Source: Octopus vulgaris
Taxonomy: Eukaryota
Length of the DNA: 64,000 nt
Assembly: GCA_951406725.2 (NCBI GenBank)
Contig: OX597824.1
Coordinates: forward strand, 13,454,001 to 13,518,000
Direction: 5' to 3'
Shown here: piece by piece, positions 1 to 64,000 of the stretch
Layout: each line of letters opens with the position of its first letter
How positions within the stretch are numbered: position 1 is the first letter of the stretch
The notes under the pieces: generated by a model
Seen by the model: the letters and a program-made list of their open reading frames with translations, nothing else
What the model was told of the DNA's origin: nothing
Database searches by the model: none
Made by a program: the position numbers and the translations under genes

Positions 1-1042
1 GATGATTGTCCTCCGTGTTAGACAAAAAAACAAGCCACAGAGTTGTGATTCTCTCTCTCACTCTCTCACGTCTTACATATACACGCACATGCAAATTATA
101 TAAATACGTACACAAACACAGATATATTTGTATTTAATAGGGTTCTCCAAGATTTCATTTTGCGAATTTTTTCTCATAAAGTTTTTCCGATACAAAGCTC
201 TAATACAATAAAAAACTTGCCTTAGTGAGATCGAATCCAGAACGAAGTTGTTGCGAAGCCAACTACTTAACCATACATCGTCAAGGCTACAAATACAAAC
301 TATTCCTATTTCATTATTAATTGTTCAGCGTGATCAGCTTTTGGAATTGTATTGTTCGTAATGTGGCACCATATTGAGATACAAATACTGCTAGACTGTC
401 GCTAATGTTTTTACAATCTTCATCGTGGTCGGCAGCGGCGTTGTAGTAGTCTCATTATTTTCAGATTTATTCTTGAATTATTTATATAGTGTCAGATTTG
501 CTTTTAAGATTATTACTTTAACAGCTTTTTAGATTTACCGTTTCTATACACACAGAAAATGTCCATTTATATTGATGTCTTCAGGTAAAAAATGAAATAA
601 TTCAATTCTTTTATTAGAAAATACCTAAGTAAAATAATATATATTAAACAAAATAGACTGACAATAATACATAAGAACAGAGCAAAATTAAATTTTTGAG
701 AACTTGTCCTAAATAAAGTGATTCTGTAAAATATTACAAATTGTTACAATTACTATTTCTTAGACATTCAAAGATCACAAAATGTATAGGGAAGTGGAAA
801 GAGGGACGACGAGATAATCATACGTTTCCCAAGAATATAAACTCGGTGAGTCAAGATTATATGCATAATTGGGAATGATATATTTGTCTATAATGAATGG
901 AGAGATTTTTCTGCACATATAAAGTTGAACTAGACATAATATCGTTTTTTTTTGTTAAGTCTTCCAAGATAGGGGAAGAAATGGAGAATTCATTTTAACC
1001 TAAGCTTTAAAAGCTTTGAAAGGCAGAGGTCACAGGCAAAAT

Positions 1043-1077
<35 letters not shown>

Positions 1078-1867
1078 GTACACGAATATATCTTTGCTTT
1101 CTATTTGACTCAATCATAGGACGGCGACAATCGCTCTGTTTCTGGAGCGATTGGGGACAAACACAGACACTACGACACACTCACACACGTATACACATAT
1201 ATAATACAAATATAATATGTACATATGTATATACGATGGGCTTCCACACAGTTTCCGTTTACTAATTTAACTGACAAAGCATTGGTCGTCTCGCGGCTGT
1301 TGCAGAAGGCATTTGCCCAAGGTTCCGAGGAGTGGGGCTGAAAGCGAAAACTTTCTTTTGCAAAGTGAGCTTCTTAGACACACATCAGCAAAACTAGGAG
1401 ATAAAATTACTGAATACACGAAATCAATTTAAAATTGTATTGATATGCTCTGAAGTATAAAATTAGGGTAATACAATTTCAACCTATAGAGCAGTGCCTC
1501 CCATGGCGGGGATTACTTTAGAAACAAGCGTGAGTAAGAAACAATAAAGCTGGAAAATTGTTTTTAATAACTTCTTTGGATATGTGTATGTATAAAATCT
1601 TAGGGCGTGGGAAAAAATTGACAAAAGCTATTTTAAAGAGATAATATAGATTTAATAGACGTAACTCGATTTCTATACGAGTGACATTCAGGCCATTACA
1701 TATCACACAGTAACCTGTGAAATAGAAAGCAAAGATATATGTGTGTATACACAGTAACCTGAATCGAAACAGATGCAGTAGAAAAAAAAATTTAAACTGC
1801 TATTTGGGAAAATTAATAAAAAAGAAAGGATAGTTTGTTCCATAACGTGTGCTACTAGGTTTATAGT

Positions 1868-2203
1868 GGATGGTGGAAGCACTCCGTCGGTTACGACGAT
1901 GAGGGTTCCGGTTGATCCGATCAACGGAACAGCCTGCTCGTGAAATTAACGTGTAAGTGGCTGAGCACTCTACAGACACAAGGCCGGCCCTTTGAAATAC
2001 AGGTACAACAGAAACAGGAAGTAAGAGTGAGAGAAAGTTGTGGTGAAAGAGTACAGCAGGGATCACCACAATCCCCTGCCGGAGCCTCGTGGAGCTTTAG
2101 GTATTTTCGCTCAATAAACACTCACAACGCCCGGTCTGGGAATCGAAACCGCGATCCTACGACCGCGAGTCCGCTGCCCTAACCACTGGGCCATTGCGCC
2201 TCC
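1868..2203 (-). mobile_element. SINE family C (tRNA-Arg-like head, possibly octopus OR1/OR2-type), internally deleted copy
   Basis: The minus strand begins GGAGGCGCAATGGCCCAGTGGTTAGGGCAGCGGACTCGCGGTC, with an A box and a B-box-like GGTTTCGATTCCC. A 14-bp TSD ACTAGGTTTATAGT lies at 1854-1867 and 2204-2217. Homologous copies occur at 46612 and 51699. The family name is from memory and unverified. Confidence 0.9.
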
Positions 2204-2405
2204 ACTAGGTTTATAGTATGCAATCGAGAACACCAGCTTGACTGATCCACAGGTATTTCACTGTAATGGATAAAGGATCAAACTTACTGTTGAGCAAGTG
2301 TATGTATGTATGCATACAGTTCTATATTTAAGAGATGAGGACTTATGTACATTATTTACATTATTTACATTTGATGGATATTTTGTCATTATCTTGTTTG
2401 TTGTT

Positions 2406-2451
2406 AACACAACGTTTCGGCTGATATATCCTCCAGCTTTCATCAGGTATC
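2406..2451 (-). ncRNA. Minimal type I hammerhead motif, second arm, slightly mutated
   Basis: The reverse complement reads GATAC-CTGATGA-A-AGCTGG(aggatata)TCAGCC-GAAACGTT-GTGTT. The first pair of stem II is mismatched. Confidence 0.55.
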
Positions 2452-2509
2452 TTGGGGAAATTTCGAAAAATACCTTAGGATTGAGAACCCAGGTTCGAAA
2501 TTTCCCCAA

Positions 2510-2555
2510 GACACCTGATGAAGGCTGGAGCGTATACCAGCCGAAACGTTGTGTT
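2510..2555 (+). ncRNA. Minimal type I hammerhead ribozyme motif
   Basis: GACAC-CTGATGA-A-GGCTGG(agcgtata)CCAGCC-GAAA-CG-TT-GTGTT: intact core, 6-bp stem II, stem I GACAC/GTGTT, and palindromic AACGTT in place of stem III (dimer-type). Confidence 0.7.
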
Positions 2556-3011
2556 AACAACGAACAAGATGTGGACAAATATCCGCCAAATGTAAATAAT
2601 GTAAATAATGTATGTATGCATGTATCTGTATAAATACGTATGTATATATGTATGTATACAGACACATACACACACTCACACATACCCACGCATTCACACA
2701 CAGACGCATACAGACGCACGCGCACTTGGACACACACATACACACATCTACATAAATTGAAAACTATCTCTGTATATATGTATCCGTGTCAATATCTGTC
2801 TTTATATGGGTGTGTGTCCGTGTATGTGTATGTGTGTGTGGAGAGAGGGAGAGAGAGAAAGGAAACTTATGTCCAAGCTATACAATATATGAATAACATG
2901 TAATGTACACTCCATCAATCCACTGGGACACAACTGTGTTTCTGCAAACTGGTGTTGTCTTCACGAATATAACCATTTTTCACCAACACAATTAAGTCTC
3001 AGTAAAACATA

Positions 3012-3246
3012 TACATTTCTTTACTACCCACAAGGGGCTGAACACAGAGGGGACAAACAAGGACAGACAAAGGGATTAAGTCGATTACATCGACCCCAGT
3101 GCGTAACTGGTACTTAATTTATCGACCCCGAAAGGATGAAAGGCAAAGTCGACCTCGGCGGAATTTGAACCCAGAACACTTAACGGCAGACGAAATACGG
3201 CTACGCATTTCGCCCGGCGTGCTAACGATTCTGCCAGCTCGCCGCC
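3012..3246 (-). mobile_element. SINE family B (tail variant B1), full-length copy
   Basis: Minus strand GGCGGCGAGCTGGCAGAATCGTTAG...GGTTCAAATTCC...GCCTTTCATCCTTTCGGGGTCGATAAA...GTAAAGAAAT. A 19-bp TSD TAAGTCTCAGTAAAACATA lies at 2993-3011 and 3247-3265. Many homologues occur in the window. Confidence 0.9.
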
Positions 3247-4031
3247 TAAGTCTCAGTAAAACATAGTTTATTTCAACATAGATGCTTCGTGTTGTATTAT
3301 GATGCTCTTATTTTTCCATCTTACATCACGAGGTATTATCCTAATTCTATCCTGGATTATGGTGCGCTTCGCTGGAATCGTAATTAAAGATGCATGCCTG
3401 CTGTAACACGAGAAAATGCATAAGAACACAGCGCGCAAGCACACGCATAAACACACACAAACTCTCACGCTATCTCTTTCTTTTTGTCTCTCACTCTCTC
3501 CTTCACTCTCACACACACAAACTCTCACTCTATCTCTTTCTTTTTCTCTCTCTCCCTCTCCTTCACTCACATACACACACTACAGATATGTATAAAAACG
3601 ATTTATACATTAAAACACACACAAATACATATATGAACGTTATAACGTTTTTGTCTCGCACCACCATAACTTTTTTGCCATCAACTCTTCGTCTTTCAAA
3701 CCAGGAACAATGATATTGTTTCTCCTGATAGCAAAATAACAGCCATTAAATAAAATATTGCATATTATAAACCCAGCGCCTATTATCAGAAAATTATACT
3801 GTGATTTTTATGATGTGAAAGAGGCTTTTTTCAATAAACGTATAATTTATTTATTTATATATCTATTTTGTCTTTAGATATTAGAAGACATTCATGTTGG
3901 CACACGTGCTTCAAGTCTACTAGTTTATCATATCGACCGGAGTGTTTGTCTATTTTTTATGCATCACCTTCTATCATATAAACATACATAATACATATAA
4001 ATATGTGTGTATACGTGTGTATGTCTCTCTC

Positions 4032-4084
<53 letters not shown>

Positions 4085-5182
4085 TATATAGTATATATTA
4101 TTATAAAAGTTGCAAAATTATCACAGACTTCTTGCTCAGATTTTCACGTCCCCGTCCATCGGACGGTTGTGATTAGTACTGAATTAAAATCGTGATTATC
4201 TATGTAATGTAATGTGATGTGATATAATTCAAATATACGAATAAGCATTTACATTTGATTGGTTGGCAGGTTTTCAAAACATGACAGTGTAAATTTCGTT
4301 ACAAGTTGGGTGGCAGGGGGTATTCTCAAAAAGTGTGACACTTTTTACCCAGAGGGTTTCTAATCGTATTCTTTGCACGCTGTTACTTATAATTTGATTT
4401 ATTTCGATTTCCTACATTAAAATGATTTATTTCATGTTTCTGAAAATTTCTAAATACATATGACATTGATAACATGTATGTATGTATGTATGTATGTATG
4501 TATGTATGTATGTATGTATGTATGTATGTATGTATGTCATTGTTCAGTTTTCTTTCAAGATTTCTTGCAACTAGAGAAAGAGCCGGTTTCTAACCTAGAT
4601 CCTAGGTTCCGTCATTGGAATTTCAACATCAACAACAGAATATTTTTGTTTGTATACATGTATGAATGTATTTATATGTGCAGATTTGTATGCTTTGTTT
4701 TATGTATGTATTCTCATGCATATACTTGCATATCTAGACATGCTCATGTATATCTAAATGATAAACTTCTTGAAAGTTTTACAGATTTTTACAGTTCCAG
4801 TGATGGATTGGATCTGTAGTCTTCGAATTAGCTTTCTCCTTTCTGGTTTTGAGAAGCCTATTTTCTCAAGACTGGTATTTAGGCAGTGTGATACATGTCT
4901 CATATATATGTATGTATGTATGTATGTATGTCTGCATCCATGCATATATATATGTATGTAAGTGCGTTTGTATGTGTGTGTGTATGTAAGTATGTTTGTG
5001 CGTGTATATATGTATGTATCTAGGTGCATTGCGAAAGTCGGCATAACTTGGAACTGCACGCATATTGCGTCAAGTACTGTCTGTCTGAGGTCCTTGTTGT
5101 GACTTGACAGACAGAACAAACAATCGGTAGACACAATATTTTCAATCAAGAACTTTACGATATTGTATAGTGTGAGACCTCT

Positions 5183-5213
<31 letters not shown>

Positions 5214-5419
5214 CTATCTATTAAAGGCACAAGCCCTGAAATTGGGGAGGGAGTCCCCAGTGCAAAGCTAGCATACATCGAACCCAGTACACAACTAATA
5301 TTTATTTCAACAACACCAAAAGAATAAAAGTCGACCTCGTCGGAATCTGGGCTCAGACTGCATCTGTGTGTATGTGTCTGTGCGCGTATATATTTGAATA
5401 TGTATTTATGCGTGTGAAC

Positions 5420-5461
<42 letters not shown>

Positions 5462-6260
5462 GTGTGTGTCTGTATATTCGCAGATGTATGTATATATATA
5501 TATATATATATACACGTGCATGTGTGTATATGTATGTATATATGTAAGACTTTCTGTTTCCTCTAAAGCGTCAACCCAATACAGTATTTTTTAAACCTCG
5601 TCCCTCTTGACATTTGGTTAAGCATAAATACGTGTCGGGGTTGTGTGTCGATGTGAATGGGTGTATGTCTCTTAACTATAATGCGAAATAGCTTTATTGT
5701 TAATAATGCTCAGGAGGAAGTCTTTTATTTTCTTCGTCCTACACTTCACACATTACATTTGCCAGCGTATACTGCTATACAGTGATCTCGGCAGTGTGGA
5801 AGCTGGTAAGGACAGCTAGATACAAGATATTCAATGAGAATAATAATTGTCAGGGATTGTCTTCCGATTATGACTAAAAAATATTTTAGGAATATCTTAA
5901 ACAATATCTTTTTCCTAAGCTTTCAGTGACACATCTCCCAAGACTTTAGCTATGTCTGTGTCTTTACAATTTCATAATAGAACACGCAGACCATAGTTTA
6001 GACCTCATGTAACTCGTATTTATGTGTGCGTGTCAGTATAAAAGGAAACGTGTTTGTGTGTTAGGAAGTAAATGTATGAATCAATATAACAATTGACAAA
6101 ACCCACTGAAGGTTGTTCAATGTCTGTAACTTCTAATGGGAAGAGGTACACACAACGGAACATTTCCAAAGAATATGACTTTATACTAGAGTCGACTTGA
6201 CTGGTAGTCTTTTTGTAGGCGGTCGGGAGGTATATATGCACGAACATACATGTCTGTCTG

Positions 6261-6315
<55 letters not shown>

Positions 6316-6376
6316 GCCAATCTATCTATTTATATATCTGTCTGTTTACTTTCTTCTCTAAGTATCAACCTTTGTG

Positions 6377-6446
<70 letters not shown>

Positions 6447-6694
6447 TATTTATATATATATGTATGTATATATGTATGTATATATATATATATATGTGTG
6501 TGTGTGTATGTATATATGTATGTATATATATATATATATGTGTGTGTGTGTATATATATATGTATGTATGTATATATATATAGTGTGTGTGTGTATAGAT
6601 ATATATATGTATATATATGTATATAGTTCTATACTTAGGTATATTTGTGTGAGCGTGTGTGCGTATACTTTGAAACGTATGTACATATCAATGC

Positions 6695-6731
<37 letters not shown>

Positions 6732-6951
6732 CGAGATAATGGTGTTATTGAGACCCAAAGGTATCAGGCAATGCTGAATAAGCGCTATAGACAGACCATA
6801 GTTAAATTCCAGATTCGGTAATATTGCGAATAAAGGGGTCACCGTTGGTTCTTATTAATTAATATCCTTGAAACAGCTGTAAGACCTTCTATCTATAAAT
6901 ACTCTAATATCTATACACCCTTGGTATTTTTATCTTATTACGCAAAAAATT

Positions 6952-7017
<66 letters not shown>

Positions 7018-7089
7018 TCCTCGGTAGTATAGTGGTAAGTATCCCCGCCTGTCAAGCGGGAGACCGGGGTTCGATTCCCCGCCGGGGAG
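7018..7089 (+). tRNA. trnD-GTC: tRNA-Asp(GTC), intact cloverleaf, probably a retroposed copy fused to a LINE tail
   Basis: Acceptor stem TCCTCGG/CCGGGGA plus discriminator G. Anticodon arm CCCGC-CT-GTC-AA-GCGGG (GTC at 7051-7053). T arm CGGGG-TTCGATT-CCCCG. No encoded CCA and only TTT downstream. Confidence 0.93.
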
Positions 7090-7102
7090 GCATGTTACTT
7101 TA

Positions 7103-7161
7103 CCAGGTGGTGCTATTAAGTTAGGCATGGCCTGGGCCAATAATGGCCGAAACCTATCAAA

Positions 7162-7162
<1 letters not shown>
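7103..7162 (+). mobile_element. CR1-group LINE 3' UTR tail attached to tRNA-Asp
   Basis: CCAGGTGGTGCTATTAAGTTAGGCATGGCCTGGGCCAATAATGGCCGAAACCT closely matches 34182-34234, which follows a LINE ORF2 stop codon. Confidence 0.85.
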
Positions 7163-7226
<64 letters not shown>

Positions 7227-7716
7227 GTATGTATAAATATGCATATCTATATTCATACCCACACACACATAGATAGACATATGCACACACAAACACATAC
7301 ACATACGCACACAGATACACACCACACCCACACATGATATCTTTATTTGCTGAAAGGTTTTACAATCTGAGAAAGTGGTGGGAACCGACTAATATGTCTA
7401 TTAATTCAGAATGAATTACGCTATTTCGTAAGCAAAATCGGCACAAAGTACATAAAATGGTCTCACCGCACGATTTCCCACTTGCTATGCGCTACTTTCT
7501 CTAGGGATGATCGTAAAGAAACTGAATGGAATTGTATAGGACTTTTTTTAATTTTCAATGTTACTTCCTATCGTTTCTATGTATTATGTCATTCTTAGTA
7601 CTACTGGTAACATGTGCCCTGGCGTCTGGTCGGGCCGTAGGCAACTAAACCGTGGTGCTCACGTTTAGGAAAGCAGTCAAGACAATGGCATTGCTCGAAA
7701 TCGATTTCCAGCCGTC

Positions 7717-7890
7717 ATGTATGTATGTATGTATGTATGTATGTATGTATGTATGTATGTATGTATGTATGTATGTATGTATGTATGTATGTATGTATGT
7801 ATGTATGTATGTATGTATGTATGTATGTATGTATGTATGTATGTATGGATGGATGGATGGATGGATGGATGGATGGATGGATGGGTGGGT

Positions 7891-7928
<38 letters not shown>

Positions 7929-8175
7929 ATGTATGTATGTATGTATGTATGTATGTATGGATGGATGGATTGATAGATGTATGCATGTATGTATGTATGT
8001 ATGGATGTGTGTATGGATGGATGTATGTATGTATGTATGTATGTATGTATGTATGTATGTATGTATGTATGCATGCATGCATGCATGTATGTATGTATGT
8101 ATGTATGTATGTATGCATGCATGGATGGATGGATGGATGGGTGGGTGTGTGTGTGTATGTATGTATGTGTGCATG
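7717..8175. repeat. Compound (TATG)n/(GATG)n/(TG)n microsatellite
   Basis: Directly visible; source of the spurious MYVC and HTYI ORFs. Confidence 0.95.
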
Positions 8176-8254
8176 TGTTCATGTCAAGGTAATACATCCT
8201 TTGTGCACGTCCTTTTGTGTGTTAATTTTTATTTGTTTGTTTCAATTACCTAAA

Positions 8255-8282
<28 letters not shown>

Positions 8283-8286
<4 letters not shown>

Positions 8287-8685
8287 TTTATTATCTCCCC
8301 TTCTTCCTAGCTCTCCTGTCCAAATACCTCTTTTTCCAACCAGTCGCCATGATTGACCGCTACAACCACATGTTATTCTTTTATTCTCTCTCTGTTTATT
8401 TCCTCGTGTTCCTTTCCCTTGAAGAGCGTAGCCTCGAGACATAAAAGCGTAAAAGACTTTCTCACTTTCACGAGAATCAAACTAATACACCTGCTTGTTA
8501 TTTTTACACCTGTCTTCTTCTTTTGTTTTATGTAAATTTCAACCAGCTGACAACTGATGAAGGGTCGTTCTTTATGTTACTTGTCCTGCTTTCCATTTGT
8601 TTCTCTCGCTGTTTGCGTATTGATCTCATTTGTTTTCGTATTTCATGTTGTTTACTGTTGGTGACGTCCTGTACCCATATATGCG
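8283..8685 (+). mobile_element. Repeat with degenerate hammerhead-like motif (Penelope-like terminus); related to 10061-10421 and 40962-41142
   Basis: Colinear with 10061-10421. Motif CCTTTCCCTTGAAGAGCGTAGCCTCGAGACATAAAAG at 8411-8447. Confidence 0.6.
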
Positions 8686-9008
8686 TATATATATATATAT
8701 ATTTATTCATGAATATACTATGAATGTGTATGTATGATTGTGATTATTTATGTGCGTGTGCATGTTTGTGTGTGTGTGTGTCTGTGTGTATATATACAAA
8801 TGCAAGCATATGTAATATATATGTATACATATGTACATATATACTCGTACACACATACGACTATATACAAACCCAAACATGTACGGGCATAATTTTATAT
8901 ATACTTCATGCGTATTGAGTAACTATAAACGAACGTTATATCACACTCATACACATGCAAAAGAAAAAAACAAGCATAAATACACACACATACACATAAT
9001 CTTACCTG

Positions 9009-9205
9009 TCATCATCATCATCATTTTTCGACCGTGGTCGAGACAATGGAATTTACCATGCTACGCCAGACTTCACGGTCCATCATGGCATTACGGAGGT
9101 CCTGTTGCTAGATACCTGTATCCCTGGAGATTACATCAGGGTAGGAGAGTGTGCGCCCTCTGGTGTTGCGAGTAGATGGCTTCCAGAGGAGAAGAGTAGG
9201 AATTC
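9009..9205 (-). mobile_element. RTE-clade LINE 3' end, 5'-truncated
   Basis: My minus-strand translation IPTLLLWKPSTRNTRGRTLSYPDVISRDTGI*QQDLRNAMMDREVWRSMVNSIVSTTVEK* matches the RTE C-terminal pattern (LLW.P...RGR...DR..WR). It is followed by a (GAT)n tail. Confidence 0.8.
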
Positions 9206-10060
9206 TTTAGTACTTGGTTGTACATTGCTTTCCAATGTGTGTAGTAGTGGCGCGCGCACACATTATTAGCCATTTGAAAAGACTATGGAATTTACAATTT
9301 ACAATCTTACCTGTAATTACATACATATGTATACAATTTAACTTAGCAACACGTTTTGTGATCTGTATTCCTTGTCTCCATATTTTCGCTAGCAATCTAT
9401 CAATGTGTATATTTATTATACCATACCTATACCAAGAGAGAGAGAGAGACATACTTAGAATGATTTTCGTTGCATTGAATACGTTTCAGTTGAAATCTCT
9501 CAAACTTTTTAACAAAACAAGTTCATATTTCTTATCTTACCTCAAAGTTAATCTCTACAGTAAAAAGAAAAAGAAATAAAGAATTGATGTGCTGTCCTAC
9601 TTAATTTTATCTTTATCTTTAACTTATAAAATGGCACCTGTTGATAGTTCGATAGTTTAACCAACTTGACATTATCAAAATATATTCACGTTGAGATAAC
9701 AAATATATTGGTGTTATATACACCGGTCGTACACTAAATAGGAAATGCATTCGATTTCATGCAAATACAACATTTAAAACAAATATTTGCTGCACAGGTA
9801 CACCATCGATTTTCAAGTAATTGATGGCCAGGTAAATCATATAATCTTTATATTTCTTGCGATCATTACCAATGACTTTCTTTGACCAACCTTCATGCCT
9901 CAGATATGTTTATTCACTAGTAACATAGAGAGGTCGTCATAGCTGTGTGGATAAGTAGTTCGCTTTGCAACCACGCGGAATCATGTTCAATGCTAGCGCG
10001 AAGTATACCGCTTGACAACCAGTGTTGGTTTGTTCACGCCTATGTAACCTTAACATCACA

Positions 10061-10163
10061 TATATACTTTATTATCTCCCCTTATTCCTAGCTCTCCTGT
10101 CCAACTACCTTTTTCTAATCAGTCGCCATGATTGACCGCTAAATTCACAAGTTATTTCTTTTT

Positions 10164-10197
<34 letters not shown>

Positions 10198-10421
10198 CTC
10201 TCTTTATTTCCTCGTGTTCCTTTCTGTTGCAGACCGTAGTCTCGAAACGTAAAAGACTTTCACACCTTCCCGAGCATCAGACTAATACTCCTGCTTGTTG
10301 TTTATACACCTGTCTTGGTCCTTTGTTTTTCTGTAAATTTCAACTAGCAGACAAATGATGAAGGGTCGTTCTTTATGTTACTTGTTCCGTTTTCCATTTG
10401 TTTCTCTCGTTGTTTGCGTAT
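10061..10421 (+). mobile_element. Second copy of the 8283 repeat, inserted in a family A SINE and flanked by a 38-bp direct duplication
   Basis: Duplication TGTTGGTTTGTTCACG..TAACCTTAACATCACA at 10023-10060 and 10422-10459. Hammerhead-like motif at 10219-10255. Confidence 0.75.
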
Positions 10422-10648
10422 TGTTGGTTTGTTCACGTCCACGTAACCTTAACATCACAGTTCGACACAATAAACCGATAGAGTAAACACCAAACTTGAA
10501 AAGTTACAACTGGGTTCGATTTGTTTGACTAAACCATTTAGGGTTGTGTTCCAGCATGGCCAAACACATAACAGGTATCTTGAATGTAGAAACACTGTCT
10601 CTATGTATATACAAAAAGTAAAGACGCAAAAATTTTAAGCTAAATCCA

Positions 10649-11203
10649 TGTGGGTAGTAAAGAAATAGGTATTTCGTCTGCCGTTACGTTCTGAGTTGAA
10701 ATTCCTCCGAGTTCGACTTTGCCTTTCATCCTTTCGGAGTCGATTAAGTAAGTACCAGTTACGCACTGGGGTCGATAAAAGCGACTTAATCCGTTTGTCT
10801 CTCCTTGTTTGTCCTCTCTGTGTTTAGCCCCTTGTGGGTAGTAAAGAAATAGGTATTTCGTCTGTCTTTATGTTCTGAGTTCAAATTCCACCGAGGTCGA
10901 CTTTGCCTTTCATCCTCTCGCGGTCGATGAAATAAGTACCAGTTACGCACTGGGGTCGATAAAATCGACTCAATCCGTTTGTCTGTCCTTGTTTGTCCTC
11001 TCTGTGTTTAGCCCCTTGTGGGTAGTAAAGAAATAGGTATTTCGTCTGTTTTCATGTTCTGAGTTCAAATTCCGCCGAGGTTGACTTTGCTTTCTATCCT
11101 TTCGGGGTCGATAAATTAAGTACGAGTTGCGTAATGGGGTCGATCTAACCGACTGTACCCCTCCCCCAAAATTTCAGGCCTTGTGCCTAGAGTAGAAAAG
11201 AAT
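10649..11203 (+). mobile_element. Tandem array of SINE B units (B1, B1, terminal B2)
   Basis: ~185-bp units joined at GTAAAGAAATA|GGTATTTCGTCTG three times. The last unit has the alternative tail CCCCAAAATTTCAGGCCTTGTGCC. Confidence 0.85.
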
Positions 11204-12047
11204 ATACAACCGTAATATTTTTCCACTCTGTGACATTGTGTTCTTCACATTTGAATTTATTTATTGCATACATATATCTGTGAGTGTTTATGTGATATCC
11301 TCTGAAGCGAAGCATTTAAGTAAATCGAATACTGAAACTTTCAAAGTATCGAGCTTAGAGAATGAATGATATTGTAAACTACGTAAGCGTATAACAACGT
11401 TGAAGCCTTCTCAATAGTGACAATCATTCGGGAACTCTCTCTACATGTTAGTCTCAATGCGCCTCGCTGGGCAGAGTTTGTTTTGACTTCAAGCTGGAAA
11501 CCTGTGATAGATACATTATTTATTTTTATCAATAAATTCCTTCTGTCAGAGGATTAGATCAATTCTTCTAACGTATGGTTATCAAAGACCAATGCTGTTT
11601 CATGCAAGAGAAAGTACTGCGAAACACCCTTTATGGTTTCCGCTCTTTTCTACTTCGGTTGGTTTTACAGATTTTTATTGACAGATGAAGTGATACAGAA
11701 AGGATAGTAAAACTCACCTCAACACAGACAGGCTCATGGAATCACACACACAAACACACACACACATACGTGATGTATGTTTAAATGCATATATGTTTGT
11801 ATATTTACATGTATATATAGATCTACATATATATATACATACATATATATATAATTTTTTTTTCTTCTTGAGAACACATTCTTCGTGGAAGATAGCGATT
11901 TTGACGTCTATATCTAGCATATAGACTGTCCACTTTTAGTGGACAGTCCTTTAAATTTTGTATGTAAAAAATATTTTAATCTTCGGATTTTTTAAATATG
12001 CTAGGCCACTGGTTTTAATTGATTAATATCAATTTCTATCCTCATTC

Positions 12048-12106
<59 letters not shown>

Positions 12107-12127
12107 ATAGAAATATACAAATATCTT

Positions 12128-12639
12128 TTGCTTGTTTCAATTACTGCAATGCAGCCATGCTGGGGCACTGCTTTAAACAGATTTTAGTCTAATAAATCGA
12201 CCCCCGTGCATTTCTTAAGCCTGGTACTATTCTCTTTTCCCGAACCACCAAGTTACGATAAGTTACAATATATAATATATAATGCTAGAACGGGACGATA
12301 CTGCATAGTGCAAAAGATCCCAGGAATGCCATCACGCTTCAGGACCAGCTTCTGCAACGGCCTGGGTTTCAAGGGCCCACAGCTTTTTAATATTCTCCCA
12401 AAGAGTCTGAGGAACTTGCACAAAGTAGATGTAGCGGTTTTTAAATCAAAGCTGGACACCTTCCTGTCAAGAGTCCCAGATGAGCCTACCTCACGGCAAG
12501 AGGTGCAAATGAGAGTATCTATATCAAACTCCATTCTTCACCAAGTGCCACATATTAGACGAGGTTCGTCGTAATAACAGTGTAGCACAAAACGGCGGTG
12601 CATCAGCATGGCCGCAGCTCTGAGCTGAAACTAGAATAT

Positions 12640-12705
<66 letters not shown>

Positions 12706-12935
12706 GTATGTGTGTGTGTGTGTGTATATGTATATATATATGTACAGATGGTCTCACTGACTGAAACTTCAAAGACCCTGGCAATAATATTAATATTCCT
12801 GTTTAAGAATAATAAATTCGTACCAAATCCACTCACAAGTTCTTAATCGGCCCGAGGCTATAGTAGAAGACAATTGCCGAAGGTGCTACGCAGTGGGATT
12901 GAACTAGGAACTACGTAGTTGGAAAGCAAGATTTG
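12128..12935 (-). mobile_element. SINE family A, interrupted by a LINE fragment and a microsatellite
   Basis: Tail at ~12128-12257 and head at ~12820-12935 match the family A consensus. Confidence 0.7.
12280..12638 (+). mobile_element. CR1-group LINE 3' end (ORF2 C-terminus plus 3' UTR)
   Basis: RTGRYC...GPQLFNILPKSLRNL...FKSKLDTFLSRVPDEP fits the CR1/L2-group C-terminal pattern (L[WF]N.LP...FK..LD.FL). The 3' UTR GGCGGTGCATCAGCATGGCCGCAGCTCTGAGCTGAAAC is followed by (TA)n. Confidence 0.85.
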
Positions 12936-13357
12936 AGTACACTGCTCACGTGTCTTCTATATCTACGCAATTCAGTAACACTGATACGGTGGATTATCAG
13001 TCTGAACTCATCCAGATTACGTCAGACAAGTAGAATGCTATCAACTAAAGAGTTCTATAACATGAATTACGTGGAAGCCGATCAGTTATGAGATAGTACT
13101 ATTGAACCGAGCGACAGGTTTTGACGTGCATTTAGCGCGGGACTCTCTTCGACTAAAGTTCATAGAGTAGTTGTACTACGTCCTATGTACTCTTACTTGT
13201 TTTAACGCTAAACACTACGATTATTAGATTGTGTATTACTCTTACAGATTCAGTGTCAGTTTCTCATATCGCGTTCGCGTTCTGCTAATAGTTATTGAAT
13301 TGCAAAGGAGGTGGTGTCGGTCGAGTAGGAGGAGGTAGTCGTGGGTTGTTATGCTTC

Positions 13358-13390
<33 letters not shown>

Positions 13391-13650
13391 ATGTATGTGT
13401 GTATGTATGTATGTATTTATGTATGTATGCATGTATGTACAGATGGTCTCACTGACTGTGTATGTGTGTATGTATGTATGTATGAATGTATGTATGTGTG
13501 TGTGTGTGTGTGTATGTACGTATGTATGTGTGTATGTATGTATGTATGCATGTATGTGTGTATGTATGTATGTATGTATGTATGTGTGTGTGTGTGTGTA
13601 TGTACGTATGTATGTGTGTATGTATGTATGTATGTATGTATGAATGTGTG

Positions 13651-13681
<31 letters not shown>

Positions 13682-13968
13682 TATATGTACGTATGTATGC
13701 ATGCATGTATGTATGTATGTATGTATGTACGTATGTATGTATGTACGTATGTATATATGTATGTATGCATGTATGTACGTATGTATGTATGTATGTATGT
13801 ATGTATGTATGTATGTGTGTACAGATGGTCTCCCTGACTGAAACTTCAAAGATCCTGTCAACAATATTCTTGTTTAAGAATATGTATGTGTGTGTATGTA
13901 TGTATGTATGTATGTGTGTGTGTGTATGTATGTATGTATGTATGTATGTATGTATGTATGTGTGTGTG
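13358..13968. repeat. (TATG)n/(TG)n compound microsatellite with repeated TGTACAGATGGTCTCACTGACTG insert
   Basis: Insert seen at ~12742, ~13436 and ~13818. Confidence 0.85.
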
Positions 13969-14518
13969 AATATTCCTAAATGTTGAATCTTAAGTCTGAT
14001 ATGCCATTTAGTTCTCAGGCTTTCATTATAGTACCTTAACTTTCAACTTTCATTCTATAAACGCTTTCAGTTCACCTGCATTGTTTTCTCTTTTTTTTTT
14101 CTCAGCTATTGAAAATATCCATATTGTGAAATTAATAACAATAATAATAACAACAGCAATTACGACAGTAACAACAGTAGCAGCACTAACGATTATATCA
14201 TACTGCGTCGAAACTTACTTATTATTGTACGCTTATGTAAATATTACATCAAAGAAAAGCGTAATGCGAATGGTAGCAAAGCATTGTCTTCATTCGTGTA
14301 AAAGATCTGTTGAAATGTCAGTCGTTAATGCTTCTTAAACTGCATAAATCACAGATCAGTGACATCGTTATTATCTCACGATTTTCAACGACACTTATTA
14401 TTATCATTATTATTCAGTAGTTTTATTTTTATCATGTGCGCTACACTACCGAGCGCAGCTCTGCGTTCCTTGGGTATGTGCTGTAGTTTGTAGTGATGCT
14501 CTTATCAGTATTATTAAC

Positions 14519-14737
14519 GTGGCAGAGTCGTTAGCACGCCGGGCGAAATGCGTAGCCGTATTTCGTCTGCCGTTACGTACTGAGTTCAAATTCCGCCGAG
14601 GTCGACTTTGCATTTCCAACTCTCGGGGTCGATAAATAAAGTACCAGCTTCGCACTGGGTCGATGTAATCGACTTAATCCCTTTGTCTGTCCTTGTTTGT
14701 CCCTTCTATGTTTAGCCCTTTGTGGGTAGTAAAGAAA

Positions 14738-14738
<1 letters not shown>
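14519..14738 (+). mobile_element. SINE family B (B1)
   Basis: Matches the 3012-3246 copy and ends GTAAAGAAATA followed by (TTA)n. Confidence 0.88.
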
Positions 14739-14786
<48 letters not shown>

Positions 14787-15336
14787 GAGTGAGAGAGCAG
14801 TGCATACCATCAAAGGGACACTGGGGTGAAATATAGGAAGCCCACTATACTCATCATGACTACCCGTCGGATAAACGTACACTAGGCACATGCATCGCAA
14901 CCATATGTGCGCGACATGGTGATCTCATATCAAGATAAACAGCGCATGACCTTGCAGGTGGGGCCCAATTAGAATTTTCTTCTGGTCGAGTAACTCATCC
15001 TGCTCAAAAGGTCCCTGAATAAGGGTTGTTTAAGGATGTTGAAAGAAACACCCATGTTTCCAAAGGGGAATTATTCAAACCCGAAAGAATCCCTCTCAAC
15101 ACATGGCTATGATAATCCCCACTATTCCTGATCGGGATCAGAGATGCACATATCGTCAGCCACTAAGGATCATGTTCAACTGGTTAAGGTCAAACAACTG
15201 ACAAGCAAATCTGTGGTATTGAGCAGAATATTTGCTGTAGCCCATCTTTTATACCAAGACAAAACAATGTACATAACACTTCAATCAGTTAAGATCAGAA
15301 GCCATGAGTACCACTGCCTGGTACTGCATTAGGGCA
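14787..15336 (-). mobile_element. Family D ~550-bp non-coding repeat flanked by (AAT)n, copy 1
   Basis: Colinear with 15398-15952, and both ends abut (ATT)n. Orientation is inferred from the terminal fragment at 23830-23902. Confidence 0.8.
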
Positions 15337-15397
<61 letters not shown>

Positions 15398-15952
15398 GAG
15401 TGAGCGAGCAGAGCATGCCATCAAAGTGACACTGGGGTAAAATATACGAAGCCCAGTATACCCATCATGACTACCCGTCTGATAAGGGTACACCAGGCAC
15501 ATGCATCACAGCCATATGTGCGCGACATGGTGATCTCATATCAAGATAAACAGCACATGACCTTGCAGGTGGGGCCCAGTTAGAATTTTCTTCAGATCGA
15601 GTAACCCATCCCGCTCAAAAGGTCCCTGAATAAGGGTTGTTTAAGGACGTTGAACGAAACACCCATGTTTCCAGAGGTGAATTATTCAAACCCCAAAGAA
15701 TCCTTCTCAACACATGGCTATGATGCTCCCCCACTACTTCTGCTCGTGATCAGAGATGCACATATCGTCAGCCACTAAGGGACATGCTCAACTGGTTAAG
15801 GTCAAACAACTGACAAGCAAATCTGTGGTATTGAGCAGAATATTTGCTGCAGCCCATCTTTTATACCAAGACAAAACAATGTACATGATAACACTTCCAA
15901 TCAGTTAAGATCAGAAGCCATGAGAGCCACTGCCTGGTACTGCATCAGGGCA
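15398..15952 (-). mobile_element. Family D repeat, copy 2
   Basis: Same termini as copy 1 (GAGTGAG...CAGGGCA on +), separated from it by ~60 bp of (ATT)n. Confidence 0.8.
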
Positions 15953-15981
15953 TTATTATTATTATTATTATTATTATTAGG

Positions 15982-16026
<45 letters not shown>

Positions 16027-16486
16027 ATTATTAATATTACAATATTGCTTACATGCAACAACACACATAATTTCTTACGTAAACAAAGTACTTTAAGGTT
16101 TATAAAGTACATATGCAAAAAATATTCGATATTCGTGCTTTTGCGGGTGTCAAAGATACCGTGACATTAGAAAAGATATTCACGTTGAACACGTAATTGC
16201 AGTGCAACCATTGACATGCGCACACGCTAACGCTCAGAGTTAAACAAAAGTGCATGCGGAATGACCTCCTTCGAAGAGCCAAAACATTGATTTTTCCACA
16301 GCAGAAAGTATATTAAAGCGCATGTATACTTTTGTGAATTACGTGTTTCTTTTACATTAGGCAAGAATGTACATTACTTACAGTTCCAGTGGGATTTGAA
16401 GGCGAAATCCTTCTGCCATGATCGTAGCGTGCGTACACGCGAGTATGTGTACGTATATATGTGAATATACGAATATATATATATTA

Positions 16487-16862
16487 CTAGCAGTATCGCC
16501 CGGCGTTGCTCGGGTTTGTAAGGGAAATAACTATACAGCATTTTTAGAGAGTTATAGCCAAAAAATAGCAAAAAATGCATTAAAAATGGAAAAAATATGA
16601 TGGTAAATTTTTTTTTTAAATCGTTGACTCATCGTAGACACTTTTAGAAAAATATGCATGAAAATGGAAAAAAATGATGGTAAATTATTTTTAAAATCGT
16701 AGACTCATCGTAGACGTGCGCTAATACCCAGAAGGGCTCGATATGAATCACGACTATAAGATACCCGGTTTTGGTTAAACTGCACCGCAAAATGTGAGAG
16801 TAGTTAGGAATCTAAATCGAAGGGGACAGACACTCACACAACTACAGTTTTATATATAAAGA
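16487..16862 (-). mobile_element. Non-autonomous Helitron
   Basis: The minus strand starts A|TCTTTATATATAAAA and ends with hairpin CCCGAGCAACGCCGGG, then CGATACTG-CTAG|T. This gives 5'-TC, a subterminal hairpin, CTAG-3' and an A|T target without TSD. Confidence 0.85.
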
Positions 16863-17124
16863 TGTACGTAAACGTCTACAGTCACACACACACACACGCA
16901 CACACAAACACACATACATATATACAGAGATACAAAAAAGGAGAATGTTTACGTCGCGTAAAATTGAGAGAAAAATAATTCTACACATGTAATCCAGTTT
17001 AATGTTTTCATACAGAGACCATGACGATGATGGCAGTGCGTGGGCGGATGGGTGAGTGAGTGAGCGTGTGTCCATGTGTATGCTCTTCATTCATTTATCC
17101 TTTCCAAATATGTAATATGTTGTC

Positions 17125-17279
17125 AGACGTAGGAGTTGGTGTGTGGTAAATAGCTTGCTTACGAACCATATGGTTTCGGGTTCAGTCCCACTGCGTGGCA
17201 CCTTGGGCAAGTGTCCCTCTACTATAGTCTCGGGCCGACCAAAGCCTTGTGAGTAGAGGGAAAGTGAAAGAAACCCGTC

Positions 17280-17323
<44 letters not shown>

Positions 17324-17727
17324 GAGTGTATTTTTACCTTGTTAACAATTAACACGGAAAAATAAATAAATAGTTACAAGGGCAGCAAAAATCTCACAAG
17401 TAAAGGTGTTGTAACTCCTTGTTTATAAAGGTAGAAACTTCGTGTTTACGTTGAATATTTGAATAATATGAATAAAAAATGGTGTGTCGAAAGTAAAAAT
17501 ATTTGTTTACACCTGCGTTAACTCCATTTTTTATTCATATATATATATATGTATATATATATATTTGTGTGTGTGTATACTTTTGTGGGTCTGTTTGTCC
17601 CCGCAACATCGCTTGACAACCGATACTGGCGTGTTTACGTCCCCGTAACTTAGCGGTTCAGCCAAAGAACCGACAGAATAAGTATGGCAATAGTCAAATG
17701 ACTGAAACAAGTAAAAGAGTAAAAGAG
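17125..17727 (+). mobile_element. SINE family A with an insertion in its internal (TA)n
   Basis: Head 17125-17280, tail ~17575-17727, foreign insert ~17318-17540. Confidence 0.8.
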
Positions 17728-18499
17728 ACGTGGCTGTTTGACAACGAGATTACATCCCAAAGCCCTGGTTGCACGTTCAATCTCACAAATGTTTTTTTTT
17801 TTCCTACTATAGCCCCGAGCCGATTAATGCCTCATAACTGGATCTAGTAGGCGCTTCTGAATCAACGAAGCATTACAGAAAAGACGAGCAGTTACAAAAT
17901 AATAGCTTTCAACACATGTCACAAATACGCTTATTTTCGTGTCTACATGTGTTTGTGAGAGTATGCGCGCGCGTGTGTGTGTGTGTGTGTGCGTGTGTGT
18001 CTTTGTGTGAGTGTGTGTGTGTGGATTTCTGCGCAATGTCTAATTGAGAATCAAGGTTACAAATTTGATGGAAGGGTTGTCAGTTTCTTGAATGAGATCG
18101 AGTGTATTCAGTAATCATATTCAATGTCGACCTCAGTGAAATATGAGCTCGCTAAGTGAAGAAACGTTTTAGAATGACGTAAAGTATCTAGTCCGGATGT
18201 ATGTGTAATCATATCATTAAGAACTTAATAACACCGTTTCACGTTATAGAAAATCGAAGATGATATCGACCCCCGAAGACACATTTTCTTGTTTGCGACA
18301 TGTGACCTAATTTGACCTTTTGATTTCGTATTCATTCGGTTTCTGACACGTTTTGAATGCAATGAAAATATTATTGAATAAAATGCACACATATATATTG
18401 CATATGTATATCCTACACAACACGCAAGCACGCGTGCACACACGCAACGAGAACCACACCCATACACACGCACACACACACAAATACACACACATTATA

Positions 18500-18870
18500 A
18501 GCGCAGACGTGGCTTTGTGATAAGAAGCTTGCTTCCCAACAACACGGTTCTGGGTTCAGCCCCACCGTGTGGGGCTTTGGACAGGTGTCTTCTAATATAG
18601 CCCCGGGGCGACGGACACCTTGTGAGTGGATTTTGTAGACGGAAACTGAAGGAATCCCGTCGTGAATATGTGTGTATGTGTGAGCGTGCGTATTTTTGTG
18701 TCTGTGTTTGTAACCCTACCGCTTGATAACCGGTATTGGTACGTTTACGTCCATATAACGTAACGGTTCGGCAGAAAATATCGATAGAATAAGTACCATG
18801 CTCATAAAATATATTCACGGAGGTCGATTCATTCGACTAAATATTCTTCAAGGCGGTACCCTAGCATGGT
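18500..18870 (+). mobile_element. SINE family A, diverged
   Basis: Matches the 35102 copy along its length. Confidence 0.8.
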
Positions 18871-18990
18871 TAGGTGATGTAAAAGATGATATATACAGAC
18901 ATGTATTTTAGCTACTCCATAATATACATTAAGTACATTAAGATTTTTATTATACGCTGTATAATACATTACTTACACAAACTCTCTCTC

Positions 18991-19199
18991 TCTTTACTTG
19001 TTTCAGTCATTTGACTGTGGCCATGCTGGAGCACCGCCTTTAGTCGAGCAAATCGACCACAGGACTTATTCTTTGTAAGCCTAGTACTTTATCCGTCTTG
19101 TTTTGCCAAACCGCTACGTTACGGGGACGTAAACACGCCAGCATCGGTTGTCAAACGATGCTGGGGGAACAAACACAGACACACAAAAACACATACACC

Positions 19200-19249
<50 letters not shown>

Positions 19250-19404
19250 CGACGGGCATCTTTCAGTTTCCGTCTACCAAGTCCACTCACGAGGCTTTGG
19301 TTGGGCTGAGGCTATAGTAGAAGACACTTGCCCAAGGTGCCACGCAGTGGGACTGAACCCGGAACCATGTGGTTGGTCAGCAAGCTACTTACCACACAGC
19401 CACT
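18991..19404 (-). mobile_element. SINE family A
   Basis: Reverse complement of the 35102 copy. Confidence 0.9.
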
Positions 19405-20037
19405 ATGTTTTCATGAAGAAAGACAGAGATAGAGAGAGGGGGAAAGACAGGCAAGAAGATGTAGAGACAGATAAAAAAATTGTGTTTTTTATGTTTTTAT
19501 CAAATAGACAAATGTGACCTACTAAGGAAATTACTCAGTTTAAATTCCATATTTTTCTTTCATGTGGCTTTGTCGTTTACAAAAATCAAGACTAATATCT
19601 GCGTTTACTAATTTATTCCACCAACGTATCACATATATATTAACTTACGTAGACAACACTTGGACTGTTTTTTCTTCTTGTTTTTTTTTTTTTTAATTAG
19701 CACAAACGAATTTAGATACCTATATGCTACTATTTTCAGCGTGGTCAGGAAAAATCTGTAGGATATCTGTGAAGACCGGATGTACATCTCTCAGCCAATC
19801 AGATAAATCGACTTTGCAGTCCAGAATAGGTTAAGGAAAATATTGTTTAACTACAGTATATAGTTTTCACAATCAGGCGACAAATAATTGAAGCAGCACT
19901 TTACCTTACATATATCTTGTGTTTCTATTAATTTATAGATACACACATACACCCACTCCCACCCCCACACACGTACACGTACACACACACACACTTACAG
20001 ACAGAGGATGGCATTCATGTATATATTGATAAGTTAG

Positions 20038-20110
<73 letters not shown>

Positions 20111-20171
20111 ATTTGTGTATGTATTAATATATACCTACATGCATCTATACATCAATATTTGTCAAACTCTC

Positions 20172-20228
<57 letters not shown>

Positions 20229-20533
20229 TTGTGTTGTGGTTGCGTGGTTAGTAGCTTGCTTACCAACCACATGGTTCCGGGTTTAGTCCCATTGCGTGGC
20301 ACATTGCGCAAGTGTCTTCTACTATAGCCTCGGCGCGACAAAAGCCTTGTACGTGGATCTGATAGACGGAAACTGACAGAAGCCTGTCGTATATATATAT
20401 ATATATATCAAACTGGCACCCATTACGATGAGGAAGACACTTGCCCAAGGTGCCACGTAGTGGGACTGAACTCGGAATTATGTAGTTGGTAAGCAAGCTA
20501 CTTACCACACAGCCACTTCTGCGCCTATACATA

Positions 20534-21740
20534 CAGGGTGCGTAAGGTATTTGAGGACATATCTTTTTGGGTCATTCCTGTATTTTTTGCTAATTTTGTT
20601 TAATGTTTCTTTCACAAAATTATAATGCCAGACCATGAGCTTACTCAAAAAAATGAATAGGCATTCTGTTATTGTGGTTATAAAGGGTGAGCATAGCGAT
20701 TTAGGAATTTTTCGATTTTTAAAAGTTTCCAAGGAGCTAGAGACTGAAGATGGAAATGTATCACCAATATCAAAGCATAAAAAACATTCTAAGCGCTCTG
20801 AAATCATTAGAACACCTGAATTTATCTAAGTTCAACAGACCAACTCCCGGAAAGGCCATGAGGTCAATTGCAAAATATCTCCATGCGTCAGAAGGAACAG
20901 TCAGAAATATTGACCACGAAGACGTCTGATATAAGTCTTATATGATGGGGAAAGGTTAATTTTTCAGCAAAACAAAAGAAATTCACTACATCAGATCTAA
21001 AGGACTCGAAAACAAACTGAAAAACCAGCAGAAGATTTGATTTGGTTTTTCTCAAACGAGAAAAATTCCATCAAGATTAAAAAGTTATCAGAAGAAATGA
21101 CAGATGGTTATGTGCAGACCCTTCTGAAGTGCGAAGTGTTATGCATACAAAATTTCCTGCAACTATTTTAGGGGTTGTCAGCAATGAAGTACATGTGATG
21201 CCTCTTTACTTCTTTCCACAAAGCCTTAGTGTTAACTCTGCCGCCTACATTGATGTCCTGGAAAGAATTGTTAAGTCCTGGATAGACAGTGTATGCAATG
21301 GAAGGCCATATGTGCTTCAGTAAGACTCTGCACTATCACACATAGCTCTACAGGAATGAATGAATGAAAAATTTCATTATCACATAAACCCCAATATTTG
21401 GCCTCCGTGTTCCCCAGATCTCAATCCATTGGAGTATTACATGTGGAGCGTTGTTGAGAGAGAAATCAATGAACACTCCCATAACACCAAAGATTCTATG
21501 ATAGCTACCATAGTCAGAGTAATGTCCAAAAGGAACCAGGACCACTTGTTTAGAGCATGTAGATGATTTAGATCTCATATAGAAGAAGTTGCTGCAGCTG
21601 ACGGTGGCTTTATTGAATAGCATTATAGAAAAGTTTAGTTTTATCCTCATAGCATTTTTTGATAAATAAAGTTATTATCTATTATTATAAATCTGTTTTT
21701 GATAAACATAAATCTGTCTTCACATATATTACGCACCCTG
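20534..21740 (+). mobile_element. Tc1/mariner DNA transposon (maT/DD37D-like), full-length but decayed
   Basis: TIRs CAGGGTGCGTAA..TAT.TGA.GACA at both ends, TA TSDs at 20532-33 and 21741-42, length ~1.2 kb. Confidence 0.92.
20635..21620 (+). pseudogene. Transposase pseudogene with frameshifts and stops
   Basis: Fragments IWFFSNEK, GVVSNEVHVMP.YFF..SVNSAAYIDVL..GRPYVLQ*DSA.SH and WPPCSPDLNPLEYYMWS are Tc1/mariner catalytic-domain motifs. Confidence 0.88.
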
Positions 21741-21947
21741 TACGATATATATATGTGTGTGTGTGTGTGTGTATGTCTGTACTCATAAGTGTATGTAGAC
21801 ATTTGTGTTTGTGTTTCTGTTGCGAAAAGTCTTTACGAATGTTTGTATGTATACCGTCACACAGATCCACACATTCACGTGTGCACCAATACATGCTCAC
21901 GCGCATTTCCTCTCTCTCACACACGCACATAAACAGACACGCATATG

Positions 21948-21978
<31 letters not shown>

Positions 21979-22061
21979 ACACACAGACACACGCATACGC
22001 ACACACACACACTTACTGACTTCGAATCGATTTCAACTCATTTATTCTTCATTTATGTCTA

Positions 22062-22192
22062 TTTCTTCTTCTTCTTCTTCAGTCTTCAGTCTTCTTCTTC
22101 TTCTTCTTCTTCTTCTCCTCCTCCTCCATCTTCTTTTTCTTGTTCTTCTTCTTCTTCTTCCTCTCCACCATCTCCACCTCCTTCTTCTTCCT
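22062..22192. repeat. (TTC)n/(TCC)n pyrimidine tract
   Basis: Directly visible. Confidence 0.9.
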
Positions 22193-22767
22193 CCAGTTCT
22201 TTCAACTCCTCTACTTTATTCTCTTCTCGTCTGCATTCAAAACCAGCTTATATGCTACCTAGTTTTCTCTCAATCAACTTTCAATGTTAAACGTCCATTG
22301 ATTATCGGATAAAAAAACATAAAGAGAGCCGTTTAACTTGATAACACAAAGACAGACATTTCTTCAGTAAATCCTACACGTGAGCTAGACAATTATTTAC
22401 TCTATTTTGTCTTCCATTAAAAGGCTTGATTATGTCTTTTATGACTGGCCATTAAAACACCAAGCTGCTTTTTACTCTTCGCATTTCGATTCTTTCTTCA
22501 ATAAATGACCCTGCATCGGGAATCGAAACTAAACAGAAGTTAGCAAACTTGGCAGTTTATACTGTCTGATTGTCCTGATTTGGTTGTTTGTCTCGTTTAC
22601 TATGCTTTGTTGCTTTGTTATTATTATTATTTTTATTATTGTTATTCTTTTATTTTACCCCTTTACATCTTGTTGTTGTAATTCTTCTTCTTCTTCTGCT
22701 TCTTTTTCTTCTAAATTCAATATTGCGTCCTCCTTTTGAAATTCCTACTTTGAAAGCTGATGATGTT

Positions 22768-22807
<40 letters not shown>

Positions 22808-23059
22808 TTAATAACAATAATGATGATAATAATGATAATAGTAATAATGATGATGATGGTGGTGGTGATTTCTTTTACTGACCATAAGTGCCCAAGACGT
22901 TGAGGACAACACAATGAGAACAACAACAACGATGAAGTTGATGTTGATGATGATGATGATGATGCTGATATTCTATGTCTGATAAATATAGAAATATGAC
23001 TAAATGATGTAACCAAAATAAAAGAAACCCCGAAACAAGCTAACCCCCACTAAATCACA

Positions 23060-23420
23060 ATGAACCCGTCGGAGGAAAAGCGATAACGACTCAGTGAACA
23101 AAACAAACAGTTTGGCTCCAAGCCAAAACTATTTATCAAGAAGTTTGAAAAAAAACAACCAATGGCTCGCGAAGACCAAGAGAAAAATATCTGGAGTGAA
23201 GTATGGTCAGTAATGGAATATCTACGGAGAAGTCTGTTCAAACAAACAAACCCAGAATCTGGTCAATCTTTGTAGATCATAGCAATAGAAAATATCAGCA
23301 GATTCACTGCAAATAAACAAATGGAAAATAGCAAGACAGAGAAAGACCCTGCACTTCTAGTATACTAGTATACTGAAGTGTTAACCGAGATTCTTAATAA
23401 GATATTGACATAACTGGAGG
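23060..23420 (+). mobile_element. Possible R4/Dong-clade LINE remnant (region upstream of RT)
   Basis: QNKQFGSKPKLFIKKF...KNIWSEVWS...WKIA...LTEILNKIL resembles the R4 pattern N..F....K.FY...FW..IW...NWKAPG...LN.IL. Highly degenerate. Confidence 0.45.
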
Positions 23421-23829
23421 TAACGCTGGAAAAATCTTTTTCTAGGGCTCTAACAATTCTGCCAGCTTGCCGCCTAATGATGCTGCTGCAGATGATGATG
23501 ATAGTGATGATGCTGATGGTGATAGTGATGATGAAGATGATGATGATGATGGTGGTGATTGTTATCATTTGCAAAAGCTCAGTTTCACTTTGGAGGGCTG
23601 TACTTGCTTACATCATCCTGAAGGACTTAATATCTTAGTGCGGAAAGAAAAACGCGATGTAAGCGTCTGCAGGATTCGAACCCGAGCCTTAAAATTCCGT
23701 AAATTTTAAGACCCAAGCATGGCATTTAGCCAACTGCTATAACGATTCTGCCATATGAACAATATTGCTGTTGCGTCTATGACGGGATTTATAGTGCAAG
23801 AAGAGGAGGATGCCGATATCCAGAAACCC

Positions 23830-23902
23830 CGATGATGGGTATACTGGGCTTCGTATATCTTACCCCAGTGCCCCTTTGATGGCATGCACTGCTCCCTCAC
23901 TC
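23830..23902 (+). mobile_element. Terminal fragment of family D followed by (AAT)n
   Basis: ATGATGGGTATACTGGGCTTCGTATAT..TACCCCAGTG..CTTTGATGGCATGCACTGCTCCCTCACTC is the reverse complement of 15398-15470. Confidence 0.8.
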
Positions 23903-23944
<42 letters not shown>

Positions 23945-24044
23945 CTTTTACTCGTTTCAGTCATTTGACTGCGGCCATTCTGGAGCACTGCATTTAGTCG
24001 AGGTCTTATTCTTTGTAAGCCTAGTGCTTATTCTATCGGTCGGG

Positions 24045-25447
24045 GGATGATTGCGATGTTGATGATTATGAGAATGATAAAAGAAATCATTGTGATTATG
24101 ACGATATTGATAGGGTAATAACGGTTGTGATGACGTAAAAGGTAAAGACTGCATCATTGCGAATGCTTTCATGAAGATGTTGTTGTTGATGATGGTGATG
24201 ACGACGACTATGATAATGATAATGATGTTGATGATGATGATTCAGCATGGCCTTGGCAGCGATGACTAAAATTAAATAACTACGATGATGAGGATGATGA
24301 CGATGACGATAATGAGAGGAGGAGGAGAGGGAGAAGTAGCAGGAGGAACAGGAGGAGCAGGATGGGAAGCAAGATTGTGATAATGATGATAATGACGACG
24401 ATGTTGATGAGGGGGTGGAGTCGGAAATATCTGATGTTTGTTTAATGAGCTAGTTTAATTTAGTGAAGGAAGATGTGACCAATTTGATGACGATGATGAT
24501 GAAGATGATGATGGCGCTGGTATTGGTTTTGATAGTGGTGGTGTTGGCGGTGGTGGTGGTGCTGCTGCTGCTGCTGGAAATGTTGCTGGTGTCGTTGGTA
24601 CGCGATATACAGGCAACTGTGATGATGATGATGATGATGATGATGACGACGACAGGGGTTTGTGCTGGCAGAACTACATGTTGCCAATAGGGAGGTGAGA
24701 TTGGCAATAATGATTATGAAGTTGCAGCAACAGTTTTAATACATATCAGTGTTTTTTGGGTTTTTTTACCACTGATGATGATGAGCATGATGATGATGAT
24801 CGTGATGATGATGACGGTGCTGATGAAAATAATTAGAGTTTTGCGGCTGATGAAAGATAAGGGTGATGATGACGATGGAGCTGGTGATAAAGGTGATGAT
24901 CATAACGAGTATGATTAGAGAAACGAACTTAGATGATGAAGATTGTGGTTCCCATGGTGACAGTGATTGTTATAATGATGGTGATTACAACTATAATGGC
25001 GATGATAACGATGATGATGATGCTGATGTTGGCGGTGGTGGTATTGGTGATGGTGGTAGTGGTGGTGCTGGTGGTGCTGGTGATATAGGTGACACTGGCG
25101 ATGGTAATGGCGGAGGTGGTGGTAGTAGTGATAATGATGAGGAAGTGAGGAGGAGGAGGGGAGGAGGACAGATAACAAGATTGTTGATGATGATAATGAC
25201 GGTAATGAGACTGATGATGATGATAATAATGATCATCATGATGTGATGATGGTGATGATGATGATGAAGATGAAGACGAGGAAGATGATGATAATTATTA
25301 TGATTACGGAATGCTGTGATAATTGTGATGATGTTGATCAAGAAGAGGAAAGGGAGGAGAGGGAAAAGTAGGAGAGAGCGATGATGATGATGGTGATAAT
25401 GATAATAATAATAATAATAATGATAATAATAATAATAATAATAATAA

Positions 25448-25481
<34 letters not shown>

Positions 25482-25575
25482 TTAGGATATGCTGGCGCTT
25501 ATGGCGGTGATAATGCGTTTTGTGGTGATGGCGATGAGTTTGCTGTAGCTCTTGATGATGCCAATGGCGGTGATA
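24045..25575. repeat. ~1.5-kb degenerate (GAT)/(GGT)/(GAG)/(AAT) trinucleotide low-complexity tract
   Basis: Directly visible, with stops in all frames over its length. Confidence 0.85.
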
Positions 25576-25732
25576 TTTTATATTTACCCCCACCACAAAT
25601 CGATATAAAAGATGTACATTAATCATCTAACATCATATGAAAAGCCTTCAGGTTTTGCCTGCGTAAAGAATTTATAACTGGAAGCCAAAGCCAAACCCAC
25701 TTTATAATCTGAAGAATAAAATGCTTTGTGCG

Positions 25733-25734
<2 letters not shown>

Positions 25735-25780
<46 letters not shown>

Positions 25781-25929
25781 GATGTATATATATATGAAAA
25801 TATATATGTAGATATATATATATATATATATGTAGATGTATACATATATATATAAATATATATATAGATGTATATATATGTAGATGTATATATATATATA
25901 GATGTATATATATATAATATATATAGATG

Positions 25930-25964
<35 letters not shown>

Positions 25965-26095
25965 GTAGATGTATATATATATATAGATGTATATATATAT
26001 AAATATAGATGTATATATATATATGCAGATGCATATATATATATAAATATATATATAGATGTATATAAATATATATATATATGTATATATATGTA

Positions 26096-26127
<32 letters not shown>

Positions 26128-26146
26128 ATGTATATATATATATATG
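25735..26146. repeat. (TA)n array punctuated by GATG/GTAGATG units
   Basis: Directly visible. Confidence 0.9.
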
Positions 26147-26463
26147 TTATTCACTCATACACACAGCAAATTCATACGTATAAAGTGCATCTCAGTTTTC
26201 CCTCGAAGGTAAAAAAGAGGCTACCATCGTCATCATCATCAGCAGCAGTAGCTGTAGCATCATCATTGTAAACACGAACAACTACGACAACAACAGCAAA
26301 TAACAACAACATTTAACAATTACAAAATGTATATCCTGTAAATAGAATCCGTTATTATTTTTTTTTTTGTACTTTTTGCAAATTCAATTTTTGCGTTGTT
26401 TGCTTTGAAATAGATTTTTGTTTATTTACATATATATTTGTTTTGTATTACACACACACACAC

Positions 26464-26521
<58 letters not shown>

Positions 26522-26984
26522 AAATTCTGAAGCATTAATGGGTAGAAATAAGGTATAGAATTGTAGGTTTCGATGTAAGAAGCCAATTAGTGTATAATAT
26601 TGCTTAAGGCGGTACGCATTCCACGCAGCAACAGAAACGACAAACATTAGCAATGTTATAAATGCGGTTAAATTAAGGGAATATTGGAAATTTGTTTATT
26701 GGAATAACGTTCGGTTGACGAGTATTTTTGACAACAAAATTTATCAGCTGTTCTCTGATCAAATATTTAACATTATATTTAGATATTTACAGTATTAATT
26801 TACTTCAATTTCGTCTATTTTACCATGAGTCAACGAAGAATACATTTAAAAGGGGGGAATATATATGCTTCGGTGAATGAGTTAAATTAAAGTTTCTAGC
26901 TATAAAAGAATTTGCAGAATTATTATAGTTTCTAACAGTTATATACATCATATTAAAATAGTAGTTGTACACTCGCCTCAAGTG

Positions 26985-27390
26985 TTGCAGTGTTGGGGCT
27001 CCTGTTCCTTATGACCCTCAGAACTATGCTAATGTAGCGCAAGCTCTCAATAGGATCTCCCATACTGGTGAGAACAAAGAAGAGAGGCCTGACTTATAGG
27101 GACCACCTCTCTCCATAGGCCGGTTTATATGGGTTTGCATATGATCAACATCCCTACATAATAAAAAGCAAAGTTATAGAAGCATCGATGGGAATTTTAA
27201 GGCAACGGAACCTGAGCGTAAAAGGTGTTCCGTTAGCGAGGTAGGGTACTAAGACAGTTCTGAAAAAAAAAGCAGGGATTCAACTAGTGGGAGGTAGGTA
27301 GAAAAGACAGCTTAGGATCGAAAGCAATGGAGAAAAGTCGTAGAAGGCCTGTGTTCAAAACAATGCGAATGCATAAGTAAATAAGCAAGC
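26985..27390 (+). mobile_element. RTE-derived element (3' end clear; upstream part may be an RTE 5' UTR)
   Basis: The 3' part translates TA*DRKQWRKVVEGLCSKQCE, matching RTE A.DR..WR..V..LC, followed by a TAAG-like tail. The 5' boundary is approximate. Confidence 0.6.
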
Positions 27391-28775
27391 GTACCTATAT
27401 TAATATTTAGGTATTTAAGACAATAAATTTGTAATGTACTATAAAGCATTTAATTAGCTATCCTGACATTCTATCTGTCAGCGCTACTTTAAGATATATT
27501 GAGATATGCTATATTTTATGACTGTAGGTCTAGTAAAAACTGTAAGCCACTGGGCTCGGAACCTGATACTATTAACTATACTAATGGCATTTGGATGAAC
27601 TCCCAGTCTAAATAGAGTGATGTGGTTAACGAACGACCTGTGTGCACATGTGCAGACGAAAGTTATTCTGTGAAACGTAATGTAGTATTGGATCATGGAG
27701 TTTCTGGTTTAAATGCTTGTAACAAACTCAATATCGCTGAAGGCATTCGAGAAGCATGCGGTGATGAAAGTTTCGGTGTTAAGATTAGATTGATTCTATG
27801 TTAGAACCCCATAGGTGTCGATTATGTATTGGATTGCTCTGGTCGATAATACAACTACAGGTATACTTCTGCGGTTCTAGTAATTGATGCTTTATTTTTA
27901 CCTCATTAATTGGTTTTCATACCCAAGAAGAGCATGCTAAGAAGCAACATTAAACCAATACATAACAATAAATACTGTGGAACATTTATAGAGCTCCAGG
28001 CCAATTCAGCAGTTAGTTTCTTTCACTTTGCATACACTGCAGGTGCAATCGTAAAAACCTAAACGTGAAATTGTTCAATGACCTCACTAATTGCTGGCTG
28101 AAAAACAGAATAATATTTAAATAAATATAAATATTGGAAATCAAAGATTATTCAGTAATCTATCATCATGATATCTTCAGTTGAGAGAAAAGTTGTGCAT
28201 GCATTTTTGCCCCCATATCTCCACCATACAAGGTAATGTTTTTACATCCTATATTGGGTAGAGATATCTAACATCTGAATTTTTCATTTTTATGGAGCAC
28301 ATATTTCTCAGCAAGCTGAGCCAAAGAACCGATTTCAAGGTGTCTCCTTCGCAAGTAAAAATCTGGTTTAAGGTTTTGGGCGGCAGAATTGATATTGATT
28401 AAGATCCTTAAACTACTACTGAAAAAGGAATAGGAGAAAATTACCCCATCCGCCATAAGAAAACAAAAGAAGTTGGATATCCCTTGCGAAAAAATACGCA
28501 CCCAGGGCGGAATACCCGAAGCTTCTAATTAGCAGGTGATCGAAACAGATGGGAGTTAGTATCATGGAGTACCCTCATCCAACTTTGAAACTGTTTTTTT
28601 TTGTAATTATTTCTATTTTATAGTAATATACTTAACTACAGACACATGTGTTTGCGCGCGCTCACGTGTGTATGTGTATGTATATAATGTAGATTCCAGT
28701 GTGTTTAATAACGATTATTGTATGGCGATTTTTGTGTCGTGCGGATGAATCCGTGTGGTCAATGTTAAAAATGGC

Positions 28776-28821
<46 letters not shown>

Positions 28822-29170
28822 GAATGGTATGCAACAAAGGTATTATAGTAGGAATCGATGTCCTTGATACCAAGTCACGTCTAGTTTCCTTAGATCTCAA
28901 GGATTGAGTAAAACCATTGCTGTTCCTAATGGAACAGATTTCTGTATTAATTCACTTCTCGTACTTACTCTCTTATCATCAAACAAATCGTCAAGTCTTC
29001 GGGGAATGGTACCTGGAGCACCTGTGGCTACTGGGAATACTTTTGCAGAAATTCTCAACAGTCTTCGCATTTCTGTTACTAAGTTTTTGTATTTTCTTTT
29101 TGCCTTCTTGTTCTTTTACTTTAACATTCATATCAGCAGAAAAAGCGACATCTATGATTATTCTTGACTC
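28822..29170 (-). mobile_element. R4/Dong-clade LINE 3' end (restriction-like endonuclease C-terminus) inserted in (AAT)n
   Basis: Minus-strand translation IIIDVAFSADMNVKVKEQE/KYKNLVTEMRRLLRISAKVFPVATGAPGTIP...ELIQKSVPLGTAMVL, with one frameshift, matches the R4 RLE pattern IIDV..P.D.N...KE.EK..KY...P...G..G...QK.V.LGTA. (AAT)n lies on both sides. Confidence 0.82.
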
Positions 29171-29211
29171 AATTATTATTATTATTTGTTGTTGTTATTG
29201 TCATTATTATA

Positions 29212-29620
29212 GGCGTAGGAGTGGCTGCGTGGTAAGTAGCTTGCTTACGAACCACATGGTTCTGGATTCAGTTCCACTGCGTGAAACCTTGCGCAAGTGT
29301 CTTCTACTATAGCCTTGGGCTGACCAAAGCCCTGTGAGTGGACTTGGTAGATGGAAACTGAAAGAAGCCCATCGTATACATATATATATATGTATGTATG
29401 TGTGTGTATATGTTTGTGTGTCTGTGTTTGTCCCCCCAGCATCTCTTGACAACCGATGCTGGTGTGGTTACGTACCGGTAACTTAGTGGTTCGGCAAAAG
29501 AGACAGATAGAATAAGTACTAGGCTTGCAAAGAATAAGTCCTGGGGTCGATATGCTCGACTAAAGGCGGTGCTCCAGCATGGCCACAGTCAAATGACTGA
29601 AACAAGTAAGTAAACGAGTA
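29212..29620 (+). mobile_element. SINE family A, full-length
   Basis: Matches the 35102 copy. Confidence 0.9.
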
Positions 29621-31049
29621 TCTCTATCGTAATACTAGATATTGTTGTTTGACTAGCTTTTACGACATTCCTTGTAATAATACTCATTATTTCCTTCTCC
29701 TGTTTTCTTTCCTGTAAACTGCAGTCAGGTCTCATCCTCAATTGTATTAATGTAGTAAGACAGTTGATGTTCTAGTGAGTTGTCTAAACATATAATTCTA
29801 GATGAGTTGTGTAAACATGTATTCTAAACGAAAACACAATCGAGCCGAGTTTAATAACCGAAATAATTATTTCTAGGAACCATAATGTTGGTAACTTAAG
29901 TACTTATTTAGTTCCAATCCCTGCTTATTGACAGAATTAAGCTCATCTCATGAAGCTAACGAAAAAGCAGTTTGTTCTACAAAATCACATTATCAGAATA
30001 ATTGACAAAACACTCATTAGTAATATCGAACAACAATAAACTTGATTTGTCTCCGGTACCTATTAACAGATATATAGTTTGAGACGGTAAGTAACTAAGT
30101 GCAACTTGTGATAGGAAATGAAATATCGACTGTACAGTGAGTATGCCAGCTTGTCAACAACATAGCTATCTGCAGCTCTCTGTACATTGAAATGAAATTA
30201 AAATCATTATTTTTCAAATGAGTATATATAAATTCATGTTCAAAGTTTACATAGTGTTTCAAGTGTCGAAAGAAGGATATCATTTGATCAGTAAATATAA
30301 ATATACAGCATTTGATGTATGAGGAATGAAAAACGTTCTTGGAATCGTTTGATAAAATTTCCTGTTTGATGTTTTGATCAATATCGTTTGTATATTTCCT
30401 CTCTATTCATTTGCCATCTAGGAAAATGTTTTCCGTACCATTCTTTGCGAACGGTTTTGATTTTCAGTGGAATTTATTGGTTTCAGTTTTTGAATGTGAC
30501 CCATTAAATTTCAGAGTATATTCGTCGCTGTGTTGCCCTATTTAGGGCTGAAAAAATTCAATAGAACAACGACCTATTTTAATGGTGTTATATTTACACA
30601 TCTCAAATTTTCATCTGCTAATGAAACACATTACCAGTCTTCACAGTGTCCCTACTATTGATAGCTGTCAGTGGTTATTAATGCGTGGTATATACCACTT
30701 GGTAGACTACGCCATTTTCAGTCTTTTGCTTTCAAAAAGACAGAACTTCTCATCCTTCTCTCCAAACCGCTTTCTATAGGTGTCTCTACAAATCAACACA
30801 TTAAAAATGGAACGCTTTCGATAAAAAGTCCCTTCATCTCATTCTTTCTTTTTCTTTATTTCTCTCTCTCTCTTTTTCTCTGTTTTCCTTTTCACACATA
30901 CGTATGCACGCGCGCACACACACTCAGACGTGTCCTTTCCTTTTTCACACGCACACGCACACACACACACACACACATATATATACATACATACATATAT
31001 ATATGTATATATATATATATATATATATAAATATATATATACACACACA

Positions 31050-31084
<35 letters not shown>

Positions 31085-31096
31085 GCATATATATAT

Positions 31097-31133
<37 letters not shown>

Positions 31134-31224
31134 CACGCATATATATATATATATACACACATATATATATATCTATATATATATATATATACACATATAT
31201 ATATATATACACACACATACACAC

Positions 31225-31281
<57 letters not shown>

Positions 31282-31967
31282 AGATGAAAATGTCAGGTGC
31301 AATCAGTTAGCCAATTAAAACGCCTTTTGTAAACAGCATTAGAATGTTGAGAGGAAACCTCACAAAACATCACTCCCTTGCCGCGCAACCTATTTACTGT
31401 TACTGTGCGTGAATTCAAAAATAGCATAACGTTTTGCTTCTTTCTTCGCGGCCATCTTAACGAATACAGCTTTTTCATCATTATCTAATTTTTCAAAATT
31501 CTGAAACACAATTTACAAAAGCTTAACGTGCAACATGGTGTCCTTTTATCTAAATATATTCTAACTTATAACGAACATAATTATAGTGGGATTTTGATTA
31601 AATTTTCGTTATGCAATACACAAACGTTATATACCGCATGGGAAATCTGCAGCTATTGCGGTCCCTATAGGTTAGATTTCAAAACGGCACACTATATATT
31701 TGACAACATTATTCTGCATTATAGTATAGAATTATTTATATATTATGGTTTCTGTGAAAATTGCGCTTTAAAAGCAACTAGATTTATTCTCCATTCAAGC
31801 TGAAAGAACGCTGAACGTTGAGATTCCATTGAACATTAAAGTGCAATCACGCAGCCTCTGTATGTGTGTGTGCGTGTGTGTGTGTCTGTGTGTCTCTGTG
31901 TGTTTATAAACTATTTCTATTTTTATTGCCGCTCGTTTCCTCTCACTTACAATTAGGCATCCCATAC

Positions 31968-32250
31968 ACACCTCCGTCCACTCGTGACCGAGGAAGACCA
32001 TTGCTGACCTACAGGAACATTGTGCGCTCTAGGACTAACTTATATTTTGCATTTGCGGCTCCGTTGGTGGCTAATGAGCCCTGCTCTTGACAAGCATACA
32101 CGACTGCAAACATTGCAGAACAAGCTTTCCCCATTCACTAGACCAGCAGCACACTTAAGTTTTCCATGCCGAATACGTGCTCTCTCAAAAGTGTCGAACC
32201 CCTCCTTAAACTGTTTCCTCCAAATGATTCCTTCCGGTCTCTTCCATACA
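31968..32250 (-). mobile_element. RTE-clade LINE 3' end with C2H2-like finger
   Basis: WRKQFKEGFDTFE...FCNVCSRVCLSRAGLISHQRS is typical of RTE C-termini. The 3' UTR TGGTCTTCCTCGGTCAC recurs at ~39187-39230. Confidence 0.8.
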
Positions 32251-32549
32251 CACCTACACACCTACATACATACATATATACACATATATATTTATAGGTA
32301 TATACAGAATCTTATGCATACATTCGTGCAACTATGCGTAATAAGCATGGGTGCATATACATACAGACATACACACATACATACGTATGCCATTTAAATG
32401 AATCATATACACATGAGTAACAAAACAGTGTTTCTCACCTGAATGGTCTTGCACGTTGTATTAATCTATATCAAAGATGAGTGAGGTATTGCGAGAGATA
32501 CCTTAAAGTAACCAGTGTTCTATATTTGAACTACGAAAAGAAAAAATAT

Positions 32550-32845
32550 GCGGGTTCAATCCCATTGCGACCGAAGCCATGTGGATAGATTTGGTAGACG
32601 GAAATTGAAAGAAGCCCGTCGAAAATATTTGTGTGTGTGTGTGTGTGTCTGTGAATGTCCCACCACCATCGCTTGACAACCGATGTTGGAGTGTTTACGC
32701 CCCCGTAAATTAGCGGTTCGGCAAAAGAGACAGATAGAATAAGCACTAGGCTTACAATGAATAAGTCCTGGCGTCGATTCGTTCGACTAAAGGCGGTGCT
32801 GCAGCATGGACGCAGTCAAATGACTGAAACAAATAAAAGAATAAC
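32550..32845 (+). mobile_element. SINE family A, partly deleted
   Basis: Body and tail match the consensus. Confidence 0.8.
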
Positions 32846-33111
32846 AGAATAAACGAATGGTTTTCATCTTAGCTTAACCTAGAAAGAATTCTCTCCCTTT
32901 TAATGGTATAGCCTGAAGCAAATCACATGGTGAAGAAGCTTACTTCCCAACTACATGGTTCCGGGTTCAGTCTCACTGCGTTCCACATTCGGCATGTCTC
33001 TTCTACTATAGTTTCAAGCCGACCAAAGGCCTGAATGAGTGGGTTTAGCAAACAAGAACCGGTCTTGGTGTGTTTAAGTCCCTGTAACTTCGGTAAACGA
33101 AACCAATGGAA

Positions 33112-33909
<798 letters not shown>

Positions 33910-34258
33910 GGCTTGGACCACGTTCCATCCGTCCACAACAAAAATCTAAATCACATAACGACAATACGGCACAACTATTTCACCTTAATTGGACCTGCTC
34001 TCTTCAACATTACACCAGGACACGTCAAAAAAGAAACTGACCACACAAAATTCAAGAAGTCTTTGGACAAATTCCTTCTAACAGTACCGGACAAACCACC
34101 CACACCCGGATATGTCTCCGCAAACAATAACTCTCTGCTCGAATGGGCCTTGGTGCCCAAATCCTGAACTGAAAGACTTCGCCAGGTGCTGCTATTAAGT
34201 TAGACATGGCCTGGGCCAATACTGGCCAAAACCTTTCTAAGTTATTCTAAGTTAAGTT
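33910..34258 (+). mobile_element. CR1-group LINE 3' end (second family) inserted in a TA-rich array
   Basis: RHNYFTLIGPALFNITP...KFKKSLDKFLLTVPDKP..PGYVSANNNSLLEW, then a 3' UTR and a TTCTAAG-type tandem tail. The protein resembles that of the 12280 fragment. Confidence 0.85.
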
Positions 34259-34284
34259 ATATATATATGTATCTAGCTAGCTAT

Positions 34285-34349
<65 letters not shown>

Positions 34350-34934
34350 AGAGAAAGAGATGTGTGCGTGTATGTATACATACATAAATACATACATACG
34401 TACGTATGTATGTATATACGTAGATAGATTGATACGTAGGCAAGCAGACAGACACAAGTCATTCAATGTATGTCGAGAACACGTCTTGTGACATAAAGCA
34501 TTTATGTATTTTTGCTCTTTGGGTTTTTGTTATTGAATAATTACCGTAAGAGAAAATCTACAGAAAATGGCAAAATGACAACACCCAAAACTCTCAGCCT
34601 TTTCTGTTTCAATAGTTATATATAACAAATATGTCAAGGTTACACGTCTTAAAAGTTTATAGGCAAAAGTTGTGGACAACATAAATCACACGCTGTGGGT
34701 AGCTAAAATAAATAAAACAGAAATAAATAAGATCTTTGTTACTATTATTCAACAGTGAGTCAACCATTGGCGTTTATTTTACGATACAGAAAATAAAAAG
34801 ACTGATATTTTTCTCACCATAAAACGAATGTTGATTTTTAAATCTGCATGGTTTTAATCTTAAACTGATTTATGACTGAAATATTTTATGTCACCAGTAA
34901 ATATTAATCCATATTCTAATTTATTGTATTTCAG

Positions 34935-34965
34935 GCCAATCAACTCAAGGCAAAACAACTTGAAG
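34935..34965 (+). CDS. Candidate 31-nt internal micro-exon (ANQLKAKQLE in phase 0) of an unidentified host gene
   Basis: Branch-like TTCTAAT, acceptor TTGTATTTCAG|, donor AAG|GTAAG, open frame, and it lies in repeat-free sequence. No homology recognised. Confidence 0.55.
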
Positions 34966-35101
34966 GTAAGCTAAAATACAATTTTTTTTTACTGTGTTTA
35001 TTTTACGTACGTCAATAAAAGCATAACGCCATTACGTGAAAAAAACTATGTGTTGTTTCGAAAATTTCGTTTGAAATTTTAACGAAAAGTTTCATCAATA
35101 T

Positions 35102-35507
35102 GGCGCAGGAGTGGCTGTGTGGTAAGTAGCTTGTTTACCAACTACATGGTTCCAGGTTCAGTCCCACTGCGTGGCACCTTGGGCAAGTGTCTTCTACTAT
35201 AGCTTCGGGCCGGCCAAAGCCTTGTGAGTGGATTTGGTAGACGGAAAATGAAAGAAGCCCGTCGTATATATGTATATATATGCGTGTGTGTGTTTGTGTG
35301 TCTGTGTTTGTCCCCCTAGCATTGCTTGACAGCCGATGCTGGTGTGTTTATGTCCCCGTCACTTAGCGGTTCGGCAAAAGAGACCGATAGAATAAGTACT
35401 GGGCTTACAAAAGAATAAGTCCCGGGGTCGATTTGCTCGATTAAAGGCGGTGCTCCAGCATGGCCGCAATCAAATGACTGAAACAAGTAAAAGAGTAAAA
35501 AGAGTAA
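35102..35507 (+). mobile_element. SINE family A reference copy (tRNA-like head, CORE-like segment, internal TA/TG microsatellite, CR1-type tail)
   Basis: A box TGGCTGTGTGG, B box GGTTCAGTCCC, ACCTTGGGCAAGTG resembling the CORE domain, tail GGCGGTGCTCCAGCATGGCCGCA..TGACTGAAAC then (AAGAGTAA)n. About 20 copies or fragments occur in the window. Confidence 0.92.
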
Positions 35508-35924
35508 TATATATCCACATCGGCAATGTGGTAACTACGATATTTGCAGAATTGTTTTGCGCTCTCTAGTTATGGCCTTTGCTGTTCTGCTCTCAAATCT
35601 CACCAAATCTCACCCTGCTTTTTATCCTCTCCAGATCTATAAAATGATATATCTGTCAACTAGTGAGTTTGATAAAATCGACCATACCTCTAACCACGAA
35701 TCTGAAGCATTGTCCTTATTAAAAAAAAAGGTAAATATTATATTGGAGAGGTGACAAAACGGAATAAATACATTGTGGTACTTTGTGATTTTCCAGTGTT
35801 CAAAGCAACTTTACCCTTCATGTTTCAAAGGAGCTAAAATAAATATCAGTCATTTTCCCATTGGAATTGTAACAAGACACTACTGTCTTCCGTGAAAGAA
35901 AGGTATGGTATCATGATAATATTG

Positions 35925-36575
35925 TTTTGAAATGTTGGTATAACGCCTGCAAATTCGGGAGAAAGGTGTAAGTCGATGACATCGACCCCAGTGCTCAACT
36001 GGTACTTATTTTTATCGACGGCAAACGATGAAGAGCAAAGTCGATCTCGCAAAGCAAAGTCGGCCTCGACAGAATGTAAAGACGGGCAGAAACATTAGTA
36101 CGCCGGGCGAAATGTTTAACAGTATTTCGTCTGCCGCTACGTTCTGAGTTCAAATTCTGTCGAGTTCGACTTAGCTATTCATCCTTTCGGGATCGTTTAA
36201 ATAAGTACCATTTATGCACTGGGATCGATGAAATCAATTTAATCCCTTTGTCTGTCCTTGTTTGTCCCCTCTATGTTTAGCCCCTTGAGGGCAATAAAGA
36301 AATAAGAACATCAAGACGGGCATAATGCACTTTGCCCAGCCTGCCAAAGATTCTGCCAGCTCACCGCCTTCAGGCATTGTGGTTATATTGGTTTCTAATT
36401 TTGATATTGACCAACAGTATTGGGGGAGGAGTTAAATCGATGACATCGACCCTAGTGTTTAACTGGTACTTATTTTATCGATCCTGTAAAGTAAAGTAGA
36501 CTTTAGTGGAATTTGAACTCAGAACGTAAAAACAGACAAAATATATTTTGACCGGCGTGCTACCGATTCTTCAGG
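35925..36575. mobile_element. Cluster of SINE B: a B1 (+, ~36089-36304) nested in an older B2 (-), plus another B2 (-)
   Basis: Diverged 18-bp duplication AGAATGTAAAGACGGGCA (36071-36088) / AGAACATCAAGACGGGCA (36305-36322) around B1. Confidence 0.75.
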
Positions 36576-37061
36576 CGTAGTCATATCAGAAAATATTGTT
36601 GGTTCATGTTCTCAACTTCTAAGTTGAGATTCCGCTTCAAACTTTTTTAACTTATACTGTTGAGAAAGAAATGAACATCTCATTTTTTAGAAAAGAGATA
36701 TTTGCGTGCAGACGATAAGAATATTCTTCTTTTATTACGACTTTGCTATCTTATATCACATTGAACCACCATAAAAAGGCGGGTAGATACATTTGATAAT
36801 AGACTTTGAAATAAGCTATCTCTAAAATTCAAGAATGCTTTTGCTCAGAGGCCTACTCAAACATTGCTGCCTTGGGACCGAAAAACATCACCAAATTATG
36901 CTTATTCATCGGTTTGGGTAGGCAATGATCTTTCTATGGAAGATTAACTTATATAACTATAATATTTTCAAATGTGTAGAAGTAAATCTAAATGTAAACT
37001 TTCTTATAAATAAATAAATAAATAGCAATAAGATTTTAAAAAAATCTGTTATACAATTAGT

Positions 37062-37365
37062 GGAGGCACATGGCCTAGTGGTTAGAGCAGCAGACTCGCG
37101 GTCAAGGGATCGCGGGTTCAAATCTCAGACCAGGTGATGTGTGTGTTTATGAGCGAAACACCTAAGCTCCCCGCGGCTCCGGCAGAGGGTAATGGCGAAC
37201 TTCTGCTGACTCTTTCGCCACAACTTTCTATTACTCTTTCTTACTGCGTCTTGCAGCTCACCTGCGACAGACCGGCGTTTGGTCCAGGTGAGGAACCTAT
37301 ACGCCAAGGAAACCGGGAAATCGGCCCTTTATGAGCCAGGCGTGGCTCGATAAGGAACAAACAAA
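37062..37365 (+). mobile_element. SINE family C sister type (related head, different tail)
   Basis: Head GGAGGCACATGGCCTAGTGGTTAGAGCAGCAGACTCGCGGTC...GGTTCAAATCTC. It diverges from family C after ~37240, has an (AAAC)n tail, and has TSD TTATACAATTA at 37049-37059 and 37366-37376. Confidence 0.85.
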
Positions 37366-38741
37366 TTATACAATTATTTGTTCTTGCCTCGGCGGCGGGT
37401 AAATTAAGATTGAAATGATGCAGAAGAGATTATCGTTATTATTATAATCAAATTAATTGTTATTACAATCAGATTCGAGCTGGTAGAATCGTTGGCACGT
37501 CGAATAAAATGCGCAGCGGCATGTCTGCATTCTGTGTTCAAATCTCACCGAGCTCGTCTATGCCATTCATCCTTTCGTGGCCGATAAAATAAGAACCAGT
37601 TAAACACGAGCGATGTAATCGATAGAAATAAAATCACCTCCCAGAATTGCTCGTTTTGTACCAAAATTTGTAATCATTATAAGTTTTTACCTCAAGGGCA
37701 GATATACGAAAATTGAAACGCTACAGAGAATATTATTCTCGTTATTGTAACGAAGCGAGCAGAATCGTTAGCACACCATATTATATGCTTTTCGGCATTT
37801 CATCCGTTTGTACATTCTGGGTTCGAATCCCATAGAGGGCGCCTTTGCCTTTCATCCTTTCGGACACAACGAAATGAGTACCAGTTAAGTAATTACTTGC
37901 TCCCACCCCGAAAATTGCAGGATTTTTGCCTATAGTAGATAGGATTGTTATAATTAGATTTACGGAATAGTTAGATCGCGGGACTAAGATGCCATGAAGT
38001 ATTTTTTCCGGCTCTTCACTTTATAAGTTCAAATCTCACCTCGACCAGTATTGCTTTTCATGCTTTGCGGGTAGCCAAAAGTGCTTTAATTCCTTCAAAA
38101 TTTTAAACCTTGCGTCCTTGTCTTCTCTTACGGGTGACAGTTTCACAGAATCAAGAGAGCGTTTGACAAAATGTCTGGCATAAGATAGTTTTAGTTTCAT
38201 AATTGGGTATGAATTTCTTATTGTTTATAACACAAAGGATTCTGATTCGAATATCGAATTGACCTTCATTGTGTCATTTTTGAGGACGGATTGTGTGTCG
38301 ATGTGCCTTTATAATAGAGAGGAGCTATGATATTTGTTACTGCCAGAATTTTGTTTTGTTCATTACTTCATGAGGCATTGTGTTTCAAGATAAAATAAGA
38401 TAAAAATTAGACTGCTGTATATGCAATATGACACACACTAACATAGAAGGGGAGCGTGAAGATAGATTAGCGTGTCTCTGTGCATGTGAGTGTGTGTTTC
38501 TGTAAGGCAGCTGATAAAATAGCGACGGACAAGAATAGACATTGTAATCAGATTTAAGGAAAGGTCACGATAACATGTTGGGAAAGTGAAGATCAGACAG
38601 CGTGAAAGAGACAGGAAAAAAATCTACGACCTCTGATGTTGTACAAAAGCATAGATGACCTGTTTCTGCGGCAATGTATTCCTCTGAGCAAGTAGACGAG
38701 TCGGTCGATGATGCAACCCCACCGTACACGCCCATGCACAT

Positions 38742-39142
38742 ACTCGTTTACTCTCGTTTACTGTTTACTTGCTTCAGTCATTTGACAGTGGCCATGCTGG
38801 AGCACCGCCTTTAGTCAAGCAAATCGACCCCAGGACTTATTCTTTGTAAGCCTAATACTTATTCTATCAGTCTCTTTTGACGAACTGCTAGTTACGGGGA
38901 GGTAAACACACCAGCATCAGTTGTCAAGCGATGTTGGGGGACAAACACAAACACACATTCACATATATATGCATATATACGACAGGCTTCTCTCGGTTTC
39001 CGTCTACCAAATCCACTCACAAGGCTTTGGTTGGCCCGAGACTATAGTAGAAGACACTTGCCCAAGGTCCTACGCTGTGGGACTAAACCCGGAACCATGT
39101 TGTTCGTAAGCAAGTTACTTACCATACAGCTACTCCTACGCC
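38742..39142 (-). mobile_element. SINE family A, full-length
   Basis: Reverse complement of the consensus. Confidence 0.9.
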
Positions 39143-39613
39143 TATATAAATATATACATATATATAGAAATGATAGATGTCTGCTTGTGACCGAGGAAGA
39201 CCATCACTGATCATTAAGAACATTGCGCACTCACACAAATTTACGCTGTAAACTTCTGACTATAAAGCCCAACCTTGATAAAAATACACGTCCTCAGAGA
39301 TTACAGACCAGACTCCTACATACACGGACACACATACGCGTATATAAATACATACAAACTTATATTTGTAACTGCATCGGGGTCAATGGTCTGAAATTGC
39401 CTTTTTAAACGAACTCGTCCTTGATGACCTTAAAAAACCATCGAGCTGGAGGACATTTCCAATTCATGTATATTTCTTTACAAATGTGACATGGACGGAC
39501 ACGCGCGCGCGAGCACACACACACACACGCATACATAAATATGTAGGTAGACAGGTAGACAGGTAGGTAGGTAGATAGATAAATAGATAGATAGATATAT
39601 AGATATATATATA

Positions 39614-39644
<31 letters not shown>

Positions 39645-39871
39645 TATCGAAGCGGATAACAAGTTCAGTGAAGCTATGTCCAGTCACTTAAAGTAAAGAA
39701 TTTACAGCAAACACTAAGGACGAAAAAGCATTTAATCCATGTGTCCGACAAAATATAATTTGTTTCGCCTATAGTTCTCCAGAATCAAGGAACAATATTT
39801 AGAGAAAATCCAAATACACAGACACATATACACACGCGCACACACACACACTCACACACTCGCTCACACAC

Positions 39872-39918
<47 letters not shown>

Positions 39919-40780
39919 TGTGTGTGTGTATAACGTTTCTTTGGAGTCTTGGATCACGAAGCATATAAGCCAGATATAATAATAGAGTGTAATAATTTGG
40001 TTACAAAAACTCCTTGGATAGAAAACGTAGAAGGTTACCCATGGGTCTGGAATCCACATTTCCTTCCAGAGAGATTTATATGTACACACATACACACACA
40101 CAAACACACACCTCCTATCACACACACACTCTGACATACACATACATACATTCGAACATGATTAGGAACTGTACAATATGCTCTTCTTAAATACCACTCA
40201 ACGCATTCGTCAACCCGCTGTTACATTTCTTCCGTAACCTTCTAGGTTACTGTGATTGTCTTAAATTCAGTGTATCATAGGTGACGCTTCGGCAAAACTG
40301 TCATAGTTATGATTTCTACGATGCTTATTACATCGACGTAAATTTGAGAAACGGCCAATTCTAACCACTTAATTGTTCCATACGTCAATTATTTATTAAT
40401 GAAGCCATTATTAATACAAATTCATGGAAAATTGTCATCGTATAGAATAGAATACACAAATGAAAAATAAGCTAGACGCTGTACACACACATAGACACGC
40501 TCATACATTTATATACATGTATGTACATATTCTTTTACTTGTTCAAATCATTGAACTGCGTTCATACTGGAGCAGCACCTTAAAGAGATTCGTCGAACAA
40601 AGCGATCCTTGCAGTAATTTTTGTTACTCATTATATTGACTCTATTTCCAAACCAAAGGGTGACAACACACAAACACCGGTTGCCAAGCATTGTAGGAGC
40701 ACAACCACAAACAAACAAGTTTACATATATATATATATATACCGTTGGCGATTTTTTTCCTCTGTCTTCCCTTCTCCTAT

Positions 40781-40815
40781 GTTTCCGACGAAGAGCTCCG
40801 CTCGAAACGTTGAAC
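40781..40815 (+). ncRNA. Minimal hammerhead-like motif (U4C variant)
   Basis: GTTT-CCGACGA-A-GAGC(tcc)GCTC-GAAA-CG-TT-GAAC. Confidence 0.5.
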
Positions 40816-40864
40816 CCTCCTTCTTCCCTTCTTTCCTGAGCGTCCAATAATACTATATATTAAC

Positions 40865-40963
<99 letters not shown>

Positions 40964-41053
40964 GGAGAGTTCACGAAAAAAAACAAAAGACGAAGACAGG
41001 TGGTGTACAGAACAAACAGATGTATTAGTATAACGCTCAGGAATAGAAAAAGT

Positions 41054-41090
41054 CTTTTACGTTTCGAGTCTAAGCTCTTCTACAGAAAGG
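41054..41090 (-). ncRNA. Minimal hammerhead-like motif (A6U variant) inside repeat 40962-41142
   Basis: Reverse complement CCTTT-CTGTAGA-A-GAG(cttaga)CTC-GAAA-CG-TA-AAAG. Confidence 0.45.
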
Positions 41091-42708
41091 GACACAGAAA
41101 AAACAAGGAGAGAAAAAATGTGTAGTGGCTAACGATCTATCATATATATATATATATATAAATTTATAAATAAGGATAATATCGATATTTAAATATCGAT
41201 CTTATCAAGTTGCCAACATGGGAATAAATACCATACAAAGGTAATAATTATTTAAAACTATAAAATAGGGTATCTGAAAGATATATATATATATATATAT
41301 ATAACTATTCGATGCGATTTGGCACAGTTTACGTCTGCTAAATTCACTCCTAAAACATTAGCCAGCCCGGGGTTATAATAGAAGACATTTGCCCGATGTG
41401 CCACATAGTGGGGTCAAACCCGAAACATGAAGCTGGGAAGCAAATATGTATGCACGTCTATATGTGTATATATAGATCGGGAATCGTATCTAGAATCTTT
41501 CAAACTCCTACTGCGGTTTCTGTTTCAGTTTTTGTACTATCGACATCCACCTCACCATGTCAGCTAATATCTGTATATCAGTCCGCTTCTCTTTTGATTG
41601 TTCGTACCACTAAACAAATACAGAGCGGACATTTCTCTTGTCTAACGGGTTTCCTTCATTCCTCAATATCTTTTCCCTGTTAGAGAGCGAGTCTTCCACA
41701 AGCATGACTCAGTTTTTCCAAAAGATGTTCGCGGTCTATCTCATGTACTACGTCATAAATACACGCAACTGTTATTTTTACTTCCCCATGCTTTATTAGT
41801 TATTTTTACTTCCCCATGGTTTATTAGTTAAGCTTCTAATCTGTACGACAGATTATGGACAATATTATTACTTGGCATACATTGTACTTCATTTGAAGTG
41901 ACATGCAATGGCTGCTTCGCAATCGCTGTCTCAAACTTCCGCTTATCAATCTAGCCTTTCTCACACTAAGATTTAGTTTGTCATTTCCTTATAGCTATTA
42001 TCATTACTGATTACACGGCTTAGATGAGTCAAGTGACTGATTTGCCTGGCCTCAGACCTTTGATAACGATAGCGTCCGACAGTATAATTGGTTCGAATCA
42101 AGACTTGACTGATAAAGAAGTGTTTAAAGAGCTGGATGAAATGTCATTGATTTTTAACCCGAACATAACAGGTACACCTTGAAGGACATTTACCAAGAAG
42201 TACATACCTGTAGCATAGGAGACAAGCATACAAATATGAACAATCAAAAGTGATTGACTTAACATGTGGATATTTTGGGGTGAAGCCTTGCGGTGCAGAA
42301 CTTGGACTGGTTTATACACACACGCACACATACACACATGTGTTGTGTATATGTGTGTATGCATATAAGTATGTATGCATAGGTTTATGTATAGCGTGTA
42401 GGCGTATGAATGTGCATACAGAGAAAGACAGAGAAAGTGGTGGGGGGAAAATGAATTAATTTGCTCCATATTCTAAAGACTATTTATTAATTAGGTTGCC
42501 TCTCTTAATTAAAAACTTGAAATGGAGTAATAAATCGAGAAGTACATGTTATGGATTACATTAAATGATTCAACATTTCAATATAGATGGCAAAATGCTT
42601 TATTCGGCATGAGGTTTTCATGTGAATTCATTTGAAAAGTTCGCACAGAGCGAAACATATGACGATCTGTAATAAAAGATTTTAATTCATTATTTTATAT
42701 ATATATAT

Positions 42709-42762
<54 letters not shown>

Positions 42763-43443
42763 TTTTAGTTGCGCTGCTAAGTTAGTGAGAGGTAAACAAA
42801 CCAATACCAATTGTCATGTGATGGTGGGAGACAGTCACACACACGCACATTCACACACACATACACACACACATACAAAAGCATATATAAATTCCCGCCG
42901 ACTACCAATTTCATTCATAAGGCATTGGTTGTCCCGTGACTATAGAAGGAGCCACTAGCACATGGTTGCGAAGCGAGTTTCTTAACCATAGAGCTATCCC
43001 TACACCTCTCTCCCCCTCACACTCACCATATCTTTCTTTCTCTTTCTCTCTCTCTCTCTTCGTATACACACACGCACACACACACACACACATATATATG
43101 AAAAGGTCCTGGAAGTTTAGAAATATGGGTTATCGCCAATGAAGCACTTTCTTTGGGTGTTGAAAATCTAGGTGCCGGATCGGTAAAAACAATGTTTGGA
43201 TTTAATAAAGAATAAAATATAATCAAAATGAAATAACAATGTTCCATGTTAAGTTACGTAATATTTACGGTTTTAAACACTAGAATGCCAATTCGTCAGA
43301 CTCATATGAAAAGCTGCGCTCTGACATTTGCTGAAATCCCATATTCACATGGAACTCTTGCGTGCAATGGGTTTAAAAACAGAATGAGAGAGAAACTACT
43401 GTAACTGGTCATTAAAGATGTCCTAAACTCTTTCTTTGTCTTC

Positions 43444-43476
<33 letters not shown>

Positions 43477-43619
43477 TATACAGACACCTGTTGTGTGGGG
43501 GAATCCGTTTGAGAGCGCGTGCGGTTAAGTAGGCAGAATAAGTAGTACATGCAATATACTTGACTGTTTCCTGAATAAGAGATAACAGATACAAAAAAGC
43601 TGTTTGAAACTCGATCTCT

Positions 43620-43870
43620 TCTGTGTGTGTGTGTATGTGTGTTTGTGCGTATGTATATATATATATGCATATATATATATGCATATATATATATGTATAT
43701 ATGTATATATATAATATATACGTATATGTATATATGTATATATATACGTATATATATATATGTATATATATATGTATATATATATACCTATATATATATG
43801 TGTGTGTGTGTGTGTACCTATATATATGGATGTATATGTATCTAAATATATATATGTATATATGTGTGTA

Positions 43871-43901
<31 letters not shown>

Positions 43902-43927
43902 GTGTATATATATATATTATATATATA

Positions 43928-43975
<48 letters not shown>

Positions 43976-43988
43976 TATATATATATAT
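43620..43988. repeat. (TA)n/(TG)n compound microsatellite
   Basis: Directly visible; adjoins a SINE A head (-) at ~43990-44125. Confidence 0.9.
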
Positions 43989-45109
43989 GATAAGTATCTT
44001 TCAGTTTCCGTTTACGAAATCCACTTACAAGTCTCTGGTTGGCCTGAGGCTATAAGAGAAGACGCTTACCTAATTTGCCACGCAGTGGGACTGAACCCGG
44101 AACCATGTTGTTAGGAATCAAGCTTAAGAGTACCCGTAGATTTAGTACCTATTCAGTTTTCATTGCATCCATTCAAACTGCGAGTGCTTTCGATATTCTT
44201 TTTTGCTTTTGTTTTTGTCTCTGAAATACGTAACTATATGAAACATGGGTCTGGCACCATTGTCCGTGTAAATCACAAGAGATTATGAGACTAGACATAA
44301 ATAATAAATAGACATAAAAAATGGAAATAATACAACTTTAAAAAATATGTTTCTGTAATCAATTATTATTTTGATGAACAGTCAGTTGATTGATTTTTAC
44401 ATTGAATGTCCATTATTGAAAAAATACATAATCTGTACACCAATTGACGAGATGCCAATGAGCAACGAATGGAATTGAAAGCTGATTCATAAATGTTTGT
44501 CGGACCTGTTACGTTCGATAGTAGCTCCACTTCTAAACAATGAAAATCAATTGCAATACAATAACTTAAGCATGTTTTCTGTAATATAGATTGTGTTCGT
44601 ATCCGTATCATACCATACAGATCCATATCTGAAGAACCTGAGATCAATAGAACTAAATCATCTGTTAGTGAATACACTTCGTATTTAGTTTCCTATCAAT
44701 CATGCGTTTCGTAACGTGATTGGTTTTGTAAAGCAGTGACACAAATATGTAAATACGAATGGCTTGCAGAGCTTCAGTGGTACTGATGGGGGTATTTAGG
44801 GAAATTATATTTAATTCTCGACGCAAAATGTCCAAACTCTTATAAGGTTTTCGAAGACTTGGTGGGTTGGGGCAACTAGAATAAATTGCCCTATTGAAAT
44901 CCCCGAATAAAGGCCCTATAAAGAAAGAGCATACAAATGAAGGAGTTTGTATGCAATTACTCAAGCTGTAAAAATAGTAGTCAAATGGTAAAATATGTTA
45001 CTTTGGATATTACAGTCTGTGTTATGTAATCACAAATAACGAAACGAAATGGTCACAAGCGAAACACTTTTGTGACAGCCATTATGAAGGATAAGTATTT
45101 CGTTTGCCG

Positions 45110-45765
45110 CCACGTTCTGAGTTCGAATTCCGCCGAGGTTGACTTTGCCTTTCATCCTTTCGGGGTCGATTAAATAAATACCAGTTGCGACTTGCCCTTC
45201 CTCGCAAATTTCGGGTCTTGTGCCTATAATACAAAGGATTATGATGTATGAGTAAAAAGACTGATATCAACAGCAGTAATAAAGTTGTGGATATATTTTT
45301 AGGCTGACTAGCTATTAGACCCTTAGTCATTTCCAACTAATCTTTTATGAAATCTGATACGACTGTAATAAACTCATTTCAATATAATTCTGTTAAATGC
45401 TTAACGGTATTTCGTCAGTCTTTACGTTCTGATTTCAAATCCACCAAGGTCGACTTTGCCTTTCATCCTTTCGGGGTTGAAAATATAAGTACAAGTTGAG
45501 AATCGATGTAATCGATTTGCCCCTTACACCGAAAGTACTGGCCTTATGCCAAAATTTGAAACCAATATTAATTTGGTAAATCATTAGCACGCTGGATAAA
45601 ATGATTAGCTGCATTTCATCCGGCTTTACGTTCTGAGTTCAAATTCCGCCGAAGTCGACTTTGCCTTTCATCATTTCGAGGTCGATAGATTATGTACCAG
45701 TACCAGTAGAAAACTGGGGTCGATGTAATCGACTTATCCTCTCCCACAAAATGTGAAACAAATAT
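45110..45765 (+). mobile_element. Three diverged SINE B (B2-type) copies
   Basis: TTCAAAT/TTCGAAT..GACTTTGCCTTTCATC motif at ~45120, ~45430 and ~45635. Confidence 0.75.
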
Positions 45766-46611
45766 AAGCTATACTCATTTCTCTTTTACTTGTTTCAGTC
45801 ATTTGACTGCGGCCATGCTAGAGCACCGCCTTTTATATTGTTACTGACTTTTTTCTAAGTTCAGACGTGTCACACTAACTTTTCACATTTTAGTAATACA
45901 TAATAACTTATGCTAAGAACTCGTTTAAGTGCACGCAGGCAATTTTTATGTTAAAAACAGAATTTATTTCCCTGATATATGTTTTGTAAACCATCTGCAT
46001 GGGAAAGAGGTTGCAGCGGACATAATAAATATATGATTAAGAAAGCTACTGAGATTTTGATTTCTAATCTAACTCATACATATTCCAATCGAACTTGCCA
46101 ACCTGGTTACAGTTTTCATGTAGAGAAGATTAGTAATTGCTCATCCATGCAAGTGTCTCCTTTCCAAACTAAGTGATGATGATCAAAAGAAAGACAAGAC
46201 CGATCAACTTCGCGCTGCCAACTATCGACTAATTGGCCATTCTTTCATGAATTTAATGCATTACCATTTCGTACCAATAGCTCTCTTGTATACCACGTAC
46301 AAAGGAAGCAACGAAATGTCCAGCCAATTTAGTCTATGCTTAAAATTGAAAATAAAATAAAAAGTAATATCGACGCGTAATCAATTCGATGCTGTTCCAC
46401 ACACAAATGCTAAACAATGCCAAAAACAGAGCATTATTAATCCAAGGGTAACGTAGAAAAGTGTACCCTGAACTTAATGCATAAAAATGTAGACTATACA
46501 AAACTGGATGCTACCAGAAACATAGCAACCTGCAACCAGCAAAAATAGTAATAATCGAGATAGAGAGAGGGATGATGTTTCTTCATTATACGTAATTGAC
46601 AACTATATACT

Positions 46612-46997
46612 TTTGGAAGCACTCCGTCGGTTACGACGATGAGGGTTCCGGTTGATCCGAATCAACGGAACAGCCTGCTCGTGAAATTAACGTGTAAGTG
46701 GATGAGCACTCCACAGACACGTGCACCCTTAACGTAGTTCTCGGGGATATTCAGCGTGGCACAGAGAGTGACAAGGCCGGCCCCTTGAAATACAGGTACA
46801 ACAGAAACAAGAAGTAAGAATGAGAGAAAGTTGTGGTCAAAGAGTACAGCAGGGATCACCACCACCCCCTGCCGGAGCCTCGTGGAGCTTTTAGGTGTTT
46901 TCACTCAATAAACACTCACAACGCCCGGTCTGGGAATCGAAACCGCGATCCTATGACCGCGAGTCCGCTGCCCTAACCACTGGGCCATTGCGCCTCC
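46612..46997 (-). mobile_element. SINE family C, full-length
   Basis: 13-bp TSD ACAACTATATACT at 46599-46611 and 46998-47010. Confidence 0.92.
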
Positions 46998-47689
46998 ACA
47001 ACTATATACTAAAAACCTTGCGAATCTACGACGACATTTTGAGAGAAAAGGAATTGTTGACATCAAAGGTACCAGAAATAGAAGTAAATATCCTTAGTAC
47101 AATTAAAGAATATGTAACGAAAATACAGATATAGAACAATATATTCAAATCTAAAACCATACAATGAAAATACAAAGGACGAAGACAGACGTACATGTGT
47201 ATAAAAAAAAAATGGGGAAAATATTTCAAGACCTACAGACTACAAACCAACAAAACCTGAACTAGAAAAACACTTAGAAATTTTTTATAAATGGAAGTTC
47301 TAATGATGGAAATCTTGAAAATGACAATAATCGAAATGTGAAAATATTTAAGTAATTAATTTTAATAGATCTATTATTGCTGTAGTACAAGTACCACTCG
47401 AAGAAAAACTCAAATATGAAAAAGTGAAGAAATAAACCGAAAAAAAAAAAGCAGCGCAAATCTGTCCATCGTAATTTTAATTAAAGCAGGTACGAACGTC
47501 ATTATCAGCTGAAGAAATGAAATACAGCAGTCTGTGTATCAATTGTGATAATGAATAAAGCAATTGAATACTTTTGCAGACTTGGTGTGTTTGACTGTAT
47601 GTAGTTATGCGTACGCGCTCTTATGCGTGCATGTGTTGTATATACATTTCTATACATGTATATGTGCGTGTATATATATAAATATATAA

Positions 47690-48098
<409 letters not shown>

Positions 48099-48294
48099 AC
48101 ACACACATATACTTATGGAAATATGTAATGTGTTCTTGCGTAAACTTGTGAACGAATGCTTTGACACACATACACAAACGCGCGTGTGTTTTTGTATGTC
48201 ACTTAATGTACATAGTATAAATACACTAGGTACTAATATTTTCTTGCTTCGTAGTCGCGGGTACAGGTAGGTTTTCATAATAATAATAATAATA

Positions 48295-48872
48295 ATTTCT
48301 GTTAAAGCACAAGGTTTGACATTTTGGAGCAATGTACAGTCGATTAGATAGATCCCAGTGTTTTAATGGTACTTAATTTAAATACCCCAGAAGGATGAAA
48401 GGCAGAGTTGACCTCGGTGGAATTTGAACTCAGAACGTTCAGACAGGTGAAATACCTATTTCTTTACTACTCACAAGGGGCTAAACAGAGAGAGGAGAAA
48501 CAAGGACAGACAAACGGATTAAGTCGATTATATCGACCCCAGTGCGTAATTCGTACTTATTTAATTGACCCCGAAAGGATGAAAGGCAAAGTCGACCTCG
48601 GCGGAATTTGAACTCAGAACGTAGTGGCAGAAGAAATATCTATTTCTTTATTGCCCACAAGTGGCTAAACATAGAGGGGACAAACAAGGACAAACAAACG
48701 GATTAAGTCGATTACATCGACCCCATTGCGTAAGTGGTACTTAATTTATCGACCCCGAAAGGATGAAAGACAAAGTCGACCTCGGCAGAATTTGAACTCA
48801 GAAGGTAACGGCAAACGAAATACATCTAAGCATTTCGCCCAGCGTGCTAACGATTCTGCCAGCTCGCCGCCT
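48295..48872 (-). mobile_element. SINE B tandem: head-B1-B1-B2
   Basis: Junctions GAAATACCTATTTCTTTA (~48449) and GAAATATCTATTTCTTTA (~48634), followed on + by an (AAT)n tract to ~49022. Confidence 0.88.
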
Positions 48873-48898
48873 TAATAATAATAATACAAATGATGATG

Positions 48899-48950
<52 letters not shown>

Positions 48951-49719
48951 AAATGATAATAATAATAATAATACAAATGATAATAATAATAATAATAATA
49001 ATGATAATAATAATAATAATATTTATATTTATAGCTCCGATAAAAGACTTCATGGACCACAACGACAAACAACATCCATAGCCTCATTAAAATTTTACCG
49101 CTTTAGTTCCTCAGAGATTTTCCTCATCAAAATTGCTTAGATTTCTTAACATACTCCATCATTTGTTGTCTTATCTCATGTGAATTTATTTACAGGAGAT
49201 AAAAAACATGACTTCCTTTAATATCGATTGCTTTGCACGATAGTTCATCCATTCTTTCATAGAAGCCTTACACTAAACTATTTCGATTCTCTTGTCTCAA
49301 CTAAATAATATAATGAGTTCCTCCGTTCTATTTCCATCACAAGTGATGTACGTGTGTATTTATCTATCTATTAGTAAGTTTATGGGTTTTCGTATTTCAG
49401 TGTGTATGTGTACGTGAGCGTGTTTTTGAACTTCTAATTTCTTTCTTTTTTCTTTTTTTTTTTTTTTTGCATTTCCTTATCGTGTTCGTATCATACGTGC
49501 GTTGGAAATATATACACAGCAATTTTTTTTTCATCGGCCAATGTTGTTTCTTCGTTTCAGCAACATTTTCGGCTTGTTTATCATTGAATGTTTTTTTTTC
49601 TTATCAGAATGTTATTTCAATATTTTAATTTCATTTCTACACAAACACAATAAGAAAAATAGCTACAATAATATAACAACAAGAATAGCAGCAGCAGCAA
49701 CAACAACAACAATAGACAT

Positions 49720-50412
49720 GGTTCCAAATTTTGTCACAAGGGCAGCCATTTTGGGCGAGAGGATGAGTCGATTACATCGATCCTAGTCTTCATCTACTAC
49801 TTATTTTATCGACTTCGAAAGGATGGATGGCAAAGTCAACCTCTGCGGAACGTAACGAGGGGCGAAATGACGTTAAGCATTTCGTCCAGCGCGCTAACGA
49901 TTGTGCTACCACGCCACCTTAACAAGAATAATAGTCTTTTGTAATTTTTGCCCCAAGAGCAGCTTGGGGGAAGGGAGATGAGTCGATTACATCGGCCCCA
50001 GTGTTTAACAGGTACTTATTTTATCGACCCCGACGCGATAAAAGGCAAAGTCGACCTCGGCAGAATTTGAACTCAGAACGTAGCGGCAGACGAAATACCT
50101 ATTTCTTTACTACCCACAAGGGGCTAAACAGAGGGGACAAACAAGGACAGACAAATGGATTAAGTCGAAAATATTGACCCCATTGCGTAACTGGTACTTA
50201 TTAAATTGACCCCGAAAGGATGAAAGGTAAAGTCGACCTCTGCGGAATTTGAACTCAGAACGTAGCGGCAGACGAAATATCTACTTCTTTACTACCCGCA
50301 AGGGGCTAAACACAGAGAGGACAAACAAGGACAGTCAAACGAACGTAGAGGCAGACGAAATACCGCTAAGCATTTCGTACAGTATGCTAACCATCCTGCA
50401 GGCTCACCGCCT
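49720..50412 (-). mobile_element. SINE B cluster: a B2 copy plus a head-B1(deleted)-B1-B2 tandem
   Basis: The same junction occurs at ~50093 and ~50274. Confidence 0.82.
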
Positions 50413-50598
50413 TAATAATAATGATAATTCTTTCTATTAAAAATACAAAACCAGCTCGCCGCATTTATCAAGAAAAATAATAATAATAACAAGTGTTATT
50501 ATTATTATAATAATCCTCACTATTATAGGCACATGACTTGAAATTTTGGGGAGTGTTGTAGTCGATTCCATCAACATGACCAGTTCTTCGCAGAATTG

Positions 50599-50645
<47 letters not shown>

Positions 50646-51698
50646 GAAGAAGAAGAATCCTTTCTACTGAAGGCACAAGGCCTGAAATTTGGGGACTAGT
50701 TGATGAGATCGACCTCAGTACGTAACTGGTGCTTAAATGCAAAGTCAGCCTGGGCAGAATTTGAACTCAGAACATAATGTCGGACGAATTGCTGCTAAGC
50801 ATTATTATCGGCGTGCTGACGAGTCTGCCTGCTCACAATATTCACAGTAACAACAAATACTGTAGTATCTATTATTGCCACAAAGGTTCATTCATGCATG
50901 AAAGAGAAAAACATCTTACAAAGCTGTCACAAAACAATTCGAAGAGGGCATTGACATTTTACAATATATTAGGACGAAGTACGTGTTTTTTCTTTGTATT
51001 TTATAGAAAATACATATACATACATATATACATTCATACATATAAACATACATACACGTTCATATACACATTTATGTATCTATGCATGAATGTTTGTATA
51101 TATATCCATATGTGTGTATATGTCAAATAGTTGTTTCAGTCATTTGACTGTGGTCATGCTGGAGCACCGCCTTTAGTCGAGCAAATCGACCCCAGGACTT
51201 ATTCTTTGTAAGCCTAGTACTTATTCTATCGGTGTCTTTTGCCGAACCGCTAAGTTACGAGGACGTAAACACACCAGCATCGGTTGTCGAGCGATGTTGG
51301 TGGGTACAAACACAGACACAAACATATACACATACGTGAAGAGATTATGTACGACTGAAAAACGTTTAGTATATAAGTATATATGGCCATGTTTAGACAA
51401 ACAAATATATGTATGATTATGCATAAAACAAAACGTACAGATGTGCTTAGCCATTGACCCCTAATTATTTCACATATACACACATACACGCACAATTGTC
51501 CCGTTTATATAGTGGAACTTCCAATGAAGAAGCCTTCTATACAGGTTAGAAACCGACTTTTTCTCCATTGGCAAAAATTAAGACATTAAACTAAATATTA
51601 TACTTTAAAACGATGAATACGATGCAAGAAAAGCGTACACGAAACAAATAAGGGTTTTTCACCCGAATGTGAATCAGAATAGCGTACTACGCTGCCAT

Positions 51699-52083
51699 GG
51701 AGGCGCAATGGCCCAGTGGTTAGGGCAGCGGACTCGCGGTCGTAGGATCGCGGTTTCCATTCCCAGACCGGGCGTTGTGAGTGTTTATTGAGCGAAAACA
51801 CCTAAAGCTCTACGAGGCTCCGGCAGGGGGTGGTGGTGATCCCTGCTGTACTCTTTCGCCACAACTTTCTCTCACTCTTTCTTCCTGTTTCTGTTGTAAC
51901 TGTATTTCAAAGGGCCGGCCTTGTCACTCCCTGTGTCACGCTGAATATCCCCGAGAACTACGTTAAAGGTACACGTGACTGTGAAGTGCTCAGCCACTTA
52001 CACGTTAATTTCACGAGCAGGCTGTTCCGTTGGTCGGATCAACCGGAACCCTCATCGTCGTAATCGACGGAGTGCTTCCATCC
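51699..52083 (+). mobile_element. SINE family C, full-length
   Basis: 13-bp TSD ACTACGCTGCCAT at 51686-51698 and 52084-52096. Confidence 0.92.
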
Positions 52084-52417
52084 ACTACGCTGCCATCTCT
52101 CTTTCTCAGAATCTAATGACTGATACTCAAATGTACAAAAAACATTTTCTGCACAGTAGAATTTTCCATTCTCAGATCTGGTGTTTTTCCTATTTTCTTT
52201 TCTTTTTTTCAGGTAATGATATAAAATTCGTCTACTCTAGACTATTATTTGGGTCGCTTTCAATGTTGTTTGGTTGATTTTGTGCCTCACCTTGCAGATT
52301 TAACATATCTTCCATTATCTGTCTAAAGGGAAACCTAGTATTTCGAACGACAATGTGGCTCATGTTTTTCTCGGAAGGACGCTCCTCACACGTTCCCCAT
52401 TCCTTTTCTCTGGTGAT

Positions 52418-53130
<713 letters not shown>

Positions 53131-53896
53131 TTTTACATTCCTTTGTCTTTTACCCTTTACCCTTTCACTCTCCTTGCTACCTTAAACAAAACGAAACACT
53201 AGTTCACCATGGTTCATTTCCTCTTCATCACTGACGAGACAACAGTCTAGTGCTTGTTATTATACAAACCAGAAGATTCCTTGTCGTCTCCTGGGACTCG
53301 GGACGCGGTCATTTCTTCGGATGCTTCGGCACTATCGACCGGTGATATTTTGAGAGCAGTAGTTTTACCAGCCTGCTGTTGTTGTTCTTGTTGTTGTTGT
53401 TGGTGGTGATGGTGGTAGTGGTGCTCCTGATGCTGTTTGTGATGTTCTCTCGTCTCCTCTGCCTTTTTAACTCCTAGACAGAAAACTTTCAACTGTCTCT
53501 TATTTCGACTTGTTGTACCGCCTTTGCTTCTTTTCTGTCACCACTGATATTTATTGGTTTTCTTTTCGCGCCCACCACAAAGCAAAGCCCACAAAAGTCC
53601 TCAAGGGTCATTAGGAATTTCCTTGACTAGTCAGACACCTCGGAACCTAATGTGGTTTCCTAATCATTTGTGCATTGACTAAAAGTCTCTGATGTGATAC
53701 AAAAGCCAACATTCTTACCAATCTCATTCACAGCATTCTTCGTGTACTTCGCCTCTTGTATTGTAGTGTGTATGTGTTTGTGTGTGTGTGTGTGTGTGTG
53801 TTTGACGCACCACTCCGGTTTACCGTTTCACACTATTAAATTTAAGAACCAGGTATATTCTCGCAAGCTTCATTCCGGCCCATGCTTTACATGTTA

Positions 53897-54068
53897 TACC
53901 TATTTCTTTACTACTCACAAGGGGCTAAACACAGAGGAGACAAACAAGGACAGACAGACGGATTAAGTCGATTATATGGACCCCAGTGCGTAACTGGTAC
54001 TTAATTTATCGACCCCGAAAGGATTAAAGGCAAAGTTGATCTCGGCGGAATTTGAACTCAGAACGTAA
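53897..54068 (-). mobile_element. SINE B1, truncated
   Basis: Matches the consensus and carries the tandem-junction sequence TACCTATTTCTTTA. Confidence 0.82.
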
Positions 54069-55435
54069 TAACGGCCCGGGCTACCACGACTTGTTTCCGC
54101 AAAATCATGAGTAAAACTTGTGTGTTCTCAGAGATTCAGCGATGTGTGACCTTTCTTCCTAACTCTTCCATAAGGTGATTAGGCAAGGCAGCTCTGTTTT
54201 TGACTTCCCATATCTCTGCCTCGAAGGTCTTTATTCCTCTTCGGTGCCCCTTTGTAGCTCGGAACACTAACGAAAGTGTATTATTTACAGTATCATTTGC
54301 GTTGCTTAAGATAACGATTTATATTTAAGTTACTTTGTTTTCTTAATTTTAGAAAAATGTGTTTGTGTTTTTTCGATGTTGTATTCAATATGCTGCTGAA
54401 ACCTGACGCATCACAGAATGTCCCCTGTGGAAAAAATATTCTAAAACAAACACTTTTCCATCTAGACAGAGTTGGTAAATTTTACAAATTCCTCGGAGCG
54501 AGGTGAAGTCACATCTGCTTCCGAAAACGAGGAAAATGACGATAACAACAACAACAACAACAACAACATCAATAGCAACAAGAATGATAAAATAATAATA
54601 AAATAATAATTACTAAAGTTACAATGACAATTACGAACTCCAAAATCAAAATCTTCGAAATTCTGTGATTCCTTTTTGGTTTGCTTTGCTTTTATTTTTT
54701 TTAAAGAATACAATCATTGTGAGACTATGCACAAATAATTGGATTATTTCTAAGCTAAACGTAATGACGATCGTGTGAAGAAGAACAAAGCCTAGGGGAA
54801 TTTCTTTTCTTGGAAACTTGATTAATTCCTCTAGAATTCTAAAGAAAACATGGCTAAAGAAATAGGTCATTTGTAATAGAACTGCAACTCGTTTCATTGC
54901 TTTTATTTGTATCTTAAATTACAGAATTGAAACTAGATATACAATCACGGTAGCTTCTGTTGTTGATGATGATATTATTTTCTAACCCCCCACATCAGCT
55001 CTGATCACGCAGATTTATGATTAAAGGGATTGTAACTGTAATCAACCCGTTTTAGTCATATAAATATTTCGAACTAAGAATGAGCAGGTTCTACATAACC
55101 ATTTCTAAGCCTAGAGGCTGAGTTGATGTGTATTTGGCTGTAACTTCCAGCAGATTAACTGACAAGATAGAGACTCCGCTGTTTAACTCACAAAGGTGAC
55201 TGGATCACTGACAGGTGCCAAAAACAATCAACACTATATTTTTTCCCATAAATCAATGACTCGCGAATTGGATACATAGCGAAAAATATATTTATCATTT
55301 TTTTATTGTATTTTTTTCCTCACGTTTTCCCCACATCACTATATATGCGCGCACGCACACACACGCACAAATTATACATTTCAATATATATTCGCTATAT
55401 ATGTGTGTGTGGGGGGGTGTATGTGTGTGTGTTTG

Positions 55436-55559
55436 TGTATAACATATCATCAGGATTGTGACAACTCTATGTAAAAATACACAGACACACACACACACAC
55501 ATATATATATATATGTATTTTTACATAGAGTAGTCACAATCCTGATGATATGGTATACA
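55436..55559. repeat. 46-bp inverted repeat around a CA/TA microsatellite
   Basis: 55436-55481 versus 55514-55559; each arm contains CCTGATGATATG. Confidence 0.85.
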
Positions 55560-55608
55560 TACATACACATCTATCTAGCTAGGTAGCTTCTCTCTTTCCC
55601 TCTCTTAC

Positions 55609-55657
<49 letters not shown>

Positions 55658-55708
55658 CACAATACATACATTAAAACATACATACATGTTCATACACACG
55701 CACACACA

Positions 55709-55775
<67 letters not shown>

Positions 55776-55860
55776 TAGTATGTATGCATTTGTGTGTCGT
55801 TAAAATGTTCCCTGTCGAACTGAACAGCCCGGAGAATGAAATGTGAGTCAAGAGCGACTC

Positions 55861-56030
55861 TCAGTATTCACTTCCACCGCCATCTTTCAGTATGAGCATT
55901 ACGCTCGTTGCACTCCGGATGTTTGCTGATATCTCTACGAGGACGCACCACTCAGTTCCCTCACCCCGTATTTTATATCGAAGCTTCAGGGAGACGAAAT
56001 AATCCAAAGGAGTGTCGTGTGACGCTAGAT
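55861..56030 (-). mobile_element. Possible old Tc1/mariner transposase C-terminal remnant
   Basis: Translation DTPLDYFVSLKL...ILKDGGGSEY* resembles DLTPLDYF.W and the terminal GG.FE motif. Very degenerate. Confidence 0.3.
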
Positions 56031-57634
56031 AGCGTAGAACAAGAAACAGGAACTTATGAAATGCTAAAGGCTGGTTGTTTCCTGATTGTTTGTGAAGTTG
56101 TTACAAAGCAAGAGACAGATGTTGATATCATTGCACTTTTCATTATAATATTCTTAATCACCATCTGTTGTCGCAAAGAAGCTTAATGGGTGTAGCAAAA
56201 TAATATACTTTGACGAATTAGGGGGTAGTGGTTTATCAAATGCAGATAGGATTGTCCTAATATACATAATATAGTACTTATACGTCCAACTACCAAGCGC
56301 ATTACGCAGACTAGTTTCGTAAAATTCATGCGCATGTGGCATTGTGCAGAAGGCATTCTGATAATAATAAAGATGTTATGGCGAAAGTGCGGATAATTTT
56401 TGATGTTTTTTTTTATTTTTTGCTGTTGCTTTTAGTACTGTTATTGTTGCTGCTGTGCTTTTAGGACTGTTATTTTTGAAACTCAAGCGAACCTGGATCG
56501 AACGGGGTTAGAATCCAAAGTGTTGTTCTGGTGGCCATTTTATCCTCATACACGTATTCAGAGCTACATCAAACAACGTGTTGTTCCATATTTAAGGTCG
56601 TGTAAAGTGATCTGAAGTAACTTCGGCTGCTATTCCTAGCCTTTCGTGTGGTAGATAGATGCTCCATACTTTCATTGCTTATCACCAGATCAAACTTGAA
56701 CGAGGAGACTTAAGCTCGAAGAGATTTCAGTCGTAACTATATCGTCTTTAGTATTTTGGTATCGCTAAAACATTATTTCATATACATTTCTTAAAGCTGG
56801 ATATTTGGTTGCTCTTATTATTACTTGAAGGGACCACATTGAGGGAGCACATTCGCATGATAGAGTTATAAATGCTAACTATTATTACCGTTATTTATCC
56901 CTGTGTTGCCTTCATGACGCGGACCTATGATCAACATTATTCCAGCTGTTACTACCCTTTAGTTTTAGAAATAATTACGACGACATTTCCCAGTATAACC
57001 TTTACTATGCAGCCCTATGACCAAAGACATTCCAGCTGTGATCATCCCGTCGTTTTAAAAATAATTAGGCTGACATTCTCTGCGATGACTCCTTTTTTTA
57101 AAAATAGTAAGTTGTGGACTTAGAGAATTTACCTTCCTTTTTATATCAAGGAAGGGAACTTTCAGAAATCTGGTCGACTTTTCTTGTTGATATTTTCGTT
57201 GGTAGTGGTTATGGTTGTATTATGTGTGACTGTAATCATCAATACAGCACTTATCTCTGGGTCAGAGATCAGGATTGATGTAACGCAATCGGTAAGATAC
57301 CCATTCGGTTAGTAATGGATTATCGGTTCGAGTCTAACTAAATATTATATAACATTCAATATTTTTTTATCTGCACGTCACCCTCAAAGAAACAAATCTC
57401 GCCATGACTATCACAACCTACTCTCGGATATTCTATATCTAGGATTCCATTAAACAATATACCCCGCTCTCATAGAACAGTAGAGCGTAATGTTTTGAAG
57501 AATTGTCTGATGTTTCTAGAAGTTAGACGCTGCAATAAGTATGTGAATCAGAGGGAAATACCTCGAATAAAATCATAATTAAATGATTCTCTATTTTCTT
57601 TTATCCAAAGCCAGGAACTTTTCAGAAACCCGTC

Positions 57635-57665
<31 letters not shown>

Positions 57666-60088
57666 TGTATGTATGTATGTATGTATGTATGTATGTATGT
57701 ATAGGTATATGTTTGTGTATGTTTGTCCATATATATATATATATATATGTTTGTGTATGTGTGTGTGTGTGTACACAGGTGTGTATACGTTTATACACAG
57801 TTTACTACTTAGATTGTTCGCTTAGATTTAGGCGTGAAAAGCCGGTCTATAAAAGCAGGATTGAAAAAACCGGAACGGCTGGTCAGAAACATGTTTTCAA
57901 TTATCCAGACCTGGCAGGTAACTGCAACAATGTAGTCACCAGCCTTCATCAGACTGGAGATAACTGCAACTCGAGTTGTTTTATATGTTTTTGTACAAAT
58001 CTAATTCATGTTTCGCATTGGTATTATTGTTTTCATTGAAGTAATTATTACGAAACAACTTCTCACTCGTGAATACACTCACAATAGAATGCTTTCGGCA
58101 GTTGAGGATTCAATTAAGTCGGCTATAAAAGCTATCAAAGTGATATTTGCCGCTGAAATGGCAAAAGGTGGATGTTCTATTTCATATTATTATATTTTTG
58201 ATTTTTGCTTCATGTTTTACGTTTTTTCACCGAGTGATTAAATAAAAGCTGGTAAATTTGGATTTGTAGTTGGTCCTGGGAGAAAATTTTGCTCAAAGGC
58301 TACACTTTCCATTTTAAACACAGTAAAGAATGGCAACAAATATTTGGCGTGGATAACGAGCTTAATGTTAGTTTTCAATAATTCTACTCTGAATAACTCT
58401 GAACAATTGAGCTTTCAGTTAGTACATCGCGAATCGTTAAAGGAAGCAACGTAGCCCATTGCCTATAACTGGCGATAATATTGAAGCTAGACAAATTAAG
58501 TTTATGCTAATATAAAAAGTGTAGGAGGTGGCCAGAAAGTGGGGAGAGGAGAACTGTCTGGAAACAGAGAGCTGTGTTTATTGCGAGTTAAATCTTCTGT
58601 ATACTCAAAAAAGGTCAAGTACGTTCATATGAAGTTTGGTGTTTGTGCGATTATGCGTAGGTGTTGTCACTGTTTAACCACGGATTAGCTTTGATTCAGT
58701 AGGCTTATGAATAAAAAAAAAAGGTACTTCCACCCTGTTCTTTAATGTTTTCAGTTTCAGTGTACCCAGAATTACAATACCTAATGGGTCCATTTTATAA
58801 AGGAAACAGGATGTGGTTTGGGGTGTGGGATATTTGCTATTTTTAGTAGGTCAAGAGATAGCTTAAGGGCTGAAGGTGCCTATATGACTGTGTTCAAGCG
58901 GAATGCTGATTATGATATCAATGAGGATTTAAGCTAAAGCTAAGAAGAACTGAGATTGCTGTGTATATGGGAAGCAAGGAAAGAACGTACCACGTGATCA
59001 TTATTGGCGTGTTTGTGCACATATACAACCTACAACGCGTATTACTTCGTTAGAAAGTCACATAGTATGAAACTGGTAAGGTAATGCCTGATTATGAATA
59101 TAATGCCTGCAAGTGAACCGAGATATATGCTAGAAGTAGCAGCCAAATATATCCCAGTTGGCACCCAAGAAACTTAAATTAGAGAAGAGACGTTCAGATA
59201 TGTAACCCCGTATATATATGGTGTTTTTCACTAAAGCCATACTCACACAAAAACATATAGATCCGCATATATATACGCACACACACAAACACATATTCAA
59301 AATGAATGGCTTAAATAATAACATTGAAAGCTAAGTGAAAACAAAGCGTAATTATCAGAGCAACGTTAAATGAAGTATAACGAAAGTGAAAGTGTATTTG
59401 ACGCTTCGATATTAGTCCGTCTTCAAAAAGTTAGAAACCTACAAAGTGGAAGTGCAAAGGGATGGCAAAAACACATATACACGCATACGCTTACATAAGT
59501 ACACACGTAATCATATTCATATGTATGTGCACACACACAGACACATACATACCGCATATATATGAACACAAAGTGGGTGGTCTAGTAGTTAGGATACTTG
59601 GCTTAAGTCCAAAAGGTAGGGGGTTCACTTTCTGGAACGAGCAGTGTGTTGTGTTCTCGAGCCAGGTGCTTCAGTCCGCATTGTCCAGCTTATTCAATTG
59701 TAAATGTGTATCCGCCAGTTTCTAGGACAACTCTGTCTCCTTCCGATTTTGACATCCCAGATGTGCTGCTGGGCCAAGTGTAACAAAGCTGAGATAATGC
59801 CTATGACTGCTTGCAACAGCATGGACACACCCACTGATCAGGAATGAAAATCAAAGCCAGAAATGCAGAACAGATTATCGGTAATTGGTATAATAAATAA
59901 TCTCTGTACTCTACCTACTGTATTGAGTTCTTTTTCAGATAATAATTGCACTACATGAAATATATTTTTAGAAACGTAGGAATTACATTACGATATATGC
60001 ATACACACACACACGCACACACATATATATCAATTAATTGCACTAACACCTTGACTCTCTCTCCTTCTCTCTCTCTCTCTCTCTCTCT

Positions 60089-60120
<32 letters not shown>

Positions 60121-60787
60121 CATTTTATATGTGTGTCTATGTGTGTATGTCTGTGTCTGTGTGCGTGCGTGTGTGTGTAATACACGTACACTCACGTACA
60201 CCCACGCATATATTTATATATTTATTGCACTAATTAACTAGGCATTTTAAAATTGGATAGCTAAATGTAAACACGACAAATGGGCTTCATTCATTGAAAT
60301 CTAAAAATACTAAAGAGAAACTAGTCATGTCTTGTTGGTTATTTCTTCCATATTCATTGTTGTAGCTGGCTATTAACGTGTTTAATGTACTTTAGGGCTC
60401 GATGTGTGTACAGTGCCATTAATGAAATTCTACGTCAACATAGCTACATCAATGCCGCTCCGGATCTAATTCAGTTTTTGTTTACTGAGGTAGGGTTACT
60501 TCTTTACGACTTACAGAATTAAAAGTGGAAGTTCTTATGTGACATTTTGCACCAATATGCTACTTGATGGCATGGCTACGAATAATGTCCGGATGTCTTC
60601 AGATTTCTTCAGCCTCTACAAGGAAGACATCTGTTGAGGACGGGAAACGAATATTGTATTCTGAAGGCTTTCAGGAGAATGAGCAAAACTGTGCTAAAAC
60701 AACCCATAACCTGCTGGAGGTAGTAAACGGTGTGGCGTTTCATGACAATACCCCAAATTGTCAGGACTTACACACACATATAAAACC

Positions 60788-61331
60788 GGAATGAGACTGC
60801 TGGTCGCAGCAGTTTGGTCGCTGATTATTTGGCACGACTACTGAACGTTGAATCTGTTTTGGCGATGACGATAGTACCTTTTGGCACTGAAGGATACGGA
60901 TAGTGTGTGTTTATATGTATGTGTGTGTGTTTGAGAGAGAGAAGAGAGGGGGAGGCAGAGAGAGGGGAGGTAGGGGGGAGTAGGAGTAGGGAGAAAGAGG
61001 GAGAGAGAGATGGGGAGAGATTACAATTTATTAATTCAACACGATCGTCATAAATACTTTCCTTCTCCTCATACGCATATAAATAAAGGGAGAGAGAAAA
61101 GAAGGAAAGAAAGAAGGAAAGAAAGATAGAAAGGAAAGATGAAATATAGAAAAGGAGAAAGGAGAAAGAGATTAAATAACAGTAGAGAGGGCGAGACAGA
61201 GAAAGAGAGAGAGAGAGAGAACACGAAAATCATTAACACGAGAGAAACAAAAACGTCGGAAAAATCAGCATTGAATCAACGACGCCAAATAAGCCGAGCC
61301 AAAAACGGCTGTGCCAAAACGTCTCGTATCC
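60788..61331. mobile_element. Old MITE-like element with ~65-bp imperfect TIRs rich in TTTGGC/GCCAAA
   Basis: Left GGAATGAGAC...CAGCAGTTTGGTCGCTGATTATTTGGC aligns with the reverse complement of the right end, GGATACGAGAC...CAGCCGTTTTTGGCTCGGCTTATTTGGC. Confidence 0.5.
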
Positions 61332-61444
61332 ACATAACATGCACAAAATAGCGCTGTTTTGCGCTGCACTCATATTATGTTTAATAATATTGGTTTCAAA
61401 ATTTGGCACATGGCCAGAAAGTACGAGAAGAGGGAGTAAGTCGG

Positions 61445-61529
61445 GCGGAGATAAAGAATACGTACACCACCCTAACCTCTAACCTTAGCCTAACCTTAAA
61501 CACCGGGTGTAAGTATTCTTTACTTTCGC
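61445..61529. mobile_element. 85-bp hairpin element with CCTAAC-type loop, inside a SINE B
   Basis: Arms GCGGAGATAAAGAATACGTACACC / GGTGTAAGTATTCTTTACTTTCGC; AGTAAGT occurs near both ends. Confidence 0.65.
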
Positions 61530-61595
61530 AGTAAGTTAATTACAATTTATTTACCCTGAAACGATGAAAGGCAAAATGGACGTCGGTGGATTTTG

Positions 61596-61719
61596 ACCTC
61601 AGTAAACAAAAACTGAATTAGATCCGAAGCAGCTATGTTGACGTAGAAGTTCATTAATGACACTCTACATACACCGAGCCCTAAAGTACATTAAACACGT
61701 TAATAGCCAGCTACACTAA

Positions 61720-61780
<61 letters not shown>

Positions 61781-61811
61781 GAAATAATCAACAAGACACG
61801 ACTAGTTTCTC
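61596..61811 (-). repeat. Inverted copy of 60315-60491 inserted in a SINE B
   Basis: The reverse complement aligns to 60315-60491 apart from an expanded (TA)n and a short indel. Confidence 0.88.
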
Positions 61812-63063
61812 ATAACATAGAGACCGATGAAAAGCTGCCGACGTGCTAACGATTCTGCCTGTTTGTCACTTTATTATGTTGACTTATATTGAATATATAA
61901 TAGTAAAATGCATACAGCTAAATACTACACTTACATATGACCATAAATTCTATGCTCGCATGAGAAGTGAAATCGCACATTAGAAAATATATACGGAAAT
62001 ATGAACAAATTAAATAATGGTAAATTATTGTTTACTTTATAAATTTTTTATCTTTTCATTTTTTAGAATCTTCCAGAGGGTGAAATAAATAATTTTAATG
62101 GTGGGTCTCATGGGTTTACGAAAACCATTTGAAAGAAAAATGTCGATGATTGCGCGTTGGACGTTGGACACAAACCTATATTCTCTGTAAATATGACTGA
62201 TGTGGGAAATCATTGACTTCTTTCATATGTGTATGTGCAACTGTGTGTATCTATATGTGAGCCTAGCTCTATGTATTTGTGTCGGCATTTGTATACAAAT
62301 ATTATTGAAACATTCATATTGCAATTTCCAATTGATGAGATACGAATCTAATAATTATTTGATTGAATTAGAAGATATTAATCGAATACAACATCTTCTA
62401 CGTTGATGAGAAGCGGTTGCGATTTAACTTCTTAAAAATAAACATTATACAGTTTAACAAGACGACGAAATGGTAGAGTCTTGGAGCACCGAATAGAATA
62501 TTCTGCCTTGTTGGCTTCAACTTTCTACATTAAGATCTCACCGATATAAACTTTGATTTCTTCCCTCCAAGATCGATAAATAAGGTACAAATTAGCACTA
62601 CGTTTGATTCTTCTCCATATCTTTTGTCGGAGTTTTCAGTGAGAGACAAGTAAGTTCTTCACGTAGGTAAAAAAATGATATTCAACCAGATTTCTTCTAA
62701 GACTCGACGATTTACTATGCTACACGGAACATAGCAAATACAGAAGAAAAATATAATTAAAAGCTACAGGAACGTTTATATAAACTATTGAAACTAAGTG
62801 ATAGCTATAGCATATATCTGAGGTTGCAGTTTAAAACTCGTTGTAACCGTCATTGGTGTTTTGCACGTTTGCTTTCGTTGTTCGGAGCCTTATGAAATAG
62901 GCGTTCTAGCGGCACGCAATCCGTCTTTTTATAGGCGCAGGAATGGCTGTATAGTAAACAATCTTGCTGTGCAACCACTTGGTTCCAGGTTCAGTTCAAT
63001 GCTCAGGCCGACCAATATTTACTGTGTACCAATTTGGTACACAGTAAATGTTCAAGACCATCG

Positions 63064-63134
<71 letters not shown>

Positions 63135-63262
63135 CAGTATAGTGTAATTTTAGGGAACTTTTGGGTTATTCTTAGCTGGCTGTGATTACGTTGACGTCAT
63201 ATTGGGTAGTTTCTCTTCAAAAGTCATAAAATGTTGATGCGTCGGAATACGATGCATAACAA

Positions 63263-63667
63263 GAGTGGCTGTGTGGTAAGAAGCTTGCTTACGAACCACA
63301 TGGGTCCGGGTTCAGTCCCACTGTGTGGAACCTTGGGCAAGTGTCTTCTACTATAGCCTCAGGTCGACCAAAGCCTTCTAAGTGGATTTGGTAGACGGAA
63401 ACTGAAAGAAGCCCGTCGTAAATATGTATATATATATGCGTGCATATGTTTGTGTGTCTGTTTTTGTTCCACCAACATCGCTTGACAACCGATGCTGGTG
63501 TGTTTACGTGCCCGTAAGTTAGCGGTTCGGCAAAAGAGACTGATAGAACAAGTACTAGGCTTACAAGGAATAAGTCCTTGGGTCGATTTGCTTGACTAAA
63601 GGCGATGCTTCAGCATGGCCACAGTCAATGACTGAAACAAGTAAAAGAGAGTAAAAAGAGAGAGTAA
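63263..63667 (+). mobile_element. SINE family A, near full-length
   Basis: Matches the 35102 copy. Confidence 0.9.
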
Positions 63668-64000
63668 CATATGTACAGGACAATTGAATTTTGGTGAAGG
63701 GCCGTGAACCATCAAATCTCGTTCGGCACATCATGACTGGTACATATTTCACTATCCTACAATAAAGACATACAAAATAGTTCCACCATTCCATAGCAAA
63801 CCTGTTGTACTACACTTTGACAATTTTAGATATCTTGACATCAGAAGGAGCTGGAGATACGATAGTATGACGAAAAGAAACGGCCATTGCAAGCAAAAAA
63901 CGCATTTGGCCGAATTTAGACATACGACAGTTTAACATAGTAGCAACAATGTGTGTGTGTGTTTGTGAGTGTGTGTGTGTGTGTGAGTGTGTGTGTGTGT

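Follow-up and report, generated by a model that had tools for sequence, protein, structure and literature searches.

The 146-nt unit at positions 7018 to 7163 of the window analysed here (64,000 nt of the Octopus vulgaris genome) is a chimeric retrocopy, in which a pre-tRNA-Asp with its own 3′ trailer is joined to the 3′ tail of a LINE. At least 93 tRNA fusions were found on the tails of two LINE families (10 on the tail of the first family, tail 1, and 83 among the first 100 matches on that of the second, tail 2), and they are independent events, not the amplification of one master. We assign a probability of roughly 0.7 to the reading that the LINE reverse transcriptase (RT) ran to the end of a template consisting of the tail alone and from there jumped to the oligo(U) end of a pre-tRNA. 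The first joining of a tRNA to a LINE tail usually has to be deduced from SINE families that are already old and amplified; in octopus the first-step products persist unamplified and in numbers, and the donor trailer and LINE subfamily can be read for each.

The features of the unit and its surroundings are collected in Table 1, in which the A and B boxes are placed according to established tRNA gene anatomy. The preliminary description, made from the sequence of the window, recognized the unit as a retrocopied chimera of a LINE tail and a trailer-bearing pre-tRNA, a reading supported by a candidate donor gene with the predicted trailer (see below); what it overlooked is the recurrence of such fusions and their fixed joining point in two LINE families. 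Its perfect tRNA-Asp(GTC) without CCA is indeed tRNA-Asp(GTC) and lacks CCA (ARAGORN; Rfam RF00005, 62.2 bits) but is not perfect, since 71 of 72 nt are identical to the candidate donor gene and the sole difference is C38A (7055). The linker is short, as described, although its length is 12 rather than 13 nt, A7102 belonging to the LINE tail. The tail itself was said to be nearly identical to the LINE at 34182-34241 and this LINE to be its partner within the window; the two are similar (59/67 in BLAST), but over the tail the unit agrees with subfamily A at 61 of 62 positions (one difference, at 7125) and with the window fragment, of subfamily B, at only 55 of 62. On this comparison, the window LINE belongs to the same family as the tail of the unit without being its direct source. 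Of the two elements reported to lie in pure (TA)n, the unit is so flanked on both sides, whereas the LINE lies in a compound TA/TAGC array (33236-33909, 71% matches). The reported lack of a T4 terminator after the tRNA is correct, the first TTTT occurring only at 7358. The C between (TA)31 and the tRNA is likely an untemplated base, and the target-site duplication is unreadable because the flanks are (TA)n. Two hairpins are predicted in the tail (folding z -2.62), and the whole unit differs from the candidate donor and subfamily A at two positions. The window is rich in microsatellites and contains no long non-repetitive reading frame; 184-bp tandem repeats occur at 10649-11144 and 48338-48823.

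Table 1. Features of the chimeric unit and its surroundings in the window, and tRNA heads matched on tail 1
Feature	Position	Strand	Remarks
(TA)n left flank	6954..7017	+	closing C at 7017 absent from the leader of the candidate donor
tRNA-Asp(GTC) copy	7018..7089	+	starts at mature nt 1; no leader, no CCA; C38A at 7055
Pol III A box	7025..7036	+	same as candidate donor
Pol III B box	7069..7079	+	same as candidate donor
Pre-tRNA 3′ trailer, 12 nt	7090..7101	+	ends in 3 of the 4 T of the donor terminator
LINE 3′ tail, subfamily A, 62 nt	7102..7163	+	hot 5′ end (-1) to terminal repeat
(TA)n right flank	7164..7252	+	target repeat
First TTTT 3′ of the unit	7358..7361	+	predicted Pol III stop; predicted transcript about 340 nt
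5′-truncated LINE, subfamily B	33910..34259	+	C-terminal end of endonuclease/RT ORF, stop 34165-34167; 3′ tail from 34181
Tail-1 heads, Asp			L001, L002
Tail-1 heads, Glu			L031, L032
Tail-1 heads, Sec			L122
Tail-1 heads, Gly			L171, L133 (3′ fragment), L134 (trailer only)
Tail-1 heads, Lys			L172, L169 (5′ half, ends at anticodon T-run)

The trailer at 7090-7101 is identical to that of a tRNA-Asp gene at G000:C5:51235971-51236054 (minus strand), which lies in a 158-bp tandem array. Among the 38 tRNA-Asp genes in the 30 kb of array examined, to which the comparison is confined, this is the only one with the trailer of the unit, and it is regarded as a candidate donor only. The copied part stops inside the T4 terminator of this gene, after three T's, and the leader of the array is missing from the unit. 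The switch point had been considered ambiguous, ACTT being shared with the LINE; however, the candidate donor trailer explains every base to 7101, and the identical base is the joining point also in chimeras with no ACTT in their trailers. In addition, 158-bp tRNA-Asp tandem arrays in both orientations extend over G000:C5:51222000-51304000 (L185-L187; the 38 genes were counted in 30 kb of them), and their trailers vary, so that they can serve as barcodes for donor genes.

The unit is a one-off, single-copy chimera and not a SINE family. A genome-wide DNA search gave 78 matches (40 of 623 candidates scored), two of which are full-length: the unit itself and a locus at C10:29539687 (L002) with a different trailer and a subfamily-B tail. 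Its junction occurs once according to two exact-pattern counts over the whole 2.8-Gb genome. The SINEBase definition (PMC3531059), in the part used here, asks for an interspersed element below 1 kb, at least 60% identity to a tRNA over at least 60 nt, at least 100 copies of common origin with diagnostic changes absent from the cellular gene, and Pol III transcription from the element's own locus. In size and tRNA identity the unit agrees with it (146 nt; 71/72 to a genomic tRNA-Asp gene), but there is one copy rather than a hundred, the other fusions differing in head, trailer or tail subfamily, and its A at position 38 is shared with no second copy, every other tRNA-Asp locus listed in the genome search having C. 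The preliminary description had offered a nascent SINE as one of its two readings. That the unit is a copy of a young minimal SINE might be supposed from its intact A and B boxes, its complete tail and its mere two differences in 146 nt from donor and subfamily A; yet with the junction present once, no shared diagnostic changes and not one daughter pair among the 83 tail-2 fusions, this reading is largely refuted for the present assembly and we consider it extremely improbable.

Other tRNAs on the same tail, for which the preliminary description had advised a check, do exist. A pattern combining the T arm with the tail gave 4 matches in 2.8 Gb, compared to none for the reversed control, and a pattern search for T-arm heads joined farther upstream of the tail-1 joining point gave no match. 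Further heads came from junction patterns (the first 100 of 170 matches to one pattern and all 62 of 62 to a second), and altogether at least 10 tail-1 heads were matched to a known tRNA or trailer (two Asp, two Glu, three Gly, two Lys and one Sec). Three more (L168, L170 and L173), which we take to be tRNA-like, are left out of this number. The matched heads end in 3-9 T and are joined at the purine before CCAGG (position -1), two of them with one extra A. Two heads, L002 (G000:C10:29539687) and L133, are directly preceded by a partial duplicate of the tRNA's own sequence, as from further re-priming by the RT. At another locus (L028, G000:C3:175323190-175323274 and 3′ of it), a tRNA-Asp with trailer and TTT sits directly on the apparent 5′ end of a long SINE copy, which suggests that the jump also occurs at the end of whole SINE templates.

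Two tRNA-Asp matches (L136 and L137) stand on a different tail, which led to the second LINE family. The tail-2 fusion pattern gave 134 matches, compared to 0 for the control, and 83 of the first 100 carry a tRNA head, scored as such by ARAGORN or by similarity to an ARAGORN-called head. The 17 dropped matches (L139, L140, L142, L161, L218, L223, L230, L250, L255, L260, L262, L266, L269, L273, L274, L281 and L284) include three that look tRNA-like. At a low threshold ARAGORN produced noise, and Rfam at E 0.5 on 20 loci with unassigned heads returned microsatellite false matches and one weak tRNA (L230). In 72 of the 83 fusions the T-run of the head ends 3-5 nt before the conserved GGCGG. The independence of the events is evident from the trailers: they recur on both tails and with differing junction lengths, one of them recurs at unlinked loci, and the single pair with identical trailer and link differs in tail subfamily. 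Over both tails the heads represent approximately 14 amino-acid types, Sec included.

Many heads are 5′-truncated, and some have kept introns or a leader. Unspliced introns are present in L138, L146, L163 and L258, and intron-bearing precursors of tRNA-Lys(TTT) (L163, L166 and L276) and tRNA-Leu(CAA) (L138, L146 and L258) have been captured unspliced. Leader-like bases are kept in L172, L138, L244, L248 and L259, of which L172 may be a real tRNA gene with a tail behind it. A leader of 4-5 nt is kept in L244 (C9:20717050), L248, L259 and L160; that of L244 is the leader of the tRNA-Asp array and would mark a Pol III start 5 nt before the tRNA. Mature Glu and Asp ends with CCA gave 0 matches on tail 2, compared to 36 trailer-bearing Glu or Asp heads among the 83 (hand count). 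Since leaders, trailers and introns are kept, capture was probably nuclear, and the heads constitute a fossil record of nuclear pre-tRNA intermediates. In heads of the Glu type, 5′ truncation recurs at nt 24 (L143, L164, L220, L237 and L272) and at nt 10 (L152 and L228), possibly because the RT halts at modified bases or because of AT microhomology with the flanking sequence. The clearest example is tRNA-Sec, with one full-length gene among 8 matches (L294, C24, Rfam 77.7 bits) and three 5′-truncated fusions, two of them on tail 2 (on C4 and C20) and one on tail 1 (on C3); contigs that aligned to the last of these (L122) covered mainly its flanking repeats and failed to bridge the insertion site.

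Tail 2 is also found in SINEs. In the window, six copies of an abundant SINE end in a tail-2 variant (29565, 32792 and 35446 on the plus strand; 19038, 38809 and 51171 on the minus strand). Tail 2 also terminates a young SINE family (L205 and L212; 10 of the 100 rows of the tail-2 sample), whose tRNA-like head of approximately 150 nt scores below the Rfam tRNA threshold. The similarity of this family to LINE 2 starts about 5 nt upstream of the hot end (the recurrent 5′ end of the tail, see below), and its tail boundary thus appears close to, but not provably at, this point. At L140, L161 and L195, SINE-like heads, one of which ends in a T-run, stand directly on tail 2 at the hot end, a possible case of head exchange between SINE families.

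ORF2 of LINE 1, the first family, encodes an APE endonuclease followed by an RT (PF14529, PF03372 and PF00078), a layout common to several other clades, and the element, which from its C-terminal motif presumably belongs to the CR1 group, ends in a predicted hairpin tail that closes in a short tandem repeat without poly(A). The best 120 homologues of its protein carry no clade name, and the only animals named among them are Argonauta (60% identity) and a ctenophore. TA-type repeats lie directly 3′ of approximately 26 of the 30 best LINE 1 copies (judged by eye). LINE 2 is 39% identical to LINE 1 over 457 aa of the RT. The CR1-type SINE tails of bivalves in the supplement of PMC4824008 are, by eye, unlike both tails.

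The 5′ ends of the tails were sampled with patterns anchored inside the tail, by which the junction is not selected for (first 100 rows each, one contig, hand counts). The tail-1 pattern gave 3,498 matches, compared to 37 for the control. Seventy of the first 100 rows continue into the LINE, 11 start at -1 or -2, 1 at -3 and 4 at -15 to -28, while 10 begin at +2 to +13, the stretch from +14 to +32 is free of starts, and 4 were dropped (3 unrelated, 1 ambiguous); in this sample 12 of 16 upstream 5′ ends therefore fall at -1 to -3 of a 34-nt span (p 3e-10). The tail-2 pattern gave 11,328 matches, compared to 0 for the control; among the first 100 rows, 38 continue into the LINE and 11 into SINE bodies; a start at -1 to -4 is seen in 30 (3 of them tRNA-headed), at -11 in 1 and inside the tail in 20, so that 30 of 31 upstream 5′ ends fall at -1 to -4 of 50 nt. 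This clustering is far above a uniform spread, and the hot end is a peak with an inward shoulder (20 of the 100 tail-2 and 10 of the 100 tail-1 rows); for tail 2 it is fixed only within about 4 nt, as the A's at -1 to -3 can stem from AT-rich flanks. The tail-only insertions begin at the same point as the tRNA fusions. An extra T was seen in just 1 of 11 rows at unselected hot ends, the T-rich lists having come from patterns that require TTT. When contigs are aligned to the window LINE, loose ends accumulate at 34182-34183 in two organisms, which is not counted as support because diverged subfamilies depart there too.

Both tails are predicted to fold into two hairpins that share a GGY-GGUGC/CAUG-GCC core, with an A-rich motif behind it. 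Although the local pairing differs, the hot end of each tail is situated 3-4 nt upstream of this core, and the constant offset suggests a protein footprint. Fold-back additions are present at 5 of the 11 tail-1 hot ends, and in three loci (L176, L177 and L178; C9:103501719, C10:11348575 and C6:83708692) tail 1 is preceded by three or four same-register repeats of its own first 16 nt with one added T, a telomerase-like re-copying at the boundary. Together, the fold-backs and 16-nt re-copies look like the work of an RT that primes anew after reaching the end of its template. At one further locus (L175, G000:C18:75000200-75001500), a palindrome is formed by two tail-1 copies in back-to-back orientation with a short hairpin spacer between them, each copy being joined via TTTT at the hot end.

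Three other origins of the hot end were considered and rejected. A self-cleaving ribozyme (HDV-like, hammerhead, twister or pistol) found no match and is rejected for the known classes: Rfam at E<=10 detected no family at all in tail 1 and none of ribozyme type in tail 2, and neither a loose HDV-like descriptor nor the core motif of the hammerhead matched at the hot end. The toeprint of a terminating ribosome was suggested by the stop codon of subfamilies A and B, which lies 17 nt upstream, but the distance varies in other subfamilies. A 3′ splice site does not apply, as the junction precedes CAG rather than following it.

According to the preferred reading, the LINE RT would prime in a (TA)n repeat, copy the tail-only template to its end and then jump onto the oligo(U) 3′ end of a pre-tRNA; to start the jump, untemplated A's on the cDNA would presumably pair with the U-run of the pre-tRNA. 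With regard to the template end 3-4 nt upstream of the hairpin core, we lean slightly towards a real short RNA trimmed to the footprint of a LINE protein, while a boundary at which the RT stalls on intact RNA is possible but holds a smaller share of our confidence. The R2 RT is described as jumping only after untemplated addition, mostly of A (PMC8857657), and such an addition would pair with the Pol III U-run. The same source calls A overhangs of three or more non-productive for jumping and traces human chimeras to prior ligation, which makes ligation by RtcB the main rival.

In the ligation model, a tail fragment of the LINE RNA with a 5′-OH, cut at a fixed pyrimidine-purine step, would be joined by RtcB to a trimmed pre-tRNA with a cyclic phosphate, and the product would be retrotransposed whole. 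Pre-tRNA trailers normally end in a 3′-OH, and they are not known to carry a cyclic phosphate. A 3′-OH end is not an RtcB substrate as described in PMC6789731, where ligation is the demonstrated route for human U6/L1. The model fits the fixed RNA 5′ end and the U-ended heads, and a pyrimidine-purine step does occur at the hot end in subfamilies A and B and in LINE 2; on the other hand, untemplated bases occur at some junctions (L002 and L122), the fold-backs and repeated re-copies found at this point arise at the level of the cDNA, and no known ribozyme class matches at the hot end. Taken together, ligation first is unlikely.

A microhomology-dependent switch, in which the RT crosses over while copying full-length LINE RNA because an upstream pyrimidine run resembles the U-tract, appears more doubtful still. 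CTTC, CTTT or TTTT does precede the junction in the LINE, and ACTT is common to the unit and the LINE, but LINE 2 has no T-run at the junction and nevertheless yielded the 83 fusions among its first 100 matches, tRNA-free tail-only insertions end at the same base, and the junctions show the T of the head rather than the C of the LINE. Insertion of a truncated LINE at the terminator of a resident tRNA gene, through a target preference for the ends of such genes, which a few full-length heads with gene-like upstream bases (L172 and L138) might suggest, is highly improbable, as the unit has (TA)31 and no leader upstream and its candidate donor lies in an array on another contig, one trailer occurs at several unlinked loci, and many heads are 5′-truncated, including all three Sec fusions, which lie on contigs other than that of the intact gene.

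Returning to run-off of the RT on a tail-only template and its jump to a pre-tRNA, a broader and more tentative interpretation, which we are not inclined to favour outright, is that two octopod LINE families release their recognition tail as a discrete RNA-protein adapter of approximately 60 nt that primes in (TA)n, runs off at a fixed end and captures any oligo(U)-ended nuclear Pol III transcript. If true, it would imply hundreds of SINE founders consisting of a promoter and a minimal tail, and would explain why established SINE tails in the genome begin near the same point. Pre-tRNA capture by tail run-off, if true, would itself be a repeatable first step in SINE birth. With an intact A/B-box promoter and a complete RT-recognition tail, the products would be ready-made SINE founders, and since none of the at least 93 has been seen amplifying, they permit rates of SINE birth and failure to be measured. 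The fixed junction explains how a head lands exactly on the minimal recognition element, and jump versus ligation becomes testable in a stringent LINE. Such copies are also accepted as intact genes by tRNA finders, which can make tRNA gene counts too high.

Several known systems resemble the octopus fusions. Chimeras of U6 with L1, L2 and RTE are known (PMC4476161), and, as described there and in PMC6789731, they share with the present fusions a Pol III RNA copied from its 3′ U-run, placed on the same strand 5′ of a LINE 3′ end, and an origin in many independent events; the U6 type also occurs with stringent LINEs. The unit agrees with this type in its oligo(U)-ended Pol III RNA on a LINE 3′ end and in belonging to a series of independent events. 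However, the heads reported in these sources are almost only U6 or U6atac, whereas the octopus heads are pre-tRNAs of the various types given above. Moreover, the LINE part is described there as variably 5′-truncated with no motif at the junction, and human U6/L1 junctions are spread throughout L1 (PMC6789731), while the octopus junction is fixed beside the recognition hairpin, at -1 on tail 1 and within 3-5 nt in 72 of 83 fusions on tail 2, and this fixed junction is the feature that distinguishes them from the U6/L1 type.

In passerine birds, PittSINE and TguSINE1 have a tRNA-Asp (or Ile) head directly on a CR1-derived hairpin tail, and template switching has been proposed for their origin (PMC5729268), as it is here. 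They are amplified and their founding event is inferred, whereas the octopus products are unamplified, number in the dozens and retain readable donor trailers. An earlier snapshot of SINE birth is the SINE-like 5S rRNA retropseudogene formed by LINE template jumping in Dictyostelium (Szafranski 2004), by its title a single 5S element. Nuclear pre-tRNAs have served as templates of a LINE (L1) RT before (Schmitz 2004, as cited in PMC4476161), yielding pre-tRNA retropseudogenes for which that citation mentions no LINE tail. OR1 and OR2, the tRNA-derived SINEs of octopus (Ohshima and Okada 1994), probably come from the same animal group; unlike the fusions described here, they are very numerous and carry a body that separates head from tail, and the abundant SINEs of the window end in tail 2. 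Template switching is also the standard proposal for module exchange among mollusc SINEs (PMC4758252, PMC4824008 and PMC4494074). The main text of the Octopus vulgaris repeat paper, its supplements aside, does not mention chimeras, and full-text searches, outside which most subscription papers fall, turned up no description of pre-tRNAs being captured repeatedly at one fixed end of a LINE tail. Thus, U6/LINE chimeras and the tRNA-Asp/CR1 structure of PittSINE were known, and what appears to be new is that the tails of two LINE families capture pre-tRNAs systematically and at a fixed position.
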